Part shown: in pieces, positions 1 through 64,000 of the stretch
How positions within the stretch are numbered: the stretch's first letter is position 1
How the letters are laid out: every line of letters begins with the position of its first letter
DNA from: a virus
Lineage: Duplodnaviria; Heunggongvirae; Uroviricota; Caudoviricetes
Virus record (IMG/VR): IMGVR_UViG_2671180676_000004
Coordinates: 2,122-66,121 of that record
Direction: 5' to 3' (one strand)
DNA length: 64,000 nt
Program-made: the position numbers and the translations under genes
The notes under the pieces: generated by a model
Told to the model about the DNA's origin: nothing
Seen by the model: the letters and a program-made list of their open reading frames with translations, nothing else
Database searches by the model: none

Positions 1-252
1 ATGGAAAATTTTCAAAGAAAGAGGCTGAAACCAATGGCCTACGTTCTCATTATAGTTTCACTGGCGACGGTAGCCGTTCCAGCCGGCCAGAGCCTTTTGA
101 TGCCGGGTTCATCCATCACCACACCTCCGTCGACGACAATTACCACCACTCCAGTAGAGCGTCCTGTCACTCTGGATGGGATGACGGTGGATGCGATACC
201 TCAAGTTCATCCAGTTACTCAGGATCATGCTGTGACTAAGGCGGTTGTATGA
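1..252 (+). CDS. hypothetical protein with Thr/Pro-rich tail; possibly truncated by window edge
   Basis: ORF begins at window base 1; hydrophobic N-terminal segment followed by TTPPSTTITTTP low-complexity stretch; no family recognised. Confidence 0.2.
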   Translation: MENFQRKRLKPMAYVLIIVSLATVAVPAGQSLLMPGSSITTPPSTTITTTPVERPVTLDGMTVDAIPQVHPVTQDHAVTKAVV

Positions 253-501
253 ACTGGTTTTCAAATCACTTTGGAAAAACTTGGCTGGCGATTCTGGCTT
301 TCATAGCTCTCATGGCCGCCGGTTGGGTATCGAACATTGTAAAACTCGTTTGCTCTGGTGATCTCCAGTTTCAGGCTGGTATGACCTTGGCTCGTGTTGT
401 TGGGATTTTTGTTTTTCCAGTCGGTTCGGTACTTGGTTATTTCTGACGGTTGTTAGTGCATATGCATTGACCGTCTTTTCGTAAGCAATTCATGTAACTA
501 G

Positions 502-516
502 AAAACAACTTGTTTT
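502..516. promoter_or_regulatory. palindromic operator-like site AAAACAA-C-TTGTTTT
   Basis: perfect 7-1-7 inverted repeat 24 bp upstream of ATG 540. Confidence 0.5.
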
Positions 517-539
517 AACAAATAACAAAAGGAAAGCAC

Positions 540-965
540 ATGTTAGGTTTATTCAAAAAGAAAACTCGTAAAGCTGTTATCGAGGTCAAAAAAATGGAGA
601 ACCGAGATGCGGTTGAAGCCACCGTGTGGGGCGCGTACATGATCTCCTATGCCGATGGCACATGCGACGCAAAGGAAATTTCCATTCTTGAGAAAACAAT
701 TGCAGCTCTGCCTGCGTTTTCTCCGTTTGCTGGTGAGATTGCCCAAATGAGCGCCAATATCCGTGCTCAATACGAAGCCTCACCGCGCCGCGCTAATGCC
801 CAGGCTTTACGTGAGCTGGCTGATGTGGCCGGGACTAATGATGCAGTAGATGTACTGTGTCTGTGCCTTGATATTGCCGACCAAGACGGTATTGGCGAAC
901 AAGAAGAGCTGGCCCTGAAAAAGATCGCACAGGCGCTTCAGTTGTCACTGGATGCTTATCTCTAA
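540..965 (+). CDS. TerB-like small acidic protein (tentative)
   Basis: 141-aa ORF; helical acidic protein resembling TerB-domain proteins; preceded by palindrome 502-516 and AGGAAAGCAC immediately before ATG. Confidence 0.35.
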   Translation: MLGLFKKKTRKAVIEVKKMENRDAVEATVWGAYMISYADGTCDAKEISILEKTIAALPAFSPFAGEIAQMSANIRAQYEASPRRANAQALRELADVAGTNDAVDVLCLCLDIADQDGIGEQEELALKKIAQALQLSLDAYL

Positions 966-1123
966 TGCTTGAGAGATTCCGGCTTGTGACCGTCATTGCT
1001 CTTCTGGTGATGGCGGTGTTGGTGGATTTTACGGGAAAGATGATGTCTGTCATTTCTGATGGCGTCCTCATTGGTCTGGCGATCTACTTCGCTTATCCGC
1101 TAGTCCGTAAAGCAACGTGTTAA
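965..1123 (+). CDS. small membrane protein (52 aa)
   Basis: ATG overlaps previous stop (TAATG); one hydrophobic helix (VTVIALLVMAVLV); followed by hairpin at 1128-1145; below the ORF-track length cutoff. Confidence 0.25.
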   Translation: MLERFRLVTVIALLVMAVLVDFTGKMMSVISDGVLIGLAIYFAYPLVRKATC

Positions 1124-1230
1124 TGACAAGGGCCAAATGGCCCTTGTGTTTCGTTGACCGAAATAGAGAGTTTGCACCTTTACGTTTAGCTTGCTCCCCT
1201 TTTATGCCACATCACAATAAAGCCAATAAG

Positions 1231-1245
1231 AAAACAACTTGTTTA
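1231..1245. promoter_or_regulatory. palindromic operator-like site
   Basis: AAAACAA-C-TTGTTTA 18 bp upstream of ATG 1263. Confidence 0.5.
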
Positions 1246-1262
1246 AGCATTAGGAAAAACAC

Positions 1263-1832
1263 ATGTGCAAGAAATGCAAAGCGATAGCTGATGAACAAAA
1301 CGCCTTATTCGAAGAAATGGATGCTAATGAACTGGTCAAAATGTTAGCCATTCTTCGAGGAATAGAAGACGTTTCCATATTTGAGAGAGTGGTTACAGCA
1401 CTTAATTTTGAGTCCACCTTTGAAGAGCCAACTCAGGTTGTAGCTTTAGCACATCATTTCGGTGTTCATTATCTTGCTGAAAAAGAGCGCGCTGATAAGT
1501 TGCAGGCGACTTTGGATATGGTGAGCGAGACTCAACGAACTGATGACACTAACAAGAGTGAGGCGATTATTGCCAGCAAAGATCGTGAAATTGCTGGGCT
1601 TAAATCCTCTCTAACGATGTTGATGTCTGCGTTCAATCTTATATCTTCTCAGGCGGGTTATAAAATGCCATCACTAAACAGCGATGATCCGATGGCCGTT
1701 CGTCAGCTTTTGGGAGCAATGGCCGACCAACTCGACGACACAAAGAGTCGGCTTGAAGACATGATGCGTGAGTTAAGCCATCGACATAACCTCGCAACAC
1801 AGCCACACAAAGCCTTTCAAAGCTCTAATTGA
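1263..1832 (+). CDS. hypothetical protein
   Basis: 189-aa ORF; palindrome 1231-1245 and AGGAAAAACAC before ATG, the same upstream module as at 540 and 62395. Confidence 0.4.
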   Translation: MCKKCKAIADEQNALFEEMDANELVKMLAILRGIEDVSIFERVVTALNFESTFEEPTQVVALAHHFGVHYLAEKERADKLQATLDMVSETQRTDDTNKSEAIIASKDREIAGLKSSLTMLMSAFNLISSQAGYKMPSLNSDDPMAVRQLLGAMADQLDDTKSRLEDMMRELSHRHNLATQPHKAFQSSN

Positions 1833-1887
1833 TCTGATATGGCCGCATGATCGGCCATATTGTGTTGATAAAAAACAAGGATGAAAA

Positions 1888-2169
1888 ATGGCATACGGTA
1901 CAGGGATTTACAACAATAAAGGAATTAACGTTACTGGCTTCCTTACTCCTATTTTTTTTCTTGATCGATTTACTGCGTCATCAGGCTCTAAGACGTACTC
2001 CAATCCGCCACCGGGTAAATCGCTACATGCCGTGTGGTCATTGATGCCTCTTAACAACGACAACTACATTAATTTACCTGTTCCAACAGTTACTATTAAT
2101 GGAAATACGGTTAGTTGGTCAAATTTATATACGGGGCTTGGTTCTTACATATACACATACTGGGGATAA
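1888..2169 (+). CDS. hypothetical protein (low-GC cassette)
   Basis: 93-aa ORF in visibly AT-rich segment; Gly/Asn/Thr-rich, beta-type composition. Confidence 0.3.
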   Translation: MAYGTGIYNNKGINVTGFLTPIFFLDRFTASSGSKTYSNPPPGKSLHAVWSLMPLNNDNYINLPVPTVTINGNTVSWSNLYTGLGSYIYTYWG

Positions 2170-2171
2170 TT

Positions 2172-2786
2172 ATGTTCGGGATGTCAATTACTCAATCAGA
2201 TGGAAGTTTGTGGATGAGTCCAGAATTTACTCCGCAAAATCTGATTAATAAAGGGACAATGTCTACATCTAAAGGTTCTGTTTTTCAAACATCAATCCCA
2301 TCAAACAAATCATGCTTTTTCTTCATAAAAAGCAGTAATAAGGCGAACATGATGTTTATTCATGAGCATAGTAACGGATACAATGCTCTCAGATTGCATC
2401 AGGTAAATGGTAGCCCCGGAACAATAACAGTTTATGCTTTTTCTGATATGGTGTTACCACATTCTGGCTATGGCATTGCCATGTATAACAGCGCAGGCGC
2501 AATGGTGTATCACGGTGAGATGATGCCCCTTGATGCGAAACTTATCACTATTTCTGACCCTCAATTTACAATAGATATGGGGTATCCATGTGCGGTAATG
2601 CCTGCTATGGTTGGGGTATATAACTATAGACGAACCGATTACGACAGACCTGTCTATGTAACAATGACAGGTGCAACTGAAAACCAAGTATATAACGGTC
2701 AATGGTATTCCGGTAATGTCACATGGGATATTAAGAAGATTTATACAAACAAAATTCTGGTGATAAATACCTCCAAGTATGATTAG
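2172..2786 (+). CDS. hypothetical protein (low-GC cassette)
   Basis: ATG at 2172 two bases after preceding stop; 204 aa; Asn/Gly/Tyr-rich; followed by 14-bp-stem hairpin at 2856-2893. Confidence 0.35.
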   Translation: MFGMSITQSDGSLWMSPEFTPQNLINKGTMSTSKGSVFQTSIPSNKSCFFFIKSSNKANMMFIHEHSNGYNALRLHQVNGSPGTITVYAFSDMVLPHSGYGIAMYNSAGAMVYHGEMMPLDAKLITISDPQFTIDMGYPCAVMPAMVGVYNYRRTDYDRPVYVTMTGATENQVYNGQWYSGNVTWDIKKIYTNKILVINTSKYD

Positions 2787-2889
2787 CCAATGCCTTTATT
2801 TGAAGGATTGCCTGTTTATTTCTATTTAGTACCTTTTCATTTTTGAAATAATTGCACCATTAAACAAATCACTTCTTAATGGTGCAATT

Positions 2890-3366
2890 ATGAATACAGC
2901 CCTTTCCATCATCGACGATGCCAACTCAAACACTGCTATCGACTATCGGCAGGAAATGAACGTCATCCACGAAATTGTGGCCGAGTGCGAGAAAGAGATC
3001 GCCTTCATGTATCAGGTACACGACTTCGTTTATGGCGACGAACGCCACAACATGATTAATCGCCTGCTGAGACTAAACCATCGACCAGATGAAGATCGCT
3101 CGCGTTTAAATCGAGGTTGGTTGGATAAAGTCGATCTGGAATGGGTGAAACAGAATATTTGGGCCGAGTACTGGAGGAAGGTCACGGACATGACTAACGT
3201 TTTGCTGATCATGCCAGCTTCCCGTCGTGACGAGTGGTATGAGCAATTTATCGAGGGCAAGCAGGAAGTCATCAAAACTGACAGAACCGGCTATCAGATG
3301 AAGGTTAAAGAGTTCGTTGGTGTACCTGAGTTCAAAGTGGATACAGACATCCCTACGATGGCTTGA
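2890..3366 (+). CDS. hypothetical protein
   Basis: 158-aa ORF; convergent with hsdR, only about 58 bp between the stops. Confidence 0.4.
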   Translation: MNTALSIIDDANSNTAIDYRQEMNVIHEIVAECEKEIAFMYQVHDFVYGDERHNMINRLLRLNHRPDEDRSRLNRGWLDKVDLEWVKQNIWAEYWRKVTDMTNVLLIMPASRRDEWYEQFIEGKQEVIKTDRTGYQMKVKEFVGVPEFKVDTDIPTMA

Positions 3367-3424
3367 TCTGACAGCTATCTGCAAATTGCACAGATATCTG
3401 CCAGATCTGGTTCAGATTAATACA

Positions 3425-6400
3425 CTATATCTGCCCACCTACTCCTTTGAACTTTTCAATAAACGTGACGATTTTCTGGAAAACCGTCTGTTTTTTCGTT
3501 TTATATTGCGGGTTTAACGGACTAAGTTTTGGTAATGTCTCGTTTAATTCTGTGCCATTTTCGGTGGCGTATTCGCGTTTTAAAGACGTGCGAATATAGC
3601 GTTTCGCCGCCTCTTCATTGAGATTTTCTTCTTTAATCAACGCTTCTGCTTCACGTAGCTGTTCGTGTTGAGCAAAGGTAAAGAACGCGTCAATGATGCT
3701 GGCTTTGTCTGGTAAATCATCCAGGTTCGTTTGCTGAATAAAATCGACCACCAGGCCCTCTTTAGCACGGTTCCCTAGGCTTGAACGAATTAAGCGTTTG
3801 ACCTCTTCGATCATTTCGCCCTTGCCTTTATTTTGTCTGTTGTGTTCGAAAATCAGTCCAAGGATATAATCCAGGTTTATTTCCTGAGACTTCAGCAAAT
3901 CGACCTCAAAAACTACGTCATCCCAGTCAGTGGTTGATTTCTCTTTTTTCTCAGCTTCTTTCTCACGGCGCTGCCAGTCGCGAATATCGTTATAGGCAGA
4001 ACGATAATCCTGAATCTTGCGATCAGCAGGGAGACGAATTGTTTGCAATTCAGCGAACTTTTCATCATCCACATAATGTTCTGCTTTGAATTTTTCTACC
4101 GCAACAGGATCGCTAAGATCGATTTGTTGCAGGGCTTTTAGCGTGGCAAATTCATCATAGTTTTGCAGGATGTTCTCGGCACGCAGGTATTCGCCAAACA
4201 GTTTAACGAAGTCTTTCTTCTCTTTTTCACTTTCAATACTGGCAGGGTCAGGGAACCGTTGTTCCAGTTCTGAAACTACTGCCATAAAGCCGCGTTTAGC
4301 TTCACCTGTAGCAGCATCAGTAAAGCCTTCCATATACTCTGCATAACTCTTTTCTAACACTACATTTTTGGTGTTTTTGTCACCAAACAGCGTTATGGCA
4401 TCGATGGTTGAGCGTTCCAGATCGCGGAAAGTGACGATATTACCGAAGGTTTTAGTCGCGTCATAAATGCGGTTGGTACGGGAAAATGCCTGCATCAGGC
4501 CGTGAAAACGCAAGTTTTTATCGACGAATAGCGTGTTTAATGTTGGAGCATCGAAGCCGGTTAAAAACATCCCCACGACGATTAACAAGTCAACATCCTG
4601 ATTTTTAACCCGCTGAGCCAGGTCCCGATAGTAGTTCTGAAAACCCTTGCTATCAGTGCTGAAATTCATTTGAAAATGGTCGTTATACTCACGAATTGCA
4701 GCGTCCAGAAACTCTTTAGCACTGCTGTCCATTGCACTGGTATCAAAAGATTCATCGGATATTTCACCAATGGCATTTTGTTCTTCATTAGCGGCAAAGG
4801 AGAAGATTGTCGCAACACGCAGTGGTTTATAGGTAGCAGATTTATTAGCTGCTTCCTCTTGTAACCGTTTAAACGTCGCGTAATAGGCTTTCGCGGCATC
4901 CACGCTGCTCACTGCCAACATAGCATTAAAACCTTTTGAGCCAGGGAAGGTACGGTGGGTTTTCTGGCGGAAATTATTCAGAATATATTGCGTGATTTCC
5001 TGAATACGCATGGGATGAAGAAACGCCTGCTGATTTTCAGCCGCACTCAGTTTTTTCTCGTCAGTTTCTGTCTCTAAAGACTTAAACTGTGGCCGCACAT
5101 CGTTGTAGTCCACCTTGAATTTGAGCACTTTTTCGTCACGAATCGCATCGGTAATTACATACGAATGCAATTCACGACCAAATACGCTGGCGGTTGTTTC
5201 TGAGCCTAAGGCGTTTTCCGGGAAAATAGGGGTGCCGGTAAAACCAAACTGATAATAACGTTTGAATTTCTTCTTCAGGTTTTTCTGCGCTTCTCCAAAC
5301 TGGCTGCGGTGGCATTCATCAAATATAAACACCACTTGCTGATTATATACAGGCAGGTCGCTTTCTGCTTTCATCAGGTTATTGAGTTTCTGAATAGTAG
5401 TGACGATAATTTTGTTATCGTCCTTATCCAGATTTCGTTTAAGGCCTGCGGTATTTTCCGAGCCGTTGACGCTGTCTGGCGAAAAACGCTGATATTCCTT
5501 CATGGTCTGGTAATCGAGGTCTTTCCTGTCGACCACAAAGAAGACTTTATCAATAAAGTCCAGCTCTGTTGCCAGACGCGCGGCTTTAAAGCTGGTGAGG
5601 GTTTTACCAGAACCGGTAGTGTGCCAGATATACCCACCGCTTTCCGGTTTTGACCAGTTCTTCGCTGTAAAGGAACTCTTAATTTTCCACAGAATGCGCT
5701 CGGTGGCGGCAATCTGGTACGGTCGCATCACCAGTAGCGTCTGACTACTGTCAAAAACGCTGTAGTTCACCAGAACATTCAGCAGAGTATGTTTCTGGAA
5801 AAAGGTAGCGGTAAAGTCTTTGAGGTCTTTAATCAGCGTGTTGTCTGATTTCGCCCAATTCATGGTGAAGTCAAAACTGTTTTTATCGCGCTTTGTGGTG
5901 TTGGCAAAATAACGGGTATCAGTGCCGTTGGAAATGACGAACAGCTGCAGATACTTAAACAGGGAATTTTCGCTGTTAAAACTCTCTTTACTGTAACGAT
6001 GTATCTGGTTGAAAGCCTCACGAATCGCCACCCCGCGTTTTTTTAGTTCGATTTGCACCAGCGGTAAACCATTAACCAGGATCGTGACGTCATAACGGTT
6101 AGCATGAGAACCCGTCTGTTCAAACTGCTGGATAATCTGCACCTTATTGCGCATGAGATTCTTTTTATCTATCAAATAGATGTTCTCAAGTCGCCCGTCG
6201 TCAAAAATAAAGTCGCAGATATAGTCGATATGGATTTTACGGGTTTTATCCAGAATACCATCGCTGGGGTTGTCCAGATACTGCTCCGTGAAGCGCCGCC
6301 ACTCGCTGTCATTAAACATCACACCATTGAGGCTCTGAAGCTGTTCCCGAACATTGGACAGCATTGCCGACTGTGATTTTACGGAAATAAATTCATAACC

Positions 6401-6541
6401 CTGATTCCGCAGGTCCTGAATCAGTTCACGTTCCAGGTCCGATTCGCTCTGGTAGCTGTCGCTTGTTTGCTCAGCTTTGATGTACTTATCAAGGACGATA
6501 AAGTTATTGGATTCAGCAATGGTGTGTGTTTGATGAGTCAT
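3425..6541 (-). CDS. hsdR: type I restriction enzyme R subunit (type IC, EcoR124I-like)
   Basis: 1038-aa ORF; SF2 helicase motifs (TGSGKT Walker A, DECH box); last gene of minus-strand M-S-R order; length typical of type IC HsdR. Confidence 0.9.
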
Positions 6542-6663
6542 AGCGCATCCTTTGTGCCGCCTGGCAAGAGCCGGAAGGGCGTTAAGAGTGACTTCCGGCG
6601 CGTAAAAAAATAGTCTATATACTGACCGGGTGTTAAGGTGGCCCGATCGGTAGCAATGGTCAA

Positions 6664-7902
6664 TTAATTACTGACAGTTTCAGGTTTCGGGAAACTGAAC
6701 AGTAAATCACGGTAGTATTCGTATTGTTTCTGGCGCAACTCGATTTCACGCGGGAGACCTTCGGTGATGGAGTTGGTCAGGGTGTCGAATTTATCGAGCA
6801 GAGCAGATATTCGCTCTTGTTTCTGTTTATCAGGCAATGGCACTGGTAATGTTTTTATAATATCTGCATTCAAGTTACTGACCGACCCGCTATTGATTTT
6901 ACTTTCCCAATAATTTTTCACCTTTTTTGATGAAAGATAGTGATACAGATAATCAGCATTTAATTTTTCACCAAAATTGCTGATTGATGCCCATCCATCA
7001 TGGATAGCTCCGGTTATCCTTAAAATATATGGTCTGCCAAAGCTCATAGAGTTAGAAATGACGAAATCACCGGGGTTCAAGATTCGCGATTTTTGGGCAC
7101 CCTCTGCAGTTATTTTTTGTAAGGTTTTGTCAATGTATTTAGAGCCGGGGATAGTATCTCCGATTTTAATCCATGGGATACCATTTCCTTGTTCAGTAAG
7201 ATAATTAACAATTGGCCTGGGGGATGCCCCACGTTGTATTTTGGCTACTTCTCCCAATGCCTTCCACTCAACCTCACCCTCTTTAAAACTCAGCAACTGG
7301 TCGCGATAGTAGTTGTACTGTTTTTTACGCATGTTAAGCTCAGCGGTAAGCTCAGCGGTAAGTGCAGTAAACTTATCCAGAATCCGAACAATTTCAGACT
7401 GGATGGCAAGGGATTTTCCCGGGGCGCTGGGACAAGGGATGGGTATTTGATAGTTTAAAATTGCATCTTTACTGCCTCGAGGCATCTTTGCCCCTTTAGC
7501 GTGCTGCATACTGTAAGAAAAAAATGAATCCGACGATAATGCATAGTAGAGATATTCTGGACTAATAATTTTTTTACAGTCTGCTAAAATGCGTATAGCA
7601 AGGACATCACCACTGCACCCGCCATTATTCTCCGCCATCCAAACTTTCTTTAAATATGGGCGAATATTACCTAAAAGAATATCACCTGGCTCATAGGCAG
7701 TTAAACGTGCCGTATTAGGCTGATAGGTGGCGTCAATGCGACCGCCTTTATCAGCAAGGAGATTATCAACGCCAACGAATGAAGTGGCATCAAGTTTATC
7801 AGCATCAACTTTGGTTGTTGAATACCCGGCGATATCGCCCACTGCTTTCCACTCAACCTCAACCCCATCCAGCAATTTTTCCAGATAACTCAACTCGCTC
7901 AT
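6664..7902 (-). CDS. hsdS: type I restriction-modification specificity subunit (type IC)
   Basis: 412 aa; two target-recognition domains separated by conserved central region containing TAELTAEL and followed by conserved C-terminal region ending [13 protein letters not shown]; start overlaps hsdM stop. Confidence 0.85.
7337..7360. repeat. 12-bp tandem duplication (2 copies) encoding TAEL-TAEL in hsdS central region
   Basis: AGCTCAGCGGTA repeated at 7337-7348 and 7349-7360. Confidence 0.85.
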
Positions 7903-9461
7903 TTCTGCACCTCGCAGCCTTCAATTTCAGCCACAATCGCATCAATATCTTTACGCAACTGGTCGATTTTGCTGACCGTGGTTTTCAGCTCTGCATTCAA
8001 CTCAGCGATATCGATAATTTCGCGAGTATCTTTCACTTCAACATAGCTGCTCACCGACAGGTTATAGTCATTAGCAACAACAGTCTCAAACGCAACAGAT
8101 TTCGCCAGATGAGCAACATCTTCCTTGCTGGCAAATACCTGCATAATTTTTTCTATATGGGCATCGGTCAGAATGTTGTTGTTAGTCTCTTTTTTGAACA
8201 GTTCGCTGGCATCAATAAACTGAACTTTGGTATCCGTTTTATGTTTAGACAGCACCAGAATATTGACGGCAATGGTGGTGCCAAAGAACAGGTTCGGTGC
8301 CAGTGAAATCACGGTTTCGACATAGTTATTGTCAACCAGATACTGACGGATTTTCTGCTCCGCGCCGCCACGGTAAAAAATGCCCGGGAAGCAGACAATC
8401 GCAGCACGACCTTTGGCAGAAAGATAGTTCAGCGCATGTAATACAAACGCAAAGTCAGCTTTGGATTTGGGGGCCAGAACGCCAGCCGGGGCAAAACGTT
8501 CATCGTTAATCAGCGTCGGGTCATCGCTGCCAATCCATTTCACCGAATACGGCGGGTTAGAAACGATGGCATCAAACGGTTTTTCATCTCTGAAGTGCGG
8601 CTCAGTCAGCGTATTGCCCAGCTTGATATCAAACTTGTCGTAGTTGATGTTGTGCAAAAACATGTTCATACGCGCCAGGTTATAGGTCGTATGGTTGATC
8701 TCCTGACCGAAAAAGCCTTCTTCGATGATGTGGTCATCGAACTGCTTTTTCGCCTGCAACAACAGCGAACCGGAACCTGCTGCCGGGTCGTAGATTTTGT
8801 TAACGTGGGTCTGGCCGTGCATTGCCAATTGTGCAATCAGCTTAGAGACGTGCTGCGGTGTAAAGAACTCGCCGCCTGACTTACCAGCATTCGCGGCATA
8901 GTTAGAAATCAGGAACTCATAGGCATCGCCGAACAGGTCAATCTGATGTTCGTTGAAGTCACCAAGTTTTAACCCTTCAACCCCTTTCAGAACCGCAGCC
9001 AGGCGGGCATTTTTATCTTTAACGGTGTTACCCAGGCGGTTACTGGTGGTATCGAAATCAGCAAACAAACCTTTGATGTCAGCTTCTGAAGGATAACCGT
9101 AAGCAGAACTTTCGATAGCAACGAAGATGCTGTTTAAATCTGCGTTCAGTCTGTCATTGGTATTTGCTTTCGCCGCTACGTTGCAGAAAAGCTGACTGGG
9201 GTAGATGAAGTAGCCTTTAGTTTTGATGGCATCGTCTTTAATGTCATCAGTAATTACGCTGTCATCCAGTTTCGCATAACAGATACTGTCATCACCGGCT
9301 TCAATATAGCTGGAAAAATTTTCGCTGATAAAACGGTAGAAAAGTGCGCCCAGAACGTATTGCTTAAAATCCCATCCATCGACCGAACCCCTGACATCGT
9401 TAGCAATTTGCCAGATTTGACGATGAAGCTCTGCACGTTGTTGAATACTTGTCATTTTCAT
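7899..9461 (-). CDS. hsdM: type I restriction-modification DNA methyltransferase subunit
   Basis: 520 aa; N6-adenine methyltransferase motifs (NPPY at the catalytic site, AdoMet-binding DPAAGSGS); first gene of operon. Confidence 0.9.
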
Positions 9462-10587
9462 CCACTTATTTCAGGCTTATGTAATTGGCGGTGATTCTAC
9501 AGCAACTTGGATGCTTTAGCAGTTCGGACATTAGGCAACGAATGACCTAATTAGAGCTTTTTGGAAAAGCGGTATTGTCGGTGCGATGATAGCTATGTTT
9601 GGGTGCGCGATGGTGCAATACAATGACGGTGAAAAGGTAAGCATCCAGTCTGATGGCTGGTATGGGCTGGATAGCCTGCAAAAAACCGCAGATAAAGCCT
9701 GTCAGCAATATGGAAAGTCTAAAGCCGTATATCAGCATAGCGCGAACGCTAATCCACATCTCGCGCCCGGCACGGGCGTTCAGAACACTATTTGGAAATG
9801 CGAACCATAACGCAGGTTGGCTTTTTACATCTTGGGCCGAATACTGATTCCGCGCTAAGTTGTTTGTGCGGAAGTGACACTGTGGAGCTTAGAAATAGTA
9901 AATACTGGTGGGCAACAAATTGAGCCTTCACACGCTCACCAGCACACACAAAAAATGGTTAAACAGCAAGGGAATTAATATCTCATCGCGACATTAAATA
10001 AGCCAGCGCACGCCTCTGTTTATCACTGACTTGAAAAACCATATCAGAACCACGATGAAGACAATCGCCAGCACTTGGCTAAGAACAGGCGCATTTAAAA
10101 ATGCACTTAGAAACTGAAAAAATACAATCATCAGGGTAATCCTCGTCTAATGTAAAGCTGTGTGCTCTCACGTTGACGTAGAAACCCAACCTCTATATAG
10201 TTGGATTCGGTGAAAGAAAGTCGTTAACGTGAACTTACGGCACATGTTTTCGGTATAAAAATCAGGGAACTGTGAATTCCTTGATGTAGTTGGGGCCTGT
10301 AATGCAGGCCCTATCTATTAATGTCATGATTACATCTCAAATTTTCTCCTTATCATTATTATTTAATAAAATTCAATTAATATAATATCCATTTCCTGTG
10401 TGTGCAAACACAGTATGAGGAAAATGGCCCCGTTGCAAGTGCATAACTTTGTGGATAACTCTGAAGGCGAATTTACATTTCGGCGCACCGCAAGCCAGAT
10501 AAGCTGTGCGCAAAAAGCAATGGGGTGAGAAAAAAACTTTGAAGATATTGCGGCGACTAAATAATAGCCGTTATTCAATTATTCTGG

Positions 10588-10851
10588 ATGGGATTTAATA
10601 TGAACGAATGGAACATAGCAGCCAAAAGCCAGGAAGAAAGGAATAAAGTTAACGTTGACCTGGCTGCCAGGGGGGTTGCCTACAAAGAGCGATTGAACAT
10701 ACCCGTCATAGCGGAACAGGTAGCCCGTGAGCAACCTGAGAACCTGCGCACCTATTTCATGGAACGGCTACGGCACTACCGGCAGTTAAGCCTCCTGCTG
10801 CCAAAAGGAAACGATCCGGTATATCAGAAAGAAGATATAGCCAAAAAATAA
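10588..10851 (+). CDS. hypothetical small protein
   Basis: 87-aa ORF (alternative ATG at 10600) directly upstream of UmuD'-like gene; no family recognised. Confidence 0.3.
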
Positions 10852-10949
10852 CGCGCCACCAGGCGAGCGCAAAGCATCGCGCTATTGCACACTTCAAGCA
10901 TCTTTAATGTATACTGTATGGATAAACAGTACTCTGAGGTGAAAACGCT

Positions 10950-11339
10950 ATGGGCTTCCCTTCTCCTGCGGCGGATTATGCTGAGAGTCGTATTTCTCTT
11001 GATCAGCAGATAATTAGACATCCTTCAGCGACCTACTTCTTGAGGGCAGCTGATAGTCATCATCGTGAGGGAATATTACAGGGTGCATTGCTGGTGGTCG
11101 ATTCCTCACTTACCCCGGTTGATGGTTCTCTGCTTGTATGCGCTCTGGATGGGGAATATCGCGTAAAAAGATACCGGAAGTATCCACGTCAGCATCTGGA
11201 GGATTTGAGAACCGGTAAGAAGGAAGCATTGCCAAAGGATGACGATGGATGCACGGGCAGCAATGCCGTGTTTGGTGTGATCACTCACATTATCAACGAC
11301 GCAAGAAGTGGCGAGTTTGATGATTGTCCCGTGATGTAG
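10950..11339 (+). CDS. UmuD'-like S24-family peptidase, naturally lacking the N-terminal cleavable segment
   Basis: 129 aa beginning M-GFPSPAADY, the sequence that follows the Cys24-Gly25 self-cleavage site in E. coli UmuD; candidate Ser (ADSH) and Lys (RVKRY) dyad positions retained; no umuC partner adjacent. Confidence 0.6.
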   Translation: MGFPSPAADYAESRISLDQQIIRHPSATYFLRAADSHHREGILQGALLVVDSSLTPVDGSLLVCALDGEYRVKRYRKYPRQHLEDLRTGKKEALPKDDDGCTGSNAVFGVITHIINDARSGEFDDCPVM

Positions 11340-11375
11340 GAGAACTGATTAGGCGGTGCAATGCACCGCCTTTTA

Positions 11376-12476
11376 TCACACTGCGCGGAATGCGATCTCG
11401 CCAGGTATTACTTCGCCTTGCCAATACATTTGGGCAGCAACGCGATCTGCGAGGTCACGATAAATAGCCGTAAATTCGCTATCTGGACGACTAATAACGG
11501 TTGGTGTTCCGTTATCCAGATCTTCACGAAGAGAGATATGAAGTGGCATTTGGCCTAACAACTGCGTGTTGTATTTCTCGGCCAGTTTCTGTGCGCCACC
11601 GGTGCCAAAAATTGGCTCGTGATGACCGCAGTTACTGCAAATATGCACACTCATGTTTTCGACGATACCCAGTACCGGCACTTCGACTTTTTCGAACATC
11701 ACAATGCCTTTCTTCGCATCGATCAGCGCGATGTCTTGCGGCGTAGTTACCACAACCGCACCAGTTACAGGAATGTTCTGCGCCAGCGTCAACTGAATAT
11801 CACCAGTGCCCGGCGGCATATCGAGAACGAGATAGTCCAGATCAGGCCATAGAGTTTCCTGCAACATCTGCATCAGCGCCTTGCTGGCCATCGGTCCACG
11901 CCACACCATTGCATTGTCGTCGGTGACCAGATAACCAATAGAGTTGGTTGCCAGGCCATGAGACATGATAGGTGCCATGTGAGTACCGTCCGGTGAGGTT
12001 GGACGTTGGTTTTCCGCGCCCAGCATGGTTGGAATTGATGGACCATAGATATCGGCATCCAAAATACCAACTTTCGCACCTTCAGCAGCCAACGCCAGTG
12101 CCAGGTTTACCGCCGTGGAGGATTTACCCACGCCGCCCTTGCCTGAGCTGACGGCGATAATGTTCTTAACGCCATTAATGCCTGGTTGGTTTTTGACGCG
12201 CTTAAGCGTGGCAATGTTGTACGACAGCTTCCAGTCAATAGCCTTTGCGCCAGTGATACGGAGCAGATCACCACTACATTGCTCTTTCAGGTCTTCAAAA
12301 GGCTTATTCCACACGAAAGGCATGATTAGTTCGACATGCAGTGTGTCATCCATCAACGCAACATGGTGTAACGCTTTAAGCGTAGTCAGGTTGTGTTTCA
12401 GGGTTGGGTGCTGAAAATTAGCCAGCGTACCGGCTACCATTGCTCTCAGGGCATCCGGCGATTTGGACTCGCTCAT
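11376..12476 (-). CDS. apbC: Fe-S cluster carrier ATPase ApbC/Mrp
   Basis: 366 aa; P-loop GKGGVGKS; CxxC pair; divergent from metG as in Escherichia chromosomes. Confidence 0.9.
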   Translation of the reverse strand: MSESKSPDALRAMVAGTLANFQHPTLKHNLTTLKALHHVALMDDTLHVELIMPFVWNKPFEDLKEQCSGDLLRITGAKAIDWKLSYNIATLKRVKNQPGINGVKNIIAVSSGKGGVGKSSTAVNLALALAAEGAKVGILDADIYGPSIPTMLGAENQRPTSPDGTHMAPIMSHGLATNSIGYLVTDDNAMVWRGPMASKALMQMLQETLWPDLDYLVLDMPPGTGDIQLTLAQNIPVTGAVVVTTPQDIALIDAKKGIVMFEKVEVPVLGIVENMSVHICSNCGHHEPIFGTGGAQKLAEKYNTQLLGQMPLHISLREDLDNGTPTVISRPDSEFTAIYRDLADRVAAQMYWQGEVIPGEIAFRAV

Positions 12477-12633
12477 CCCGTCTCCTTTATTTTAATTTGC
12501 GCAATTGTCGCCTTGTAGTGTACTCCAGCTACGACATTTAATCATTTATGAGAAATGCTGTTATCACATGGCAGACATAAGGCCATTTTGTTACTATCAA
12601 GCCCCTTTTCACTACAAAGAAGTAATGCCTACT

Positions 12634-14667
12634 ATGACCCAAGTCGCGAAGAAAATTCTGGTGACGTGCGCGCTGCCGTACGCTAACGGCTCAATCCACC
12701 TCGGCCATATGCTGGAGCACATCCAGGCTGATGTCTGGGTTCGTTACCAGCGAATGCGCGGCCACGAGGTTAATTTCATCTGTGCCGACGATGCCCACGG
12801 TACGCCGATCATGCTGAAAGCACAGCAGCTTGGTATCACACCGGAGCAGATGATTGGCGAAATGAGTCAGGAACACCAGACTGATTTCGCAGGCTTTAAC
12901 ATCAGCTATGACAACTATCACTCGACGCACAGCGAAGAGAACCGTCAGTTGTCTGAGCTTATCTATACTCGCCTGAAAGAGAACGGTTTTATTAAAAACC
13001 GCACTATCTCTCAGTTGTACGACCCGGAAAAAGGCATGTTCCTGCCGGATCGTTTTGTAAAAGGCACCTGCCCGAAATGTAAAGCGCCAGATCAATACGG
13101 CGATAACTGTGAAGTCTGCGGCGCAACATATAGCCCGACTGAATTGATCGAGCCGAAATCGGTGGTTTCTGGCGCTACCCCGGTAATGCGTGATTCCGAA
13201 CACTTCTTCTTTGATCTACCTTCTTTCAGCGAAATGTTGCAGGCATGGACCCGCAGCGGCGCGTTGCAGGAGCAGGTGGCGAACAAAATGCAGGAATGGT
13301 TTGAATCCGGCCTGCAACAGTGGGATATATCCCGCGATGCGCCTTACTTCGGTTTTGAAATTCCGAACGCGCCGGGCAAATATTTCTACGTCTGGCTGGA
13401 CGCGCCGATTGGCTACATGGGTTCCTTCAAGAATCTGTGCGACAAGCGCGGCGATACCACCAGCTTCGATGAATACTGGAAGAAAGACTCCACCGCCGAG
13501 CTGTACCACTTCATCGGTAAAGATATTGTTTACTTCCACAGCCTGTTCTGGCCTGCCATGCTGGAAGGCAGCAACTTCCGCAAGCCGACCAACCTGTTTG
13601 TTCATGGCTATGTGACGGTGAACGGCGCGAAGATGTCCAAGTCTCGCGGCACCTTTATTAAAGCCAGCACCTGGCTGAATCATTTTGACGCTGACAGCCT
13701 GCGTTACTACTACACTGCGAAACTCTCTTCGCGTATTGATGATATCGATCTCAACCTGGAGGATTTCGTTCAGCGTGTGAATGCCGATATCGTTAACAAA
13801 GTGGTTAACCTGGCGTCCCGTAACGCTGGCTTTATCAATAAGCGTTTTGACGGTGTGCTGGCAGGCGAACTGGCTGACCCGCAACTGTATAAAACCTTCA
13901 CTGATGCTGCTGAAGTGATTGGTGAAGCATGGGAAAGCCGCGAATTTGGTAAAGCTATCCGTGAAATCATGGCATTGGCTGACCTGGCTAACCGCTATGT
14001 CGATGAACAGGCTCCGTGGGTGGTGGCGAAGCAGGAAGGACGCGATGCCGATCTGCAGGCGATTTGCTCTATGGGCATTAACCTGTTCCGCGTGCTGATG
14101 ACGTACCTGAAGCCGGTACTGCCGAAACTGACTGAACGTGCAGAAGCATTCCTGAATACAGAACTGACCTGGGATGGTATCCAGCAACCGCTGCTGGGCC
14201 ATAAAGTGAATCCGTTCAAGGCACTGTATAACCGCATCGATATGAAGCAGGTTGAAGCACTGGTGGAAGCATCCAAAGAAGAAGTGAAAGCCACAGCCGC
14301 ACCGGTAACTGGCCCACTGGCTGACGACCCGATTCAGGAAACTATCACCTTTGACGACTTCGCCAAAGTTGACCTGCGCGTGGCGCTGATTGAAAACGCA
14401 GAGTTTGTAGAAGGTTCTGACAAACTGCTTCGCCTGACGCTGGATCTCGGTGGTGAAAAGCGTAATGTCTTCTCAGGCATCCGTTCCGCTTATCCAGATC
14501 CACAGGCACTGATTGGTCGTCACACCATTATGGTGGCTAACCTGGCACCACGTAAAATGCGCTTCGGTATCTCTGAAGGCATGGTGATGGCTGCTGGCCC
14601 CGGCGGGAAAGATATCTTCCTGTTAAGCCCGGATGCTGGTGCTAAACCTGGCCACCAGGTTAAGTAA
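12634..14667 (+). CDS. metG: methionine--tRNA ligase
   Basis: 677 aa from ATG 12634 ([26 protein letters not shown]); HIGH-type and KMSKS motifs; zinc knuckle CPKC...CEVC; C-terminal tRNA-binding domain; intrinsic terminator at 14690-14713. Confidence 0.95.
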
Positions 14668-14689
14668 TTAAACAACCTCTCTTCGCAAT

Positions 14690-14713
14690 GCCCGGCAACA
14701 CGCCGGGCATTTT
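14690..14713 (+). terminator. intrinsic terminator of metG
   Basis: GCCCGGC-aacac-GCCGGGC followed by ATTTT. Confidence 0.7.
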
Positions 14714-14750
14714 CATATAGACACAATCCCTTCTGATTTACACAGTACCT

Positions 14751-14765
14751 AAAACAATTTGTTTT
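14751..14765. promoter_or_regulatory. palindromic operator-like site
   Basis: AAAACAA-T-TTGTTTT, first of a tandem pair after metG terminator. Confidence 0.5.
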
Positions 14766-14801
14766 CTACCTTTTGTTGATGGAGATAATAAACCACATAA
14801 G

Positions 14802-14816
14802 AAAACAACTTGTTTT
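14802..14816. promoter_or_regulatory. palindromic operator-like site
   Basis: AAAACAA-C-TTGTTTT, 13 bp upstream of ATG 14829. Confidence 0.5.
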
Positions 14817-14828
14817 GGAGTGGTTGAA

Positions 14829-15128
14829 ATGTTGAACATTACCCAAGCCTACCAGGTGGCATTGATCAGCTCATCTCATACATCAGAGGAAGATGCTCGC
14901 CGATTCATGATCGCAAGCAATGAGCTGGATTGGGTTTCACAAATTGAGTACGGTTGCATTGTCCACGCCGGGTTACAGGACGATGACTGGAAAGATGAGT
15001 TGCGTCGATATGGTATATCCGAGGGCGCGATTGCGAACATTCAGAAAGTACTTGATGTAGGCTTTGACTCTGTACATTTTGATTGTGGTGCACCGGTCGT
15101 TGAAGGGCTAGAGTGCTGGCAATGGTAA
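14829..15128 (+). CDS. hypothetical protein (first gene after metG)
   Basis: ATG 14829 with GGAG 8 bp upstream; two palindromes (14751-14765, 14802-14816) immediately upstream. Confidence 0.35.
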   Translation: MLNITQAYQVALISSSHTSEEDARRFMIASNELDWVSQIEYGCIVHAGLQDDDWKDELRRYGISEGAIANIQKVLDVGFDSVHFDCGAPVVEGLECWQW

Positions 15129-15164
15129 TCCGGCAATCGCTTCATACTAGACAACGGAGAATTT

Positions 15165-15350
15165 ATGCTTAAAGAAGACTCATATCTACTAAAGGCGCTT
15201 GAAATGCGTGGCGTTGAACCTACAGTGAAAAACGCTCACGATATCTACCTTCAGTTTTCACCGGAGCTGAAACGGTTCATAAATCAATACGGGGTTAATG
15301 ACTCAAGTGTTAAAGCAATGATAGATGATGAATTAGACCATCTCATCTAA
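15165..15350 (+). CDS. hypothetical small protein
   Basis: 61-aa ORF with GGAG upstream. Confidence 0.3.
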   Translation: MLKEDSYLLKALEMRGVEPTVKNAHDIYLQFSPELKRFINQYGVNDSSVKAMIDDELDHLI

Positions 15351-15502
15351 TCGTTTCCTATGATAATGGTTTTCACTTTGAGATTGTTATTTTTCATAGC
15401 TAAAGCTGATGTTTGTGGAAGGTGGATTGATAAACGGATGCGTATTTAGGTTATACAAGTGAGAAAATTGATAATATATAAACGCGATTTTTATGTGATG
15501 GA

Positions 15503-16072
15503 ATGGATGTGATGGAAACCCAGAACCAACAAACAAAACCTCTGAATAACATTTATGCGTGGATTCTAGCGTTCATGCCTTTCTTCTTTGGAGTATCGCC
15601 GGAAGAGTATACCAATTACGCTATTATAATTGGGGGTGTAACTACCATCGGTTTGTTAGTAGCTGACAGAATGGCTCTATCGGAGTCTGGCTGTGAACCA
15701 CCTTCAATTCTATGGGGGGTATTCCTCCTGCCTGTCTATCTCTGGAAGCGCGCGACTATTACAAAAGGCAGCAGAGTGCCATTTATCATAATCGTTGCGT
15801 CGCTGGCTTGGGTTATCTTCATCGGCATCCCACACAAGGACGAGGTTGCTCTTGAAGAAGCAGCCTGCCCTCTCGTGACAACTATTCTGAAAGAGAATAA
15901 CGGTTCGACTGCACCAAAATGTATGAAGGTGACAATAGAGGACAAGGTGACGGATAAGTTCTATAGAGCAACGGCTACACTAGACAATGGTAATGACATT
16001 AACATTACTCTGGAACTTACCGGCGACAGGAACTTCTACGTCCGTGTTCCAAATGTTTATCTGAACAACTAA
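15503..16072 (+). CDS. integral membrane protein
   Basis: 189 aa with 3-4 predicted hydrophobic helices. Confidence 0.4.
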   Translation: MDVMETQNQQTKPLNNIYAWILAFMPFFFGVSPEEYTNYAIIIGGVTTIGLLVADRMALSESGCEPPSILWGVFLLPVYLWKRATITKGSRVPFIIIVASLAWVIFIGIPHKDEVALEEAACPLVTTILKENNGSTAPKCMKVTIEDKVTDKFYRATATLDNGNDINITLELTGDRNFYVRVPNVYLNN

Positions 16073-16189
16073 CGGTTGCAACTCATTGATAATGGCGGTC
16101 ACAATTTGATTCTTTTCTATAAGAATCCGTTGATCGCCACTACTCCCCTTCCATACCCGCAATCACATCCTTAAATATCAATAAGTTAT

Positions 16190-16990
16190 AGTTGTTTATA
16201 CAATCAAGAAAACAACTGAATAACAGATCAACGAAACATCAACGCTTTCACCCGATTTGGTCTAAAAAATTGACGTTTTCACACATCACTGCTTATACCC
16301 GTAATTCTACGCAGCAGACAGCGCCACAGCGTCCAATTTTCACCACAGACGACCCAACACACTACCAACAAAAACACACGCTCAAAATCGTTCCCGTTGC
16401 GTTACATAACCATATAAACAACTTATTTCAGGCATAACAAAACAACTAAATAACACATATGCCATTCCCAAAACAACCAACCTCTTTATGGCAGGCTACC
16501 GAAAAGACCCACCTCTTCTTCCCAGGCTACCGGACAACCAACCTAACTTTCACAGGCAATCCGAAAACATTCATACGCGCGATACCCACGACACGCCATT
16601 ACCCAAACAGCGAAGAAACATCAGAATCACTGAAACCCCAACGAAGCCTGTAACCGCAAGGTTTCTCTCAATCCCAAAAGACACGAAACATAACAATCAC
16701 GGGAAACGCCATTACCCAATACACGAATAACTACAAAAGCCCTTCACGCACTCCAGACAAACAACTCAAACACAATAACGAAAGGAATCGCCCACCTGCC
16801 ATTACTCCATACACGGAGAAGAACAATCACCAAAACGACGAGAACACCCCATAGAAGAACCACCGCAAAACGAACGAAACCATTTACACCGACAGAGAGA
16901 ACAACACGCCCAATTCACCAACAGAAATAGTCGCCGTATAGAACGTTCTGGAAGGAGTGAGCATTAACGCCTATAGAGAGGTTGAGACAG
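16190..16990. repeat. strand-asymmetric A/C-rich non-coding region with degenerate repeats
   Basis: Plus strand almost devoid of G/T runs; recurring units (GCCATTACCCAA..ACA at about 16596, 16709, 16798; CAGGCTACCG at about 16490, 16525); only low-complexity ORFs. Confidence 0.5.
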
Positions 16991-17141
16991 ATAAAACACG
17001 AAGAAAACACAACATGTATAGCGAAGAAGCCAGGTATGTATAAGTGGGGAGGGAAGGAGGGGTGTCGCCTCCTTTTTCGTATTTATTCAACTCCTGATTT
17101 TATCCCCCGTAACACCCCTACGGTCAGCCTTCGGTCCATAC

Positions 17142-17285
17142 AGGGAAAAGGTTGCATCCCGCTACAGAAACGGCTGGGTTGCCTTCGGGGAACGGCTGGA
17201 GGTTTTCAGGGAAACGGTCGAGTTGCCTGTGTGGATTTCGGGAAAAGGCTCGATGCCGGTTCAGGAACGGCGGCGTACCGGTATA
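17142..17285. repeat. iteron-like direct repeat array (about six units of 21-23 bp, core GGGAAACGG)
   Basis: cagGGAAAAGGttgc / cagAAACGGctgg / cgGGGAACGGctgg / cagGGAAACGGtcg / cgGGAAAAGGctcg / cAGGAACGGcgg in head-to-tail arrangement. Confidence 0.55.
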
Positions 17286-17608
17286 GCGTGAGGGAGAGTT
17301 GCGGCTACCCACCTGTAATGTGCGGGAAGAAGAGAGGCGCTCACGTGCAGGCGAACTTACTTACCGCTGGATTCCCTCTGAATGCCCAGCTACAGCGTAA
17401 TTGTGCCAGACAGCCAACGGGTCACAATCGATTTCAGTAGGTTTTCGGGGAGAGGATTATTCTGCCCACCAGCCACCTTCGGCCACTAAATCAGAATAAT
17501 GTAAAAAGTGTACTCGATACTGAACCTGAAAACTCACTGCCAAAACAACATTCACCGGAATAAAATCCTTTTTCGCCTGTGCGTTATTGCGATAATAACA
17601 CCAACGAG

Positions 17609-17623
17609 AAAACAATTTGTTTA
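17609..17623. promoter_or_regulatory. palindromic operator-like site
   Basis: AAAACAA-T-TTGTTTA upstream of ATG 17635. Confidence 0.5.
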
Positions 17624-17634
17624 AGGATTGCTTT

Positions 17635-17964
17635 ATGTTTGCAAATATCGACATCAACCAAATCAAGAAATTAACTCAAAAAGAGTTTGATCAGTTTTAT
17701 GAGTTAGAAGGTTGGTCTTCCACTCTGATCAATTCGCGGTGGGTGCTTGAGCTGATGACTCGTGATGACGCACCTGCTTTGATGATTTGCGACATGGGTG
17801 AAGATGCTGACTTTATGGATATGAGCGAATTTTGTGTGGACACATACAACCGCAGCCAGAAGTACTACTTCACATGCGATAGCGAAAATGACGTGATTTC
17901 TAAGGTCTATCTTCACCTCGTCCAGCATTGGGACGTTCAGGAGTTTCTTGAAGTATTCGAGTAA
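17635..17964 (+). CDS. small acidic protein (candidate DNA-mimic / anti-restriction type, speculative)
   Basis: 110 aa from ATG 17635; strongly acidic (DMGEDADFMDMSEF); palindrome 17609-17623 upstream. Confidence 0.4.
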   Translation: MFANIDINQIKKLTQKEFDQFYELEGWSSTLINSRWVLELMTRDDAPALMICDMGEDADFMDMSEFCVDTYNRSQKYYFTCDSENDVISKVYLHLVQHWDVQEFLEVFE

Positions 17965-18092
17965 CCCCAACCAAAGCCAGCAATGCTGGCTTAATTTCTC
18001 TATAGCCGCAGGGAGGAACCTGCATATCGATCATGCACCTGATCATTATGCTTTGTAGCCGTTTTCTTACTGGTATTATTTACGCCATTGAG

Positions 18093-18107
18093 AAAACAAG
18101 TTGTTTA
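18093..18107. promoter_or_regulatory. palindromic operator-like site
   Basis: AAAACAA-G-TTGTTTA upstream of ATG 18118. Confidence 0.5.
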
Positions 18108-18117
18108 CGGAGTTGTG

Positions 18118-18429
18118 ATGAAAAAATCATTGGTTCTTGGTCTGGACAAAGACCAGAAGAGAAAAGAGAAGCCTGCACTGGTTGCTCAATTAACTTTGCT
18201 AGACATCGTTGCCAATGGAACTTCTATTCGTCTGTTCCGTGAAACAGCGGTGTCTTTCGATAAAAACACCTTTACTCGTTATGTAATGAATGTTCGTCGC
18301 CAGCGTGGAAAAGGATGGGTGGCATTTCAAAGAATGTGGCCGGAACATCAGCTCGAACTGGCCTTGATGGAAGTTAACCGCGTGGCCCAGCAAGAAATTC
18401 AGAGAGCATCAGTGATGGCAATAGCCTGA
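18118..18429 (+). CDS. hypothetical protein
   Basis: ATG 18118; palindrome 18093-18107 upstream; terminator 18464-18492 downstream. Confidence 0.4.
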   Translation: MKKSLVLGLDKDQKRKEKPALVAQLTLLDIVANGTSIRLFRETAVSFDKNTFTRYVMNVRRQRGKGWVAFQRMWPEHQLELALMEVNRVAQQEIQRASVMAIA

Positions 18430-18463
18430 TAATGTGCAAGTGGTAATTAGTCGACAGTACGAC

Positions 18464-18492
18464 AGCCCCGCCATCCTTACGGGGCTTTTTTG
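18464..18492 (+). terminator. intrinsic terminator
   Basis: AGCCCCG..CGGGGCT stem followed by TTTTTTG. Confidence 0.65.
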
Positions 18493-18555
18493 TATTGTAA
18501 GTACATACTTACGATCATAGAATATAAAAATAACCAATACACTACGGAGAGTGAA

Positions 18556-18951
18556 ATGACCGTTAAACGCGAAAAACTGACAGTTGATGTTTACTATGCC
18601 TCTGAAACCGCCGAAGGTAAGAATGTGGCAAAAATCACCGTTGTTACGTACAACACCGAAACTGGTGCCGAAGTCCAGGCCAGTACGATCGTGCGTAAAG
18701 GTGACGCCTCCGGCGGCGAGTACGCGACTCAATACCAGTCCATTCTCGATGCAACTGACCCGCTGCTGCTGAAAATCGAGAACTACTTCCGCCAGGTTGA
18801 TGAAGAGGTGTTTGAAACCATGATGAATATGGTTAACACCGTATTCGCCTCCAGCCTGAACACCAGCACCACCTGGATTGGCCAGTACGGTCTGCGCATT
18901 ACCTCTGGCATTCCTGCCGACACCTTAATCCCTGAAAGCGTATTCGCTTAA
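18556..18951 (+). CDS. hypothetical protein
   Basis: ATG 18556 with GGAG upstream; terminator hairpin 18961-18988 downstream. Confidence 0.4.
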   Translation: MTVKREKLTVDVYYASETAEGKNVAKITVVTYNTETGAEVQASTIVRKGDASGGEYATQYQSILDATDPLLLKIENYFRQVDEEVFETMMNMVNTVFASSLNTSTTWIGQYGLRITSGIPADTLIPESVFA

Positions 18952-18960
18952 TCCTCTTTA

Positions 18961-18988
18961 AATGGCGCGTAAACCGCGCCATTTTATT
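18961..18988 (+). terminator. intrinsic terminator
   Basis: AATGGCGCG-taaac-CGCGCCATT followed by TTATTAT. Confidence 0.6.
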
Positions 18989-18995
18989 ATGCCCG

Positions 18996-19010
18996 ATAAC
19001 AATTTGTTTT
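18996..19010. promoter_or_regulatory. palindromic operator-like site (variant half-site)
   Basis: ATAACAA-T-TTGTTTT upstream of ATG 19069. Confidence 0.4.
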
Positions 19011-19068
19011 CTGCCTTATCAGATTTGTGAAAATGATTTCACTGAAGCAACTTAATAAGGAAACCATC

Positions 19069-19443
19069 ATGGGACTTGATATCTATATCGAGACACAGCC
19101 TAAAAACGATCTGAATAACGAGGCATCCAGAAAGCAGGTTGCTTACTTCCGTAAGTTCAATGCGCTCGTTGGGTGGATGGAGCGCAACGTAGGTGAAGTC
19201 GAAAATTGTGAGCTTTTAGAATTAACGATGAATGACATTTGTCTTCTGAAAGCTCATTTGATGCACATAAACGAAAGCAATTGCGAAGAGTACTTGCCTA
19301 CTCGGGAAGGTTTTTTCTTCGGCAGTCAGGAGTACGACGAAGGTTACTGGCATGACGTGGATAAGCTGAAAAAACTTGTGGAAGACCTGATCAGGAACCA
19401 CGACTTTCACAATAACAGACTGACCTTCTGCGCCTGGTGGTAA
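19069..19443 (+). CDS. hypothetical protein
   Basis: ATG 19069 with AAGGA 7 bp upstream; palindrome 18996-19010 upstream. Confidence 0.4.
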   Translation: MGLDIYIETQPKNDLNNEASRKQVAYFRKFNALVGWMERNVGEVENCELLELTMNDICLLKAHLMHINESNCEEYLPTREGFFFGSQEYDEGYWHDVDKLKKLVEDLIRNHDFHNNRLTFCAWW

Positions 19444-19445
19444 AT

Positions 19446-19589
19446 ATGGGCGATTTCAAGAAACGCCTGAAGGAAAGAGCCGAGATGGTCAGAAAGCAAA
19501 ACGCCTCTTCTGTCATCAGATACGCAAGGCAGTTTAGTCGCAACAACAAATCAGTTGAGGAAAAGATCCTTAGCGTAATCGGTCGATAA
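19446..19589 (+). CDS. small basic protein (47 aa)
   Basis: ATG 3 bp after previous stop; Lys/Arg-rich; followed by hairpin 19595-19618; below ORF-track cutoff. Confidence 0.2.
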   Translation: MGDFKKRLKERAEMVRKQNASSVIRYARQFSRNNKSVEEKILSVIGR

Positions 19590-19625
19590 TTATTAAGGCC
19601 ATCAGCATTGATGGCCTTAAATGAC

Positions 19626-19700
19626 CATCCTGTTTCCCGCAGGCTAAAAACACCAACCTCTTACCTCCAGGCAACCGACAAACCCACCTGTTCCCGTCCG
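19626..19700. repeat. inverted-orientation copies of the GGGAAAC iteron core plus CAGGC-ACCGA element
   Basis: cctGTTTCCCgcagg and cctGTTCCCgtccgg (reverse complement of iteron core); segment AACCAACCTCTT..CAGGC.ACCGA..CCCACCT shared with 16470-16510. Confidence 0.4.
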
Positions 19701-19759
19701 GCTACCGCAACTTTCCACTTTGACGCCTTATTCGTACAACGATAATTAACACCAATAAG

Positions 19760-19774
19760 AAAACAATTTGTTAT
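19760..19774. promoter_or_regulatory. palindromic operator-like site
   Basis: AAAACAA-T-TTGTTAT upstream of ATG 19794. Confidence 0.45.
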
Positions 19775-19793
19775 TTACGATAAGGAATTAATC

Positions 19794-20276
19794 ATGAATT
19801 TTATCGCTACTGTAAACGCACCCGCACATGGCAATATCGCTGTAACGTTCTCTGACATTGAAAAACGAGTACTTGGTGCATGGCGCGACAATGAGACGGT
19901 AGAACTGTCAGCACAAGAAAAATGCATTATTGCACGCGACATCATTGGCAATCGTCGTTACTCGCGGGTATTTGAGAAAGCGTATGTGGTAAATTCTGGA
20001 TTCGGAACGTTCGTCTTTCCGGTGCGCTCCGGGCGATTCTGCCAGTCCAAGCTGATTGAGTTCGCTACGCAGATTTCTGTCTGGATTAAAACTCAATCGT
20101 CGTTCAAATTTTCCGACGATGAAGCAGTATCGCAGGGGATGCGGATCGCCAACAATGCGATTAAATGCAAAAACATTACGTATACCGCTGGCGTTGACAC
20201 ATGGAAACTGTTTTGCGCTAACTTTATGCTGAATGTATACGCAAGCAACCGCATCCACATCCTTGATGGCGTGTAA
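19794..20276 (+). CDS. hypothetical protein
   Basis: 160 aa; palindrome 19760-19774 upstream; hairpin 20285-20302 downstream. Confidence 0.45.
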   Translation: MNFIATVNAPAHGNIAVTFSDIEKRVLGAWRDNETVELSAQEKCIIARDIIGNRRYSRVFEKAYVVNSGFGTFVFPVRSGRFCQSKLIEFATQISVWIKTQSSFKFSDDEAVSQGMRIANNAIKCKNITYTAGVDTWKLFCANFMLNVYASNRIHILDGV

Positions 20277-20324
20277 CTGAGAAGAGGGCCAGAAACGGCC
20301 CTTTATCTATAGCCACCAGCTGCC

Positions 20325-20412
20325 GCAGGGAAATTTTCAGAAACGGCGAGGAACGTATTCATGAGCCGACGGGGAACGGCCAGGATTTTTTCGGGAAACG
20401 GCTGCATTCGCC
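20325..20412. repeat. second iteron-like array (three to four units, core GGGAAACGG)
   Basis: cagGGAAAtttt / cagAAACGGcgagg / cgGGGAACGGccagg / cGGGAAACGGctgc. Confidence 0.5.
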
Positions 20413-20863
20413 TTTATGTAGAAAAAACATCGGGAAGCTGGTGGAATCCAACCAGCGGTTGTCGGACAGGTGAGCGGGGAAAATTATGATGACTTTCGTC
20501 ACCTGAGACATCCAGATTTCTTTCGTAGCATAATTACATACGTGATTAAGTGGTGTGATTATGTGAAAAATCACGCGCACATAATACGCGAGCGGATACG
20601 GAACAAAACAAAATGCCGATCCGCGCCGACAAATAAACGCGGATCATAAAGCAAGACTAAAAGCCAATGATTAACCATACTCTATAGCGCAATATAACGC
20701 GTTTTAAGCGCGTTAATGTGTTAAGTAATGGGTATGTACTGGTAAGGATATAAAAGCGCGTCTATGGCGTTATTTTGGCGCTTATTTTTATGTTGTTGGA
20801 GTGAGTTAAAGACAATAAAAAACGCGCTAATGATGGCGCGTTATGGTGGGAGTATTGGAAACG

Positions 20864-20897
20864 AAAAAAGCGCCCATAGTGGGCGCTCGATTTTATT
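20864..20897. terminator. bidirectional terminator-like hairpin
   Basis: AAAAAA-GCGCCCA-tag-TGGGCGC-tcga-TTTTATTT; same stem reappears inverted at 21364-21382. Confidence 0.55.
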
Positions 20898-21123
20898 TGT
20901 GTAAACTGATTTTAAATCCCATTTCTACAAACGCTTTTAACATTAAAAATATATCAGCGTCGTTCACGTCTGCTTTTTTTCGCTCCTGGTCGCTCAATAA
21001 GTCAATTTTGCGCGTCGTTTCATCTATAAGCTCGACTGCGCGCCCAGCGTAACCAGCGATCCCAGCGATGCGATTAACATAATATTCATTATGGACGTTA
21101 ACGCCAGCGATAAGAACAAACAT
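20893..21123 (-). CDS. hypothetical protein (low-GC cassette)
   Basis: 76 aa; AAGGAG upstream on minus strand; bidirectional terminator-like hairpin 20864-20897 downstream. Confidence 0.35.
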   Translation of the reverse strand: MFVLIAGVNVHNEYYVNRIAGIAGYAGRAVELIDETTRKIDLLSDQERKKADVNDADIFLMLKAFVEMGFKISLHK

Positions 21124-21142
21124 GATTAAGCTCCTTAAAAAA

Positions 21143-21346
21143 TTAAATAGAATTTTGAAGTTTTCCGATTAATGCGCTTAAACGTAAGTATTCACGTTTA
21201 CGCTTGCAATCTCGCTTGCTGTTAAGCAAATCAGAAAACGTAAAATTTAATTGGTCGCGTTGCGCGATCAAATCATCGATTAATTCCAGTTTATAAGCGC
21301 GATACTTTGCGCGATATTCCGCGCGGATCTTGTCATAGCTGACCAT
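21143..21346 (-). CDS. hypothetical basic coiled-coil protein (low-GC cassette)
   Basis: Start taken at ATG 21346 (AAGGAG 8 bp upstream) rather than ORF-track start 21391, which would overlap hairpin 21364-21382. Confidence 0.35.
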   Translation of the reverse strand: MVSYDKIRAEYRAKYRAYKLELIDDLIAQRDQLNFTFSDLLNSKRDCKRKREYLRLSALIGKLQNSI

Positions 21347-21363
21347 TTTTAAAGCTCCTTTAA

Positions 21364-21382
21364 AGCGCCCACTATGGGCGCT
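21364..21382. terminator. hairpin with same stem as 20869-20887
   Basis: GCGCCCA-cta-TGGGCGC, downstream of minus-strand gene 21395-22045. Confidence 0.4.
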
Positions 21383-21394
21383 TGATTCCATTAA

Positions 21395-22045
21395 TTACGC
21401 TTTGAAAGCATCAGCTAAATAATTGTAGAAATCATTTTTAATGAAGCGATATTGCTGAGTACCAGCTTTCGCACTCCCAGCTCCTTTGACTTTTTCAACA
21501 AGTCCAAGACGTTCGCAAAGATTGATCAACTGGTTGGCTTGAGTATAGCCAGCGTCCAATTTAATTTCACACGCTTTTTTAGCTTCATTCATTAAATCGA
21601 AAACAGCGCCATTGGTGAACGTGTCGATCTCGTCGTTAATCATATCGATTAAAGCGAATACACGAGATCCAGACATATCAGCGATGGAATAAACGCATTT
21701 ACCAGATTTAATTGATTTAACCAGATAAACCAGTTTTTCCAGAGAATAACTATTAGTCATTGCATCACGAAAAAATACTTCTGGCGCTTGTTTGCTTGCT
21801 TTAATCGCATAGTAGAAAACAGAGCATAATTTTTCGTCTTCTACTGCGTTTACGACGTTGTTGATGAAGTAAGCAAGTTTAGTGGTCGCAGCTTGCATAT
21901 TTGCTTTGTCTGCTTTAGTGTGCGTACCATTTTTATAATGTTCGTTATATGTTTGAGTTGCCAGATCTGCTTTTTCGCGCAGTTCATCGGATACAATGGA
22001 AGCAGCTTCAATGATGGATTTTTTAGAAATGATAATGTTAGCCAT
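21395..22045 (-). CDS. hypothetical protein with C-terminal winged-helix-like segment (possible DNA-binding / replication-initiator-like)
   Basis: 216 aa; AAGGA upstream; C-terminal LINLCERLGLVEKVKG resembles a winged-helix recognition element; low-GC segment. Confidence 0.35.
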   Translation of the reverse strand: MANIIISKKSIIEAASIVSDELREKADLATQTYNEHYKNGTHTKADKANMQAATTKLAYFINNVVNAVEDEKLCSVFYYAIKASKQAPEVFFRDAMTNSYSLEKLVYLVKSIKSGKCVYSIADMSGSRVFALIDMINDEIDTFTNGAVFDLMNEAKKACEIKLDAGYTQANQLINLCERLGLVEKVKGAGSAKAGTQQYRFIKNDFYNYLADAFKA

Positions 22046-22328
22046 GATAATTTTTCCTTATGTAAATTTAAAATTTATTGTCGTTAGCGTCTTCGCTTTC
22101 GACGAGTTCAATTATCGATACGCGAAAAAAGATTGCAAGTGTTTTTTTAAAATTTTTTGCAGGGATGAAAGTCCTAGAAATAAAAGCGAGATCGTCGAAG
22201 GTGTTCCCTAAATAAATAATCGATTCCGGCTTTCGACCTTATATATATTTAGATTATTTGATTTATAGATATAAAGAAGTGATGTGAAAAATAATAACCG
22301 GACTTAGCCGGTTATTAACCTTATAGAT

Positions 22329-22637
22329 TTATTGAACAGACTCTACAGCCTTACGATTGGTGTCAAATAGCGCATCAACGAACTGTGCCGATGACTCGCT
22401 AGATTCGCAATCCAACATTGCCCGTTCTTCATTTGCCACTTTCTTACACAGTTCCACATTCTCACCTATCGCTTTTCCTGCTTTTACGGCTGCCGAAAAT
22501 TGATACATGCAAACTGATACATTCTGAGACGTTGAGCACACGTCATTCATCAGCGACTGAATGACAGGCTTATAGTCCATTGCATTTGCCGCAACTGAGC
22601 AAAGTAAAAATAATGGTGGTAACAATATCGATTTCAT
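22329..22637 (-). CDS. secreted Cys-containing small protein
   Basis: 102 aa; N-terminal signal peptide (MKSILLPPLFLLCSVAANA); hairpin 22296-22320 downstream. Confidence 0.45.
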   Translation of the reverse strand: MKSILLPPLFLLCSVAANAMDYKPVIQSLMNDVCSTSQNVSVCMYQFSAAVKAGKAIGENVELCKKVANEERAMLDCESSESSAQFVDALFDTNRKAVESVQ

Positions 22638-22640
22638 AAC

Positions 22641-23165
22641 TCAAAAAGGCAAAATTCGTTCAACCCAATCGAACAAAACAACTATTTTTCTACCGTTCTC
22701 GACACGTAGTGTAACCTGACAAGCATCTGCGCCTGCTGACACCCCCTCAATTTCACGGCCATCCGCCATGTACACCCTTATAGATTTGTTTGCTTTGTAG
22801 GCTTGGTTGCAAATTGCAAAAAAATCGCGGCGTGATGGCCGATTATCGACATAATCAGGGTGAACTGTTAGTCGACCTTTGAAATCGTGAGCGATACTGT
22901 CAACCACACCTGATTCAATTGTACTAATGCGTTCAAGTGGGAGCCTTATACGATTTTCTTTGTCAAAAGGGGCTGGGCAAAGGTCAACTTTGTTACGAGA
23001 TGGCATGAGGCCATAAACGTACATGCAAAACGCCTGGCCATCTTCGAGAGTGACCCTTACAGGAATTTGTTCTCTGCGCCAGAACATCAGTAGTTTTTCA
23101 ACGTTAGTGTAATCTCGCGGCCAGAGTTCAGCTTGGATACCGTAGGTAATATCTTTGGTTGTCAT
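22641..23165 (-). CDS. hypothetical protein
   Basis: Start taken at ATG 23165 (MTTKDITYG), 4 bp after lipoprotein gene stop; ORF-track start 23243 would overlap the upstream gene. Confidence 0.4.
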   Translation of the reverse strand: MTTKDITYGIQAELWPRDYTNVEKLLMFWRREQIPVRVTLEDGQAFCMYVYGLMPSRNKVDLCPAPFDKENRIRLPLERISTIESGVVDSIAHDFKGRLTVHPDYVDNRPSRRDFFAICNQAYKANKSIRVYMADGREIEGVSAGADACQVTLRVENGRKIVVLFDWVERILPF

Positions 23166-23169
23166 GTCA

Positions 23170-23592
23170 TCACAGAGTTGTTGGCAGAATGTCGATGTCA
23201 CCAGAATTGCTGGTGAACACCCTGAACGCTTTTGTGTCTCCATTCTTCAGAGTCGTTTCTCGCTCTTGACGAGCGGGGTTTAGAGCACATAAACCTGCAC
23301 CTTCAAGAGATGCACCCACAATTAATTCTCCGGCATTTAAATGGAAAGTCGCTTTTTCGCCTGTAGCCAGTTTTGCGACAGTTTCGCCGTTGATGAAAAT
23401 GGAAGCATCACATCCAGCTCCTACAAAACCTGTGTCTCTCATTACCACCAACGTAGCTGGCGCTGCGCTTTGATACTTGAACACTTTGGCCTGCGGTGCT
23501 GGTTTGGCGTCATGGATTGATATTGGGCGTGATTGGCACGCGGTAAGCATCAACACTGGTAACGTTAGTAGAGGGAGAAGCGAGTATTTCAT
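23170..23592 (-). CDS. lipoprotein
   Basis: Start at ATG 23592: MKYSLLPLLTLPVLMLTAC with lipobox LTAC; 140 aa. Confidence 0.5.
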   Translation of the reverse strand: MKYSLLPLLTLPVLMLTACQSRPISIHDAKPAPQAKVFKYQSAAPATLVVMRDTGFVGAGCDASIFINGETVAKLATGEKATFHLNAGELIVGASLEGAGLCALNPARQERETTLKNGDTKAFRVFTSNSGDIDILPTTL

Positions 23593-23660
23593 GATAGTTT
23601 TAGAACAGAAAGTGAACAGTATGGGAGACTTCATCTTTGTCTCCCTAATTGATAGCGTGA

Positions 23661-23939
23661 TTATTTTAATCTGCTTAATAGCGTTTCGAGATCTTCCTTT
23701 GTCATATTAGAGTTCTCATAGATACGCATGATTTTCTCACGAGTCTTAGCGGAAGCCCCGACAGAAGATATAACCTTGTCAAAGTCGGCCATTGTCAATT
23801 GTTCCAGAATGGTATTTATGACTTCAGCCTTAGACATTTTGATATTTTTTTCTTTTAGTTTCACTTGAAACTTTCCAAGTTTGTCATTGGCCTTATCAGA
23901 CAATGCTACCTGACAATAAGTTGTTTTCTTTTCGCTCAT
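23661..23939 (-). CDS. hypothetical small protein
   Basis: 92 aa, Lys-rich, directly downstream of helicase gene on the same strand. Confidence 0.4.
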   Translation of the reverse strand: MSEKKTTYCQVALSDKANDKLGKFQVKLKEKNIKMSKAEVINTILEQLTMADFDKVISSVGASAKTREKIMRIYENSNMTKEDLETLLSRLK

Positions 23940-23941
23940 AA

Positions 23942-25501
23942 CTAATCTCGTTTCAGAACTCCAAAATCGAATGCTCCATCAATAGGCAATACACCTTCTG
24001 CAAAGCCAGGTGTGGTGTCGATGATGTGTTTTCGCTCATAAGAGTGAGACAACAGGTATTTGTTGCTAATGTCAATGAAATCAGTGATAAAACACACGTT
24101 TGCCTGATTTTTTTTGGCTCGTAAGCCACGACCGACACGCTGCCTCATTTCAACTTCTGCTTTCCCACCACCAGCAAGAATGACCGCACCAACGCTTGGC
24201 ACATCAACACCGACATCCAGAATAGTCGAGCCTATTAAAACATCTATTTCTCCAGACGCTAAACTGTTCAGCTTTGCTTGCCTTGTCGCCTGGTTAGATT
24301 CCCCATAGATGAAGTCAACTCTAAGGCCGGACTCTTTCATCATTTCCATCAGGATTTGCCCGTGGCGTTTAAGACGAACCAGAGTCATACAATTGAGAGA
24401 ATGTTGCTTATAGAGCAATGCTTCGCGAACAATGGCCTCGTTACGTCCCAAATTATACACGATCCCCAACTGATAAGCCTTTTGGTAGGCGGTGCTCATA
24501 CCAACTCTAAAATTGAGGTGTTTGTTGGCAAGTTCGGCCTTGATTCTGGCCTCGTCTGGCTTGTAGGCAACTTTATGATAAAGGAAGTACGGCTTTGCCA
24601 GAATGCCTCGATCAATCAGGTACTTTTCTGTGACTTTAATTTCAATTCGCCCGGCCACCGCCATCAGGCGCATGTTGGCTTCCGTCGAATCCTTCATGAA
24701 CGGCGTGGCTGTAAGCGCCAGACGATAGTCTGCGTTCACACATAATCTGGCGATGTCATAGAAATTTGAGCCTGAAGACTCATGCGCCTCTTCCAGAATA
24801 AGAAGAGAGACACTTGAAAGGAAGCGTTTCACCAACTCCCGACGTTTGAGGTGGTAGCTTTTCTTATCTGGTGTTGCATCGCGTGGTGGTTCTTCGAGGA
24901 AACTTGCAAGAGTTTGAACTGTAGCGACGTTGATATGTCGTGATACCTGGAACTCACCCGAGCCAATGACTCCAACCTTTTGGTCTTTTAACCACGGTTC
25001 GCCATTTTCGGCGCGGTAGTCGATGGATCTCTGGAAGTTTTCGGCCATTTGAAACATCAGAACAGAGCGGGTTGTTAAAAATAATGTCATTCGACCGATA
25101 CGTGCAGCTGCTTTGCAGGCAACGTTAGATTTCCCGCCACCAGTAGCGATCTGCGCAATCATCATTCCCTCTCGAACCAGTGTTTCCACAGTCTGATCCT
25201 GATACGCATAATCAGGATTGTATGGGAATGGGTTAACCGCAGGATTTGGTTTACCAAGCGCCGGGGCTTTGTCTTTGCGGATATGAACACATTTGATGCC
25301 CGCCTTGTTCAAGTTCGCCGCTACAGGCTTGGCAAAGCCAGCAGGGAACGAGTTTTTACTCCAGTTGAACATCGTGCTTGTGCCCTTCCAGTCGCCAGTC
25401 TCGACTTCGTAGCTCAACATCTGTTGCACCATTTGCTTTACCTTGTCATCTGCGCCAGAAATAAGCGCATTAACTGCGTTAGATACAATCCGAACAGTCA
25501 T
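23942..25501 (-). CDS. superfamily-2 DEAD/DEAH-type helicase
   Basis: 519 aa; motif I ATGGGKS, motif II LILEEAH, motif III LTATP, motif VI VGRGLR. Confidence 0.75.
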   Translation of the reverse strand: MTVRIVSNAVNALISGADDKVKQMVQQMLSYEVETGDWKGTSTMFNWSKNSFPAGFAKPVAANLNKAGIKCVHIRKDKAPALGKPNPAVNPFPYNPDYAYQDQTVETLVREGMMIAQIATGGGKSNVACKAAARIGRMTLFLTTRSVLMFQMAENFQRSIDYRAENGEPWLKDQKVGVIGSGEFQVSRHINVATVQTLASFLEEPPRDATPDKKSYHLKRRELVKRFLSSVSLLILEEAHESSGSNFYDIARLCVNADYRLALTATPFMKDSTEANMRLMAVAGRIEIKVTEKYLIDRGILAKPYFLYHKVAYKPDEARIKAELANKHLNFRVGMSTAYQKAYQLGIVYNLGRNEAIVREALLYKQHSLNCMTLVRLKRHGQILMEMMKESGLRVDFIYGESNQATRQAKLNSLASGEIDVLIGSTILDVGVDVPSVGAVILAGGGKAEVEMRQRVGRGLRAKKNQANVCFITDFIDISNKYLLSHSYERKHIIDTTPGFAEGVLPIDGAFDFGVLKRD

Positions 25502-25583
25502 AAACCTCTTTCCTTAGTGCCTTTTGTATGTTATTTGGCTATTATAATAAGTAAGTGATTACTTAGTGGATTGTAGCAATAAA

Positions 25584-26264
25584 ATGGATGTAAAAATCAC
25601 GATTTTGCAGGTTGATGTTGCCAACCTTCGCCCGAATACCTGGAACACCAATTCGGTTGGTGCGCAGAATTTTGAAAAACTGAAAGGTTCTATCGAAAAA
25701 TTGGGCTTTTTTAAGCCAATTTTGGCTCGTGAACTTGAAGATGGATTTTTTGAAATCCTCGGCGGCGAACATCGCTGGCGTGCTGCTATTGAGCAAGGAA
25801 TTTCAACGGTTCCGGTGCTTTCTGTGGGCAAAATTAGCGATGTCGTAGCTAAACAGATGTCACTGGTGGACAACGAGCGATACGGTGAAGACGACCAAAT
25901 CGCATTGCAACGCTTCATTGAAGAAATTCAGTCAGAACTTGACTATCAACTGTCTGAAATCGCCCCGTATGACGACGAAATCTCGATGGTTTTAGCAAAA
26001 GAGGCGGCAATCGACCTTGAAGCACTGGAGGCGTTGTCTCGTGGTAGTGATGAGCCTGTCGATACCGACAAACGAGAGAAAACCGAACGTGTGGGTGCGG
26101 AACATCAGACCATGCGCTTCAAAGTAACTTTCGATGCGTCAGATCGTGTTGCAGAAACCATAAAAAACATCATCAAAGAGCAGGCTATTAACACCGGTAA
26201 TGAAATGGAGAACGCTGGTGAGGCTCTGGTGTGGCTGGTCGACTACTACAAGGAGCGTATGTAA
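25584..26264 (+). CDS. ParB-like nuclease-domain protein 1
   Basis: ATG 25584; ILGGEHRWRAA matches the ParB/Srx arginine-rich box; no obvious HTH domain. Confidence 0.6.
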   Translation: MDVKITILQVDVANLRPNTWNTNSVGAQNFEKLKGSIEKLGFFKPILARELEDGFFEILGGEHRWRAAIEQGISTVPVLSVGKISDVVAKQMSLVDNERYGEDDQIALQRFIEEIQSELDYQLSEIAPYDDEISMVLAKEAAIDLEALEALSRGSDEPVDTDKREKTERVGAEHQTMRFKVTFDASDRVAETIKNIIKEQAINTGNEMENAGEALVWLVDYYKERM

Positions 26265-26932
26265 TGACCAAAAAGTTTGAAATCGTATATCGCGACCCGG
26301 CAGATCTTATTCCCTATGAGATGAATGCCAAAAAGCATGATGAACAGCAGATCCGAGATCTGGCCGCAGCCATTAAAAAGCGCGGATTTGACCAGCCAAT
26401 TACGGTCGATAAGAACGACGTAATTATTACTGGCCACGGCCGCCGTGAGGCTGCAATTTTTGCTGGACTTGAGCGCGTACCGGTTATTGTTCGCGATGAT
26501 CTCAGTGATGACGAGGTTCGTGCGAAGCGCCTTGAAGATAACCGACTTGCCAGCATTGATTACGATGCAATTAAGCTACAGAAAGAGCTTGAGTCGCTTG
26601 TTCTGGACGATATCGAGGTTTTCGGCTTTGAAGAGCGTGAGTTGAATGTTCTCGTTGGCAGTATGACAGAAGAAATGGACACCGACTCGCTAGTTATCGA
26701 TCTTGGCGAAGAAACTAAACGACAGAAGGATGAACACACCGAGATCAGTCGTGAAGTTGCAGCGGAAGAAGTACGTGTTGTCGACGTATTGGGCTTTAAA
26801 ACGCTCCCTGCTGGCTCTGCCATTGTTGTTGGTGATTTGCTTGCCCATATGGAAGAAATGACGGGAGAAAGCGGGGTAGACGCATTTGTGGCATATGCGG
26901 AGAAGATCTCTTCCGGGGAGATGGCTGCATGA
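26264..26932 (+). CDS. ParB-like nuclease-domain protein 2
   Basis: ATG overlaps previous stop (TAATG); ITGHGRREAA ParB-type box; acidic C-terminal half. Confidence 0.6.
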   Translation: MTKKFEIVYRDPADLIPYEMNAKKHDEQQIRDLAAAIKKRGFDQPITVDKNDVIITGHGRREAAIFAGLERVPVIVRDDLSDDEVRAKRLEDNRLASIDYDAIKLQKELESLVLDDIEVFGFEERELNVLVGSMTEEMDTDSLVIDLGEETKRQKDEHTEISREVAAEEVRVVDVLGFKTLPAGSAIVVGDLLAHMEEMTGESGVDAFVAYAEKISSGEMAA

Positions 26933-27594
26933 GCAAATACATCATCAACATATCGTTTCAGACACGCGTAAATAAAACCACGCGCACGTTGGAAATCGCT
27001 GAGTCGTTCGGGCTTGGCCTGGACGAAAAAGAGTGGACGCTTTACGACAATCTGGAGCTGGAAGTGAAGCAGGGCGATGTGGTGTACATCACCGGCCAAT
27101 CCGGTTCCGGCAAATCCGTTGTGCTGCGCGAGTTGCAACGACAGATGAAGGATGAAGGGCTGTCTGTAGCCTCCATCGATGATTTTACCTTCGATAATGA
27201 GGTTAACGTCATCGATCAGTTGGGCAAAACGACCAGTGATGCGCTTGGGTTGTTATCTATGGCTGGTCTGAACGATGCATATCTGTTTGTTCGCAAGCCT
27301 TCTGAAATGTCAGACGGCCAGAAATATCGTCTCAAGATTGCCAAACTGATTGAGTCAGGCGCTAAAGTGTGGGCTGCTGACGAGTTCGGCGCTGTTCTCG
27401 ACCGTGTAACCGCTCAGGTTGTGGCGTCTAACCTCCAGCGTGCCGCGCGAAAGGTTGGTGCGACGGTAATGGTGGCGACGACTCACGAAGACCTGAAGAA
27501 CGCGCTGCGCCCGGATATGCAGATCACCAAGCACTACAAAGAACGCGTGAAGGTGGAATATCACAATGGTAGTCATGATGAGGTCCATTCATGA
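26929..27594 (+). CDS. ABC-type ATPase (nucleotide-binding domain only)
   Basis: 221 aa; Walker A GQSGSGKS, signature-like SDGQKYR, Walker B VWAADEFG, H-loop TTHE; start overlaps previous stop (ATGA). Confidence 0.65.
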   Translation: MSKYIINISFQTRVNKTTRTLEIAESFGLGLDEKEWTLYDNLELEVKQGDVVYITGQSGSGKSVVLRELQRQMKDEGLSVASIDDFTFDNEVNVIDQLGKTTSDALGLLSMAGLNDAYLFVRKPSEMSDGQKYRLKIAKLIESGAKVWAADEFGAVLDRVTAQVVASNLQRAARKVGATVMVATTHEDLKNALRPDMQITKHYKERVKVEYHNGSHDEVHS

Positions 27595-28481
27595 CGGACA
27601 TCATCATTAAACGCTACCGCCCTGAAGAGTTTCCGCGTCATCTGGACTTTCTGGAGCGAATGACTGTTACAAAGGGAACTGTAGAGGACTGGCACGCTCT
27701 TAAGTCGCTTCACTACAAAACAGACGGCAAACCTTTCGCGCCAACTTACTATCGCTGCGAACTTGATGACCGTCTGGTGGGCGTCGTGGTTATGGCTTAC
27801 CCGAAACTACTGTTGGCACCTCGCCACCGCATGTTTCCTAAGTTGAAACCAACCACTAATACCACCGTGGCTAACCAGTACTGGGGTCGGTACGTGAATA
27901 ACAACTTTGCGGTGATCAGTCGCTCAGTTGTGGATACTCAGTATCGTGGCGTAGGCGTCTCTTATCGAATGATTAACCTGGTTAGCAGGATGCATGACCG
28001 GCCAATCATTGAGATCCAGTCCTCGATGAGCAAATACAATCCCTTCGCCATGAAAGCAGGGTTTAAGTTCATCCGCCCTGAGCGACCGAAGAGCTATGAA
28101 AGTGCACTGCGTGTATTCCAGCGCCATTTTCGTTCCGACCCGGGTGATAACGAGGCGATCGTCAAAGAGTTGTTCGCAATGAGCGAGTCTCGTCGTCGCC
28201 GTGCACTGCGTGATCTGGTGGCGGACTACCATAAGAACAGTTCCCTGGCAAAAGCTGGGCGGAATCGTGGCACGACGATTCAGGACATTGCCGACAGTCT
28301 GGTGGACGAGGCCAGCATTGTGAAGTTGCTCAAGGACATTCACAACCTGAGCTTTACGTCTCCGTTGTATGGGGTGTATCGAAACCCTGACTTTGGTCGT
28401 CGACTGCCTGACACGCTGCCACTGCTGGCATTCGACAAACAACCTTTGGATAAACCGTTAGAAATTGCTTTACCGGCATAA
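27591..28481 (+). CDS. GNAT-like acetyltransferase-domain protein with C-terminal extension
   Basis: 296 aa; start overlaps previous stop; QYRGVGVSYRMIN resembles the GNAT acetyl-CoA-binding Q/RxxGxG/A motif. Confidence 0.4.
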   Translation: MTDIIIKRYRPEEFPRHLDFLERMTVTKGTVEDWHALKSLHYKTDGKPFAPTYYRCELDDRLVGVVVMAYPKLLLAPRHRMFPKLKPTTNTTVANQYWGRYVNNNFAVISRSVVDTQYRGVGVSYRMINLVSRMHDRPIIEIQSSMSKYNPFAMKAGFKFIRPERPKSYESALRVFQRHFRSDPGDNEAIVKELFAMSESRRRRALRDLVADYHKNSSLAKAGRNRGTTIQDIADSLVDEASIVKLLKDIHNLSFTSPLYGVYRNPDFGRRLPDTLPLLAFDKQPLDKPLEIALPA

Positions 28482-28490
28482 GGATTTGCC

Positions 28491-28757
28491 ATGACGTTAA
28501 CCGATAAACAAAAGGACATCATCAAAACGCTCAATCTCGGTTATGAGCGAGGTCATCTACTTGATCTGGACGAATTGCTTGAAGTTTTGCCGTACAAGAC
28601 AACCAAGCAAAGTATCCAGTTCTCAATTCGCGCTCTGATAAAAAAGGGGCTTGTGGAGAAAGGGCATACGCGCCAACGCAGTGACAATCGCTATCACCGC
28701 CGAACTCTTGGGTTAACCACTTTAGGTCGAGCCAAAGCGAAGTTACTGGTGATGTAA
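28491..28757 (+). CDS. small putative DNA-binding protein
   Basis: 88 aa, basic C-terminus; followed by about 100-bp inverted repeat 28760-28858. Confidence 0.3.
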   Translation: MTLTDKQKDIIKTLNLGYERGHLLDLDELLEVLPYKTTKQSIQFSIRALIKKGLVEKGHTRQRSDNRYHRRTLGLTTLGRAKAKLLVM

Positions 28758-28759
28758 TC

Positions 28760-28858
28760 GGTCTGGGAGCTTATTTAAAGACCTGCTTCTGTATATATAA
28801 ATAATAAGTAACTTATTAAATATATACGGAAGCAGGCTTAATAAGACATGCCCAGACC
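28760..28858. repeat. about 100-bp imperfect palindrome (long hairpin element, copy 1)
   Basis: outer arms GGTCTGGG / CCCAGACC, inner arms CCTGCTTCTGTATATAT / ATATATACGGAAGCAGG, centre ATAAGTAACTTAT. Confidence 0.6.
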
Positions 28859-28874
28859 TAATTAAACAACCCAG

Positions 28875-28889
28875 AAAACAAGTTGGTTA
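28875..28889. promoter_or_regulatory. palindromic operator-like site (variant)
   Basis: AAAACAA-G-TTGGTTA, first of a tandem pair upstream of terminase genes. Confidence 0.4.
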
Positions 28890-28899
28890 GAAAATGCAG

Positions 28900-28914
28900 T
28901 AAACAAGTTGTTTT
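28900..28914. promoter_or_regulatory. palindromic operator-like site
   Basis: TAAACAA-G-TTGTTTT upstream of ATG 28954. Confidence 0.45.
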
Positions 28915-28953
28915 AGAGCGCATGGACGCGCTCTGTGTGTTTTAGAGGGATCT

Positions 28954-29586
28954 ATGACGGTCGAAAAAGACGAGGTAAAAACTCGCCTGACACCAGCGGA
29001 GTGGGCCGAAGCTGAAGCCAAATGGACGTCAGGCGAATATACACTCTCAAAGCTGGAGGAAGAGTACGGCATTCGTCGTGAAACACTCTCCAGACATTTC
29101 AAAAAGCGAGGATTAGAGAAAGGCGCGGACTCTGTTGGGAAGATGGTTCGTGAGTCTCTTAAATCTGACGCAGAGCTTCGCGCTAAAGCCCGTGCGGAAA
29201 AGATAGAAGAACGTCGTACACGTTATGACGGCTGGGCGTATGCGTTGGGGCAGATGGTGATGGTCGAAGTCACTACGGCCAAACGTGAGGGTAAGCCTTT
29301 AGGGGCGATTGAGGATTCTCTCAAGAGCTTACAGAGAGCCAGTAATACCCTTGCAAAATGCTTTGAAGTTTCGTCCAAAGCATTGGGCATGGATCATGCG
29401 GAAAATGACGAGGAAGAAATTCCGAACCTGGTATTTGGTGAGCTTACGCCTTCCCAGGTGGCGAAATTACGTCAGGAAGACGACGAGCCTGAAATCATCG
29501 ATGACGAATTGCTTGAGACGTTGGAAGAAGAAGCTCTAAGCGAATTTGATGCGACAGATGATGGAAGTGAAGGGGAGGACGAATAA
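28954..29586 (+). CDS. terminase small subunit (putative)
   Basis: 210 aa directly upstream of and overlapping terminase large subunit; acidic C-terminus; two palindromes (28875-28889, 28900-28914) upstream. Confidence 0.5.
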   Translation: MTVEKDEVKTRLTPAEWAEAEAKWTSGEYTLSKLEEEYGIRRETLSRHFKKRGLEKGADSVGKMVRESLKSDAELRAKARAEKIEERRTRYDGWAYALGQMVMVEVTTAKREGKPLGAIEDSLKSLQRASNTLAKCFEVSSKALGMDHAENDEEEIPNLVFGELTPSQVAKLRQEDDEPEIIDDELLETLEEEALSEFDATDDGSEGEDE

Positions 29587-30842
29587 TGGCAATCCCGTCC
29601 TCGCTCAGTCTTGTGCAACTGCATTCTGGACAGATGAAAGTCTTCCAGTCTCCGCATCGATTTAAAGTTGTTTGTGCTGGTCGACGCTGGGGAAAATCCC
29701 GGTTGTCGATCTCCACTATTATTCGTGCGGCGGCAAAGGAAAAAAAGCAAAGGGTCTGGTATGTCGCTCCTACTTACCAGATGGCTCGCCAGATTTTGTG
29801 GGACGATCTACAGGAAGTTCTGCCTCGTAAGTGGGTTAGGAAAAAGAACGACACCACGATGACAATCGTGTTGAAGAACGGTTCGGAGATCGCCCTCAAA
29901 GGTGCTGATAAGCCTGACACTCTGCGCGGCGTAGCGTTGCATTTTGTAGTGCTTGATGAATTTCAGGATATGAAGGCTGACACCTGGTACAAGGTGTTAC
30001 GACCTACTCTTTCATCGACACGCGGCGGTGCACTGATCATTGGTACGCCAAAAGGTTTCTCGGAATTTCACAAACTGTGGACTATAGGCCAGAACGTAGA
30101 GCTGCAAAGAAAGGGACAGTGGAAGAGCTGGCAGTTTGTAACTGCCGATTCTCCGTTTGTGCCTACGGCGGAAATTGAAGCTGCTAAGAACGATATGGAC
30201 CCGAAATCGTTCGCTCAGGAGTACCTGGCGAGCTTTGAGAACATGTCCGGGCGCGTTTACTACCCGTTCGATCGTAACGTGCATGTAAAACCGCTTCAGT
30301 TCAACCCTCGGTTGCCTATATGGGTAGGGCAGGACTTCAACATTGACCCGATGTCTTCAGTAATTTTGCAACCTCAGCCAAATGGTGAGCTATGGGCAAT
30401 TGATGAATTGGTGCTCTTTTCCTCTAACACGGCAGAGGTTTGTGATGAGCTTGAGAGACGCTTCTGGCGCTGGAAATCACAGATAACGGTATTTCCAGAT
30501 CCGGCAGGTGCTTATCGCCAACATGCTCGCGGGGAGTCTGACGTCGACATATTCAAAGAGAAGGGATTCTTACGTGTCGATTATTCGAAAAAGCACCCGC
30601 CAATTGCGGATCGTGTTAATGCTGTTAACCGAATGCTGATGACCGCATCTGGAGATATCCGGTTGTATATCGATCCGAAGTGCAAGCATTTGATTGATTC
30701 ACTGGAAAAAGTCATCTACAAGCCTGGAACACGAGATATGGATAAGACAGGTGGCATTGAGCATAGTGCAGACGCATTGGGCTATCCAGTACATCGTAGG
30801 TATCCAGTCAAAAACCGTGTTATTCTTGGTGGTTCTCGATAG
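29586..30842 (+). CDS. terminase large subunit
   Basis: 418 aa; Walker A-like CAGRRWGKS; Walker B-like VVLDEF; position before portal. Confidence 0.85.
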   Translation: MAIPSSLSLVQLHSGQMKVFQSPHRFKVVCAGRRWGKSRLSISTIIRAAAKEKKQRVWYVAPTYQMARQILWDDLQEVLPRKWVRKKNDTTMTIVLKNGSEIALKGADKPDTLRGVALHFVVLDEFQDMKADTWYKVLRPTLSSTRGGALIIGTPKGFSEFHKLWTIGQNVELQRKGQWKSWQFVTADSPFVPTAEIEAAKNDMDPKSFAQEYLASFENMSGRVYYPFDRNVHVKPLQFNPRLPIWVGQDFNIDPMSSVILQPQPNGELWAIDELVLFSSNTAEVCDELERRFWRWKSQITVFPDPAGAYRQHARGESDVDIFKEKGFLRVDYSKKHPPIADRVNAVNRMLMTASGDIRLYIDPKCKHLIDSLEKVIYKPGTRDMDKTGGIEHSADALGYPVHRRYPVKNRVILGGSR

Positions 30843-30868
30843 GTAAGTAATTATCTAAGGTTATTCAA

Positions 30869-32443
30869 ATGGAATTGAACGACAAACAAATTAAGGATCT
30901 GGTGGCGCGACGCCACCCGGAATACGAAAAGAAAAAAGAACATTGGGACTTCCTCGCCAGCACTTACGCTGGCGGGCGTGGTTGGTTTACAGACAATATC
31001 TTTCGTTACTTTAAAGAGGGAGATCAGGAGTTTAAGGAGCGAGTTGAACGTGCTTATCGCTTCAACCACACTCGTGAGGTGGTAAACCTCATCAACAAAT
31101 ATCTCTTTAAAGAAGACATTCATAGAAATATCGAAGAGGCACCAGAGCAGATCCGCAATTTCTGGAAACGTGCGACTCGCCAGAATGCCTCTATTGACTC
31201 ATTTATGGCCGCTATTGATTTGCAGTCGTCTATTTACGGTCGCATATGGGTTGTTGTCGATAGCACGATGAGTGGTGATGTTGAGTCAGTAGCTGACGAG
31301 AAAAAGAAAGATGCTCGCGCCTACGCCTACTGGATTTCACCTCAGCAAATGCTGGATGTGGCATGGGACGACGACGGGAATATGTTGTGGGCGTTAATTG
31401 TGGAAGTCGCTCGTGATGACGCAGATCCTTTTACTTCTACAGGTCAGGAATACCAACGTTATCGTCTGTGGACACAAAACGAGTGGTATCTGTTCCGTGA
31501 GGAAGTGAAGAAGGGCGCTGGTGGAGCAGGTCGCCGTCAGGCAAAAGTTATTTTAGAGGATAGCGGTGAGCATAATCTCGGCGTAGTTCCTGTGTTTCCT
31601 GTTGATTGTATTGGAGAAAGTGAATCACCGTATTTCAGCCCATCGTTGATCGATGATATCGCTTATCTTGATCGTGCGGTTGCAAACTATCTGTCAAACC
31701 TTGATGCCATTATTCAGGATCAGACATTTAGCCAGTTGGCTATACCGGTACAGTCGCTTTTACCTGGTGATGAAAACCACACTAAAGTGCTTGAAATGGG
31801 CACAAAGCGAGTCTTCACCTACGATTCTGAAGGTGGAAACCAGCCGTTTTATCTGTCACCAGACCCGAAACAAGCTCAGATGATCATCACTACGATTAAG
31901 ACGGTGATTAACGAAATCTACCATTCAGTTGGTGTAGCTGGTGAGCGAACGAAGCAGGACAACGCACAGGGAATCGATAATTCATCTGGTGCCGCAAAAA
32001 TGTATGACTTCCAGCGTGTAAATAGCTTGCTTGTCACAAAAGCAGAGCGTCTGGAAAGGGCTGAACGCCAAATCATGCTACTGGTTGCGAAATGGATGGG
32101 GGTAGATCTGGACGAAGACCACTCTTTAATTGCGTATCCAGAAAGTTTCGATATTCGTGGCCTTACTGATGAATTTTCTGTTGCCGAGAAACTGTCATTA
32201 CTTCAGGCACCGGACTCTGTACGTCGTCACCAGATGGAAATGCTTATTGAGAAGATTTTCCCGAACATTACTGAGGCGATGAAAAAGGAATTTGATAAAG
32301 ATCTCTTGAATTTTCCTCCAAAAAATGATCTAAATACCCTTGAAAATAAGTCAGTACTTACTTATGATCGTGGTGCAGCCCAAGAAAGCGGGCAAGATCA
32401 ACCCCGAGGGAATGGGGACTCATCTACTCAAGAGAACGAGTGA
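30869..32443 (+). CDS. portal protein
   Basis: 524 aa following terminase; size and position typical of siphovirus portal. Confidence 0.7.
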   Translation: MELNDKQIKDLVARRHPEYEKKKEHWDFLASTYAGGRGWFTDNIFRYFKEGDQEFKERVERAYRFNHTREVVNLINKYLFKEDIHRNIEEAPEQIRNFWKRATRQNASIDSFMAAIDLQSSIYGRIWVVVDSTMSGDVESVADEKKKDARAYAYWISPQQMLDVAWDDDGNMLWALIVEVARDDADPFTSTGQEYQRYRLWTQNEWYLFREEVKKGAGGAGRRQAKVILEDSGEHNLGVVPVFPVDCIGESESPYFSPSLIDDIAYLDRAVANYLSNLDAIIQDQTFSQLAIPVQSLLPGDENHTKVLEMGTKRVFTYDSEGGNQPFYLSPDPKQAQMIITTIKTVINEIYHSVGVAGERTKQDNAQGIDNSSGAAKMYDFQRVNSLLVTKAERLERAERQIMLLVAKWMGVDLDEDHSLIAYPESFDIRGLTDEFSVAEKLSLLQAPDSVRRHQMEMLIEKIFPNITEAMKKEFDKDLLNFPPKNDLNTLENKSVLTYDRGAAQESGQDQPRGNGDSSTQENE

Positions 32444-32464
32444 TAAGTAACAAAGGGAATTTTT

Positions 32465-33352
32465 ATGAAACTGTGGCAAATGCTTTTGGCCCGTCGTGGT
32501 CTGATGGATGTTGCTGAAGCGCATGAGCGTGGGGGCGCTGGCGGTGTAGCTGCTGATAATGAGCAGAGTACACAAGATCCTGACAAGCAGGGTGAACAAA
32601 AAGAGCAGCCGAAGGGTGATGACGAATACGCTGGCATGACTCATGAAGAGTTACTGGCCGAACTTCGCAAAACCAAGAAAGCTGGTGCTGAACTGCTGAA
32701 AGAGAACATGAAGCGCAAAGAGAAAGAGCGCACATTGGCCGATCAGCTTGCTCAGTACGGTGAAATCGACCCGGCGCGTGCTCGCCAGCTTTTAGAAGCT
32801 GAACAGGCCGCAGAAAACGCACGTCGTGAGGCGGAGCAAGCTGAACTGGAGCGTCGTGGTGAGTTCGATGCTGTTAAAAAACAGATGATCGAAGCACACC
32901 AGGCAGAGCTGGCACAGCGTGACGAACGTTATGCAGCACTGGAAAGTGAAAACGCATCACTGAAATCTCAATTAGTCGAGATGACCGTGGGCGCTTCCTT
33001 CAGTAACTCTCTCTTCCTACGTGACAAAGTTCTGATGACTCCGGCAAAAGCCCGCGTGATCTACGGTTCTCATTTTGAAGTGGGTGAAGACGGTAGCGTA
33101 GTGGGTTATGACAAACCGGCAGGTCATAAAGAACGAGCTGTTCTGGTTGACGGTGAAGGTAAGCCGTTGCCGTTTGAATCCGCGATTGAACGCATTGTGC
33201 GGGCAGATCCGGAAGCTGACGCATTGATGCGTAGCGAAGCCAAGCAGGGTGTAGGCTCACATTCCAAATCGACCTACACAATATCCCAACCGAAGAACAA
33301 GTCGACTATGGATAAGTTGGCCTCCGGTCTGGGGAAAATTGGACTTAAGTAA
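32465..33352 (+). CDS. scaffolding protein (putative)
   Basis: 295 aa, highly charged Ala/Glu/Lys/Arg-rich predicted coiled coil between portal and capsid genes. Confidence 0.5.
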   Translation: MKLWQMLLARRGLMDVAEAHERGGAGGVAADNEQSTQDPDKQGEQKEQPKGDDEYAGMTHEELLAELRKTKKAGAELLKENMKRKEKERTLADQLAQYGEIDPARARQLLEAEQAAENARREAEQAELERRGEFDAVKKQMIEAHQAELAQRDERYAALESENASLKSQLVEMTVGASFSNSLFLRDKVLMTPAKARVIYGSHFEVGEDGSVVGYDKPAGHKERAVLVDGEGKPLPFESAIERIVRADPEADALMRSEAKQGVGSHSKSTYTISQPKNKSTMDKLASGLGKIGLK

Positions 33353-33377
33353 CATCTAAATCAAAGGGAATTGATAG

Positions 33378-34253
33378 ATGCCATTACTGCGTGAAGAAGC
33401 TGAAAAGCTGTCTAACAACGAACTTGAACAGGGCGTGATTGAAACCATCATCGATCGCGATGACCTGTTTGCCATCCTGCCTTTTATGAAAATTACTTCA
33501 AAGGCATATCTGTACAACCGTGAAAAAACGCTGAGTGAAGCTACCTTCATCGACGTTAACGACACCATCCCGGAAGGTGCAGCAACCTTCGAAGAATGCG
33601 TTGCGAAACTGCGTATTCTGGCTGGTGACGTAGACGTTGATAAATTCCTGGCAACCACTATGGCCGACACCAATAACCAGTTGGCTATTCAGGTTCGTCA
33701 GAAAGTTAAAGGTCTGGCTCGTGCGTTCCGTCGCAATCTGATTTTGGGTGACTCCAGCACCAACAACAAAGCGTTTGACGGCATTCCACGCCTGATGCAC
33801 GCAGATCAGAAGATCGATATCGCCGGTGCATCTATGACTTTCTCTATGTTCGACGAACTGGTCGATGCGGTGAAAGATCTTGGTGCTGACTGCATCATGA
33901 TGCGTTCAGAGCACCTTCGTGCTTACCGTGCGCTGCTGCGTACAGTAAACGTAGGTCCGTCTGAAATCATGATGGAGAACTTCGGTCGTCCGATGCTGTG
34001 TCATAACGGCGTTCCGTTCATCATCAACGACTTCATCCCGACTGATTCTGGCAAAGCAAGCATCTACTGCTTGCATCTGTCAGAAGAGAACGGCGTTACT
34101 GGTCTGTATGGCGGCGATAACGCAGGTATCGTTGTTGAAAACATTGGTACTGTACAGAACAAAGACGCAGTACGTACCCGTGTGAAGTGGTACTGCTCTC
34201 TGGCGAATAAGCACGATAAGGCTATCGCTGCACTGACCAATGTAAAAATTTAA
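33378..34253 (+). CDS. major capsid protein
   Basis: 291 aa after scaffold; strong intrinsic terminator 34285-34313 downstream, as expected for a highly expressed capsid gene. Confidence 0.65.
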   Translation: MPLLREEAEKLSNNELEQGVIETIIDRDDLFAILPFMKITSKAYLYNREKTLSEATFIDVNDTIPEGAATFEECVAKLRILAGDVDVDKFLATTMADTNNQLAIQVRQKVKGLARAFRRNLILGDSSTNNKAFDGIPRLMHADQKIDIAGASMTFSMFDELVDAVKDLGADCIMMRSEHLRAYRALLRTVNVGPSEIMMENFGRPMLCHNGVPFIINDFIPTDSGKASIYCLHLSEENGVTGLYGGDNAGIVVENIGTVQNKDAVRTRVKWYCSLANKHDKAIAALTNVKI

Positions 34254-34284
34254 TCAGTGTAGTAGATAAGTAGTTATCTATGTT

Positions 34285-34313
34285 AAAGGGTGGGCTATAC
34301 GCCCACCCTTTTT
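34285..34313 (+). terminator. intrinsic terminator after major capsid gene
   Basis: AAAGGGTGGGC-tatac-GCCCACCCTTT followed by TTG. Confidence 0.7.
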
Positions 34314-34326
34314 GTAGGAGCGAGAA

Positions 34327-35247
34327 ATGCCAGAACAAAAGATGAAGATTACGGAAGAGGCATTTTCGGATTTTACGGGGCATATGTGCCGTGCCGGATT
34401 TACCAATTCTATCTCCGATGAACCTTTAACCGAGCGGCAACAAAGTCAGCTATCTGCTTGTTTGCAGGCGGTTCCCCTCTCCCAATCCGTAAACATAACC
34501 CCGGCTTCACCGTCAGTTTTGGTTGGGAAAACTGTTCAACTTAGTGCAGGTATTAGTATGGGTAAGAGTGCCAGTTCATTCACCTGGAAGTCAGCCAATG
34601 ACCAAATTGCAACCGTTAACGGCACTGGATTAGTAACTGGCGTAGCACCAGGCAAAGTAAAAATTACTGCAACTGATCAGGAAACCCAGCTTTCCGCTTC
34701 AGTGGAAGTCACCGTAAATCCGGTAGCCGTTCAATCCGTAACGGTAACGCCAGAATCAACGTCTGTTGAGAAAGGGAAATCAGTCAGTCTGAAAGCGAAT
34801 GTTCAGCCGTCAAATGCGACGAATAAGGCTGTTACCTGGTCTTCCAAAAATGAAGATAAGGCAACGGTAGACCAGAGCGGGAACGTTACTGGTGTAGAAG
34901 TTGGCACTGCGACGATTGAGATCGTTTCCCAAGATGGCAGCAAAAAGGCAACTGCAACGGTGGAAGTAACTGCGCCTGTTGTGGCTGTTACCGGCGTCGA
35001 AATCGACCCAAATAGCACAACCGTTGAGGCAAACAAAACTGTTCAGCTGACAGCAAATGTCGAGCCGGCAGGAGCCACAAATAAAACCGTTACTTGGGAA
35101 TCCAAAAATACCGAGTTTGCAACGGTTGACAGCGAAACCGGTGTTGTAACTGGTGTTGCGGCTGGTACTGCCACAATCGAGGTTACTACCCAAGATGGTA
35201 GCCACAAAGCGACAGCAACTGTAGAAGTTACTGCCGCACAGGAATAA
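34327..35247 (+). CDS. Ig-like (Big_2-type) domain protein, likely capsid decoration
   Basis: 306 aa with four tandem repeats of about 80 aa carrying the pattern VTGV..GTATIEV. Confidence 0.6.
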   Translation: MPEQKMKITEEAFSDFTGHMCRAGFTNSISDEPLTERQQSQLSACLQAVPLSQSVNITPASPSVLVGKTVQLSAGISMGKSASSFTWKSANDQIATVNGTGLVTGVAPGKVKITATDQETQLSASVEVTVNPVAVQSVTVTPESTSVEKGKSVSLKANVQPSNATNKAVTWSSKNEDKATVDQSGNVTGVEVGTATIEIVSQDGSKKATATVEVTAPVVAVTGVEIDPNSTTVEANKTVQLTANVEPAGATNKTVTWESKNTEFATVDSETGVVTGVAAGTATIEVTTQDGSHKATATVEVTAAQE

Positions 35248-35291
35248 CCGATATTGGGCGGCTTTCGCCGCCCAAGTGGAGAGAAAGCGTT

Positions 35292-35726
35292 ATGAAACCA
35301 GCAAAAATTGTTTTATTAGAACCGCAATTTTCCGGTTATTCGGGAATGCTGTGTGGCGTTCAGTTCGAGAACGGGGTATCCGTAGCGGAGTTGCCTTTTA
35401 TCGATCAGCAGAGGATTTGTGCTTCAATGCGAGCGTCAACAGTAGAGGGCAAAAATGTTTCTCCGTCTGCCGCATACAGTGATCGTGGTGAATTGACAGC
35501 AGACCTGATTACCGAGCCAGCAGCGCCTGACATTGTGCCAATGAAACGTGGGACACCAGATGAACCGGCCAAACAGATCCAGACTTTCACACGAGAAGAG
35601 CTGGAGTCAATTGCAGACAACGAAGGTATTGCCGGTCTACGAGTTATTGGTAATCAGGTTGGTGTCAAAGCGAAAGGAATTGTCGAAATGATTGACGGCA
35701 TCCTGAAAGCACAAGGCGGTGAGTAA
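35292..35726 (+). CDS. head-tail connector-region protein (hypothetical)
   Basis: position in morphogenesis operon only. Confidence 0.3.
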   Translation: MKPAKIVLLEPQFSGYSGMLCGVQFENGVSVAELPFIDQQRICASMRASTVEGKNVSPSAAYSDRGELTADLITEPAAPDIVPMKRGTPDEPAKQIQTFTREELESIADNEGIAGLRVIGNQVGVKAKGIVEMIDGILKAQGGE

Positions 35727-36559
35727 TGGCGCAGATCGACTCGTATCGTAGCGGTGAAGCTGTTTCTCTTTCATTTGCCTTCAACGTGCTGGATATCGAA
35801 TCTGCCACCTACACAGTAAAGGACAGCACCGGGGCTATTCTCGTTGATGGCGAGCCGCTAGAAATTACCATCGGTCAAATGTCGATTCCGGTTGTCGTGT
35901 CGGCTGAATATAACCAGCTCTCTGAGAAAGAGCGAGATCTGCGGTACGTCATTGTGAAGGCTGTTGCATCGGGTCTGACGCATGAAGAGCGGCAAATGTA
36001 TGTTCTGCTGAATAGTTTTGAACTGTCGATACCAGAACAGTCGTTTGCAACTGTCGCTGATGCTCAAATGCAGGCGATCGATATGCTGAATGGGGACACT
36101 TTGCTGTCGGATGGTGAAGGCTTAATGCGCAAGCGTCTCATTGAGGCTACCAGACGAATTAAAACTTTACCGTTCTCAATCCGCAAAATTCTACGTATCG
36201 ACTTTGACCGATACGATCGCCCTCAAAATATGCTGAATGTGTATGACATTCCGTGGGGAGCAGATGGAGCGTACCGGCATGATTTAGTCGATTGGGAAAA
36301 GATGACGCAGGAGAAGTTTGAAGAGTTCCCTGACTACTTCAAAGAAGCGTTGATGCTTGCCGTTGTCAACGAAGCGTGTGAGATCGCAAATGGCAATGAT
36401 GTAGCCGCAGCACGAGAGGATGGCATTTTGTCAGAGTCCATCGGTGAAACAACCAACATGTACCGTACCGGTAAAGCTGCAAACGTGCATGTGGCTCGTA
36501 GTACCTGGCGCTTGCTGGTCAGTTACATCAACAACCGTATGATTGTTCGCCGTGCGTAA
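35726..36559 (+). CDS. hypothetical structural protein
   Basis: 277 aa, start overlaps previous stop; position only. Confidence 0.3.
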   Translation: MAQIDSYRSGEAVSLSFAFNVLDIESATYTVKDSTGAILVDGEPLEITIGQMSIPVVVSAEYNQLSEKERDLRYVIVKAVASGLTHEERQMYVLLNSFELSIPEQSFATVADAQMQAIDMLNGDTLLSDGEGLMRKRLIEATRRIKTLPFSIRKILRIDFDRYDRPQNMLNVYDIPWGADGAYRHDLVDWEKMTQEKFEEFPDYFKEALMLAVVNEACEIANGNDVAAAREDGILSESIGETTNMYRTGKAANVHVARSTWRLLVSYINNRMIVRRA

Positions 36560-36638
36560 CGCCAGTCGCATTATTTACTTTTGGTCGAAAGGTTTTTTGG
36601 CCAGTAATGAGAGCGACCGACAACAACAGGGAGAGAGC

Positions 36639-36983
36639 ATGAATATTTCATGGCAAACAGAAATTGCGATCTACCGCTTTGGCGCAAAGAACGTTTACGG
36701 TGAGGCGCAATTACAATTCGTCAGGAAGACGAATGTCGGCGTGGTTAAGTTCGAACAGAGTAATGAGAAATCGTCAGTTCGTGCTGATAGCTCTGGTAGT
36801 CGTGGTAAGGCGAGTCTGGAGCTGTTTGATGCTGTGTTAGTTGTCCCTTTAGAAGCGGCTGTACAACTTGATGATGTACTGATCCTTGAAGGTCAAAAAT
36901 TAAAGGTGTCCAGTGTTCATCGCCGCTGGGGGCTACGAGGAAGACCTGGGCATCTTGAAGTAGGGGCGAATATATGGGTCTGA
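36639..36983 (+). CDS. head-tail joining protein (hypothetical)
   Basis: ATG 36639 with AGGGAGAG upstream; position only. Confidence 0.3.
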   Translation: MNISWQTEIAIYRFGAKNVYGEAQLQFVRKTNVGVVKFEQSNEKSSVRADSSGSRGKASLELFDAVLVVPLEAAVQLDDVLILEGQKLKVSSVHRRWGLRGRPGHLEVGANIWV

Positions 36984-37447
36984 AATACGATGCGCATCAG
37001 TTCAAACGTGCGGGGAATAGACTCAACAACAGCCAGAAAGCATTTAAGCGATATCTTATTCGGGACATGGAAAAGCTGGCGCGTTTGGTTGAGCGCCTCA
37101 GCCGTGCAATGGCCCCGCTGGAAACCGGATCTCTGGAGACAGCCATCTTTGCCAGGGTGATTAAAGAAGGTTATTCAGGGCTGCGTATTGAGCTTTCTGT
37201 GTCTGGAGCAAAACCACGTCAGGGGCATCCGGGCGTAGAAGTAGGTGACTATGCTAAGTACATGGAGCTGGGTAAATACCGACTCGGTTATCTTTCTCGA
37301 ATGAAGAACGTGACAAACCCACCAATTGCCGGTGTTAAACCCCGTGTTGGGCCACACTTTCTGGAAAGAGCGGTGGAAATTAGCGAGAAGCAGTTCTCAG
37401 AAGCGATTCTTGAGGCTGCCAGAAAAGCCGGATTTACGAGAGGTTAA
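36974..37447 (+). CDS. head-tail / tail completion protein (hypothetical)
   Basis: 157 aa, overlapping starts typical of the late operon. Confidence 0.3.
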   Translation: MGLKYDAHQFKRAGNRLNNSQKAFKRYLIRDMEKLARLVERLSRAMAPLETGSLETAIFARVIKEGYSGLRIELSVSGAKPRQGHPGVEVGDYAKYMELGKYRLGYLSRMKNVTNPPIAGVKPRVGPHFLERAVEISEKQFSEAILEAARKAGFTRG

Positions 37448-37448
37448 T

Positions 37449-37832
37449 GTGTTTATTGAAGCGTTTGCAAGTTTGATGCAGAAGGCAAAGATTGGCACGG
37501 TCGGGACTGACATTTTCTGTCACTACTTGCCTGCCAATGTGAAATCTGGCGTCCTGCTTATTAACCCAAATACCGGTATCAGCATCGATCATGAGCTACA
37601 GGGCTTTTATCACGAATCATTCACAATCATTGTGCGTGGTTCGTCAATTACTACGACGGTTGAGAAAGCCAATAAAATCATTGAGATGTTTCCAGTAGAG
37701 GAAACGGAATCTGGTGGTGTTTATTTTCGACTTGTACGACCGATGGCGATGCCAATCATTTATCCCAAAAATGATGGGGCATTAATAGAAGCAGGCATTC
37801 CTGTTGAATTTGCTGGCTATTTATTGAATTAA
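37449..37832 (+). CDS. tail completion-type protein (hypothetical)
   Basis: GTG 37449 directly after previous stop; position only. Confidence 0.25.
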   Translation: MFIEAFASLMQKAKIGTVGTDIFCHYLPANVKSGVLLINPNTGISIDHELQGFYHESFTIIVRGSSITTTVEKANKIIEMFPVEETESGGVYFRLVRPMAMPIIYPKNDGALIEAGIPVEFAGYLLN

Positions 37833-37906
37833 CTCAATTGGTAAGTATATACTTACTATTAGCGCAATGAATGCGTAGAATTAACGGAAAAAGGAGTTTT
37901 CCATCA

Positions 37907-38653
37907 ATGTCTAATACCCATGTAAAAAACATCAAACTTGGTGCCTGTAAGGTGTCGTTTGGTGGTGTGGATTTGGGTTACACCAAAGGTGGTGTTCAGG
38001 TTGAAGTAGCCACTGAAACGCTGAAAGTCACCGTCGATCAGTTGGGGCAGACCGTAATTTCCGAATTAGTTCAGGGGCGCAACATTACCATCACCGCGCC
38101 TCTGGCTGAGTCTGTACTCCAAAACATGGTTGACCTGATGCCTGGTTCTACTCTGAGCGAAGATGACAACTCTGTCACGATCACATCTGCACAGGGCGTT
38201 AACCTGATTGATGTGGCGAAGGAGCTGGTTCTGACTCCGCAGGACACCACCGACTATGTGTTGACCATCCCGAAAGCGGCAACCGCGGGCAACTTCACTA
38301 TGACCTACCAGTCTGATGATGTTCGTGTGTTCTCTGTTCAGTTCAGCGCATACCCGGATGATGAAGGCGTTCTGGGCAAAATGAGCGGTCCTAAACCGGT
38401 AAAAACTGTGTCGATCTCACCGGAATCTCCAACCGTAAAAGCTGGAGAAACTGTGCAACTGACAGCCGAAATCACTCCAGCTGATGCCGCAGACAAAACC
38501 GGTGTTTGGGAATCCGAAGACCAGGAAAAGGCCACGGTAGATCAAACGGGTCTTGTGCGCGGTGTGGCGCAGGGTACTGCAAACATCTCCTTCACCAGCA
38601 ATAGCGGTTCTAAGAAGGCTACTAAGTCAGTAACGATTAACTCCGCAGATTAA
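37907..38653 (+). CDS. major tail protein with C-terminal Ig-like domain
   Basis: ATG 37907 with AAGGAG 9 bp upstream; C-terminal Big_2-like repeat (VTGV..GTA.I); terminator 38666-38693 downstream. Confidence 0.65.
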   Translation: MSNTHVKNIKLGACKVSFGGVDLGYTKGGVQVEVATETLKVTVDQLGQTVISELVQGRNITITAPLAESVLQNMVDLMPGSTLSEDDNSVTITSAQGVNLIDVAKELVLTPQDTTDYVLTIPKAATAGNFTMTYQSDDVRVFSVQFSAYPDDEGVLGKMSGPKPVKTVSISPESPTVKAGETVQLTAEITPADAADKTGVWESEDQEKATVDQTGLVRGVAQGTANISFTSNSGSKKATKSVTINSAD

Positions 38654-38665
38654 TCAGTAATTAAG

Positions 38666-38693
38666 CAGAGGCTCAGGATGAGCCTCTCTTTTA
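38666..38693 (+). terminator. intrinsic terminator after major tail gene
   Basis: AGAGGCTCA-gga-TGAGCCTCT followed by CTTTT. Confidence 0.6.
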
Positions 38694-38708
38694 AAAGGAT
38701 TTTAACCA

Positions 38709-39026
38709 ATGACCAAATTACTCGATCTCGATTCCATTCTGCCTCCGAAGAAAAGCATCAAATTTGGCGGTCAGGAATATCCCATCGTTGAAATGACGGT
38801 AGGTCTGTTCGTTTCCATCAAGCAGATGGAAGGCAAAGATCTCATGAACATGTCTCCTGTTGAGCAAGTGACAGCTTATGCAGATCTGGTTCGTAAGGTT
38901 ATCCCTTCAGTACCTGACGAAGTTCTTGAAAAACTGACTGTTCCGCAACTCCAGCAGATCTTCACCTTCGCTATGGAAGTGATTGATGAAGAAAACGAAA
39001 AAGCGGCTGGCGAAGGGGCAAAGTAA
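38709..39026 (+). CDS. tail assembly chaperone (gpG-like)
   Basis: 105-aa acidic protein immediately upstream of tape measure gene. Confidence 0.55.
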   Translation: MTKLLDLDSILPPKKSIKFGGQEYPIVEMTVGLFVSIKQMEGKDLMNMSPVEQVTAYADLVRKVIPSVPDEVLEKLTVPQLQQIFTFAMEVIDEENEKAAGEGAK

Positions 39027-39106
39027 TTTCCCGCGATGAATCCGGGACAAGGACCGTCTCAATAGATCTCGGATTCTATTTCAGTCGTGTAGTTGCTCAC
39101 TACGCC

Positions 39107-39376
39107 GTGTCGCCATTAGAGCTACTGAACGTTCCTCTCACGATGTTCTGGATGCTCAGTCGCAATATAGACCGTCTGCGTGCGGAAGAGGATGTCCGCA
39201 ACTTACAAGTCGCTCGTGCGTCCCAGGCGGATGGCGAGGCTGTGAAGGCGTTCATGGAGGGTTTGCAACTCAGGATTGGAAGACCAGTCGTAACAGATAA
39301 AGTCTACGATCCAAGCCAGGATAAGGCAGACCCTGACGCCAAAGAGCAACTGATGCAAATATTTGGCAGAGGATGA
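39107..39376 (+). CDS. tail assembly chaperone extension (gpT-like; probable frameshift product with 38709-39026)
   Basis: -1 frame relative to upstream ORF; this frame is open from 38990; likely expressed as a G-T fusion rather than from its own start. Confidence 0.35.
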   Translation: MSPLELLNVPLTMFWMLSRNIDRLRAEEDVRNLQVARASQADGEAVKAFMEGLQLRIGRPVVTDKVYDPSQDKADPDAKEQLMQIFGRG

Positions 39377-42300
39377 CAAGGGAATGTCACAAAACGTAGA
39401 GTTTATCCTGTCGCTGGAAGACAAACAGTTTACAGCGTCAATCGATCGTGCGGGGAAACTGCTTACTCGATTTGGTGAGCAGGTAACAAAGCCTGCTCAA
39501 AAAATCCAAACCTTTGAACGCTCTTTGGGTTCGGTCGCCCGTATCATGGGCGTTCTGGAAAGCAAGCTCGATTCTACGGCAGATAAACTACAGGATGTAG
39601 CTGCCGGTTTTGAGCTTGCTTCAGATGCTACGCGTAAAATGCGTGGCAACATCACCAGCCTCAATTCTGGTCTTAAAGCCCTGATTGAGCGCGTCGATAC
39701 GACAACTTCTTCAGTAGATAAACTCACCGCGTCATTACGTAAAGTGCAATCAGAGCTAAATGATTTCTCTGATTGGGCGACCTATGCAAGCAAAAGCGCA
39801 AGCCGCTTTGGTACGGAGGTCAAAGAAGCCTCTGCGTCCGTGAGTGGCATGAATACGCGCCTTAATACCACGACGAAGCGACTCAGTAATTGGGGTGTCA
39901 CAACGAGTCAGGCTGCCGAGGGACTGAAAAAGGTTCGTGAGCAGATGGACGAAGTTATCGGACGTCAGCAACTGATTAGCAAGCCGGTACGCGTTCGTAC
40001 ATCTGGAAGTGGCGATGGTGGTAGCGGGCGGCGTAGCGGCGCTTCTGGCCATAGCGGTAAAAGTAACGAAGGAGGTATGTTCTCTGGCCTTCGTGGCAAC
40101 ATTTTCCTGCTTGGCGAGATCGGAGATGCAGCCAGAACGGTTACTGACATAATGTTTGGGTGGCAGAAGCCTATTGTTGAAGCTGCGGCCGAAATGGAAC
40201 GTATGCGGGTGATGCTTCGAGGGTTGAATAAGGAGAAGTCCAACCCGGGCCAGGCTGCCGCTGATGATATGAAGTACATCGTAGACATGGCGCAAAATGC
40301 GCCGTTCGCGATGCAGGCGTTAACAGATTCCTTCGTGAAGTTTCGTTCTGCTGGCTTAGATCCAACCGATGGTTCTCTGAAGGCGCTGGTGGACTCCGTT
40401 GCTCGTTTTGGTGGTGATAGTGAGCTGTTGAAACGTGCGGCTGTGGCCGTTCAGCAGATGTCCGGTAAGGGCGTTGTGTCAATGGAAGAGCTACGTCAGC
40501 AATTAGGTGAAGCCGTTCCTAACGCGATGCAGGCAATGGCAGACGCCGCAGGCATCACTATGGGGGAACTGACTAAAGCCGTTGCCAGCGGTACGGTTGA
40601 GGCAAAACAGGCGTTGTCTCTGATGTTTGTTGGTCTGCGTGCGGAGAATGAGAACGCAGCGAAAGACATGATGCAAACCTACACAGGTGCGCTGGCACAA
40701 CTTCAGACCTCATTTACGCTATTTGCAGATCGTGTTGGTCAGGCCGGATATCTGGATTCTCTATCAAAGGGGATGAAAGAACTGGCTTCAATCATGAATA
40801 GCGCGGAAGGGATTTCGTTTGCCAATTCTTTAGGTTCGGGGTTAACGACGGCAATCGATGGGTTGCGTCAGCTTGCTCAATGGTTAGCAAAGAACCAAGA
40901 GTTGGTAATTAATCTCGGTAAGGTTGTGGCCGCGATGGTTGCGTTCAAACTGATGCGAGCAGGGGTCATGGGGGTAGTTGGCGCTGGCAGCCAGATGGTT
41001 AGCACCTTTGCCACGATGGCGACCGCTATACAGACTCCATTTAACCTCGGCGCTACAGCAGTAACTCGATTCAATCGTGCGGCACGTATGGGGCTGGCTC
41101 CGATCCCCTCTCTTATTTTCGCCATCCGTGGGGCGATTACGGGGCTTAAAGGCGCTTTTGCAGGATTAACGGCGTTCATTGCGGCAAACCCTATAGGGGC
41201 AGCATTTACAGTCGCCACTGTAGCTGTTGCTGGCCTAATCACGTACATGACCATGCTCCGCAGCGAAACTTCAAAGGTCGTTGACGAGATTAGGAAAATA
41301 CCAGAGGCGATGACGGCGGCCAAACGTGCACAAATGGCCGACCGCGCAGAAAAGCTCGAAAAGCAGATTCTTGCTGATCAACGAGCATTAAAAACTGGTG
41401 AGGGTGTTAATTACGTATCTAACTCTGCCGGTGTTATTACTCACAAAGAGTCGAAGGCTGACATCGAAGCACGCCTGAAAAAAAATCAGGAGGAGTATCA
41501 AAAGATAACCGGCACGATAGCTCTTGGTGACGGCGCTGTAGCAAAGCGTTTGGCTAAAGAGGCTGCCGAATCTCAGATTGAGAAAATTCGAGCGGAAAAC
41601 CAGATTTTCGCGGCAACATTCGTGAAAGCCCGGCAAGAGGCTCTGGATAAGATCCAGAAAATCAATGATGACGGTTCACTTTCAGATGACGAAAAGAACA
41701 AGCTATTGGCACCGTTACGTGAAACGGTAAACAAAAGCTATCTGGAGCCTGCGCAAAAACTGGTTGATTCACTTTCTTCTCGTAAGAATGCGACCGAGAA
41801 GCAAATTGCGACTCTTAATGATCAGCTTGAAAAAGCCAAAAAGGATGGAAATACCGAGCAGATCCAGAAACTGCAAGGCAGTATTCGTGGTTATCAGGAG
41901 CATTTGGAAGCCGTTGCTCAGGAGCTGACTCAGGCAGAGTTCGAGAGAGATAACGCGGCCAAAACTGGTAAGGGCGTAATGTCAAACCAGGGGACTGTTC
42001 TTGGGTTAGGTACAACTGATAAAGCTGCTCAGAAGGCGCTGGCGCAATATATGCGAAACCAGATGGATTCTGCGACTTATCAACGTACTTTGCCTGACGG
42101 CACTCCGATGATGGACTTCGAAGGTAAGCCGATTATTGGGCCTAAACAACTCAAGACGCAGCTTAATTTGCAGAAAGCATCCAGTGCCAGCTCTCTGGAG
42201 AAAATGAGCGATGAAGAGCGTGCCGCAGCCATTGCCGCACTTACTAAAGCTCGTGAACAGGATGCCGCAGCCGCCGAGAAAGCAGCCCAACGATCAGCTA

Positions 42301-43955
42301 ATGCCTCGCAGCGTGCGGCCAAGAAAGAACAGGCAGCGCAACAGAAACTGGCGGCCGGATATCAGAAGGCTCTGGATAAAGCCGATCAGCTTATGGGGCA
42401 AATGGGTGAAAGCTCTAAGGCTACGGTATCGTTTGATCAGTCTCTTCGCGATACAACAAAATCGCTAACTGATTTGGCTAATGCGATTCCTAACGAGTTC
42501 ATCACTCAAGAGATGATCGACAAGGCGAAAAAACGTCTTGAAGACCTCAAAAATGCGACACCTGAATATCGCGAGATGTTTAATCGCCGCAATGTTGAGC
42601 AGATGATCTCCACTTGGGCACCGGAGGCGGATTCCATTATTAGTGCTGGCTATACGCCATCTCGCGAAGAGAAAGTTGCTGATTTCGAAGACACCTACAA
42701 CCGCAATCTCAAAGCGTTGATAGAACTTCGTGATAAGGCGTCTGATCCTAAAGTTGTGGCGCTTTATACAAAGAAAATCAATCAACTGATTGCTGCTGGC
42801 AATACCGCGCTTATTAAAGAGACGGGGACTGCGACGCAGAAGTTGGCACTGGAATACGAAAACCTGGCAGAGCAGGTCGAAAGCACCTGGACTGATTTGT
42901 TTAGTGGCTTAACTGATGTCCTGACTGATTTCGTTATTAACGGGAAGATGAGCTTCTCCAGCCTATCTCAGTCCATTTTGAAAGATATCACCAATATGGT
43001 CGTGAAGTCGCAGATCACGCTGCCTCTAATGAACATGTTGGGGATGGGAACCACCGCAGCTGGTAGTTCACAGAGTGGCAATTTGCTGACCGGGGTTGCT
43101 TCTGCCGTTGCCAATCAAGGTGTACGAATGGGCAACACTGTTAATGGCGACAAGTCGGTAGGAGAAGCCACGAAGGAGACGTCCAGTTCGGTAACTGGAT
43201 TGGGGCAAACAACACAGCAGACCACCAGCGCAATTGGCACAGCAACAAATGCGATTGGTAGCTGGGTATCGGGGCTATTTGATAGCACCGAAGCCAAAGA
43301 TGCTGAGACAAAAGCAGTGAAGGACTCCATCTTCTCGATGCAGAATCTCAGCTCTGTTACCGGCGCTCTGTCAGCCGCGTTTGCAATGCTTGGAGCTAAT
43401 GCTTCCGGCTCTGGTAATAAGTGGTTGAATTTCGGCGCGACAGTTGCATCTGGTTTGGTTTCAGTATGGGCTGGTGGTGGATTCGATGGATTGATGTCCG
43501 GTTCTTCTGGCTCAACTTCCGGGTTCAACAATCTGACCAGTTCTGCTGCCGATGGCACGAATGGTATTCCTGCAATTCCGAAGTTTGCAAATGGTGGCAT
43601 ATTCGGAAAAGACGGCGTGATCCCGCTCCGGGCATACCAGAAAGGCGGTATCGCCAACTCACCTCAATTGGCGTTGTTTGGGGAAGGCGATATGAATGAG
43701 GCGTATGTTCCATTGCCTGATGGTCGAACAATCCCTGTAACGCTCAGTACCGATGGTATGAGTGGAGGAGGAAATGTTCTTTCTCCGGTATCAATTGAGA
43801 TCAACGTCCATAGTGACGGTAGCACAACTGAATCCGGCGATACAGAAAGCATATGGAACAATGCCGCTCAACGGATGAAAGCAATCGCGCTTGAGACTAT
43901 CGCTCAAGAGAAACGCCCTGGCGGATCACTCAACCCAAACACTCAACGTAACTAA
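39363..43955 (+). CDS. tape measure protein
   Basis: 1530 aa, helical N-terminal half, Gly/Ser-rich C-terminal region; position after G/T chaperones. Confidence 0.85.
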   Translation: MAEDDKGMSQNVEFILSLEDKQFTASIDRAGKLLTRFGEQVTKPAQKIQTFERSLGSVARIMGVLESKLDSTADKLQDVAAGFELASDATRKMRGNITSLNSGLKALIERVDTTTSSVDKLTASLRKVQSELNDFSDWATYASKSASRFGTEVKEASASVSGMNTRLNTTTKRLSNWGVTTSQAAEGLKKVREQMDEVIGRQQLISKPVRVRTSGSGDGGSGRRSGASGHSGKSNEGGMFSGLRGNIFLLGEIGDAARTVTDIMFGWQKPIVEAAAEMERMRVMLRGLNKEKSNPGQAAADDMKYIVDMAQNAPFAMQALTDSFVKFRSAGLDPTDGSLKALVDSVARFGGDSELLKRAAVAVQQMSGKGVVSMEELRQQLGEAVPNAMQAMADAAGITMGELTKAVASGTVEAKQALSLMFVGLRAENENAAKDMMQTYTGALAQLQTSFTLFADRVGQAGYLDSLSKGMKELASIMNSAEGISFANSLGSGLTTAIDGLRQLAQWLAKNQELVINLGKVVAAMVAFKLMRAGVMGVVGAGSQMVSTFATMATAIQTPFNLGATAVTRFNRAARMGLAPIPSLIFAIRGAITGLKGAFAGLTAFIAANPIGAAFTVATVAVAGLITYMTMLRSETSKVVDEIRKIPEAMTAAKRAQMADRAEKLEKQILADQRALKTGEGVNYVSNSAGVITHKESKADIEARLKKNQEEYQKITGTIALGDGAVAKRLAKEAAESQIEKIRAENQIFAATFVKARQEALDKIQKINDDGSLSDDEKNKLLAPLRETVNKSYLEPAQKLVDSLSSRKNATEKQIATLNDQLEKAKKDGNTEQIQKLQGSIRGYQEHLEAVAQELTQAEFERDNAAKTGKGVMSNQGTVLGLGTTDKAAQKALAQYMRNQMDSATYQRTLPDGTPMMDFEGKPIIGPKQLKTQLNLQKASSASSLEKMSDEERAAAIAALTKAREQDAAAAEKAAQRSANASQRAAKKEQAAQQKLAAGYQKALDKADQLMGQMGESSKATVSFDQSLRDTTKSLTDLANAIPNEFITQEMIDKAKKRLEDLKNATPEYREMFNRRNVEQMISTWAPEADSIISAGYTPSREEKVADFEDTYNRNLKALIELRDKASDPKVVALYTKKINQLIAAGNTALIKETGTATQKLALEYENLAEQVESTWTDLFSGLTDVLTDFVINGKMSFSSLSQSILKDITNMVVKSQITLPLMNMLGMGTTAAGSSQSGNLLTGVASAVANQGVRMGNTVNGDKSVGEATKETSSSVTGLGQTTQQTTSAIGTATNAIGSWVSGLFDSTEAKDAETKAVKDSIFSMQNLSSVTGALSAAFAMLGANASGSGNKWLNFGATVASGLVSVWAGGGFDGLMSGSSGSTSGFNNLTSSAADGTNGIPAIPKFANGGIFGKDGVIPLRAYQKGGIANSPQLALFGEGDMNEAYVPLPDGRTIPVTLSTDGMSGGGNVLSPVSIEINVHSDGSTTESGDTESIWNNAAQRMKAIALETIAQEKRPGGSLNPNTQRN

Positions 43956-43997
43956 CTATCGACTGCCCCGACCGGGGCAGTCTCACAAGGATGTGAG

Positions 43998-44333
43998 ATG
44001 GAAAGACAAACGTTTAATTGGTATCCAGATTACGAATCTGAAAAAAGCGTAAAACCGAATGTAACGGTACTTAATTTTGGTGATGACTACGAGCAGCGAC
44101 AGGCTCAAGGTCTTAATCGTATTAAAGAAGAATGGTCGTTAACCTTTACCAGATCATACAACGAAATTAATGCAATCGATGACTTCCTGACTGAGCGATC
44201 AGGCGTTGAATCGTTCTATTGGGTTAATCCAAGAGGCAAGCAGATTGTAGTTGTATGTGACAGTCATACGGTCAAGCGATATCAGGGGCACTGTGTCTTA
44301 ACTGCTACATTCAGACAAGTATTTGAGGCTTAA
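43998..44333 (+). CDS. minor tail protein (gpM-like)
   Basis: 111 aa; position and size in lambda-like M-L-K-I-J order. Confidence 0.65.
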   Translation: MERQTFNWYPDYESEKSVKPNVTVLNFGDDYEQRQAQGLNRIKEEWSLTFTRSYNEINAIDDFLTERSGVESFYWVNPRGKQIVVVCDSHTVKRYQGHCVLTATFRQVFEA

Positions 44334-44415
44334 GTATCTGGATAAGTAAGTACTAATCTACTATCATTGTGGCGCTGACAGGATGTTAGCGCCTACTTAT
44401 TTCAAGGATGAAACA

Positions 44416-45114
44416 ATGGGAATTAAAGCTGATATTCAGAGCTTATCTCCCTCTGCACTCATTGAGTTGTTCGTACTGGATATGTCGAACACAACTTCAG
44501 GGGGGAAGCTATTCTTCCACGCCGGAACAAACGAACTGATGCAACCGGTCGTCTGGCAAGGGGTGACATACGAGCCGTGGCCAATCAAAGCATCAGGCTT
44601 TGACAAAACGGGCCAGGGAACGTTGCCACGTCCAAAAATTCAGGTATCGAACTTTGCCGGAACCGTCTCTGCGGAAGTTCAGGCGAACGACGATCTTGTT
44701 GGCTGCCGCATTATTCGCAAGATGACGCTGGCTCGCTTCCTCGATGCCGTTAATTTTAAAGACGGCAACCCAACAGCAGATCCAAACCAACATTTCCCGG
44801 ATGAAATGTGGTTTATCGAACAGAAAACTCTCGAAACTCATCAGGTTGTCGAGTTTGAATTGTCCAGTGTGTTCGATTTGATGGGGGTGCAACTGCCGTA
44901 TCGTCAGATCATTAAAAACACCTGCCCGTGGAAATACCGAGGGCCAGAATGCGGCTATACCGGTCCATATTTCGACAAAAATAACCAGCAGACGTCTATG
45001 TCTGGTGCGGATTACTGCACAAAACGTTATGACGCCTGTAATGCGCGTCGGAATTATTTTGCCGACGGTGTGATCCATTTTGGCGGATTTATTGGAGCTA
45101 CGCGGTATGGGTAA
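44416..45114 (+). CDS. minor tail protein (gpL-like)
   Basis: ATG 44416 with AAGGA upstream; conserved Cys cluster near C-terminus. Confidence 0.65.
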   Translation: MGIKADIQSLSPSALIELFVLDMSNTTSGGKLFFHAGTNELMQPVVWQGVTYEPWPIKASGFDKTGQGTLPRPKIQVSNFAGTVSAEVQANDDLVGCRIIRKMTLARFLDAVNFKDGNPTADPNQHFPDEMWFIEQKTLETHQVVEFELSSVFDLMGVQLPYRQIIKNTCPWKYRGPECGYTGPYFDKNNQQTSMSGADYCTKRYDACNARRNYFADGVIHFGGFIGATRYG

Positions 45115-45904
45115 TAAAGCAATCCCTGAGCTTGGCTCTGACGTTATGCAGCAAATCTATCTCTGCGCCATAAATCGCTACCCTAATGAAGCGTGTGGCT
45201 TTCTGGTTAGAACTAATGGCGACAAATATCGCTTTATGGAAGCGCGGAATGTTTCGGAGAACCCGCAGAACACTTTTGTAATGCACGTTGACGACATTAT
45301 GGCGGCAGAGGATGCGGGTGATGTTATCGCAATCTGGCATTCACATACTGATGAATCAGCAGAAGCATCTGATGCCGATCGTGCAGGCTGCGAAGCGACG
45401 GAAGTTCCGTGGATGATTCTGGCTATTCGCAAGAATGTTGAGGGAGATGCCCCTTTCCATTTTAGCGAGATGAATGTGATCACACCTGATGGTTTCGAAA
45501 TGCCATACCTGGGTAGACCGTATGTATTTGGCGTATTCGATTGCTGGATGTTGTGTCGGGACTATTTGAAGCGTGAGTTTAACGTCGAGCTTAACCCGAA
45601 CGCACACCTGCATATTCCATCGTGGTACACCGGCGATAACGACATTCTCGACCAGAACTACCGAAACGAAGGGTTGGTACGGCTTGCGCCTGGAACAGAG
45701 CCTCAACGTGGGGACGTCTTCTTTATTCAATACGGGAAAATGCCAGATCACTGCGCGGTTTATATCGGTGATGGAATGATTCTTCATCACCAGATCGACC
45801 GTCTTAGTTGTCGTGCTTATTACGGCGGAATGTATCAGAAACATACGACGCATCACTTGCGTCACAGAGACTTGCTCAAGGGAGATGAGACGTGTCTGAG
45901 TTAG
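45107..45904 (+). CDS. tail assembly protein (gpK-like; MPN/JAMM plus NlpC/P60-type domains)
   Basis: ATG 45107 overlapping previous stop; HSHTDESAEASDADR JAMM-like motif; Cys/His pair (FDCW...HH) in C-terminal half. Confidence 0.65.
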   Translation: MGNKAIPELGSDVMQQIYLCAINRYPNEACGFLVRTNGDKYRFMEARNVSENPQNTFVMHVDDIMAAEDAGDVIAIWHSHTDESAEASDADRAGCEATEVPWMILAIRKNVEGDAPFHFSEMNVITPDGFEMPYLGRPYVFGVFDCWMLCRDYLKREFNVELNPNAHLHIPSWYTGDNDILDQNYRNEGLVRLAPGTEPQRGDVFFIQYGKMPDHCAVYIGDGMILHHQIDRLSCRAYYGGMYQKHTTHHLRHRDLLKGDETCLS

Positions 45905-46485
45905 TTCATGTGCAGCTTGGCGGACCTATGGCTAAACATTTTGGTCGCCACTGGCATCTAAAGGTGCGCAATACAAAACAGGCTCTGGATTTAATTGAAG
46001 CCAACAAGCCTGGGTTTAAAGCATGGATGAAGCGCAATATCAAAACCTATGACAGTTACCACATCCAGATCACCAATAAACAGGGCCACAAGTGGTCTGT
46101 TGACGAAAGTGAATATCAGATGATGGGGCAGTCTGACAACATTGCCAAAATCCGCATTACACCTGTTCCGCGAGGAAGCGGTGGATCTGCTTTTGGGTGG
46201 TTTCAGACGGTAGTAGGGGCCGCTTTGTTGGTTGTATCGGCGGTAGTGATGCCTGCTTTAGCACCTCTCGGTTTGTCACTGATGATGGGCGGCATATCAC
46301 AAATCATATCGCCGCAAGCCACTAACGAAAGTGTGAGACAGGCAGATAACTCGAACTCTTATTATTTCGACGGCCCTCAAAATACAGAAAACCAGGGCAA
46401 CCCAGTACAACTTATCTATGGCGAGGAAATTCTGGTTGGCTCACAGGTTGTGAGTTCTTCAATCACGATTGACCAGCTAATGTAA
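45892..46485 (+). CDS. tail assembly protein (gpI-like)
   Basis: 197 aa with hydrophobic C-terminal half; position before J. Confidence 0.6.
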   Translation: MSELVHVQLGGPMAKHFGRHWHLKVRNTKQALDLIEANKPGFKAWMKRNIKTYDSYHIQITNKQGHKWSVDESEYQMMGQSDNIAKIRITPVPRGSGGSAFGWFQTVVGAALLVVSAVVMPALAPLGLSLMMGGISQIISPQATNESVRQADNSNSYYFDGPQNTENQGNPVQLIYGEEILVGSQVVSSSITIDQLM

Positions 46486-46496
46486 ACAAGGATTTT

Positions 46497-49400
46497 TTGA
46501 ACATGGAACAGTTCAAGAAGAAAAAGCTACCGCTGTTTATTGCCGGTGCGGGTGGTAAAAAAAGCAGCAAAAGCTCCAGCCGTACACCGGTTGAAGCCGA
46601 CGATACCGTAAATTCTCGTGCAATGGCCGCTATCCTCGATCTTCTTGGGGAAGGGGTAATTGGCGGCTTAGTAAATGGCGCAAGATCTATTTTTATCGAC
46701 GATCTGCCGATTGTAAATGAAGACGGTTCCTCCAACTTCAGCGGAATCACATGGGATTTTCGCGACGGTTCACAAGACCAGACTCCAATGTCTGGCTTTG
46801 ATTTCGTTGAAACGCCTAAATCCGTCAATATCCAGTTAAAAAAAACACATTATGTAACGGTTTCAATCGATAACGATGAAGCTGATCGGGTTCGTGTCAT
46901 CATGAAGTTTCCTTCTTTGCGAAGCATAGATAAAAAAACTGGTGACACGAACGGTACGACTGTTGAGTACAAGTTCCAGATAGCAAATGGCGACTCAACA
47001 TTTGTAGATGTGGTCGCGGAAGGTGAAAAAAGCGTTGGCATTAAGCTAACAGCAAAGAAGACCGGCGTTTATTACCGTAGCTACGAGCTGAAGCTGCCTA
47101 AGCCTGGACGCGCATACAAGGTTCGTGTAGTCCGTATTACCGATGATAACAGTAGCCAGTATCTCTATAACGATACATGGGTGGATTCAATCGGGGAAAT
47201 TGTCGATACACCGATGAACTATCCAAACTCTGTTTTGGTTGGATTGAAGGTAAACTCTGAGCAATTCGGCAGCACCATGCCATCTCGCTCTTATCTGGTG
47301 CGTGGCCTAAAAATTCGAGTACCTTCAAACTATAACGAGTCCAGTAACACTTACGCTGGGGTATGGGATGGTACTTTTAAGCTGTTGTCTTCTTCGAACC
47401 CCGCGTGGATTCTCTTTGATTTGCTGACCAATGCTCGATATGGCCTTGGTCAGTATGTGTCGGAATCTATGATTGACCTTGGCCAGTTGTACCAGATTGG
47501 TCGATATTGTGACGAAGAGGTCGATGATGGCTTTGGTGGCAAAGAGAAACGCTTTGCAATCAATACGCAGATCACCAGTCGACAGGACGCATACCGGCTA
47601 ATTCAGGATATTGCTGGAGCATTCCGCGGCATGGTGTTTTGGGCTGGTGGGATGGTTAACATCATGCAGGATAGCCCATCAGATCCGGTAATGATGTTTA
47701 CCAACTCCAACGTCAAAGATGGATTGTTTACCTATAAAGGTTCTGCGCGTAAAGATCGCCCATCCGTTGCGCTCGTAACCTACAACAACAAGGAGGACGG
47801 TTATAAGCAAAACATCGAGTACGTCGAAGATCAGGACGCAATGCGCCGTTATGGTGAGCGTAAAACAGAAGTCGTAGCATTTGGCTGTACAAGCCGAGGG
47901 CAGGCTCACCGAGTTGGTTTGTGGCTTTTATATACCGCCAGAATGGAGTCGGATGTAATTACATTTACTGCCGGCTTAGACGCGTCATTTCTGATGCCTG
48001 GTGAAACCGTTCTGATTCAGAACAAATATCGCGCAGGCAAACGTAACTCAGGTCGAATTGTGGCGTTTACCAAAAACAGCGTCACACTCGATGCGCCTGT
48101 GTCGTTAGCCAAAGGCGGCTGCTTTATTCGAATACTGAATAAGGAAGGCAAAATCGTTGAACGCGATGTTCTTGAAACTGGCGAAAATATAACAAAAGTT
48201 ACGTTTTCAAAAGCCCTGTCTTCGGCTGAAACGCCTGTTTTGAACGGCGTCTGGACTATTACAGAACCAGACCTCGAACCTATGCGCGTTCGCATCGTTA
48301 ACATCGCGCAGGGGGAAACGCCGGGTAGCTTTGACATCACCGCTGTTGAGAACAATCCGTCTAAATATGAGGCGATCGACAATGGTGCAACGCTTATCCC
48401 TCAAAATACGACGGTATTGGACCCGACTTACTCCAAGCCGTCTAATTTGCAAATCACCGAAGGGACTTATCTCTCAAGCCCTGGCAACCTGTCAGTAAAA
48501 CTGACTGCAACATGGGAAGGGAAATCTCCAGAGTATTGGATCAGTTGGCGACGTTCTGATGAAAACAATGTATCGAACTGGCAATCGGCGCGTGTAACCG
48601 AAGAGCAATACGAAATCGTTAATGTTGCGGAGAATGGACGCTACGACTTCCAGCTGTATGCGGTTTCATTCAACGGTAAAAAAACAGAGATTATCAGTAC
48701 CGTTTATCAGGTGCTGGGCACAATGACACCGCCAGATGCCCCAACGTCATTAACGGCCGTTGGAGACTATCGTAATGTGATACTGAATTGGGTTAATCCA
48801 GATTCGGTAGACCTTGATCACATTAATGTTTACGCATCCCAGACCAACAATCTGGATACGGCGAAACTGATCGCAGAGTCTGCAAGCACCACCTTTACAC
48901 ATGCTGGTCTTGGGGATAGCGAAACGTGGTATTACTGGGTTCGAGCATCGAACAAGCGAGGTATGTTAAGTCCTCCGAACTCAAACTTGGGTACAGAGGC
49001 GACAACTCGCGATGTACTGTCGTTCCTGACTGGCAAAATTACATCTTCCGAGCTTGGTCAGGCTCTGCTTGAGGACATCAACAGCAAAGTCTCTCAAGAA
49101 GCAGTTGACGAGTTAAATGAGCATATCAACCAGAGCGTCGAATCTTTGGAGGGGTCGGTAAACGACGTTAAGGAAGATATAGCTGAATTAGATAAGCAGT
49201 TCAGCGATAACCTCGCGGATTTTGAAATAAAATTCAACGAGCGTAGCGATGCTTTGGAGAACGCACAAACCGAGCTTAAAGGTGAGGTTTCGGCAACGAT
49301 CGACAAGGTCAATGAAGCGTTTGAAAAAATTGATGCTACTGATGCTGCAATTGTTGAAATCGAAAACACCGTATCTGAACACGATAAAGCTCTCGCTAAT

Positions 49401-51230
49401 ACAGTCGAGGCAATAAAGGCTGCAAGAGATGAAGCGGCGGCTCTTATTGCTAAGGAAAGCGAGGCTCGTGTTGAAGGCGATGCTGCAAACGCTAAACAAT
49501 TGGAAGTGTTGCAGTCAACGGTAGAGGAAAGCTCCGCTGCCGTTGAAGAAATGAAAAAGACGGTTGCAGAGGTCGATCGTGCAAGTGCAGAACTGACTAC
49601 GAACATTGAGGCTTTGGCCAAAACAAATATTGACCTGGCTCTTCGTCAAGATGAAGACCAGCACAAGCAGATGGTCAATAACGCGAAGATCGCAACAACA
49701 CAGAAAACCTTTGCTGATGATATGTCTGCAATGGCCACGAAGGTTGAGGAAATTCGCGTAGAAATTGGCGAAGACATTAAGGCCAGTATTCTGGAAGAGT
49801 CCACCGCTCGTGCCGATGGCGATGAAGCGTTGGCAAAGCGTGTCACTCAGCTGCAATCTAAGTTTGAAGGAGATATCAGCGCGGCGATTAGTACAGAGCA
49901 GGAGGCTCGTACATCTGCCGATGAAGCTCTGACGACACAGATCACTCAGCTTGAGTCGAAAGTAAGCAACGATATCGTCGCAGCTATTAAGGAAGAGCAA
50001 GAAGCCCGAGCAACGGAAGATTCGGCTCTGGCAAGCCAGATCACCCAACTTCAGGCAAAGGTTGATGATGATATTTCTGCTGCAATACGTAGTGAGCAGG
50101 AGGCCCGAGCAAGCGGGGACTCTGCGTTAGCCAAACAAATAAACCAGCTTCAGTCAAAGGTTGACGGTGATATATCCGCGGCCATCACTCAGGAGCAGGA
50201 GGCCAGAGCAAGTGCTGACCAGGCGCTCTCACGAGAAATTAACAGCCTGCGAGCACAAACCGGAACTGATATTGCCGCAGCGGTTGCTGTAGAGACAAAA
50301 GCAAGGACTGATGCCGATAGTGCATTGTCTACCCAGATTACGTCTCTTACAGCAAAAGCTAATGATCTCGAGGCGTCTCTTGCCAGAGAAACAACGGCTC
50401 GTGCAGATGGTGATACCGCTTTAACAAAAGAGGTTTCAAGTTTAAAAGCACAGACAGCGAAAGATATTAGTGCGGCCGTTGCAGTTGAAACGCAGGCTCG
50501 AACTGATGCTGACTCGGCGTTGTCGTCTCAGATCACCAAGCTGACCTCTCAATACAAAGAGGATATTAAAGCGGCTGTAGCAACCGAAACGAAAACGCGT
50601 ACAGAGCAAGATGCTGCATTGGCGACTCAAATCACAAACTTAGAGTCTCAAACGGCAGCCAACATTTCCGCGGCGGTCACAACTGAAACGACAGCGAGAA
50701 CGCAGGCAGATAATGCTCTGAGTGGGCGAATCGATACTCTGAAAGCAGAGGTGAATGGAAATACCGCGACAATTCAACAGCAGGCAACAGCTATTGCTGA
50801 TACCAACAAAAAAGTGTCAACCGCGTGGACGTTGAAAATGGAGACTTCAACGAGCGGAGGGCAGAAGTATATTGCCGGTATTGCGCTTGGTATTGACACC
50901 ACTGGGCTATCTCAGTTTTTGGTTCAGGCGGACAGGTTTGGTTTGGTCAACTCTGTTAACGGGAAGATCACAACGCCATTTGTTATCGAAAACAGTATCG
51001 CCTATATGAATGGAGCGTATATCAAGGATGGCACAATCACCAATGCAAAAGTAGGCGATCTGCAATCTACCAATTTTGTTAGCGGTAGATCTGGATGGCG
51101 GTTCGGCAAAAATGGAACGCTTGAGATCAACGGTAATAGCGGCGGCAATGGGCGATTGGTTATAAATGGTCAGCGGATTGACGTTTATGACGATAACAAC
51201 GTCCTACGAGTAAGAATTGGCCGTCTGTGA
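46497..51230 (+). CDS. host specificity / central tail fibre protein (gpJ-like)
   Basis: 1577 aa; position after I; internal array of about ten 33-aa repeats; C-terminal distal domain. Confidence 0.85.
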   Translation: MNMEQFKKKKLPLFIAGAGGKKSSKSSSRTPVEADDTVNSRAMAAILDLLGEGVIGGLVNGARSIFIDDLPIVNEDGSSNFSGITWDFRDGSQDQTPMSGFDFVETPKSVNIQLKKTHYVTVSIDNDEADRVRVIMKFPSLRSIDKKTGDTNGTTVEYKFQIANGDSTFVDVVAEGEKSVGIKLTAKKTGVYYRSYELKLPKPGRAYKVRVVRITDDNSSQYLYNDTWVDSIGEIVDTPMNYPNSVLVGLKVNSEQFGSTMPSRSYLVRGLKIRVPSNYNESSNTYAGVWDGTFKLLSSSNPAWILFDLLTNARYGLGQYVSESMIDLGQLYQIGRYCDEEVDDGFGGKEKRFAINTQITSRQDAYRLIQDIAGAFRGMVFWAGGMVNIMQDSPSDPVMMFTNSNVKDGLFTYKGSARKDRPSVALVTYNNKEDGYKQNIEYVEDQDAMRRYGERKTEVVAFGCTSRGQAHRVGLWLLYTARMESDVITFTAGLDASFLMPGETVLIQNKYRAGKRNSGRIVAFTKNSVTLDAPVSLAKGGCFIRILNKEGKIVERDVLETGENITKVTFSKALSSAETPVLNGVWTITEPDLEPMRVRIVNIAQGETPGSFDITAVENNPSKYEAIDNGATLIPQNTTVLDPTYSKPSNLQITEGTYLSSPGNLSVKLTATWEGKSPEYWISWRRSDENNVSNWQSARVTEEQYEIVNVAENGRYDFQLYAVSFNGKKTEIISTVYQVLGTMTPPDAPTSLTAVGDYRNVILNWVNPDSVDLDHINVYASQTNNLDTAKLIAESASTTFTHAGLGDSETWYYWVRASNKRGMLSPPNSNLGTEATTRDVLSFLTGKITSSELGQALLEDINSKVSQEAVDELNEHINQSVESLEGSVNDVKEDIAELDKQFSDNLADFEIKFNERSDALENAQTELKGEVSATIDKVNEAFEKIDATDAAIVEIENTVSEHDKALANTVEAIKAARDEAAALIAKESEARVEGDAANAKQLEVLQSTVEESSAAVEEMKKTVAEVDRASAELTTNIEALAKTNIDLALRQDEDQHKQMVNNAKIATTQKTFADDMSAMATKVEEIRVEIGEDIKASILEESTARADGDEALAKRVTQLQSKFEGDISAAISTEQEARTSADEALTTQITQLESKVSNDIVAAIKEEQEARATEDSALASQITQLQAKVDDDISAAIRSEQEARASGDSALAKQINQLQSKVDGDISAAITQEQEARASADQALSREINSLRAQTGTDIAAAVAVETKARTDADSALSTQITSLTAKANDLEASLARETTARADGDTALTKEVSSLKAQTAKDISAAVAVETQARTDADSALSSQITKLTSQYKEDIKAAVATETKTRTEQDAALATQITNLESQTAANISAAVTTETTARTQADNALSGRIDTLKAEVNGNTATIQQQATAIADTNKKVSTAWTLKMETSTSGGQKYIAGIALGIDTTGLSQFLVQADRFGLVNSVNGKITTPFVIENSIAYMNGAYIKDGTITNAKVGDLQSTNFVSGRSGWRFGKNGTLEINGNSGGNGRLVINGQRIDVYDDNNVLRVRIGRL
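49780..50750. repeat. tandem 99-bp (33-aa) coding repeats inside gpJ-like gene
   Basis: about ten units of the form E(Q/T)(E/K)AR(A/T)..D.AL..QIT.L..K...DI.AA(I/V), mostly exactly 33 aa long. Confidence 0.75.
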
Positions 51231-51323
51231 TGGTGGAAAAAAAATTTTATATCGGTAAAAATAGGTAAGTATTTACTTAATGGCGGACAAGGATAACCCG
51301 CCAAATCAAGGAGCATATTCAAC

Positions 51324-54300
51324 ATGTGGTACAGGGAAGGTACTATCACATTTACACAGGGTAGCAATACTCTGGTTGGGGCAGGGACAGCCTGGAACGT
51401 AACAGCTAATGGTGTGTTGCCGGGGATGATCGTCATTGGCCCCGACAATAAGCTGTATGAGATCAAGCGCGTAATAAGCGATACGAATATTGTTCTCTCA
51501 GAACCTTATACCGGCGAAACTCAGTCTGAGGTTCCGTGCCGAATCATTACGACCTATGAAGGCGACTTAACACAGTTTAGCGCGCGCTTTACAGCACTAA
51601 TGTCGCGTATGTCGGCTGATTCCAAGTCTATGCGCAGTTGGTTGACTGCTCTGGATGAGGTGACAATCGAGCGTGAAGACGGTACAGAAGTAACCGTTAA
51701 GCCGCTAATGCAGATCGTCAACGAGCACAACGAAAACGTTGAGTGGTATAAAAATAACACTGACGCGATTGATGCTGCTGGCGACAAAGCTCGTGAGGCG
51801 GCGGCCAGTGCTGCCGCAGCAGCAGAAAGCGCCAATACCGCTGGAGAAAAAGCCTCTCAAGCGTCTCAAAGTGCATCCGCTGCGGCATCCTCACAAAGTG
51901 CCGCAAGTGCGAGTGCAACTGCTGCGAAAAAATCTGAAACGAATGCCGCAGCGTCACAACAATCAGCAGCCACTTCTGCATCCACCGCGACCACGAAAGC
52001 GTCAGAAGCTGCCACCTCAGCCCGGGATGCGGCGGCCTCAAAAGAGGCAGCGAAATCATCAGAAACGAGCGCAGCCTCGAGCGCCAGTAATGCCGCTTCC
52101 TCGGCAACGGCGGCAGGAAATTCCGCGAAGGCGGCAAAAACGTCCGAGACGAACGCCAGGTCTTCTGAAACGGCAGCGGGACAGAGCGCCTCGGCTGCGG
52201 CAGGCTCAAAAACAGCGGCTGCGTCGTCTGCCAGTGCCGCGTCAACAAGTGCCGGGCAGGCCTCAGCCAGTGCCACCGCCGCCGGAAAATCGGCAGAAAG
52301 TGCCGCATCGTCTGCTTCAACAGCCACAACGAAGGCTGGCGAAGCCACTGAACAGGCCAGCGCAGCAGCGAGGTCTGCTTCCGCAGCGAAGACATCCGAA
52401 ACGAACGCGAAAGCGTCGGAAACCCGTGCAGAATCCTCAAAAACGGCAGCCGCATCGTCCGCCAGTTCGGCAGCGTCATCGGCATCATCGGCGTCTGCTT
52501 CAAAAGATGAGGCGACCAGACAAGCGTCCGCAGCGAAGGGCAGCGCCACGACAGCATCCACGAAAGCAACAGAGGCGGCAGGCAGTGCGACGGCAGCATC
52601 TCAGAGCAAAACTGCTGCTGAATCCGCTGCGACCCGTGCGGAAGCTGCTGCTGATCGTGCTGAAGAGATTGCCGGTGCAGTTGCGATGGAAGATGCAAGC
52701 CTTACCACCAAAGGTGTTGTGAAACTTAGCAGTGCTGTCGACAGCACCAGTGAATCTTTAGCCGCGACACCAAAAGCAGTTAAGACCGCATATGATAATG
52801 CTGAAAAACGACTACAGAAGGATCAGAATGGTGCTGATATCCCCGACAAGGGCCGCTTCCTGAATAACATTAATGTTTACAGCAAAGGTGAAGTGGATCA
52901 GAAAAAGGGGATGCGATACGTTGTGGTCAATGCCCCGGCGGGTGTCCAGGAAGGTAAATATTATCCGTTAGTGATAAAAAGGAATGACAGCCATCGGGCA
53001 TCCCGCGTTGTCATTTCAACGCCAAGTCGCACAGCTAATCACAGAATGAATAACTGTGAGTTTAATGGTTTTGTTTGCGCAGGCGGCTGGACGGACCGGG
53101 GTAGCTATGCCTGTGGTATGTTCTGGGCTTATTCATCATCGGAACGCGCTATTCATTCCATTCTGATGAGTAATAAAGGCGATACCGTAGACAGCGTATT
53201 CTATATAGAAGGTGGGGCATTTCCCGTAGAGGTCTTTTTAGAAGAAGGACTTTCTGTTACTGCTCCTGCTTCTGATTATGTTGTTGCTGAAACGACTTAT
53301 AAATTTGGCGCAACTGATCCTTATTCTGAATCAGTTGCGGTAAATTTAATTTTAGATTTTAAACAAGGTAATGGATTTTATAGTTCGTATCCTGTTTTGA
53401 GTAAGTCAGACATTAGCGGTAATAAGGTTTACGCTAATGATGAAGTTATTGTCCGTAGTCAGAATGCGTTAAGGATGATTGCTGGCGATTACGGTGTCAT
53501 ATGGCGAAATGATGGAGCAAATACTTACTTGCTCATGACTGATAAAGGCGACCAGTACGGTGGCTGGAACGGTCTTCGACCATTTGCAGTAAATAACGCA
53601 ACAGGTGAAGTGACGATCAATACACCACTTAATTCTCCAAAAGGGGTTAAGGGGAACTCTGATACAGCTACGAAACTTCAGACTGCAAGAAAAATATCCG
53701 GTGTTCCATTTGATGGCTCTACTGATATCACTTTAACCGCCGCGCATGTTGCCGCTTTCGCAAGAAGAGCAACAGGGTCATATGCTGATGCTGATGGCGG
53801 CGTGCCGTGGAATGCTGAATCTGGTGCTTATAATGTAACTAGAACGGGCGACAGTTATATTCTTGCCAACTTTTATACTGGTGTAGGTAGTTGCCGTACG
53901 CTTCAAATTAAGGCTCACTATAAAAATGGTGGGTTGTTTTATCGTTCATCTCGCGATGGAAGTGGTTTTGAAAGTGGTTGGGAGCAGGTTTACACGACTG
54001 GATTTAGACCTCAGCCGGCTGATATAAACGCACCAACCGCTGCCGCCGGATGGTTAAATAGTGGTAACGGAACAGCATTTACGACTGCTCAGTTTATAAC
54101 GTGGCTAAATAATCAGGGTGCATTTTCAAACAAATATTGGATTGCACGGTGCTCATGGACTTACGCCAACAATAATTATATAGACGACACTGGATGTGGC
54201 AGGATCGATCTATCTGGTTCCGTGATTGAGGTGTTTAGTAATAAGTCAACAAGCCACTACACTATTCGTGTTACAACGACAACAACATCGGGCCATGGTG

Positions 54301-55613
54301 GTGTTAATAATGCGGAGTTTATTTATGTGTACAATGGCAGTGATTACTCGCCAGGCTGGCGTCGTTCTTATAATACTAGAAACAAACCAACAGCTTCTGA
54401 TGTAGGAGCATTATCGCTTTCTGGAGGAGCGTTAACTGGCGGATTAACTGCTGCTGGCGAGATTATTTCAAAATCGGCGAATGGTCTGCGCATTGCCTAC
54501 GGAAACTACGGATTCTTTATCCGAAACGATGGTTCAAGCACATACTTCATGTTGACCGATTCGGGTAACAGCCTGGGAACCTATAATAGTTTAAGGCCGC
54601 TTATCATTAACAATGCCAATGGTGCTGTTAGGATCGGTAATGGACTCAATGTTACTGGCGGCATCAATGGTAGTTTGGACGGTAATGCTTCAACAGCTAC
54701 GAAGTTGCAAACAGCGAGAAACATCAATGGTGTTAAGTTTGATGGTTCAGGCGATATCAATATTAATACATTGGTATCTCGTGGCCGAGTTACGGCGTTA
54801 AGCGGCTCTACTCAAGGCACTGCTGGCATTCAAATGTATGAGGCGTACAACAATAGCTACCCGACCATGTATGGCAACGTATTGCACATGAAAGGTGCGA
54901 GTGCTGCTGGTGAGGGAGAGTTGCTTATTGGCTGGAGTGGTACGAGCGGTGCACATGCGCCAGTTTTCATTCGCTCACGAAGAGATAACACAGGTGCGGC
55001 ATGGTCAGCGTGGGCGCAGGTATATACCGCTAAGGATTCAATCCCTGGTGTGAATACAACTGGTAATCAGAACACTACTGGTAATGCCGCAACCGCCACA
55101 AAATTGCAGACAGCAAGGAAAATTGCTGGTGTGGCATTTGATGGCTCTGCCGATATAACTTTGACTGCGGCTAACCTTAATGCTTACACGAAAACAGAGG
55201 TAACAAACCTTCTAAGTTCCTATGTGAAGAGCAGTGCTCTTCCAAGCATGACTGTGCGAACTTCCTCTGTTTCAGGTGGGGATATGGGCATGAGCTTGTC
55301 CGCATTCATTAGCCACCTAAAATCAAATGGGGCGTTTAGCAAAAGTTATTGGATTGGCTTTGGCGATGCTATGGGATTCAATGCTGGCAGTATCAACAAT
55401 ATAACGGGATTTGGTGCTGTAGAATTAGCAGAATCTATAATCGAAGTTTTTAATCTACCTAACGGTGATTATACAATTCGTTTAACAACGTCACATAAAG
55501 CTGACTACGGTGGAGTTACAAACGCAATCCTCGTTTATCACTACCGTAGTAATAGAAGTCCGTCAGGTCAATGGCTGAAATTTGCAGGTACTGTTGGGGC
55601 AACAAGTAACTGA
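51324..55613 (+). CDS. side tail fibre protein
   Basis: 1429 aa; 300-aa Ala/Ser-rich low-complexity region; three copies of ATKLQTARxIxGVxFDGSxDI motif in C-terminal half. Confidence 0.8.
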   Translation: MWYREGTITFTQGSNTLVGAGTAWNVTANGVLPGMIVIGPDNKLYEIKRVISDTNIVLSEPYTGETQSEVPCRIITTYEGDLTQFSARFTALMSRMSADSKSMRSWLTALDEVTIEREDGTEVTVKPLMQIVNEHNENVEWYKNNTDAIDAAGDKAREAAASAAAAAESANTAGEKASQASQSASAAASSQSAASASATAAKKSETNAAASQQSAATSASTATTKASEAATSARDAAASKEAAKSSETSAASSASNAASSATAAGNSAKAAKTSETNARSSETAAGQSASAAAGSKTAAASSASAASTSAGQASASATAAGKSAESAASSASTATTKAGEATEQASAAARSASAAKTSETNAKASETRAESSKTAAASSASSAASSASSASASKDEATRQASAAKGSATTASTKATEAAGSATAASQSKTAAESAATRAEAAADRAEEIAGAVAMEDASLTTKGVVKLSSAVDSTSESLAATPKAVKTAYDNAEKRLQKDQNGADIPDKGRFLNNINVYSKGEVDQKKGMRYVVVNAPAGVQEGKYYPLVIKRNDSHRASRVVISTPSRTANHRMNNCEFNGFVCAGGWTDRGSYACGMFWAYSSSERAIHSILMSNKGDTVDSVFYIEGGAFPVEVFLEEGLSVTAPASDYVVAETTYKFGATDPYSESVAVNLILDFKQGNGFYSSYPVLSKSDISGNKVYANDEVIVRSQNALRMIAGDYGVIWRNDGANTYLLMTDKGDQYGGWNGLRPFAVNNATGEVTINTPLNSPKGVKGNSDTATKLQTARKISGVPFDGSTDITLTAAHVAAFARRATGSYADADGGVPWNAESGAYNVTRTGDSYILANFYTGVGSCRTLQIKAHYKNGGLFYRSSRDGSGFESGWEQVYTTGFRPQPADINAPTAAAGWLNSGNGTAFTTAQFITWLNNQGAFSNKYWIARCSWTYANNNYIDDTGCGRIDLSGSVIEVFSNKSTSHYTIRVTTTTTSGHGGVNNAEFIYVYNGSDYSPGWRRSYNTRNKPTASDVGALSLSGGALTGGLTAAGEIISKSANGLRIAYGNYGFFIRNDGSSTYFMLTDSGNSLGTYNSLRPLIINNANGAVRIGNGLNVTGGINGSLDGNASTATKLQTARNINGVKFDGSGDININTLVSRGRVTALSGSTQGTAGIQMYEAYNNSYPTMYGNVLHMKGASAAGEGELLIGWSGTSGAHAPVFIRSRRDNTGAAWSAWAQVYTAKDSIPGVNTTGNQNTTGNAATATKLQTARKIAGVAFDGSADITLTAANLNAYTKTEVTNLLSSYVKSSALPSMTVRTSSVSGGDMGMSLSAFISHLKSNGAFSKSYWIGFGDAMGFNAGSINNITGFGAVELAESIIEVFNLPNGDYTIRLTTSHKADYGGVTNAILVYHYRSNRSPSGQWLKFAGTVGATSN
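51780..52700. repeat. Ala/Ser-rich low-complexity coding region of side tail fibre
   Basis: recurrent KTSETNA / SASAAA units; generates spurious long ORFs in other frames and on the opposite strand. Confidence 0.7.
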
Positions 55614-55803
55614 TTTAGACATTATTTATATGGCTGTGAGGTTTAAAATGCGATCTCACAGCCGCAATCATAGGGATATATTAGTGAGTTACTAGATACG
55701 AATTTGAACAGCCGTTAAACGGTATATACATAGATAGGTAAGTATATACCTATAATTGAAAGGAGAAGTGTGATATAAATCCGCCATCCCGATTTGACTT
55801 TTC

Positions 55804-56139
55804 ATGGAGGAAAACATGTCGAACGAGATGGCGGGCGTTACAACAGAGCAAGTTGAGCGTATAGCCGCGATCGTTGCTCGGGAGGTTGTTGGCAAATTAG
55901 GTAAAGAGCTACGTGAAGAAATTGGCCAGGAGGTCAATGATCAGCTGAAAACCTACTTTGGTGATATGACCCCGGCGCAACATAGTATTCAACACTCCAA
56001 TCTGGACAAACTCCTTAACCGGTTAGATTCCATCTCAAGTGGGTTCTTTGGCGGCATTGTTTCTAAAATAACGTCGTTCATTATTACCGCACTGCTTTTG
56101 GGGTTAGCCGCGTATGGCGTAAAAAGTGGACTGCAATAA
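55804..56139 (+). CDS. membrane protein, holin candidate
   Basis: 111 aa with single C-terminal transmembrane helix; first gene of lysis-type cassette. Confidence 0.3.
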   Translation: MEENMSNEMAGVTTEQVERIAAIVAREVVGKLGKELREEIGQEVNDQLKTYFGDMTPAQHSIQHSNLDKLLNRLDSISSGFFGGIVSKITSFIITALLLGLAAYGVKSGLQ

Positions 56140-56152
56140 CAGGAGATCAAGG

Positions 56153-56845
56153 ATGAAGACTCCGAGAGGCATTCGTAATAATAACCCCGGTAATCTTGAT
56201 AAAGGATCACCGTGGCAAGGTCTGGTTGCGAATCCAGACGAACCGCGCTTTTGCACGTTTAAAGACCCTGTTTGGGGGATTCGTGCGCTGGCGGTGACTC
56301 TAATTACCTACCACGATAAACGTCGCGCAAAAGACGGCACAAGTATCGATACCATTCGTGAAGTTATTGAACGCTGGGCACCGCCGAATGAAAACAATAC
56401 TGACGCCTACATTAATGAGGTGTCTAAAGCCGTTGGTGTAACCGCAGACATGATCATCGATCTGCATGATTACGACATCCTTCGACCTTTGGTTGAGGCA
56501 ATCATTCGCCACGAGAATGGCCGAGGCCCGCTAAAAACGCTGAACACCTGGTATGCGGCAGAAGTTATTGAGGAAGGTCTGCGTCGAGCTGGCGTTGTTA
56601 AGCCGGTGAAAACCGTGAAGGCTGTTCCTGTAACTAAAGAAACCGCAGGCGCAACTGTTACAGCAGGTATTGGTCTGGCGCAGCTGGCCGATGTTATGCC
56701 GCAGGTTTCCGCTGCTATGGATAAAGCACAAGGTCATATCTCTAGCGGGGATACAGTACGCATCATCTTCGGTATTGCCACTATTGTTGTGGCAGGATTC
56801 ATTGCCTGGTCGCAGGTAAGAAAACATCAGAAAGGGATGGTCTAA
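56153..56845 (+). CDS. putative endolysin / cell-wall-active protein with C-terminal membrane anchor
   Basis: ATG 56153 with AGGAG upstream; conserved-looking N-terminal motif GIRNNNPGNL; C-terminal hydrophobic helix; sits between holin candidate and spanins. Confidence 0.35.
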   Translation: MKTPRGIRNNNPGNLDKGSPWQGLVANPDEPRFCTFKDPVWGIRALAVTLITYHDKRRAKDGTSIDTIREVIERWAPPNENNTDAYINEVSKAVGVTADMIIDLHDYDILRPLVEAIIRHENGRGPLKTLNTWYAAEVIEEGLRRAGVVKPVKTVKAVPVTKETAGATVTAGIGLAQLADVMPQVSAAMDKAQGHISSGDTVRIIFGIATIVVAGFIAWSQVRKHQKGMV

Positions 56846-56846
56846 T

Positions 56847-57098
56847 ATGCTAGGCAGCCTGATGACAAAGCTAAAAGTTGCTTTGATTACGCTGGCTGCC
56901 GTTCTTTTCGTTCTTGTCGGCGCTTACACGATGGGCGGGAATGCGGCGCGACGAGCAATGGAAGAGAAGGCAAAACAGGAAGACAGAAAACGACTTCAAA
57001 GCACAGTGGAAGTGGTGAATGAGACGAGCAATAAAATACGTCAGAAAGATGCTTCTGCCGTTCATCGTGAGTTGTATGATAAGTGGGTGCGTCATTAA
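56847..57098 (+). CDS. i-spanin (Rz-like)
   Basis: 83 aa, N-terminal transmembrane helix then charged helical region; overlaps lipoprotein gene in another frame. Confidence 0.5.
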   Translation: MLGSLMTKLKVALITLAAVLFVLVGAYTMGGNAARRAMEEKAKQEDRKRLQSTVEVVNETSNKIRQKDASAVHRELYDKWVRH

Positions 57099-57234
57099 AC
57101 CACAAACCGCCAGCGTATTGTTCTGCGATGGAGCTGGGCCTATCTATATCAGCAATAATGATGTGATGACCGAAGAAACCGAACGCCAAATCCTTTTTCA
57201 CAATACGATGGGAGAGAGAGTTTGCGGTTGGTGA
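57019..57234 (+). CDS. o-spanin (Rz1-like lipoprotein)
   Basis: 71 aa in a different frame overlapping Rz-like gene; signal peptide with lipobox ISGC. Confidence 0.5.
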   Translation: MRRAIKYVRKMLLPFIVSCMISGCVIKPQTASVLFCDGAGPIYISNNDVMTEETERQILFHNTMGERVCGW

Positions 57235-57265
57235 TGCGAAGTTCCCCTCACTTGAGGGGAGTACA

Positions 57266-57787
57266 TTATTCTTCGAACAATTTTTCGATAGATTTTGTAG
57301 GATAGAACAAAGAACGCTCGTTGTTACCAACCAGCTGGATAAAGCCTAAACTTTTATAAAACGCCTTGGCTTTGTCATTTAACGCCTCAACGAAAAGTCC
57401 ATGAATGCCTACAGCAAGAGATGCATTGTACACAACGCGCATTGCATGTGTTACAAGCATTGAGCCAAATCCTTGACCTTGAAGGGACTTGTCCAAAGCC
57501 AGCCTACCCAAAGTAACACTTGGAACATTCCGATAAGGTACCTTCTTTTGCTGGCTTCTTGAAGGTAAGGACTCCTTTTCAAAGCAGCTGCCTGACAAAG
57601 TGTAATACCCTAACACTTTTGGTCTGTCTTCTTTCGTGAAAAGCACATAAGCGCGAAGAATTTTTCCCTCATGCTGCCTTTTTAAGTGGTTGGTTAAAAA
57701 GGCATTTAGTGATTCTTCACCGCAATCAAAACCATTCAAATCATAATCTTTCTCTCCAGAGAAAATTTCTATCTTTATATTATCCAC
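57266..57787 (-). CDS. GNAT-family toxin (TacT/AtaT-type aminoacyl-tRNA acetyltransferase)
   Basis: 173 aa; GNAT motif QGQGFGSMLV; immediately downstream of DUF1778-type antitoxin gene. Confidence 0.75.
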   Translation of the reverse strand: MDNIKIEIFSGEKDYDLNGFDCGEESLNAFLTNHLKRQHEGKILRAYVLFTKEDRPKVLGYYTLSGSCFEKESLPSRSQQKKVPYRNVPSVTLGRLALDKSLQGQGFGSMLVTHAMRVVYNASLAVGIHGLFVEALNDKAKAFYKSLGFIQLVGNNERSLFYPTKSIEKLFEE

Positions 57788-57794
57788 GAGTAAA

Positions 57795-58103
57795 CTACTC
57801 CATGCTTTTCAGACGATCAGCAGCTCGTTTCAGCTTGTCGTTCGGTGCCGGAGGATTGCTTATAGCGTCCATAACCAGATTCCAGGATTCTTCATTCAGA
57901 ACTAGTCTACGGTGTTGCTCTATAACTTTCACGGCACGTTCAGATGCACTGCTAACCATAAACTGAGTAATGCTCTGGTTAGACATTGCGGCAGCTTCCT
58001 CGATGATGCTTTTATCGTCATCGGTTAATCTCAAATCGATGCGCTGCTTTTTTAGTGCTGACATGTATTCCTCCTGATGGCCGTGATGTAGGAAGGCCAT
58101 CAA
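57795..58103 (-). CDS. DUF1778-type (TacA-like) antitoxin
   Basis: About 90-100 aa (real start may be internal ATG at 58064); RHH-like N-terminus KKQRIDLRLTDDDK; classic partner of GNAT toxins. Confidence 0.7.
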   Translation of the reverse strand: MMAFLHHGHQEEYMSALKKQRIDLRLTDDDKSIIEEAAAMSNQSITQFMVSSASERAVKVIEQHRRLVLNEESWNLVMDAISNPPAPNDKLKRAADRLKSME

Positions 58104-58333
58104 TCTCCTCTGTTCAAACTGAGTTTTCGACTCAAAAATTACTTTAAAAGGCTATAGCCCATTACGTGTGCATTATCAAATTGTGTACGGCATATCACCG
58201 TACTTGTAATATAGAGGTCATTGTTACTTTTTTCAACAGACAAATACAAGCTATGATTGCCAATTGTTAATCACAACCTACCATTTAACCTTTACACCGC
58301 AGCCGTAGGCATTTAGGCTATATCACATATAAG

Positions 58334-58348
58334 AAAACAAGTTGTTTC
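58334..58348. promoter_or_regulatory. palindromic operator-like site
   Basis: AAAACAA-G-TTGTTTC upstream of parA ATG 58383. Confidence 0.5.
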
Positions 58349-58382
58349 AGACGATAATTATATACGCAAAGGGAACTCTCCA

Positions 58383-59051
58383 ATGACCAAGATCTTTGTG
58401 GTTGGCGGCACAAAGGGCGGGCCTGGCAAATCCACCGTTGCCCAGCAAATTGCCGTTTGCCTGAAAGTCAAAAAGAAGAAGAAGGTTTATATTACCGATA
58501 TAGATATTCAGCGCACGACAACGAGCTGGTGTGAAGACCGTCGACAGAACGAAGACCTTGAGCTGATTCCTTTTGCATACGTTCAGGATGACATCATTAA
58601 GCACCTAAAATCGCTTCAGGGTAGAGCTGAGTTTGTAGTGGTAGATGCTGGTGGCTTCGACTCCGAAATTCAGCGACAAGCGATGCTGATGGCTGACGTT
58701 ATCATTATCCCGCTGCGTCCTAAGCGTCGTGATTTGAAATCTTTACGTGACATCGATCCTATTATCGACAATGTTCGCAATGTAAACGATAAAGTGAAGG
58801 TCCGCGCGGTCATGAACCAGTGCCCGGCTTTGCCATCACAAGTGTCTCGCATTCTGGCGGCTAAAGAGATTGTCGAGACGTTTGGCATCGAGTCTGCGCC
58901 AGTCAATCTATATAACCGCAACGTCTACGATGATGCGGAAGAGTCTGGTCGTTCTATCTTCGAAATGACCGGTAGCGAGCGCGACAAAAAGGCGGAAGCC
59001 GAGTTTGAAGAATTTGTAGATTATCTGTTGAGTCTGGAGGAAGAAGAATAA
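58383..59051 (+). CDS. parA: ParA-family partition ATPase (small, type Ib)
   Basis: 222 aa; deviant Walker A GGTKGGPGKST; palindrome 58334-58348 upstream. Confidence 0.8.
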   Translation: MTKIFVVGGTKGGPGKSTVAQQIAVCLKVKKKKKVYITDIDIQRTTTSWCEDRRQNEDLELIPFAYVQDDIIKHLKSLQGRAEFVVVDAGGFDSEIQRQAMLMADVIIIPLRPKRRDLKSLRDIDPIIDNVRNVNDKVKVRAVMNQCPALPSQVSRILAAKEIVETFGIESAPVNLYNRNVYDDAEESGRSIFEMTGSERDKKAEAEFEEFVDYLLSLEEEE

Positions 59052-59410
59052 TGTCCATGAAAATGGGTGACCTAGCAAAGCGCAAAGAGCCTGATGCACC
59101 GGCTAAGAACACAACTCCTTTGCGCCAACCAGTCAGACCACAAGGACGCCCGACTCGTGGCAAAGAGAAAATTAAAAGCCGCACCATGTCACTGGAAGAC
59201 GAATACTTCGAGCTTCTGGAAATGATGAAGTTTATCCCTCGTTTCGAGAAGTTCACCCGCTCTGATGTGATTCGTGCTGCTATTTTCCATCTGGCAGAGA
59301 AGTCGCCGCAGGAAATCGAGGATATCGTGAAACTTAACGAGGCGATCACTGCTGCCGACGTCACGATGCGTACCGATGAAATCAAACGCGAGTTGATGAA
59401 GAAAGGTTAA
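59051..59410 (+). CDS. small partition partner protein (ParG/RHH-like, tentative)
   Basis: 119 aa, basic disordered N-terminus, start overlaps parA stop; terminator 59418-59442 downstream. Confidence 0.45.
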   Translation: MSMKMGDLAKRKEPDAPAKNTTPLRQPVRPQGRPTRGKEKIKSRTMSLEDEYFELLEMMKFIPRFEKFTRSDVIRAAIFHLAEKSPQEIEDIVKLNEAITAADVTMRTDEIKRELMKKG

Positions 59411-59417
59411 TTTTATT

Positions 59418-59442
59418 GAGGTGCTGCTTGGCACCTCTTTCT
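59418..59442 (+). terminator. intrinsic terminator after partition operon
   Basis: GAGGTGC-tgcttg-GCACCTC followed by TTTCT. Confidence 0.5.
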
Positions 59443-59454
59443 ATAGGTTCCCTA

Positions 59455-60174
59455 ATGCTCTACAAATATATTGGAAGTGAAGATTCGCAAAAAGTGTTAC
59501 GTAACCTCAAACGGTTTGTAGAGGACGGCACTATCTCTGCTAGCGCACCTTCTTCATTCAACGACCCATCAGAGTTCAAAGTTTCGATAACGATGGGAGG
59601 TACAGAAGTGGAGCGCCGGAAACACTTTGAAGACAATGGATGTAAGGATTTTTCCTTTGAAGACTGGGATGCTGTAGCTCCTGAAGCTGCAAAATCGTTG
59701 GCTGTGGATTTGCGGAAAGAATCATTAGGGGCTTTTGGTGTGGTGTGCTTGTCACCAAACGAAGATAACATCTTGATGTGGTCACATTACTCAGTGTCGC
59801 ATAAAGGTTTCTGCATAGGCTTTGATGATGATTTTGTTACCTCTATTGAGGGGTATCACAGCTTTGATAATGTGAAATATATACCTTCTGTTCCCGTGTT
59901 CGATGAAGTTACAGATGAGTTTAAGGTACTTTTTGATAAGCTCTTTTTCTACAAGCACGAATGCTGGAAATATGAGGAAGAACAAAGGGTTATTACTAAA
60001 AAAATAGGCGCTCAGGCATTTGATAAGAAATATATTAGAGAGATCATTCTTGGACATAACGTTTCTCCTGAAGTAGAAGAATATGCCCGGACACAGCTAG
60101 ACACGAGCATCGAGGTTTACAAAATGAGTACACCTGATGATGGTTATCTTCTTGTCAAAGAAAAGCTGAAGTAG
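59455..60174 (+). CDS. hypothetical protein (low-GC cargo gene 1)
   Basis: ATG 59455 after terminator hairpin; motifs FNDPSEF and MWSHYSVSHKGFCIGF; family not confidently recognised (possibly DUF2971-like). Confidence 0.4.
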   Translation: MLYKYIGSEDSQKVLRNLKRFVEDGTISASAPSSFNDPSEFKVSITMGGTEVERRKHFEDNGCKDFSFEDWDAVAPEAAKSLAVDLRKESLGAFGVVCLSPNEDNILMWSHYSVSHKGFCIGFDDDFVTSIEGYHSFDNVKYIPSVPVFDEVTDEFKVLFDKLFFYKHECWKYEEEQRVITKKIGAQAFDKKYIREIILGHNVSPEVEEYARTQLDTSIEVYKMSTPDDGYLLVKEKLK

Positions 60175-60240
60175 CTCCAGACTTTCCTCAAATGATTATG
60201 TTGGGCGCTTTTCTTATTGAACTGGTTAGTGAGGCTAATA

Positions 60241-61413
60241 ATGGATTTGTTCTCAACCAAAATAGCAAAAAACAAGCTGCACGAATCTTTTAAACAGATT
60301 TATCAAGATAATACATATGCTCCAGTAAGAGAAGTGATACAGTCGTGGGGGCGTGGGTTACTGGAGCGTAGCGGTGAGCAGACTAAATTCGTTAAAGAGT
60401 TTCAGACAACCTTCAATTCCGCCTTATGGGAATTGTATCTGAACGAAATGTTTATTCGTCTCGATTATTCTGTCGACTACACAAAAGACAGTCCCGATTT
60501 CTGTGTTACTACACCGTCAGGCTACCAGTTTAACGTCGAAGCTGTGATATCAGATCGGCCACATAATCCACCTGCAGGTGCTCTTTTTAGCGAATTAAAA
60601 TTCAAACATCAATCAACGCTAAAATTAATCGGAAAAATCAAAGACAAACATGATCTTTTTACAGGAGTTAATGGCAAAAAATTCCCGTACTCTACGATGT
60701 CTCATGTAGTTAATAAGCCGTTTGTTCTGGCGCTTGCACCCTTTGACTCCGATTTATCATTGTCTCAAAATAACACAATCATCAATCGAGTGTTGTTTGG
60801 CATTGAGGAACCTACCACCAGAAATTTGGTGACTGGCAGCCAAACTAAAGTTACCTCAATCAAAAAGAATGAAGACGTTGAAATTCCATTAGGTATATTT
60901 ACTAACGACTCATATAAAGAAATAAGTGCGGTTATTTTCTCCACCACCGGCACTTTTGGAAAAGCCGTGGTTCAAAGCGGTATCGGTAGATATGTAAGGT
61001 CAACACGATATCGAGCCATTGATGTGAATGATTTCATCGCCAATGAAGGGATGAAAAACGAGGGAAAGCACACACAAAGGATAGGACCTGATCATTTCAT
61101 CACTACATATCGGCATTTTTTAAATAACGAAGTCACTGGTGCGGATATTGTAGTTTGTCATTCCACTGCTCATGAAGAGACGCACTTTGACGGCCTTCAT
61201 ATTTACTACAATCCTTTTGCGACAGTGCCACTGGACAGAAATATTTTCTTCCCCCCAGAGATAACTCATAATTTTTACGATATGGAAAAAGAACAGTCTG
61301 TTCAGAATCATCCTGATGGAGCGCTGGTATCTAGACAGGTTTTTGAACCAACTAGAGCACATTTTAGGTATATCATGAAACATTGGTTTCCAGGCTTTCT
61401 AAAAGATGTTTAA
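60241..61413 (+). CDS. hypothetical protein (low-GC cargo gene 2)
   Basis: ATG 60241 with GAGG upstream; 390 aa; followed by long hairpin 61439-61492 plus T-run. Confidence 0.4.
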   Translation: MDLFSTKIAKNKLHESFKQIYQDNTYAPVREVIQSWGRGLLERSGEQTKFVKEFQTTFNSALWELYLNEMFIRLDYSVDYTKDSPDFCVTTPSGYQFNVEAVISDRPHNPPAGALFSELKFKHQSTLKLIGKIKDKHDLFTGVNGKKFPYSTMSHVVNKPFVLALAPFDSDLSLSQNNTIINRVLFGIEEPTTRNLVTGSQTKVTSIKKNEDVEIPLGIFTNDSYKEISAVIFSTTGTFGKAVVQSGIGRYVRSTRYRAIDVNDFIANEGMKNEGKHTQRIGPDHFITTYRHFLNNEVTGADIVVCHSTAHEETHFDGLHIYYNPFATVPLDRNIFFPPEITHNFYDMEKEQSVQNHPDGALVSRQVFEPTRAHFRYIMKHWFPGFLKDV

Positions 61414-61438
61414 GCATCCTGCTGGTTGAATTTGGAAC

Positions 61439-61492
61439 CTGCTTCTGTATATAAATACTAAGTTACTTATTATTATTTATACGGAAGCAGGT
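61439..61492. repeat. long hairpin element, copy 2 (same arms as 28782-28836)
   Basis: CCTGCTTCTGTATATA ... TATACGGAAGCAGG with centre TAAGTTACTTA, followed by TCTTTTTCT. Confidence 0.6.
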
Positions 61493-61601
61493 CTTTTTCT
61501 ATGCCAACTTCCCAGACACATTCCCTTCCGTTTCCACTTCCAAAAACTGCCACCAGTCGCTATCATCCGCTCATTGCAATAAGTAAGTAACTACCTATCT
61601 G

Positions 61602-62351
61602 GTGAGCCACATGAGCCAAATCTTTTTTGATACCATTGACAACGACCAGTACGACTTCATGACAGAGTGGAATACCGCTGTTATGGACAAGTGGGTCGCT
61701 GAAAACATTGGTTTGTCGCGCTGCAAAGACGAGGCTGAACTCTTCGAGACGAAGTGGTTTGATTACCGCGATATGCATCCTCTCATGGCCACCTGTCTGT
61801 TTACGGAGGCGTACAAACGTCAGTACTCAAATATCATGCTGACGCACGGTCGCGAACACTTTGAAACAGCTCCGTTCACCACCGGGTTAAAACGCCTGCC
61901 TTATCAGGAGTTGTCGACTGCCAATAAAACGTCGCTATGGAAAGCACGCCAGTTTGCTGATCGCTATTGCTGTTCATACGACTACTTTATCTCCACGGTT
62001 CTTTCCGCAGCTGCACGGCGTCTGTGGGACAAGTTGCCGCGCCCACAGCATTTATGGCAGCCAGAACTGATTGAGATATTCGAAGAGAAATTATCCAGAC
62101 GCGCAACAACCCGTCTGGATGACTCTCTGGTTAGCTTTAAGCATATGGGAGACATGCAGTTCAACCCGATTCAGGAAAGCTATTTTGAGTGGATTCTGGA
62201 GCGTTTGCGCATCATCCCCCGCAGCAAGCGCATACGCGCAATTTTCTCTGCTATCTGGCTAATGGAAATCGTTCCAGAGCGCCTTATTTCCGCCCACTTT
62301 CCAGAAGAACTGGAAGAAGCACGGCGGTTTATTGATCCCCTATCTAATTAA
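61602..62351 (+). CDS. hypothetical protein (replication-region)
   Basis: 249 aa directly upstream of DnaB-like helicase. Confidence 0.4.
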   Translation: MSHMSQIFFDTIDNDQYDFMTEWNTAVMDKWVAENIGLSRCKDEAELFETKWFDYRDMHPLMATCLFTEAYKRQYSNIMLTHGREHFETAPFTTGLKRLPYQELSTANKTSLWKARQFADRYCCSYDYFISTVLSAAARRLWDKLPRPQHLWQPELIEIFEEKLSRRATTRLDDSLVSFKHMGDMQFNPIQESYFEWILERLRIIPRSKRIRAIFSAIWLMEIVPERLISAHFPEELEEARRFIDPLSN

Positions 62352-62361
62352 CTAATACTAG

Positions 62362-62376
62362 AAAACAATTTGTTTA
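62362..62376. promoter_or_regulatory. palindromic operator-like site
   Basis: AAAACAA-T-TTGTTTA; the surrounding 40 bp is near-identical to the region upstream of ATG 540. Confidence 0.5.
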
Positions 62377-62394
62377 AAAAACAAAGGAAAGCAC

Positions 62395-63735
62395 ATGACC
62401 GAACTTTGCCATACAGGACGCGGGCTGTCCGAAGAGTTTGATGAAGATTTCCAGAACAGACTGACGGCATATTTTTGTCGTGATCACGAGTTTCTTACTC
62501 GTGCGGGAGATCTGGTTGTGCCTAGCCAATTTGCCAATGCGGCCAATGCCATATTGGTTAATATGGTTTCGGGCTATTACCGTATGTACAAGAGCGCGCC
62601 TTCTTCATCTGCGATTCTGGATATGCTTAAGCGCGCGAAACGCGATAAGACCATCCGTGAGGAACTCTTCCCGGATGTTGTTGCTGCGTTTAAGCGCATC
62701 CTTGCAGAAAAATTGTCTGATACCTCGTACATGGTTGACCAGGTATCCACATTCGCAAAAAGTGTAGCGTTTGATGATGCTCTGATTAAAGCTGCTGAAC
62801 TGAAAGAGAAGGGCGACTTTCAGGGGGCGATGGCAATCATGGCCAAGGTTCAGCAGATAGGCTCGAACGAAGCGACCGGAATCTATGACTACTACACCTC
62901 CGCAAGTGAGCGATTGAAAGCGCGTGAATATGAGGCTTCAGAGGAGTATGTGCCAAACAGCATTACAACTGGACTCCCTCTGCTCGATAGGTTGCTGTAC
63001 CAAAAAGGCTGGGCGAAGCGTGAAATGGTGCTCTTCATGGGGTTCGCTAAATCCGGCAAATCGACCGCAATGGGTGAGTTTTCCATAAACGCAACGCTTG
63101 CTGGCTACAATGTTCTGTATCTCTCGCTGGAGGTTCACACCACCATTTTATCCGACCGTTTTGATGCAAGATTGTCGGAGACAGAAATGTCCAAGCTGGT
63201 GGAACGGCGCGATGAGGTTCATCGTAAGTTGGCAGAGTTGGGAGCCACGAAGGGGATTGGTAGTTTGTGGGTGGTTGAGCGTCCGTCAGGAAGTATGTCA
63301 CCGGCAGATCTGGACCGTATGCTTAACAGCATGAAAGCCAACGGCATGGTGCCTGACATGGTTGTTGTCGACTACGCAGATTTGATGCGTGCCAGTTATG
63401 ACCTTCGTGATGATCGCGCCAACATTCGTAGTATCTACACCGATTTACGTGCTCTTTATGACAAGCATAACGTTGCTGGGATCACGGCATCGCAGACAAA
63501 CCGTGAAGGTGGCGCGTCAGAAGTTGCCACAATGATGCACGCTGCCGACAACATCGAAAAAGTACGTATTGCTGACCTGGTAATAACGATCAACAAAACC
63601 GAAGAAGAAGAAGCGAAAGGAGAGGCTCGTCTCTACTTTGCTGGTTCACGTAACCAGCAGGGAGGGATCAGCATTCGCGTTAAACAAAACCTCGAACAAA
63701 TGCGCTTCATTGAGCGAATCTTAGACGTTACCTAA
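62395..63735 (+). CDS. DnaB-like replicative helicase
   Basis: 446 aa; Walker A GFAKSGKST, Walker B VVVDYADLM; palindrome 62362-62376 and AGGAAAGCAC before ATG; terminator 63742-63764 downstream. Confidence 0.6.
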   Translation: MTELCHTGRGLSEEFDEDFQNRLTAYFCRDHEFLTRAGDLVVPSQFANAANAILVNMVSGYYRMYKSAPSSSAILDMLKRAKRDKTIREELFPDVVAAFKRILAEKLSDTSYMVDQVSTFAKSVAFDDALIKAAELKEKGDFQGAMAIMAKVQQIGSNEATGIYDYYTSASERLKAREYEASEEYVPNSITTGLPLLDRLLYQKGWAKREMVLFMGFAKSGKSTAMGEFSINATLAGYNVLYLSLEVHTTILSDRFDARLSETEMSKLVERRDEVHRKLAELGATKGIGSLWVVERPSGSMSPADLDRMLNSMKANGMVPDMVVVDYADLMRASYDLRDDRANIRSIYTDLRALYDKHNVAGITASQTNREGGASEVATMMHAADNIEKVRIADLVITINKTEEEEAKGEARLYFAGSRNQQGGISIRVKQNLEQMRFIERILDVT

Positions 63736-63741
63736 AAAATA

Positions 63742-63764
63742 AGCGTGGAGAACGCCTCCACGCT
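63742..63764 (+). terminator. terminator-like hairpin after DnaB-like gene
   Basis: AGCGTGGAG-aacg-CCTCCACGCT. Confidence 0.45.
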
Positions 63765-64000
63765 TGATTCATTGGTGAAACAACTTTTCTTTTGCCAAAC
63801 CACAAAAGAAAACACATGAGCCTTTATGTTATATCAACATTTAGGTTGGTCACAATATTGCCTGTTAAAAGTGGAATTATCGTGAGCGAGCTGAAAGAGC
63901 TAATTACCGAATTAGATTTTGAACAATGGTTGGACACTGAAGGTATCATTTATCGGCGCGGAGGCGTGAGTGCTCGCGGTTGTCACGAACGGTGCAATAG

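Follow-up and report, generated by a model that had tools for sequence, protein, structure and literature searches.

A length-variable array of 33-residue repeats in the central tail fibre of an SSU5-like phage-plasmid and its likeness to the F-type pyocin switch region

Most known phages carry non-contractile tails, and how such tails get through the outer membrane when no contracting sheath drives them has long been an open question. In F-type pyocins, the coiled coil of the central fibre is described as refolding into a beta-prism on receptor binding, which opens the tail tip (2026; PMC12874032). The locus analysed here raises the question of whether a phage fibre could work in the same way. 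It lies in a window of 64,000 nucleotides, meaning the whole stretch of DNA analysed (positions 2,122 to 66,121 of IMG/VR record IMGVR_UViG_2671180676_000004), whose source is an SSU5-like phage-plasmid of the Cyrano/pLF82 type, and it appears to encode a very regular and long version of the pyocin switch element in a widespread enterobacterial phage-plasmid family. The explanation that we favour, with slightly better than even confidence, is a helical shaft of variable unit number for which homology with the pyocin suggests a fold switch. The helical shaft with variable unit number is by itself very probable, and for the fold switch in the shaft of this phage we judge the balance to be even.

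Ten repeat units in a gpJ-like central fibre protein

Based on the open reading frame list, Pfam and PDB sequence matches, the gene at nucleotides 46497 to 51230 (plus strand, as are all features below) was assigned to a gpJ-like central fibre or tail tip protein of 1577 residues counted from a TTG codon, or 1575 residues from the ATG at 46503, the start used in annotations of the J-like gene of relatives. Pfam searches of this protein, hereafter J, identified FNIII-A_GpJ at residues 104–238 (PF24801, 1.5e-29), Phage-tail_3 at residues 360–523 (PF13550, 7e-34), fn3 at residues 747–826 (nucleotides 48735–48974, E = 2e-5) and Phage_Tail_Tip at residues 1425–1559 (PF09327, DUF1983, E = 2e-41). 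PDB sequence matches to residues 20–862 were the F2 pyocin fibre, T1 gp33 and lambda gpJ, and the phmmer match of lambda gpJ (8iyk) to residues 21–862 reached 2.8e-124. By sequence, J is thus a member of the TipJ / lambda gpJ-like central fibre proteins, and it is 99.4% identical to the 'tail host specificity protein J' of Escherichia phage Cyrano. The fn3 domain precedes a helical shaft; FNIII domains at the equivalent position are reported to close the tip in the F-pyocin and in lambda (PMC12874032, PMC13455828).

The gene neighbourhood agrees with this assignment. Directly upstream of J lies an ORF for a gpI-like tail assembly or tip plug protein (nucleotides 45892–46485), which had no match in Pfam and whose syntenic gene in PhiR41_1 is annotated 'tail tip assembly protein I'. 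Downstream, an ORF at nucleotides 51324–55613 encodes a fibre protein of 1429 residues with two Pfam Gp34_trimer domains and PDB matches to the Mu/P1-type fibre protein S and T4 gp34; it is annotated as side tail fibre in relatives and is a candidate partner of the shaft or tip. The gpI-like ORF 5′ and the fibre ORF 3′ of J match the order M-L-K-I-J followed by fibre genes that is annotated in the syntenic region of PhiR41_1 and SSU5.

The repeats occupy residues 1101–1429 (nucleotides 49797–50783) as ten head-to-tail units, nine of 33 residues and one, unit 6, of 32 residues. The units start at residues 1101, 1134, 1167, 1200, 1233, 1266, 1298, 1331, 1364 and 1397, corresponding to nucleotides 49797, 49896, 49995, 50094, 50193, 50292 (the unit of 96 nt), 50388, 50487, 50586 and 50685, respectively. 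Identity at a lag of 33 residues was 47.6% in the array versus 10.0 ± 1.7% in 5000 shuffles (z = 22.5), and at lags of 30–32 and 34–35 it was 5–13%. An HMM of the unit scored 43–60 bits per unit (iE 1e-15 to 5e-20), scores that are partly circular, the HMM having been built from these same units. Chance low complexity as the origin of the array was ruled out by the z of 22 at lag 33. These results confirmed that the ten 33-residue repeats in the tail-tip protein are real, as an earlier note on this DNA had proposed; its unit consensus was correct, and its coordinates (49780–50750) were about 17–33 nt off while denoting the identical object. Its placement of the array within a central fibre also holds, the Pfam results setting the array between the FN3 domains and the tail-tip domain, and the latter (nucleotides 50769–51173) overlaps the end of unit 10.

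The array is rich in Ser/Thr (22%) and Ala (20%), and each unit carries an acidic D/N-G-D cluster at positions 24–26. Degenerate units were found upstream of it, namely a 'unit 0' at residues 1068–1100 (nucleotides 49698–49796) and a pair with 32-residue spacing at residues ~955–1030 (nucleotides 49359–49586), and the unit HMM weakly matched the proximal shaft at residues 987–1015 (iE 1.5e-4) and 1077–1098 (iE 0.04).

At the DNA level, Tandem Repeats Finder detected no period-99 array in positions 48000–53000. Unit-to-unit DNA identity averaged 51%, with a maximum of 69% between units 3 and 4, the longest exact in-register run common to units was 12 nt, and synonymous codons differed between units at invariant residues. 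The array is a protein repeat and not a DNA tandem repeat; a DNA-level VNTR or contingency locus was dropped on the absence of a period-99 array, the 51% mean identity and the 12-nt longest run.

Unit number among relatives

Unit number was surveyed in plasmid, phage and E. coli genome records. A protein homologue search informed on unit periods rather than on full-length unit number, all matches listed being shorter than 900 residues and mostly partial. Across SSU5-like relatives, arrays of 11, 10, 9, 6, 5 and 4 units were found, and the named phages SSU5, PhiR41_1 and Cyrano encode proteins with 5, 9 and 10 units, respectively; virion production by Cyrano is documented (PMC9928086), and PhiR41_1 plates on MG1655. 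The relatives of this phage-plasmid family include Y. pestis pMT1 and S. Typhi pHCM2. In PLSDB, 425 plasmids matched the query over at least 80% of its length, and 167 of 5426 complete E. coli genomes carry the present allele. The 60 E. coli plasmids sampled comprised 56 with ten intact units, one whose 10-unit array is interrupted by IS1, two with 9 units and one with 11. Unit number is therefore nearly fixed at 10 in the E. coli lineage.

Four independent exact 99-bp in-register indels were identified between alleles otherwise 99–100% identical, with junctions lying in microhomologies of 3–11 nt. The AH02/AH04 plasmids lack about 50118–50216, which leaves a chimera of units 4 and 5 with a GAC junction; HCP30S3_I2 lacks about 50056–50154, which leaves a chimera of units 3 and 4; and in CUPF06 unit 4 is duplicated in tandem, the extra copy following 50093. 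Units 3–5 (nucleotides 49995–50291), the units most similar in DNA, are the indel hot spot. The range of 4–11 units in relatives, together with the gain and loss of whole 99-bp units, bears out the earlier proposal of a length-variable stalk. That proposal had named unequal recombination between units as the cause of variation. Units are indeed gained and lost, but the ~51% DNA identity between units and the 3–11 nt microhomologies at the junctions speak against homologous crossing-over and point to slippage or illegitimate recombination.

Periodicity and predicted structure of the shaft

The hydrophobic power of the array peaked at 3.66 residues (= 33/9), a hendecad-like period, with Fourier power of 61–87 at 3.66–3.67 versus 3.1 at 3.5, and none was present near period 2 in the array. 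A canonical heptad coiled coil was rejected on the near-zero power at 3.5 and the peak at 3.66, and the units, earlier called heptad-like, follow a hydrophobic period of 3.67 instead. The proximal shaft upstream (residues ~840–1100, nucleotides 49014–49796), which is non-repetitive to weakly repetitive, showed a period of 3.56. No proline occurs in residues 840–1429, and the units carry an E1-R5-D9 ladder with i/i+4 spacing, a helical feature. Since 33 residues correspond to nine helical turns, or three hendecads, the hydrophobic seam would keep its phase across successive units. Hendecad (11/3) trimeric coiled coils, such as the stalks of trimeric autotransporter adhesins, resemble the array in their period of 3.67, their core rich in Ala and polar residues, their modular build and their variable repeat number, but these stalks are static, do not adjoin a beta-prism seed and are unrelated to the array in sequence.

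AlphaFold2 was run as monomer on residues 1098–1577 and 1331–1577, with alignments of 98 and 121 homologues, respectively. The longer model predicted helix over residues 1099–1253 and 1259–1408 with pLDDT about 80, and the shorter one predicted helix over residues 1332–1407 with pLDDT about 90; beta strands followed from residue 1408 on, with pLDDT about 90. The helical character of the units is thus borne out by AlphaFold2, and with the fn3 domain ending at residue 826 and helix predicted up to residue 1407, a long coil would lie between the FNIII domains and the C-terminal beta domain, as in the F-pyocin class. In model m64f1c9381c4a, model residues 157–161 (residues 1254–1258, 'QTGTD' in unit 5, nucleotides 50256–50270) were non-helical with pLDDT below 50, forming a predicted helix break; shaft kinks may be side-fibre attachment sites, according to a figure legend of He et al. 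(PMC12874032, Fig. 5). Against an invariant unit number and the lack of a continuous helix, which the earlier note had set as the contrary outcome, the number was found to vary and the predicted helix to be long with one break. Positions 12–23 of unit 10 were predicted as beta and units 1–9 as helix; the pyocin equivalent of these unit 10 positions is described as helical before ejection (bioRxiv 2026.02.24.707460). Neither run gave a beta meander for units 1–9, a result obtained by monomer folding, which cannot test a trimeric prism. Foldseek searches of the PDB matched the C-terminal beta domain to the lambda gpJ central fibre (8xcj/8xci) and to SU10 7z4b_EA; the matches were confined to this domain, and F-pyocin entries were absent among them.

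Likeness to the F-pyocin switch region and competing readings

The closest known system is the F-type pyocin central fibre (F7 CFP; F2 PyoF10 / PA0641; PDB 25vf, 25vj, 26ci), like J a gpJ homologue. Both have the identical domain order of hub, FNIII, coiled-coil shaft and beta tail-tip domain, both contain an alternating SxSxxMxxLxS motif, and both end soon after the tail-tip domain without a lambda-type receptor-binding domain. The coiled coil of the F-pyocin CFP is reported to span 921–1083 and to be followed by a beta-prism C-terminus, and the solved pre-ejection structures are helical (PMC12874032, PMC13455828, bioRxiv 2026.02.24.707460). The pyocin switch region comprises 163 residues with a degenerate 32-residue period and is described as heptads with a stutter, whereas J has ten well-kept 33-residue units (329 residues, period 3.67), about twice the pyocin's length, and about 260 further helical residues. 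The word 'repeat' is never used of the fibre in the main text of He et al., from which SSU5 is absent (PMC12874032), and in the PA0641 preprint it occurs only in 'heptad repeat' (bioRxiv 2026.02.24.707460); the available portions of these two sources and of PMC13455828 contain nothing on copy-number variation.

Residues 882–1193 of the F2 pyocin fibre 25vf aligned to residues 1242–1549 of J with E = 7e-24, and the unit HMM matched F2 residues 1039–1071 with 29.7 bits. Unit 10 aligns residue for residue with the pyocin switch region: F2 E1039/R1043 correspond to unit positions E1/R5, a pair present in all ten units, and F2 L1050/I1054 correspond to L12/I16. The former pair is described as a salt bridge at an 'M' position (He et al., PMC12874032) and the latter as core knobs (PA0641 preprint, bioRxiv 2026.02.24.707460). 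A phmmer search with the array alone did not recover the pyocin fibre at E ≤ 1; for the coil, the evidence of homology comes mostly from unit 10 together with the domain next to it, and units 1–9 are tied to the pyocin only via their similarity to unit 10 and the common motif.

This motif, SxSxxMxxLxS, which alternates in orientation and whose acidic M residues pair with Arg at i±4, is given by He et al. (2026, PMC12874032) for the fold-switch class. In the array, the forward motif was found at positions 11–21 of all ten units and the reversed motif at positions 29–6′ of nine of nine unit junctions as well as at the junction of units 0 and 1, with a spacing of 18/15. The 16 and 10 matches compare with 2.7 ± 1.6 in shuffles, statistics that overstate independence, since the motif tolerates many sequences and all ten units descend from a single ancestral unit; we estimate that a random 33-mer of this composition shows both orientations with suitable spacing about 1–2% of the time. 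In the proximal shaft, the motif occurs forward at 965, 997 and 1078 and in reverse at 982, 1014 and 1096. The same regular expression applied to F2 gave forward matches at 985/1017/1049 and reverse matches at 1002/1034/1066, a 32-residue period; the alignment figure of He et al. is described as five to six strands (PMC12874032). The S positions take in all four published corner residues of F2 (A987, A995, V1010, A1017), of which A987 and A995 are equivalent to unit positions 13 and 21, and neither of the two published controls (A998, A1011). The six S positions held small residues in 93–100% of 279 distinct units versus 37–77% at other non-core positions, in a set from relatives and distant homologues that is biased, its HMM having been built from the array's own units. 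The alternating motif fits one beta-hairpin per unit.

The array may accordingly be read, by homology, as a further member of the known F-pyocin-type fibre class. It would form the distal part, 329 residues long, of an alpha-helical shaft of ~590 residues, presumably a trimer, that joins the closed tail tip with its FN3 domains to the C-terminal beta 'tail-tip' domain; each helical unit would measure about 4.95 nm, and the thin shaft as a whole about 85 nm in free virions. Following the F-type pyocin central fibre, in which the fold switch has been shown, the shaft of J would most likely be a metastable spring. Engagement of a receptor at the distal end would let the coiled coil refold into a triangular beta-prism, seeded by the adjoining beta domain, with each unit contributing one hairpin (putative forward strand 11–21, reverse strand 29–6′); the array would shorten from about 49 nm to roughly 10 nm, the tip would open and the tape-measure protein would be freed. 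Unit number (4–11 in relatives) would change by rare in-register 99-bp slippage or microhomology events, and it would determine how long the shaft is at rest and, should the switch occur, its stroke; it might also affect host range. More tentatively, and somewhat short of an even chance, the 33-residue unit may be a dual-register module, nine helical turns at rest and one beta-hairpin when refolded, so that unit number would quantise the length, the stroke (~4 nm per unit) and the stored energy of a fold-switch spring driving envelope penetration; such a module would account for the restriction of the observed indels to whole units (99 bp). Further points count against a switch here. According to the discussion of PMC12874032, tip opening in lambda and T5 involves no large fold switch, and the pyocin coil is described as needing bound side fibres for stability; homologues of PyoF11/F12 or of pyocin-type side fibres were not detected here, and the N-terminus of the downstream fibre protein showed no similarity to solved pyocin side-fibre chains at E ≤ 0.01.

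The strongest competing reading, which we regard as a rather unlikely one, is a passive spacer: a stable trimeric coiled-coil stalk would set the distance of the binding domain, unit number would tune reach through O-antigen or capsule, and, without refolding, a signal along a rigid fibre would open the tip as in lambda and T5, which work without a large fold switch (PMC12874032). The helix predicted with good confidence for units 1–9 in both AlphaFold2 models, the regular 3.67 periodicity without proline and the varying unit number are all consistent with such a stalk. It leaves unexplained, however, why six positions, mostly off the helical seam, are occupied almost without exception by small residues, why the pyocin motif alternates between forward and reverse, and why unit 10 matches, residue by residue, a segment experimentally known to refold; Ser/Thr (22%) and Ala (20%) are also unusually high for a stable coiled coil. 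That the repeats serve mainly as a docking rack for the N-terminal domains of the downstream fibre protein, more units giving more or differently placed side fibres, is improbable, although such a role could coexist with either a fold switch or a passive spacer. F-pyocin side fibres are reported to bind an acidic patch or kink of the shaft (PMC12874032, PMC13455828, bioRxiv 2026.02.24.707460), and J offers the acidic cluster at positions 24–26 of every unit, the predicted kink in unit 5 and a large fibre gene 3′ of it; in pyocins, however, one short segment alone binds fibres rather than every repeat, and comparison of the N-terminus of the downstream protein with the solved pyocin side-fibre chains revealed no similarity. 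A constitutive beta structure, in which free virions would already carry the array as a beta-prism or beta-helix and its predicted helix would be an artefact of monomer folding and shallow alignments (only 98–121 sequences here; in He et al., AF3 is reported to yield a prism for 30% of related phage fibres, with deep alignments tilting the prediction towards this fold, PMC12874032), is very improbable given the strong 3.67-residue hydrophobic periodicity without power near 2, the helical E1-R5-D9 ladder and the helical pre-ejection pyocin structures.

If the fold switch proposed by homology does occur, the natural alleles could be used as they are to test the influence of shaft length and stroke on adsorption and ejection, and would be useful for engineering fibre length in phage-plasmids and tailocins. 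If the unit is moreover a dual-register module, force generation by non-contractile tails could be tested directly on the series of 4, 5, 6, 9, 10 and 11 units, found in phages that can be propagated on E. coli K-12 or Salmonella. Should the switch inference be wrong, the locus would still be a well-documented length-polymorphic stalk.

Among other gpJ homologues, lambda gpJ (PDB 8iyk, 8xcj) is homologous to J in its N-terminal 860 residues and its Phage_Tail_Tip domain, but it lacks the helical repeat array, its FN3 domains joining the beta fibre almost directly; it carries a C-terminal LamB-binding domain that is absent in J, and no large fold switch is reported for it. The T1 gp33 central fibre (PDB 9l9p) and other Drexlerviridae J-like proteins contain 33-residue repeats of the same family as J (for T1 gp33, E = 1e-10 by phmmer with the array only and 27 bits per unit with the unit HMM). 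T1 gp33 is also alike at its C-terminal end (…LRV.IGRL), but has only about 3–4 units, of which two are identical; the cryo-EM map does not resolve its C-terminal 350 residues and so holds no structural information on the repeats (PMC11945409). Related repeats are also present in a 429-residue chain of PDB 9ze4.

The repeat array of the central fibre gene

The open reading frame at 46497..51230 (+) encodes a 1577-aa protein, J, which holds the whole repeat array and which is classed as a lambda-J-type tail tip/central fibre protein by its Pfam domain set, namely FNIII-A_GpJ (aa 104-238), Phage-tail_3 (aa 360-523), fn3 (aa 747-826) and Phage_Tail_Tip/DUF1983 (aa 1425-1559). It shares 99.4% identity over its full length with the 'tail host specificity protein J' of Escherichia phage Cyrano, which is the phage-plasmid pLF82 of E. 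coli LF82 (PMC9928086); Salmonella phage SSU5 carries a related gene, and other relatives are found on Y. pestis pMT1 and S. Typhi pHCM2. Of 5426 complete E. coli genomes, 167 carried the J allele of the window, and in each it was plasmid-borne. The mechanical reading frame starts from TTG 46497 (MNMEQF…) and the relatives are annotated from ATG 46503 (MEQFKKK…), two codons on, with an AAGGA upstream of both, 4 nt ahead of the TTG and 10 nt ahead of the ATG (window 46497-46505).

An earlier note had claimed about ten tandem repeats at 49780-50750, and this array was confirmed, although its limits lie about 17-33 nt from those proposed. Ten head-to-tail units occupy nt 49797-50783, starting at J aa 1101, 1134, 1167, 1200, 1233, 1266, 1298, 1331, 1364 and 1397, and nine of them are 33 aa long, with unit 6 one residue shorter. 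Residue identity at lag 33 reached 47.6% versus 10.0 ± 1.7% in 5000 shuffles (z = 22.5), with 5-13% at neighbouring lags, and E1, R5, D9, A11, L12 and L19 were invariant in all ten units. Weaker, degenerate units were observed upstream, at J aa 1068-1100 and as a 32-spaced pair near aa 955-1030.

The array is a protein repeat; a DNA-level repeat was rejected, as TRF found no period-99 array, unit-to-unit DNA identity averaged 51% (maximum 69%, units 3 and 4), and the longest exact in-register run between units was 12 nt. Synonymous codons at the invariant residues vary among units, and units at matching positions remained orthologous between two E. coli lineages with arrays of only ~70% protein identity. 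The low DNA identity, the differing codons and the positional orthology therefore indicate that the array is old and not undergoing homogenisation. Three long antisense ORFs (175, 103 and 177 aa) lie opposite the helical-shaft coding region at 49094-50048 (-); their odd translations are rich in Ser, Cys and Leu, and they look like by-products of a stop-poor composition rather than genes.

Unit number and whole-unit indels

Using an HMM built from the units, 11 units were counted in the E. coli CUPF06 plasmid, 10 in the window, Cyrano and two CMS-2020a records, 9 in phage PhiR41_1 and the E. coli plasmids of AH02, AH04 and HCP30S3_I2, 6 in Y. pestis pMT1 and plasmids of C. freundii and E. hormaechei, 5 in SSU5 and plasmids of E. 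marmotae, E. cloacae and E. coli S56, and 4 in S. Typhi pHCM2. Named phages thus encode 5-unit (SSU5), 9-unit (PhiR41_1) and 10-unit (Cyrano) proteins, and virion production is documented for Cyrano (PMC9928086).

Four independent whole-unit indels were identified, with the flanking alleles otherwise 99-100% identical. In AH02 exactly 99 bp are missing, which fuses units 4 and 5 into a chimera at a 3-nt GAC junction; a different 99 bp are missing from HCP30S3_I2, where the chimera joins units 3 and 4; in CUPF06 unit 4 is duplicated in tandem, the two copies differing by 2 nt; and PhiR41_1 and CMS-2020a (SCU-175) are separated by 99 bp, the junction being the 11-nt GCTGCTATTAA. All four are in register and fall within units 3-5, the most DNA-similar units. 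Of 60 plasmids sampled evenly from the 167 of E. coli, 56 carried an intact 10-unit array, two a 9-unit array, one an 11-unit array and one a 10-unit array interrupted by IS1. Unit-number change is rare and occurs via microhomology-scale events, not by homologous crossing-over between long repeats. The unequal recombination proposed earlier was an imprecise account of how unit number changes, and the proposed length-variable stalk was supported in substance by the range of 4-11 units and the exact 99-bp indels, its functional part being incomplete. The IS1 insertion lies inside the J repeats of E. coli AR_0104 plasmid NZ_CP020118.1 (41870-43946), so this phage-plasmid is probably unable to make a functional central fibre.

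The 33-aa HMM recognised no units in the much longer J proteins of some Klebsiella, E. coli O9:H10 and Aeromonas relatives (2368, 3662 and 2477 aa in Klebsiella phages, E. coli O9:H10 plasmid NZ_CP062854 and Aeromonas plasmid CP053880), which share the N-terminal ~870 aa with the window J. Part of some Klebsiella giant J is annotated 'Chromosome partition protein Smc' in PLSDB, presumably a coiled-coil artefact. The 4-6-unit proteins (Eh27, C. freundii, pHCM2, pMT1 and E. coli S56) carry an extra 75-190 residues beyond the tail-tip domain, an extension that the window J lacks and whose type may co-vary with unit number; PF12421 was present in some database fragments of the extended type.

A predicted helical shaft and its likeness to the F-type pyocin fibre

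No proline occurs in J aa 840-1429. The hydrophobic Fourier power of the array has its maximum at 3.66 residues, equal to 33/9 or three hendecads per unit, with negligible power at 3.5, and therefore its earlier description as heptad-like was wrong; the shaft upstream has a period of 3.56. AlphaFold2, run on the monomer with a 98-sequence alignment, predicted helix at aa 1099-1253 and 1259-1408 followed by beta structure (mean pLDDT 78), with a low-confidence break at 'QTGTD' in unit 5, and a second run on aa 1331-1577 placed helix up to 1407 and strands from 1408 (pLDDT 90). Units 1-9 are thus helical in these monomer models, and Foldseek matched the beta part only, to the central fibre gpJ of lambda and a fibre of phage SU10. 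By standard helix geometry (0.15 nm per residue, 4.95 nm per unit), the array would span ~49 nm.

The central fibre of the F-type pyocin, described in three papers of 2026, carries, after its FNIII domains, a long, trimeric, alpha-helical shaft (residues ~907-1085) that bears side fibres and leads into a beta-prism C-terminus (PMC13455828; bioRxiv 2026.02.24.707460). He et al. (PMC12874032) captured a second state, which has the 163-residue coiled coil (921-1083) wholly converted to a triangular beta-prism, with the tip open and the tape-measure protein absent. Gln at the small 'corner' residues A987, A995, V1010 and A1017 abolished killing without affecting assembly, and Gln at A998 and A1011 retained it; each strand follows a motif, SxSxxMxxLxS, oriented with the strand, and acidic M residues pair with Arg at i±4 (e.g. 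E1039-R1043). Similar switches were predicted for 21 of 24 related siphophage fibres, lambda and T5 needing none, and an alignment figure mentions five to six strands. That paper does not use the word 'repeat', the PA0641 preprint (bioRxiv 2026.02.24.707460) uses it solely within 'heptad repeat', and the sections consulted of these two and PMC13455828 make no mention of tandem-unit architecture or copy-number variation.

PDB sequence searches linked the C-terminal half of J to the F2 pyocin fibre (25vf), phage T1 gp33 (9l9p) and the 429-aa chain 9ze4. In the phmmer alignment, 25vf has A at 987, 995, 998, 1011 and 1017, V at 1010, E at 1039, R at 1043, L at 1050 and I at 1054, in exact agreement with the naming in PMC12874032 and bioRxiv 2026.02.24.707460, and E1/R5/L12/I16 of window unit 10 align to pyocin E1039/R1043/L1050/I1054. 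The unit HMM scored 29.7 bits on pyocin 1039-1071, and phmmer using the array alone did not recover that fibre at E <= 1.

A regular expression for the strand motif matched every window unit both forward, at positions 11-21 (A11, x13, I16, L19, x21), and reversed, from 29 to 6′ of the next unit (A29, I31, E1′, A4′, A6′), with a spacing of 18 + 15 = 33; the motif is a loose one, and the units do not count as independent samples. On the pyocin fragment, it matched forward at 985, 1017 and 1049 and reversed at 1002, 1034 and 1066, a strict 32-residue period, placing all four published corner residues at S, both controls off S and E1039 at M. The window M and L positions (16, 19, 31 and 1′) lie on a 3.67-periodic helical seam and most S positions lie off it, as PMC12874032 describes for pyocin. 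Among 279 distinct units from relatives and distant homologues, collected with an HMM built on the window units, the six S positions were small in 93-100%, versus 37-77% at other non-seam positions. The pyocin shaft requires bound side fibres, and no homologue of the side-fibre N-domain was found here.

Since folding was of monomers only, the array-only phmmer search was null, the motif is loose and lambda and T5 have no such switch, we consider it very probable that the array forms a helical shaft of the central fibre, built from units and polymorphic in length, and put the chance that it is also a fold-switching spring at about even. On the favoured reading, the array is a modular helical shaft homologous to the fold-switching one of F-type pyocin fibres, with unit number setting its length and possibly its stroke. 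Each 32-33-residue unit would form one beta-hairpin of the prism, and the ten hairpins, about twice the pyocin switch region, would refold as twenty strands into ~10 nm. Unit number differs naturally among culturable phages of E. coli and Salmonella, a series that would make this fold-switch model directly testable. The Cyrano tail measured 259 ± 12 nm versus 230 nm predicted from tape-measure protein length, with no fibre resolved on virions (PMC9928086); the ~30-nm excess could take in the tip and some of the central fibre.

Spread of the module and the downstream fibre gene

When all 1.84 billion representative proteins were searched with the array, 1804 clusters matched at E <= 1e-3, of which 711 passed E <= 1e-10 and 111 passed E <= 1e-30. 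Among the 137 best new representatives, units were mostly spaced by 32 (269 steps), followed by 33 (58) and 36 (45); a protein held as many as 20 units, and in one there were 17 in unbroken succession. Related arrays also occur in cultured phages, including T1-like, Burkholderia KS9, Psychrobacter Psymv2, Vibrio, Aeromonas, Stenotrophomonas and Xanthomonas phages. These clusters and phages thus indicate a widespread building block of J-like fibres, of which the window array is a long, regular example and not a unique one. The best distant match was a 2138-aa metagenomic representative (P0121; E = 5.5e-159, 44% identity) with 20 recognisable units, 17 of them consecutive at 32-33 aa, nearly twice the window array.

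Downstream of J, a gene at 51324-55613 (+) encodes a 1429-aa fibre protein with two T4 gp34 trimerisation domains, similarity to the Mu/P1 fibre protein S and a ~330-residue low-complexity stretch rich in Ala, Ser and Thr (aa ~150-480), over which long spurious ORFs run at 51718-52698 (-), 51739-52722 (+) and 51866-52561 (-).

Follow-up and report, generated by a model that had tools for sequence, protein, structure and literature searches.

The fibre locus and its neighbouring genes

The window, a stretch of 64,000 nucleotides, belongs to an SSU5-like E. coli phage-plasmid. The genes at the locus follow the order gpJ, fibre, holin-like gene, endolysin and Rz/Rz1, and the sequence of the fibre gene is 100% identical to the 111-kb E. 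coli plasmid NZ_CP157149.1. A preliminary description had placed a side tail fibre at 51780-55613; its identity and its end at 55613 were correct, but the gene starts at 51324, and 51780 corresponds to aa 153, the first residue of an Ala-rich tract. The open reading frames of the locus are as follows.

51324-55613, plus strand: side tail fibre gene (1429 aa plus stop; complete and uninterrupted in the ORF list)
51739-52722, plus strand: spurious ORF of 327 aa, R/P/L/Q-rich, in frame +1 relative to the fibre
51718-52698, minus strand: spurious antisense ORF of 326 aa, L/R/P/Q-rich (ORF list)
51866-52561, minus strand: spurious antisense ORF of 231 aa, A/D/V-rich (ORF list)
55804-56139, plus strand: next gene, holin-like membrane protein of 111 aa (PHROG 5093, function unknown)
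56126-56845, plus strand: endolysin (PHROG endolysin family; PDB 7Q47, E=4e-54)
56847-57098, plus strand: Rz-like (PHROG spanin family)
57019-57234, plus strand: Rz1-like (PHROG spanin family)

The gene is identified as a side tail fibre by the adjoining gpJ, by an N-terminus in common with the SSU5 fibre, and by matches of the protein to fibre Pfam families and PHROG tail-fibre families. Its homologue in phage Cyrano is annotated as a tail fibre and lies directly after J. The gene is an ordinary, intact side tail fibre, a mosaic of widely shared fibre domains.

The product of 55804-56139 is a membrane protein with one C-terminal transmembrane segment, and no chaperone gene follows the fibre, as had been proposed. 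It had no Pfam match at E<=0.01 and its NCBIfam matches were far below threshold; it is identical at 111/111 residues in siblings with different tips, its Cyrano homologue is annotated as 'Holin', and its gene overlaps the start of the endolysin gene. This product is not a chaperone. The preliminary description had named two results as counting against it, a chaperone at this ORF and repeats common to the fibre class; only the latter was found.

Domain composition of the fibre

The fibre protein was divided into the following regions, all on the plus strand.

51324-51758, plus strand: N-terminal anchor region (aa 1-145), specific to the SSU5 group
51780-52679, plus strand: Ala/Ser/Thr-rich heptad-periodic rod (aa 153-452), from composition and periodicity
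52698-52820, plus strand: Phage_fiber_2 repeat (aa 459-499; PF03406, E=7e-20)
52902-53375, plus strand: Z domain (aa ~527-684), globular beta-sandwich without Pfam family
53397-53663, plus strand: X1 (aa 692-780), T4 gp34 P4-like beta-prism/beta-helix domain
53649-53741, plus strand: ATKLQTAR module 1 (aa 776-806), from motif and repeat alignment
53754-54047, plus strand: Y1 (aa 811-908), gp37_C-like domain
54024-54401, plus strand: T1 (aa 901-1026), internal knob of Mu S' type with two Cys
54402-54677, plus strand: X2 (aa 1027-1118), second gp34 P4-like domain (PF21446)
54678-54770, plus strand: ATKLQTAR module 2 (aa 1119-1149), from motif and repeat alignment
54771-55028, plus strand: Y2 (aa 1150-1235), Y-like, weakly similar to Y1
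55041-55169, plus strand: ATKLQTAR module 3 (aa 1240-1282), long form with GVNTTGNQNTTGN lead
55170-55271, plus strand: neck (aa 1283-1316) with the NLNAYTKTEV motif
55272-55613, plus strand: T2 (aa 1317-1429 plus stop), terminal knob and presumed receptor-binding tip

Nucleotides 1-515 of the gene share 78% identity with the tail fibre of Salmonella phage SSU5, and the N-terminal region is 97-100% identical across all sibling phage-plasmids, irrespective of their tips; it would attach the fibre to the tail tip. The tract that follows (aa 153-452, ~300 aa) contains 39% Ala, 23% Ser and 11% Thr. Its description as a low-complexity region was right about the Ala/Ser richness, but the tract is not featureless: Fourier analysis gave peaks at 3.49 residues (31x mean power) and 6.98 residues (16x mean power). 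Because it is heptad-periodic, it probably forms a coiled-coil rod. Tandem Repeats Finder detected no DNA tandem repeat within it. T is absent from codon position 2 throughout the tract, so that the three long ORFs run through it without stops; they exist as listed and are other-frame readings of the tract, in agreement with their earlier designation as artefacts.

The rod shares 85-92% nucleotide identity with lambdoid side tail fibres, a class that includes those of PhiR30_1, Turner and mEp332 and is likewise positioned after J. In PhiR30_1 and Turner, the similarity extends over nt 526-2648 of the gene (aa ~175-883, ~89-90% identical), the Ala/Ser rod included. In contrast to these fibres, the N-terminal 175 aa here are SSU5-group-specific, the distal part past aa ~883 is unlike theirs, and no tfa gene follows.

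Behind the rod, aa 451-519 align with residues 105-173 of Mu S/S' (E=2.5e-15), and the Phage_fiber_2 repeat is part of this junction in common with the Mu S constant part. The repeat is the alpha/beta repeat of T4 gp34/gp12, where this type is also found (PMC5537660). For the Z domain, the AF2 model reached a pTM of 0.73 (core pLDDT 60-94), and Foldseek found no match in the PDB at E<=0.001; it resembles predicted fibre proteins of JenK1, Vibrio phi 3, Aeromonas phiAS4 and navn (TMq 0.57-0.68). Its sequence family is narrow, with 39 proteins, and all members with an organism name are from Escherichia. The C-terminal end of Z overlaps the Pfam envelope of X1 (PF21446 Gp34_trimer, E=2e-31, envelope aa 652-755).

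PF21446 matches the fibre twice (196.9 bits). The second match, X2, aligns with T4 gp34 (5NXF, 9X3R residues 1023-1115; E=2e-19) and with Mu S (5YVQ residues 234-339; E=1.4e-29). In the distal part of T4 gp34 (4UXE, 5NXF, 9X3R), residues 1023-1115, to which both X domains correspond, comprise a triple beta-helix plus the P4 beta-prism. Only the X and Phage_fiber_2 domains are common to the two fibres; here the gp34-like domains lie in the distal half of a fibre that consists of one protein and has no gp35/gp36/gp37 partners.

Y1 matches PF12604 (E=4e-7, passing that family's cut-off) and residues 324-421 of Mu S' (8JU3; E=1.9e-19), and T1 aligns with residues 202-326 of the same structure (E=5.7e-35); T1-type domains also occur in the P1 Sv', P7 and D108 fibres. 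No Pfam match was obtained for Y2, in place of which Cyrano carries a different sequence. T2, also without a Pfam family, aligns with residues 215-304 of Mu S' (E=1.4e-8), and it is C-terminal in all relatives carrying it, always preceded by the neck. A motif similar to that of the neck, NINVYSKGEV, precedes the Z domain.

The segments between the modules, previously taken to be non-repeated, also proved to be paired: X1/X2 (aa 692-780 vs 1032-1120, 43% identity, E=3e-19), T1/T2 (aa 913-1010 vs 1317-1413, 40% identity, E=1e-14) and, weakly, Y1/Y2 (a 22-aa match, aa ~871-892 vs 1214-1235, E=0.002).

Mu S (gp49)/S' (gp52) and the S fibres of P1/P7/D108 (5YVQ, 8JU3) are domain homologues of the fibre: aa 451-519 resemble the Mu S constant part and X2 resembles Mu S, while T1, Y1 and T2 resemble Mu S'. 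They differ in that Y comes before T in our fibre and T before Y in Mu S', and that S-type and S'-type pieces are joined here in one polypeptide on one strand; neither a named Tfa gene nor an alternative tip in inverted orientation lies next to the fibre. The virion genes of the window are lambda-like in order, whereas Mu is a myovirus.

The ATKLQTAR module and the exchange of tips

We found exactly three ATKLQTAR motifs in the fibre, at aa 782, 1125 and 1258 (nt 53667, 54696 and 55095), and the copies of the module share 21 invariant positions of ~41, far beyond chance, which bears out the count given before. The long form, represented by module 3, occurs in relatives as 37-42-aa tandem arrays. 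The module family comprises at least 14,749 representative proteins at E<=1e-3 (4,108 at E<=1e-10), often with 2-18 copies in tandem (up to 18 stretches) and a spacing peak of 40 aa; the tips downstream of it in other fibres include PF07484, PF13884, PF21882 and PF21722. A 45-copy module profile matched residues 92-132 of phage L Dec (6E3C; E=1.3e-9) and residues 311-353 of the PhiM1 fibre gp47 (E=1.8e-9); the window's own copies alone gave just E=0.89 against Dec. Dec differs in being a capsid decoration protein in which the unit occurs once, behind an OB-fold. Its spike is unfolded in monomers and supplies nearly all trimer contacts, and the atomic structure of the spike is unsettled between a beta-helix and an antiparallel barrel (PMC11398494). 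At the level of sequence profiles, the ATKLQTAR module is a very common fibre repeat homologous to Dec's C-terminal spike.

The siblings pAMPD1, CMS-2020a, AnCo2, NZ_CP081702.1 and Cyrano are alike in N-terminus, rod and flanking J/lysis genes. Cyrano has the same T1-X2-module-Y-module-T2 ending, but carries five modules and another middle domain. In the other siblings, the fibre terminates either in S74, an intramolecular chaperone accompanied by a Gp38 adhesin or by small ORFs, or in a tip served by a classical Tfa; the accessory genes lie between fibre and holin. Divergence from our fibre begins at aa 1281 in pAMPD1, 1147 in CMS-2020a and 1306 in AnCo2, and 49 E. coli genomes match up to aa ~1301 and then change to other tips.

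Homology blocks with relatives begin at aa 781-782 in module 1; breakpoints were located at aa 1119, 1125, 1131 and 1147 in module 2 and at aa 1240, 1266, 1274, 1279 and 1281 in module 3. Among 18 distinct block ends, 7 fall in the modules, which make up 9.9% of the sequence (P=1.1e-3); this value is only indicative, because it was counted from BLAST block ends in 60 sampled relatives of common ancestry, and such ends stop technically at conserved islands. The DNA of the three modules has ~74% column identity with a longest exact run of <=8 nt; with so little identity, the gene's own modules would hardly undergo efficient homologous recombination with one another. The distal ~1.3 kb (aa ~995-1429, X2 to T2) shares ~86-92% nucleotide identity with many sibling plasmids, and only 5 plasmids match at least 80% of the distal half of the fibre. 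T2 itself was found in 74 plasmids (at least 90% conserved), in 77/5426 E. coli genomes and in Cyrano.

Assembly and receptor binding

Family searches detected no S74 or Tfa families in the fibre, and the locus contains neither a Tfa gene nor an S74 domain nor a Gp38 gene. T2 apparently needs no dedicated chaperone or adhesin for folding, and it is presumed to be the receptor-binding tip; modelling module 3 plus T2 as a monomer with AF2 gave no reliable structure (pLDDT 49). The fibre is presumably trimeric, like its solved relatives.

A helper might instead be encoded elsewhere, either as an unrecognised small phage-plasmid protein or as a general host or phage chaperone. T4 gp34, which the X domains resemble, relies on the general chaperone gp57A, and many features of a near-identical plasmid are 'hypothetical'. 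Tfa proteins are employed by the S/S' fibres of Mu, which are related to this one (PMC11821841). However, in siblings of four tip types the fibre is directly followed by its helper or adhesin, nothing follows it in three independent T2-tipped contexts (no chaperone lies downstream in Cyrano or in a chromosomal prophage), and a Tfa-family or 'tail fiber assembly' name is given to 0/122 annotated features of that plasmid. We therefore regard such a helper as unlikely.

It is considerably less probable that T2 is a docking platform for a separate distal adhesin or fibre. The C-terminus of gp34 docks gp35, and gp37 carries Gp38; in T4, domains of the gp34 type belong to the shaft, the T domain takes an internal position both in Mu S' and in the fibre itself, and sibling plasmids use a Gp38 adhesin. 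Against this, no gp38-, gp35- or gp36-like gene is named on the plasmid, and T2 is the segment exchanged for other tips right after module 3, as expected of a specificity determinant.

The preliminary description had proposed that the three modules themselves are modular receptor-binding units, since they are conserved and repeated. This is very improbable: specificity elements are expected to be variable and not the most conserved part, and the modules recur in near-identical form in thousands of fibres whose tips, and presumably whose hosts, are unrelated. They also form long tandem arrays and are homologous to a trimerisation spike. That the gene is decaying, as the stf of laboratory lambda is frameshifted, is hardly credible, for no point in favour was found beyond some fragmentary or frameshifted database relatives (e.g. 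P0046), and the uninterrupted ORF, the shared distal 1.3 kb and the conservation of T2 in plasmids and in the deposited Cyrano phage genome all speak against it.

We consider it probable that the fibre is built as beads on a string, with the modules as trimer-locking joints, T2 as the tip and no dependence on a chaperone. An SSU5-group anchor is followed by the probable coiled-coil rod of ~300 aa, one T4-type alpha/beta repeat and the beta-sandwich Z, after which one kit of domains is used twice, as X1-module-Y1-T1 and then X2-module-Y2-module-T2. T2 is a diverged copy of a domain found at internal positions in Mu S' and, as T1, in the fibre itself. The modules of ~31-41 aa are copies of a widespread repeat whose Dec counterpart, an intertwined beta unit, attains its fold only in the trimer; here they most likely form short beads of the shaft that lock the trimer between one globular domain and the next. 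Their conservation across unrelated fibres probably also makes the modules joints for the recombinational exchange of distal cassettes.

The fibre gene and its phage-plasmid setting

The fibre gene is one long plus-strand ORF in the ORF list (51324-55613, 1429 aa), which begins 93 nt after the stop codon of the gene for the tail tip protein, a gpJ homologue (46497-51230, 1577 aa) carrying PF09327, PF13550 and PF24801 in Pfam. The preliminary description had started the gene at 51780; this position is the codon of aa 153, where the Ala-rich tract begins, and the true start is 51324. Sequence comparison showed that a 6-kb stretch is 100% identical to the E. coli plasmid NZ_CP157149.1 (111 kb) and 97-99.8% identical to four further plasmids of ~108-110 kb, that nucleotides 1-515 of the fibre gene align at 78% identity with the Salmonella phage SSU5 tail fibre, and that the genes of the related phage Cyrano run in the same order as here (M, L, K, I, J, fibre, holin, endolysin, Rz, Rz1, KacT toxin, antitoxin, ParA). 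These results indicate that the window belongs to an SSU5-like phage-plasmid and that the gene encodes a side tail fibre; this identity, proposed from the sequence alone, is also supported by its place directly downstream of J in a lambda-like tail module, as in a lambda Stf-type locus. Immediately past the fibre gene, on its strand, comes the lysis cassette, which is followed by genes that mark the switch from phage to plasmid-maintenance functions:

57266-58103, minus strand, GNAT-type toxin (KacT/TacT-like) and TacA-family antitoxin, directly past the lysis cassette
58383-59051, plus strand, ParA/MipZ-type ATPase, after the lysis cassette and the toxin-antitoxin genes

Three further features were observed in this neighbourhood. 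About ten protein repeats of ~33 aa (DISAAIxxEQEARxxADxALxxQIxxLxxKV), apparently a coiled-coil, occupy positions 49700-50700 in the gpJ homologue and precede its Phage_Tail_Tip domain (aa 1425-1559 in Pfam); at the DNA level, Tandem Repeats Finder detected no repeat in this region. An inverted repeat with perfect 9-bp arms (GGCTGTGAG, 14 nt, CTCACAGCC) lies at 55632-55663, 19 nt past the fibre stop codon; it has no T-run and overlaps the sole promoter-like site of the 190 nt that separate the fibre from the lysis genes. The catalytic part of the endolysin (56126-56845) matches PDB 7Q47 (E=4e-54, aa 10-160), and the protein looks membrane-tethered because its C-terminal end is a hydrophobic segment, IIFGIATIVVAGFIAWSQV.

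Shaft architecture and relation to known fibres

The tract at aa 153-452 consists of 39% Ala, 23% Ser and 11% Thr. Fourier analysis of the Ala positions gave peaks at 3.49 and 6.98 residues (31x and 16x mean power), a heptad pattern from which we infer that the tract is an Ala-cored coiled-coil rod and not a disordered region; its length would be roughly 44 nm, provided that it is fully helical. Lambdoid side tail fibres share the tract at 85-92% nucleotide identity, and no DNA tandem repeat was detected in it by Tandem Repeats Finder. Not one of its codons has T at position 2, which fits other frames without stop codons and explains three long ORFs:

51739-52722, plus strand, spurious ORF
51718-52698, minus strand, spurious ORF
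51866-52561, minus strand, spurious ORF

Their products are R/P/L/Q-rich or A/D/V-rich; the codon make-up accounts for the ORFs, which are artefacts, as they had been regarded. For annotation, the tract should be neither masked nor split into ORFs.

Two features lie between the rod and X1, the first of the paired domains:

Fibre aa 459-499, Phage_fiber_2 repeat (Pfam), upstream of X1
52902-53375 (fibre aa ~527-684), plus strand, Z domain, a beta-sandwich in the shaft (AF2 model, pTM 0.73)

No Pfam family covers the Z domain, and Foldseek found no match for it in the PDB; structural relatives occur in predicted fibres of phages JenK1, Vibrio phi 3, Aeromonas phiAS4 and navn. Only 39 proteins make up its sequence family, and the members with an organism name are from Escherichia. 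The motif N(I/L)N(V/A)Y(S/T)K(G/T)EV was found twice in the fibre, before the Z domain (aa 515-524, 52866-52895) and in the neck before the terminal knob T2 (aa 1290-1299, 55191-55220), and may commonly introduce globular fibre domains.

The segments that separate the modules, previously described as non-repeated, proved to be paired as well: X1/X2 and T1/T2 form pairs, and Y2 weakly resembles Y1. X1 (aa 692-780) and X2 (aa 1032-1120) are 43% identical (E=3e-19) and both match PF21446 (Gp34_trimer), which scored 196.9 bits over two stretches against a gathering cut-off of 27 (X1 by itself, E=2e-31). X2 aligns with T4 gp34 residues 1023-1115, which form a triple beta-helix and the P4 prism in the crystal structure, and also with Mu S residues 234-339. 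T1 (aa 901-1026) matches Mu S' (8JU3) residues 202-326 (E=5.7e-35), and Y1 (aa 811-908), which matches PF12604, aligns with residues 324-421 of that chain, which makes the domain order in the fibre the reverse of that in Mu S'. T2 (aa 1317-1413) is 40% identical to T1 (E=1e-14) and matches Mu S' residues 215-304 (E=1.4e-8). Pfam and NCBIfam hold no family for T1/T2, Y2 or the module.

Comparison with known systems showed both likenesses and differences. The fibre shares domains of the S constant and variable parts with Mu/P1 S-type fibres (8JU3, E=4.7e-71 overall; 5YVQ, E=1.2e-45), whereas their inverted alternative C-terminal segment with its own chaperone (Tfa) and a Gin/Cin invertase is a feature of those systems; neither an inverted fibre fragment nor a Tfa gene was found beside the window's fibre gene in the ORF list or in the annotation of relatives. 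The place after J resembles a lambda Stf-type locus, but the Tfa gene that comes next there is missing here. The PF21446 domain is shared with T4 gp34-like fibres, in which gp35, gp36 and gp37 complete a multi-protein fibre; in the annotation of relatives no such partner is named, and the window's gene is the sole named fibre in the tail module. Fibres that end in the Peptidase_S74 intramolecular chaperone domain (S74) or are capped by Gp38, the T-even adhesin, have C-terminal features that this fibre does not have. The fibre combines known domain kits (Mu/P1 S, T4 gp34, lambdoid Stf) in a new arrangement behind an SSU5-type anchor. The building of tail fibres from permutable, mobile domains, of which this gene is a further example, has already been described, as have alternative endings on otherwise similar fibres (S74 plus adhesin versus a lectin-like head) (PMC12143355), and the locus does not overturn the current understanding of tail fibres.

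ATKLQTAR modules and exchange of distal parts

The ATKLQTAR motif occurs at aa 782, 1125 and 1258, in units of ~31-41 aa with 21 positions invariant across the three copies, all of which fit the consensus GNAxTATKLxTARxIxGVxFDGSxNI (ATKLxTAR or Dec-spike fibre repeat). At the DNA level, column identity among the copies is just ~74% and conservation falls mainly on the invariant amino acids, which points to constraint on the protein and disfavours a recent duplication. Searched against 1.84 billion representatives clustered at 50% identity, a profile built from these copies retrieved 14,749 proteins at E<=1e-3 and 4,108 at E<=1e-10, and single proteins contained up to 18 stretches. The copies are often in tandem, most commonly spaced by 40 aa, and close relatives of the fibre have three in succession; the tips found after the unit include Collar, S74, gp53-like and Gly-rich types. 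The Pfam and NCBIfam copies that we used did not detect the module in the fibre, and PF18338 (BppL_N) matched only variant copies in another protein; since these collections miss so abundant a repeat, a dedicated family would improve fibre annotation.

A PDB search with a profile of 45 diverse copies matched the C-terminal spike of phage L Dec (residues 92-132, E=1.3e-9) and the PhiM1 tail fibre gp47 (residues 311-353, E=1.8e-9). Significance for Dec was reached only with this profile; two of the fibre's own modules (86 aa) gave nothing significant (Dec, E=0.89). The PhiM1 gp47 structure (8VBX) contains one module, a part that its paper does not describe. The Dec spike is unfolded as a monomer, forms solely as an intertwined trimer and provides nearly all trimer contacts, and CD and AlphaFold2 favour an antiparallel beta structure (PMC11398494). 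By this homology, the modules are probably trimer-locking beads of the shaft. The preliminary description, largely right in its observations, had suggested that they are receptor-binding units; that reading is not supported by an abundant, Dec-spike-like repeat that precedes many tip types. The repeats are common to this class of fibres, an outcome that the preliminary description itself had named as counting against its reading. An AF2 monomer model of the last module (module 3, aa 1240-1282) with T2 had a mean pLDDT of 49 and a pTM of 0.39, and was set aside as unreliable.

At least 80% of the distal 2.8 kb was found in only 5 plasmids. The fibres of sibling SSU5-like phage-plasmids are collinear with this one to aa 1281 (pAMPD1), 1147 (CMS-2020a) and 1306 (AnCo2) and diverge beyond, and module 3 is present at 98-99% identity in 49 complete E. 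coli genomes, in which the sequence switches ~130 nt further on. Among 60 sampled records, 7 of the 18 distinct ends of homology blocks fell inside modules, whose share of the length is 9.9% (binomial P 1.1e-3); the statistic is indicative only, because conserved islands attract BLAST ends and the records share ancestry. The Cyrano fibre has five modules and a different middle domain with the identical ending type, T1-X2-module-Y-module-T2. The modules are natural splice points at which phage engineering could exchange distal cassettes.

The T2 tip and the chaperone question

The next gene after the fibre is as follows:

55804-56139, after the fibre, 111-aa membrane protein, in a PHROG of unknown function

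Its product has one C-terminal transmembrane segment, which agrees with its earlier designation as a membrane protein; it overlaps the endolysin start, and its Cyrano counterpart is annotated as a holin. No Pfam match was obtained at E<=0.01, and nothing in NCBIfam came near threshold. The lack of a recognisable Tfa gene downstream, as first described, was confirmed with Pfam, NCBIfam and PHROG, and none of the 122 annotated features of a plasmid 99.8% identical over the fibre-lysis stretch is named "tail fiber assembly". We considered whether this gene is a disguised chaperone and ruled this out: the protein is identical (111/111) across siblings with quite different tips, and so does not co-vary with the tip as Tfa would. 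Pfam detected no S74 domain (PF13884) in the whole fibre or in T2 alone, while the same scan found it in pAMPD1 and AnCo2; a Gp38 gene (PF05268) is likewise absent after the fibre in the ORF list and Pfam scan, and present in pAMPD1 (E=2e-69).

In the siblings, helpers sit exactly between fibre and holin. Their cassettes consist of S74 with a T-even-type Gp38 adhesin, S74 with small ORFs (84 aa and 202 aa) and a 77-aa lipoprotein, or a tip with a classical, PGAP-named Tfa; the 84-aa protein (WP_000120169.1) is common to the last two. These cassettes, at least three besides T2, lie at the same locus in sibling records L002 (6706-7488), L003 (5860-6963) and L012 (6193-7550).

In 74 PLSDB plasmids the T2 ending is conserved to at least 90%, and it occurs in 77 of 5426 complete E. 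coli genomes, every time on plasmids; among 50,697 phage records it was found in Cyrano only. Beside a chromosomal prophage copy lie a BOF-family gene and host genes, with no Tfa. The lack of S74 and Tfa, the invariant next gene, the helper-bearing siblings and these other T2 contexts together suggest that the tip probably needs no dedicated helper, some room being left for an unrecognised or host factor. A more specific reading, which we regard as rather unlikely, is that T2 and the preceding Dec-spike-like modules form a self-sufficient distal cassette, in which the modules would nucleate the trimer in cis and set its register, and the tip would fold without Tfa, S74 or adhesin.

Our search of the phage-plasmid literature found no discussion of fibre variation in the SSU5 group. 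The present comparison indicates that one phage-plasmid lineage cycles through at least four tip and helper solutions at its fibre locus. A tip without a co-expressed chaperone would, if confirmed, be convenient for phage engineering. If the self-sufficient cassette were real, T2 would be a natural chaperone-free receptor-binding tip that evolved from an internal shaft domain and spread via SSU5-like phage-plasmids through ~1.4% of complete E. coli genomes.

Follow-up and report, generated by a model that had tools for sequence, protein, structure and literature searches.

The window, a 64,000-nucleotide stretch of viral DNA, contains a cassette of four co-directional genes that encode, in order, a small membrane protein, an endolysin and the two components of a spanin (Table 1). 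All four ORFs were present as the sequence-only reading of this DNA had described them, and every one found a homology match far beyond chance. At the nucleotide level, the cassette was 98% identical to Escherichia phage Cyrano and 82% identical to SSU5; in Cyrano the four genes bear the annotations Holin, Endolysin, Rz and Rz1, and the same four are annotated as lysis genes in SSU5. The cassette was also found in 408 PLSDB plasmids, its carriers forming a very common phage-plasmid group in E. coli, Enterobacter, Salmonella and Klebsiella. Three of the four cassette genes were named "hypothetical protein" in the one RefSeq plasmid record examined, and the o-spanin was unlisted, the PLSDB gene table being incomplete. 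The twelve best PLSDB matches each had three hypothetical proteins in the cassette, and the practical value of the analysis lies in the correction of annotation.

Table 1. Positions of the cassette and its features in the window
Feature	Position	Strand	Description
Lysis cassette	55816-57234	+	Four co-directional genes: 107-aa membrane protein, 230-aa endolysin, 83-aa i-spanin, 71-aa o-spanin
First gene, phrog_5093 protein	55816..56139	+	107 aa; GGAGG RBS at start 55816; holin-position protein
Enc34/M4Lys-type endolysin	56153..56845	+	230 aa; homology and AF2/Foldseek
Enzymatically active domain	56153..56617	+	Residues 1-155; all-helical, lysozyme alpha-lobe-like fold
Predicted catalytic E121 codon	56513-56515	+	Aligned to Enc34 Glu131
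Conserved linker PVTKET and helix H1, then conserved SSG turn	56618..56746	+	H1 about residues 166-192, marginally hydrophobic, Gly/Ala/Thr/Ser-rich
C-terminal transmembrane helix and cationic tail RKHQKGMV	56747..56845	+	Helix about residues 199-222; KD 2.07 at residues 204-222
i-spanin (Rz-like)	56847..57098	+	83 aa; N-terminal TMD residues 11-29, short helical periplasmic domain
o-spanin (Rz1-like), outer-membrane lipoprotein	57019..57234	+	71-aa precursor; lipobox ISGC residues 21-24; Cys24 codon 57088-57090
Terminator-like GC-rich hairpin	57241..57262	+	Between cassette and convergent toxin-antitoxin pair; consensus scan only

Homology, structure prediction and the literature on close homologues support the earlier reading of the locus as a lysis cassette with a C-terminally anchored endolysin and an overlapped spanin pair. 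The functions given here for the endolysin are transferred from homologues at 55–59% identity. We consider it probable that the locus serves late lysis in an SSU5-like siphovirus phage-plasmid, combining an Enc34/M4Lys-type endolysin with overlapped spanins and working by the mechanism proposed below. The terminator-like hairpin listed in Table 1 comes from a consensus scan in which such sites were no more numerous in the region than in shuffled sequences.

The two distal genes form the overlapped spanin pair proposed previously, an 83-aa i-spanin with an ISGC lipoprotein in another frame. The i-spanin matched phrog_1026 ("Rz-like spanin", E 9e-25) and shows the N-terminal TMD and periplasmic helical domain that characterize such proteins; the o-spanin matched phrog_1275 ("Rz-like spanin", E 2.3e-24). 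As in other overlapped pairs, the o-spanin gene begins inside the i-spanin gene in a different frame, shares 80 nt with it and ends beyond it. The lipobox context M-I-S-G-C24-V-I-K has Val and no Asp at position +2, consistent with sorting to the outer membrane. Kongari et al. 2018 (PMC6139136) classify the SSU5 i-spanin as a singleton of the overlapped class and assign the SSU5 o-spanin to the Chi family. By homology, the pair is a two-component spanin of overlapped architecture, which would disrupt the outer membrane once the wall has been degraded.

An Enc34/M4Lys-type endolysin with a C-terminal membrane module

The middle gene, whose product begins MKTPRGIRNNNPGNL, had been read as encoding a 231-aa protein of uncertain catalytic type; the ORF stands, its length being 230 aa plus the stop codon. 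The protein was 100% identical to the Cyrano "Endolysin" and matched phrog_873 endolysin with an E value of 3.4e-88, while a phmmer search against PDB returned the Enc34 enzyme (PDB 7Q47; 7q47_A, E 6.8e-54, 59% identity, query residues 3–151). Chi-like endolysins were about 54–55% identical over the full length, C-terminal module included, and in a full-length BLASTP comparison the SPN19 endolysin aligned up to residue 228 at 55% identity. Structure prediction, proposed earlier as a check, gave an AF2 model in which residues 39–145 hold five helices and the 10-residue-block mean pLDDT is 79–96 over residues 21–150; its top Foldseek match was 7q47_B (E 7e-17, target-normalised TM 0.80, 59% identity). 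W75, Y86 and E121 align with Enc34 Trp79, Tyr95 and Glu131 and were invariant in 39–40 homologues of 56–89% identity.

The Enc34 ORF39 endolysin, from a Hafnia phage, belongs to family PHA02564, and its truncated form ORF39deltaC has demonstrated muralytic activity (Cernooka et al. 2022, PMC8943055). M4Lys, from Salmonella phage BSPM4, has N-acetylglucosaminidase activity and lyses E. coli without a holin; this lysis is insensitive to azide and abolished by deletion of the TMD, and the TMD alone is bacteriostatic (Bai et al. 2020, PMC7143992). The Enc34 authors noted that the holin independence may be an artefact of overexpression (PMC8943055). Given the close Enc34 homology with its crystal structure, the matching predicted fold, the invariant Trp, Tyr and Glu and the activity of M4Lys, the catalytic type can be regarded as known: homology makes the window enzyme a peptidoglycan glycosidase of the Enc34/M4Lys type, with Glu121 as the predicted catalytic residue and Trp75 and Tyr86 predicted to position the substrate. 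Endolysins with a C-terminal membrane anchor are an already known class, the Enc34 structure having been solved and both Enc34 and BSPM4 M4Lys having been assayed. Peptidoglycan degradation and TMD-dependent lysis from within have been demonstrated only in Enc34 ORF39deltaC and M4Lys, and the window enzyme would share them by analogy.

That the protein lacks motifs of the common lysozyme and amidase families, as the sequence-only reading had remarked, agrees with our searches: no Pfam family scored above threshold and NCBIfam gave no match, GH24, GH19, lambda-R-type lysozymes, Amidase_2/3, Peptidase_M15 and GH108 included. None of the four cassette proteins gave a usable result against Pfam or NCBIfam, and the Enc34-type domain had gone unrecognised because neither database models it. 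A canonical endolysin elsewhere would have argued against the assignment; we found none in the window or the annotated Cyrano genome and no second Enc34-type domain in the window, and a phmmer search of all window ORFs with six representative endolysins returned no match.

The transmembrane helix noticed earlier at the C terminus was recovered as one strong hydrophobic segment (residues 204–222), the only segment of the endolysin to pass the TMD threshold. The preceding helix H1, of which 60% is G/A/S/T, does not pass: in sums of position-independent Hessa-scale values, it came to about +7.7 kcal/mol, compared with about +0.8 kcal/mol for the C-terminal TMD, and H1 is therefore not a stand-alone TMD. 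Nine positions of the segment that holds the linker, H1 and the SSG turn were invariant (P159, T161, E163, A167, G174, Q177, P183, A188 and S198). AF2 gave no reliable structure for residues 159–200, where pLDDT is below 50. Sequence conservation of the C-terminal module extends over SSU5-like, chi-like, Pasteurella and Alcaligenaceae elements, and a tblastn query with the last 82 residues found chi-like endolysins, Enc34 and BSPM4. Averaged over 39 homologues, the flanks of the TMD contained 2.4 K+R on the C-terminal side and 0.6 on the N-terminal side. Residues 1–195 contain no hydrophobic segment, so the N-terminal, weakly hydrophobic signal-arrest-release domain of SAR endolysins is absent.

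In the mechanism that we propose, the endolysin would have no N-terminal export signal and would be kept at the inner membrane by its conserved C-terminal module, made up of a weakly hydrophobic Gly/Ala/Thr-rich H1, the SSG turn, the true TMD and the cationic tail. We favour, with roughly even confidence, a helical hairpin or tail-anchor arrangement in which the catalytic domain stays cytoplasmic until the membrane is breached. The module itself may act like an inbuilt holin and contribute the lesion in the membrane, which would account for three properties of M4Lys: lysis of E. coli by the protein on its own, the bacteriostatic effect of the isolated TMD and the loss of lysis when the TMD is removed.

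The positive charge of the C-flank, combined with a single true TMD, speaks against this arrangement, since the positive-inside rule predicts an N-out/C-in orientation with a periplasmic catalytic domain. Tail-anchored proteins of E. coli whose N-domains are cytoplasmic likewise end in Arg or Lys, and for that reason the charge bias is not decisive. Taken at face value, it would make the endolysin a reverse signal-anchor protein whose exported catalytic domain is tethered in the periplasm by the single C-terminal TMD and is set free or activated once the membrane has been depolarised by the upstream protein, in analogy to a SAR endolysin with its pinholin. Such a topology suits a protein whose sole TMD-grade segment is followed by cationic residues, and N-out/C-in was the orientation predicted for M4Lys by Phobius and Phyre2 (PMC7143992). 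Full-length M4Lys and Enc34 ORF39 are moreover toxic without a holin while their deltaTMD forms are harmless, and a SAR-like scenario was raised by the Enc34 authors (PMC8943055). However, the TMD lies 8 residues from the C terminus and therefore emerges from the ribosome only once synthesis is complete; a folded hydrophilic domain of ~200 residues, lacking a signal peptide, would need to pass through the membrane after translation, a crossing for which the Enc34 authors state that no mechanism is known (PMC8943055), and azide did not block M4Lys lysis (PMC7143992). We consider the reverse signal-anchor the less likely arrangement. Far less probable still is that the protein acts at infection, as a virion-associated lysin or structural "virion protein" and not as an endolysin. 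The CDD family does bear the name "virion protein", and Enc34-type domains occur inside large virion and tail proteins, among them the Gp29 core protein (9vvp, E 6e-22), the phrog_7182 tail injection transglycosylase, the phrog_2276 tape measure and T7-like internal virion protein D; the window protein, however, is free-standing and membrane-anchored, it sits between the holin-position gene and the spanins and outside the structural gene block of a genome with no other endolysin, and its orthologues at 55% identity lyse from within.

The phrog_5093 protein upstream of the endolysin

The ORF of the first gene can be read from 55804, giving 111 aa, but that start has no RBS, and PGAP, Cyrano and the phrog_5093 profile all start at 55816. 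Its 107-aa product consists of a charged helical N-terminal part of ~80 aa, the juxtamembrane motif YFGDMTPAQHSIQH, one C-terminal TMD (residues 85–103 of the 111-aa form, KD 2.02) and a tail of ~6 residues; the stop codon lies 14 nt before the endolysin start. The AF2 model, of low confidence (pLDDT 56), shows two long helices. The protein matched phrog_5093 with an E value of 2e-68, a family labelled as of unknown function for all its members (44/44). G49, H56 and H60 are invariant in the 44 sequences and form a G…H-x3-H motif, and an R and a D are near-invariant. The protein matched only phrog_5093 and no described holin family, Pfam and NCBIfam having no model for it, and no significant similarity emerged from BLASTP and hhalign comparisons with the chi-like holin-position protein and with an Alcaligenaceae protein of 99 aa whose TMD is C-terminal (E 17, 0.45 and 0.41). 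The 107-aa protein and the 99-aa Alcaligenaceae protein have an F-x-D…P-x2-H-x3-H string in common, which is only a hint because the similarity was not significant.

The phrog_5093 gene was always the first of its lysis cassette, accompanied by endolysins of Enc34, Peptidase_M15_3, GH108 or SLT-like type. Each of the examined cassettes with an endolysin other than the Enc34 type also contained a separate multi-TMD holin-like gene, for example a phrog_8226 "holin" in L014. This comparison covers four independent non-SSU5 types, and the second membrane proteins were recognised mostly by hydropathy, with one PHROG holin match (E 1.4e-5). No separate multi-TMD holin-like gene was found in the cassette of the window. 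Two IMG/VR scans for further contexts gave mostly SSU5-like loci, and a metagenome scan gave one locus. Searching GTDB genomes with a degenerate DNA pattern yielded four loci, and these four were all apparently SSU5-like by host genus or cassette; a tblastn search of deposited phages with remote family members found nothing new. Two small 2-TMD ORFs (249–446 and 965–1123) were considered as distant holins and rejected: their matches are phrog_6006 (unknown) and a TciB-like family, and about 55 kb separate them from the cassette.

The sequence-only reading had named the first gene a holin candidate. The membrane protein in the holin position is there; the label "holin" reflects position only, and in other phages phrog_5093 stands beside a separate holin-like gene, from which it follows that the protein may be a regulator or co-holin and not the sole holin. 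We suggest that it is a lysis-timing membrane protein, and we give about an even chance to a co-holin or antiholin-type regulator. Somewhat less probably, it is a canonical holin and the only one of the cassette, representing a new single-TMD class whose TMD is C-terminal; the TMD of the endolysin would then do no more than enrich the enzyme at the membrane. The protein is small, has at least one TMD and is encoded beside the endolysin, in the classical position directly upstream and with closely spaced start codons; the cassette has no other small multi-TMD gene; the family adjoins four unrelated endolysin types; and, among the records of Cyrano, SSU5, pJN2-26 and the RefSeq plasmid, in which the gene is called Holin, putative holin or hypothetical protein, the first three use a holin name. 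On the other hand, every cassette of a different type that was examined has its separate multi-TMD holin-like gene, and the highly charged C-terminal tail and dual-start motif typical of holins are missing, the short tail having one Lys and the Met1/Met5 pair not being conserved in the family. The invariant G…H-x3-H motif with the near-invariant R and D suggests a specific interaction over generic hole formation, and the homologous M4Lys lyses E. coli with no holin at all. Extending the preferred regulator role, we tentatively propose, as a possibility that we would not rate as likely, that hole formation in SSU5- and chi-type cassettes resides in the endolysin's own C-terminal module, making it a natural endolysin–holin fusion, and that phrog_5093 represents a previously unrecognised class of lysis regulator (antiholin or co-holin), the first gene with at least four unrelated endolysin types.

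Comparison with known lysis systems

The window endolysin resembles Enc34 ORF39 in its catalytic domain, predicted fold and Trp/Tyr/Glu triad and in the succession of an N-terminal catalytic and a C-terminal membrane module, and in both cassettes the endolysin gene has that of a small membrane protein on one side and the overlapped spanin genes on the other. The window element is, however, a phage-plasmid of ~108 kb, whereas Enc34 is a chi-like lytic siphovirus of ~60 kb; the window enzyme lacks two short catalytic-domain insertions of the Enc34 enzyme, and the upstream "holin" is unrelated, its TMD being N-terminal in Enc34 and chi and C-terminal in the window. The likeness to M4Lys and to the chi-like "lysis protein A" endolysins (phage Siskin, PMC6498227) extends over the full length at the same 54–55% identity, although the upstream partner gene differs in these cassettes too. 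By analogy, the published behaviour of M4Lys would be the best functional guide for the window endolysin.

The architecture recurs with another catalytic domain in LysAP of Acidovorax phage AP1, a 227-aa enzyme that has cationic residues after its C-terminal TMD, lyses E. coli on its own and loses this ability on TMD deletion (PMC8879335). LysAP is similar to the window endolysin in size and layout, but its catalytic domain is a GH24 lysozyme and not of the Enc34 type, and the likeness is architectural. With the SAR endolysins that work alongside pinholins (P1 Lyz and phage 21 R21), the window enzyme shares a membrane-tethered muralytic design in which lysis is possible without a large-hole holin, and the Gly/Ala-rich, weakly hydrophobic composition of H1 is similar to that of SAR domains. 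The SAR domain, in contrast, is N-terminal and uses Sec, whereas the window endolysin has a hydrophilic N terminus and its hydrophobic module at the extreme C terminus.

The spanin pair is like other two-component spanins of the overlapped class, with a P2-like architecture of an i-spanin with an N-terminal TMD and an out-of-frame o-spanin that extends beyond it. Its i-spanin differs in being short and only weakly similar to the chi-like counterpart (E 0.003). The o-spanin shares 40% identity with the chi-like SPN19 protein (E 2e-18). With a chi-like endolysin and o-spanin family joined to a different upstream partner, SSU5-like elements offer a second natural context for tests of how a catalytic domain held by a C-terminal TMD gets to the cell wall.

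The lysis cassette and its carrier

The sequence-only reading had proposed a lysis cassette with a C-terminally anchored endolysin and overlapped spanins, and this interpretation is supported; its four co-directional genes were confirmed in both the ORF listing and the raw sequence. The same genes are annotated for lysis (holin, endolysin and Rz/Rz1 spanins) in Escherichia phage Cyrano and Salmonella phage SSU5, which are 98% and 82% identical to the cassette region, respectively. The cassette is already known: its endolysin is 100% identical to an annotated phage endolysin, and the class of this protein has been characterised structurally and biochemically. The region was found in 408 PLSDB plasmids, the majority non-mobilizable, with sizes of ~107–112 kb in those records that were read or ranked among the top matches and hosts mainly in Escherichia, Enterobacter, Salmonella and Citrobacter. 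The window element is an SSU5-like phage-plasmid; in keeping with this, the window has, like Cyrano, terminase-to-tail genes, a ParA and a MetRS outside the cassette.

Features of the cassette and of other genes in the window
Feature	Position (strand)	Description
First gene	from ATG 55816	107 aa; 111 aa if read from 55804
Endolysin (second gene)	56153-56845	230 aa; N-terminus MKTPRGIRNNNPGNL, C-terminus RKHQKGMV
i-Spanin (third gene)	56847-57098	83 aa; N-terminal TMD
o-Spanin (fourth gene)	57019-57234	71 aa; starts within third gene in another frame, 80-nt overlap, ends beyond it
GC-rich hairpin	57241-57262	after cassette, ahead of convergent toxin-antitoxin pair
GNAT toxin/TacA-like antitoxin	57266-58103 (-)	173 aa and 102 aa (PF08681, E 9e-26); convergent with cassette
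ParA partition gene	58383-59051	follows toxin-antitoxin pair
Tail fibre	51324-55613 (+)	1429 aa; directly upstream of cassette; low-complexity Ala/Ser/Thr-rich, ~residues 150-470
Type I restriction-modification	3425-9461 (-)	HsdR 1038 aa, HsdS 412 aa, HsdM 520 aa
Mrp/NUBPL-type P-loop ATPase	11376-12476 (-)	Pfam ParA (PF10609); adjoins MetRS gene
Methionyl-tRNA synthetase	12505-14667 (+)	full-length; tRNA-synt_1g, E 5e-166; C-terminal tRNA-binding domain
P1 TciA/TciB-like block	249-446 and 540-1123 (+)	small membrane proteins ~55 kb from cassette; 65-aa 2-TMD ORF, phrog_6006 (unknown function); 52-aa 2-TMD ORF, TciB-like phrog_1470

Cyrano names the MetRS and P-loop ATPase neighbours MetRS and "MinD", and the pair beyond the hairpin a KacT-type toxin and putative antitoxin. 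HsdR, HsdS and HsdM all gave strong Pfam matches and form a complete system, which may be a cargo insertion, since no product in the Cyrano annotation is named as type I restriction-modification. The tail fibre gene is longer than its Cyrano homologue (4026 nt) and is a variable region, because the plasmid NZ_CP157149 has a tail protein gene of only 2928 nt despite a cassette 100% identical to that of the window. In the incomplete PLSDB gene table of that plasmid, the first three cassette genes are "hypothetical protein" and the o-spanin is not listed.

The endolysin and the spanins

The ORF of the second gene was as the sequence-only reading gave it, the product being 230 rather than 231 residues long. 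Neither Pfam nor NCBIfam has a model for the protein, which explains why it seemed devoid of motifs and is hypothetical in RefSeq. Against PHROG it matched phrog_873 "endolysin" (E 3e-88), and its closest PDB match was chain 7Q47_A (E 6.8e-54), the endolysin of Hafnia phage Enc34. An AlphaFold2 model built with 39 homologues was confident for the catalytic domain (mean pLDDT 79–96 in 10-residue blocks, residues 21–150), and 7q47 ranked top when the model was searched with Foldseek (E 7e-17, target-normalised TM 0.80, 59% identity). The N-terminal PHA02564 domain of the Enc34 enzyme has an all-helical fold distantly akin to GH73 and GH23 and a catalytic Glu131, with Trp79 and Tyr95; it is muralytic on permeabilised cells of E. 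coli, P. aeruginosa and H. alvei (PMC8943055). By alignment to 7Q47_A, the equivalents are E121, W75 and Y86, all invariant across 39–40 full-length homologues of 56–89% identity. The chi-like SPN19 orthologue is 55% identical over the full length, C-terminal module included. M4Lys of the chi-like Salmonella phage BSPM4 shows N-acetylglucosaminidase activity and lyses E. coli when expressed alone; azide does not block this lysis, removal of the C-terminal TMD abolishes it and the TMD on its own is bacteriostatic (PMC7143992). Of the two points that the sequence-only reading called uncertain, catalytic type and topology, the former is answered by the literature on these homologues.

The search for a canonical endolysin elsewhere left the reading standing, with none in the annotation of the 108-kb Cyrano genome or in the window. 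The Enc34-type family profile matched a single one of 480 window ORFs, the cassette endolysin, and the tape measure protein carried tape-measure domains only. Six representative endolysins (M15 and GH108 sequences from other loci, lambda R, T4 E, P22 gp19 and T7 amidase) had no match in the window, a search of limited sensitivity.

The i-spanin matched phrog_1026 (E 9e-25) and the o-spanin, with lipobox I-S-G-C and Val at +2, phrog_1275 (E 2e-24). The o-spanin is 40% identical to that of chi-like phages (E 2e-18), whereas similarity is weak for the i-spanin (E 0.003); this agrees with SpaninDataBase, where the SSU5 o-spanin is in the Chi family and its i-spanin is an overlapped-class singleton (PMC6139136). 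Enc34-type endolysins are accompanied by an i-spanin of, or resembling, phrog_1026 and by a similar o-spanin-like lipobox ORF in chi-like phages, in one Pasteurella prophage and in one Alcaligenaceae prophage. In Cyrano, the "Rz1 spanin" CDS (OV696614 28038-28157) is annotated from a start beyond the lipobox, which leaves its product without the signal peptide and the lipidated Cys; for SSU5, RefSeq gives two alternative Rz1 starts.

The first gene and the holin question

A GGAGG ribosome-binding site accompanies the ATG at 55816 but not the start at 55804, and 55816 is also where the gene starts in PGAP, in Cyrano and in the PHROG profile. The sole hydrophobic segment of the protein is C-terminal. 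Close relatives occur in SSU5-like elements only (12 phage records, and 30 protein clusters that all bear the name hypothetical), and an exhaustive profile search added 60 more distant ones of ~100–140 aa. All 44 of these that were examined matched phrog_5093 (unknown function) and no Pfam family. Members share a common architecture and a juxtamembrane motif, YFGDMtPxQHxIQHxR…D, with G49, H56 and H60 invariant and R62 and D71 nearly so. The protein at the chi-like holin position has an N-terminal TMD and is unrelated to this family. In an Alcaligenaceae prophage (L009 2205-2504), another Enc34-type endolysin is immediately preceded by a 99-aa protein whose TMD is likewise C-terminal and which contains F-P-D-G-D-P-E-S-H-R-R-Y-H, reminiscent of the phrog_5093 F-G-D…P…H-x3-H; this protein had no PHROG match and hhalign was not significant (E 0.41).

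In every case read, a lysis cassette opened with the remote phrog_5093 member, but with endolysins of varying type: Peptidase_M15_3 in L012 (35.2 bits, cut-off 23.2) and probably L011, Glyco_hydro_108 in L015 (84.7 bits) and SLT-like in L014 and L176 (phrog_669, scanned in L014 only), whose ORF layout recurs in L096, L097 and L121. Each of these cassettes has an additional multi-TMD holin-like gene, that of L014 matching phrog_8226 "holin" (E 1.4e-5); the window cassette has none. From four independent contexts, together with the M4Lys data, we hypothesise that a role as co-holin or regulator is likelier for the 107-aa protein than one as sole holin, and we suspect that part of the membrane lesion is made by the membrane module of the endolysin itself.

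Endolysin topology

The C-terminal module is conserved in sequence, beyond hydrophobicity (PVTKET-GAT..G.AQ.A..P....A....SSG..VRI.FG..TI..A..IA.SQVKKHQ.G.), with P159, T161, E163, A167, G174, Q177, P183, A188, S198, A218 and Q221 invariant. The protein has a single strong hydrophobic segment (residues 204–222, Kyte–Doolittle 2.07), preceded by a helix, H1 (residues 166–192), that is 60% Gly/Ala/Ser/Thr. Position-independent Hessa-scale values, summed across 19 residues, gave ~+0.8 kcal/mol for the terminal helix and ~+7.7 kcal/mol for H1; of the two helices, only the terminal one is therefore a genuine TMD, and H1 is marginal. Positive charge is biased to the C-side of the TMD (K+R 2.4 after vs. 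0.6 before).

Such a module is compatible with an N-in/C-in hairpin like that predicted for the phage Siskin endolysin (PMC6498227), in which only the short SSG loop would traverse the membrane and the enzyme would remain cytoplasmic. If H1 does not insert, the data would instead match the prediction for M4Lys, an N-out/C-in topology (PMC7143992). The TMD lies just 8 residues from the C-terminus, so insertion must be post-translational, and according to the Enc34 authors no known pathway exports a folded ~200-residue N-terminal domain under such conditions (PMC8943055); for these reasons we favour a hairpin or tail-anchor. Of continuing interest are how endolysins of this class are oriented and exported, and the uncharacterised phrog_5093 family. 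LysAP of phage AP1 has the same architecture as the window endolysin, but its catalytic domain is an unrelated GH24 (PMC8879335).
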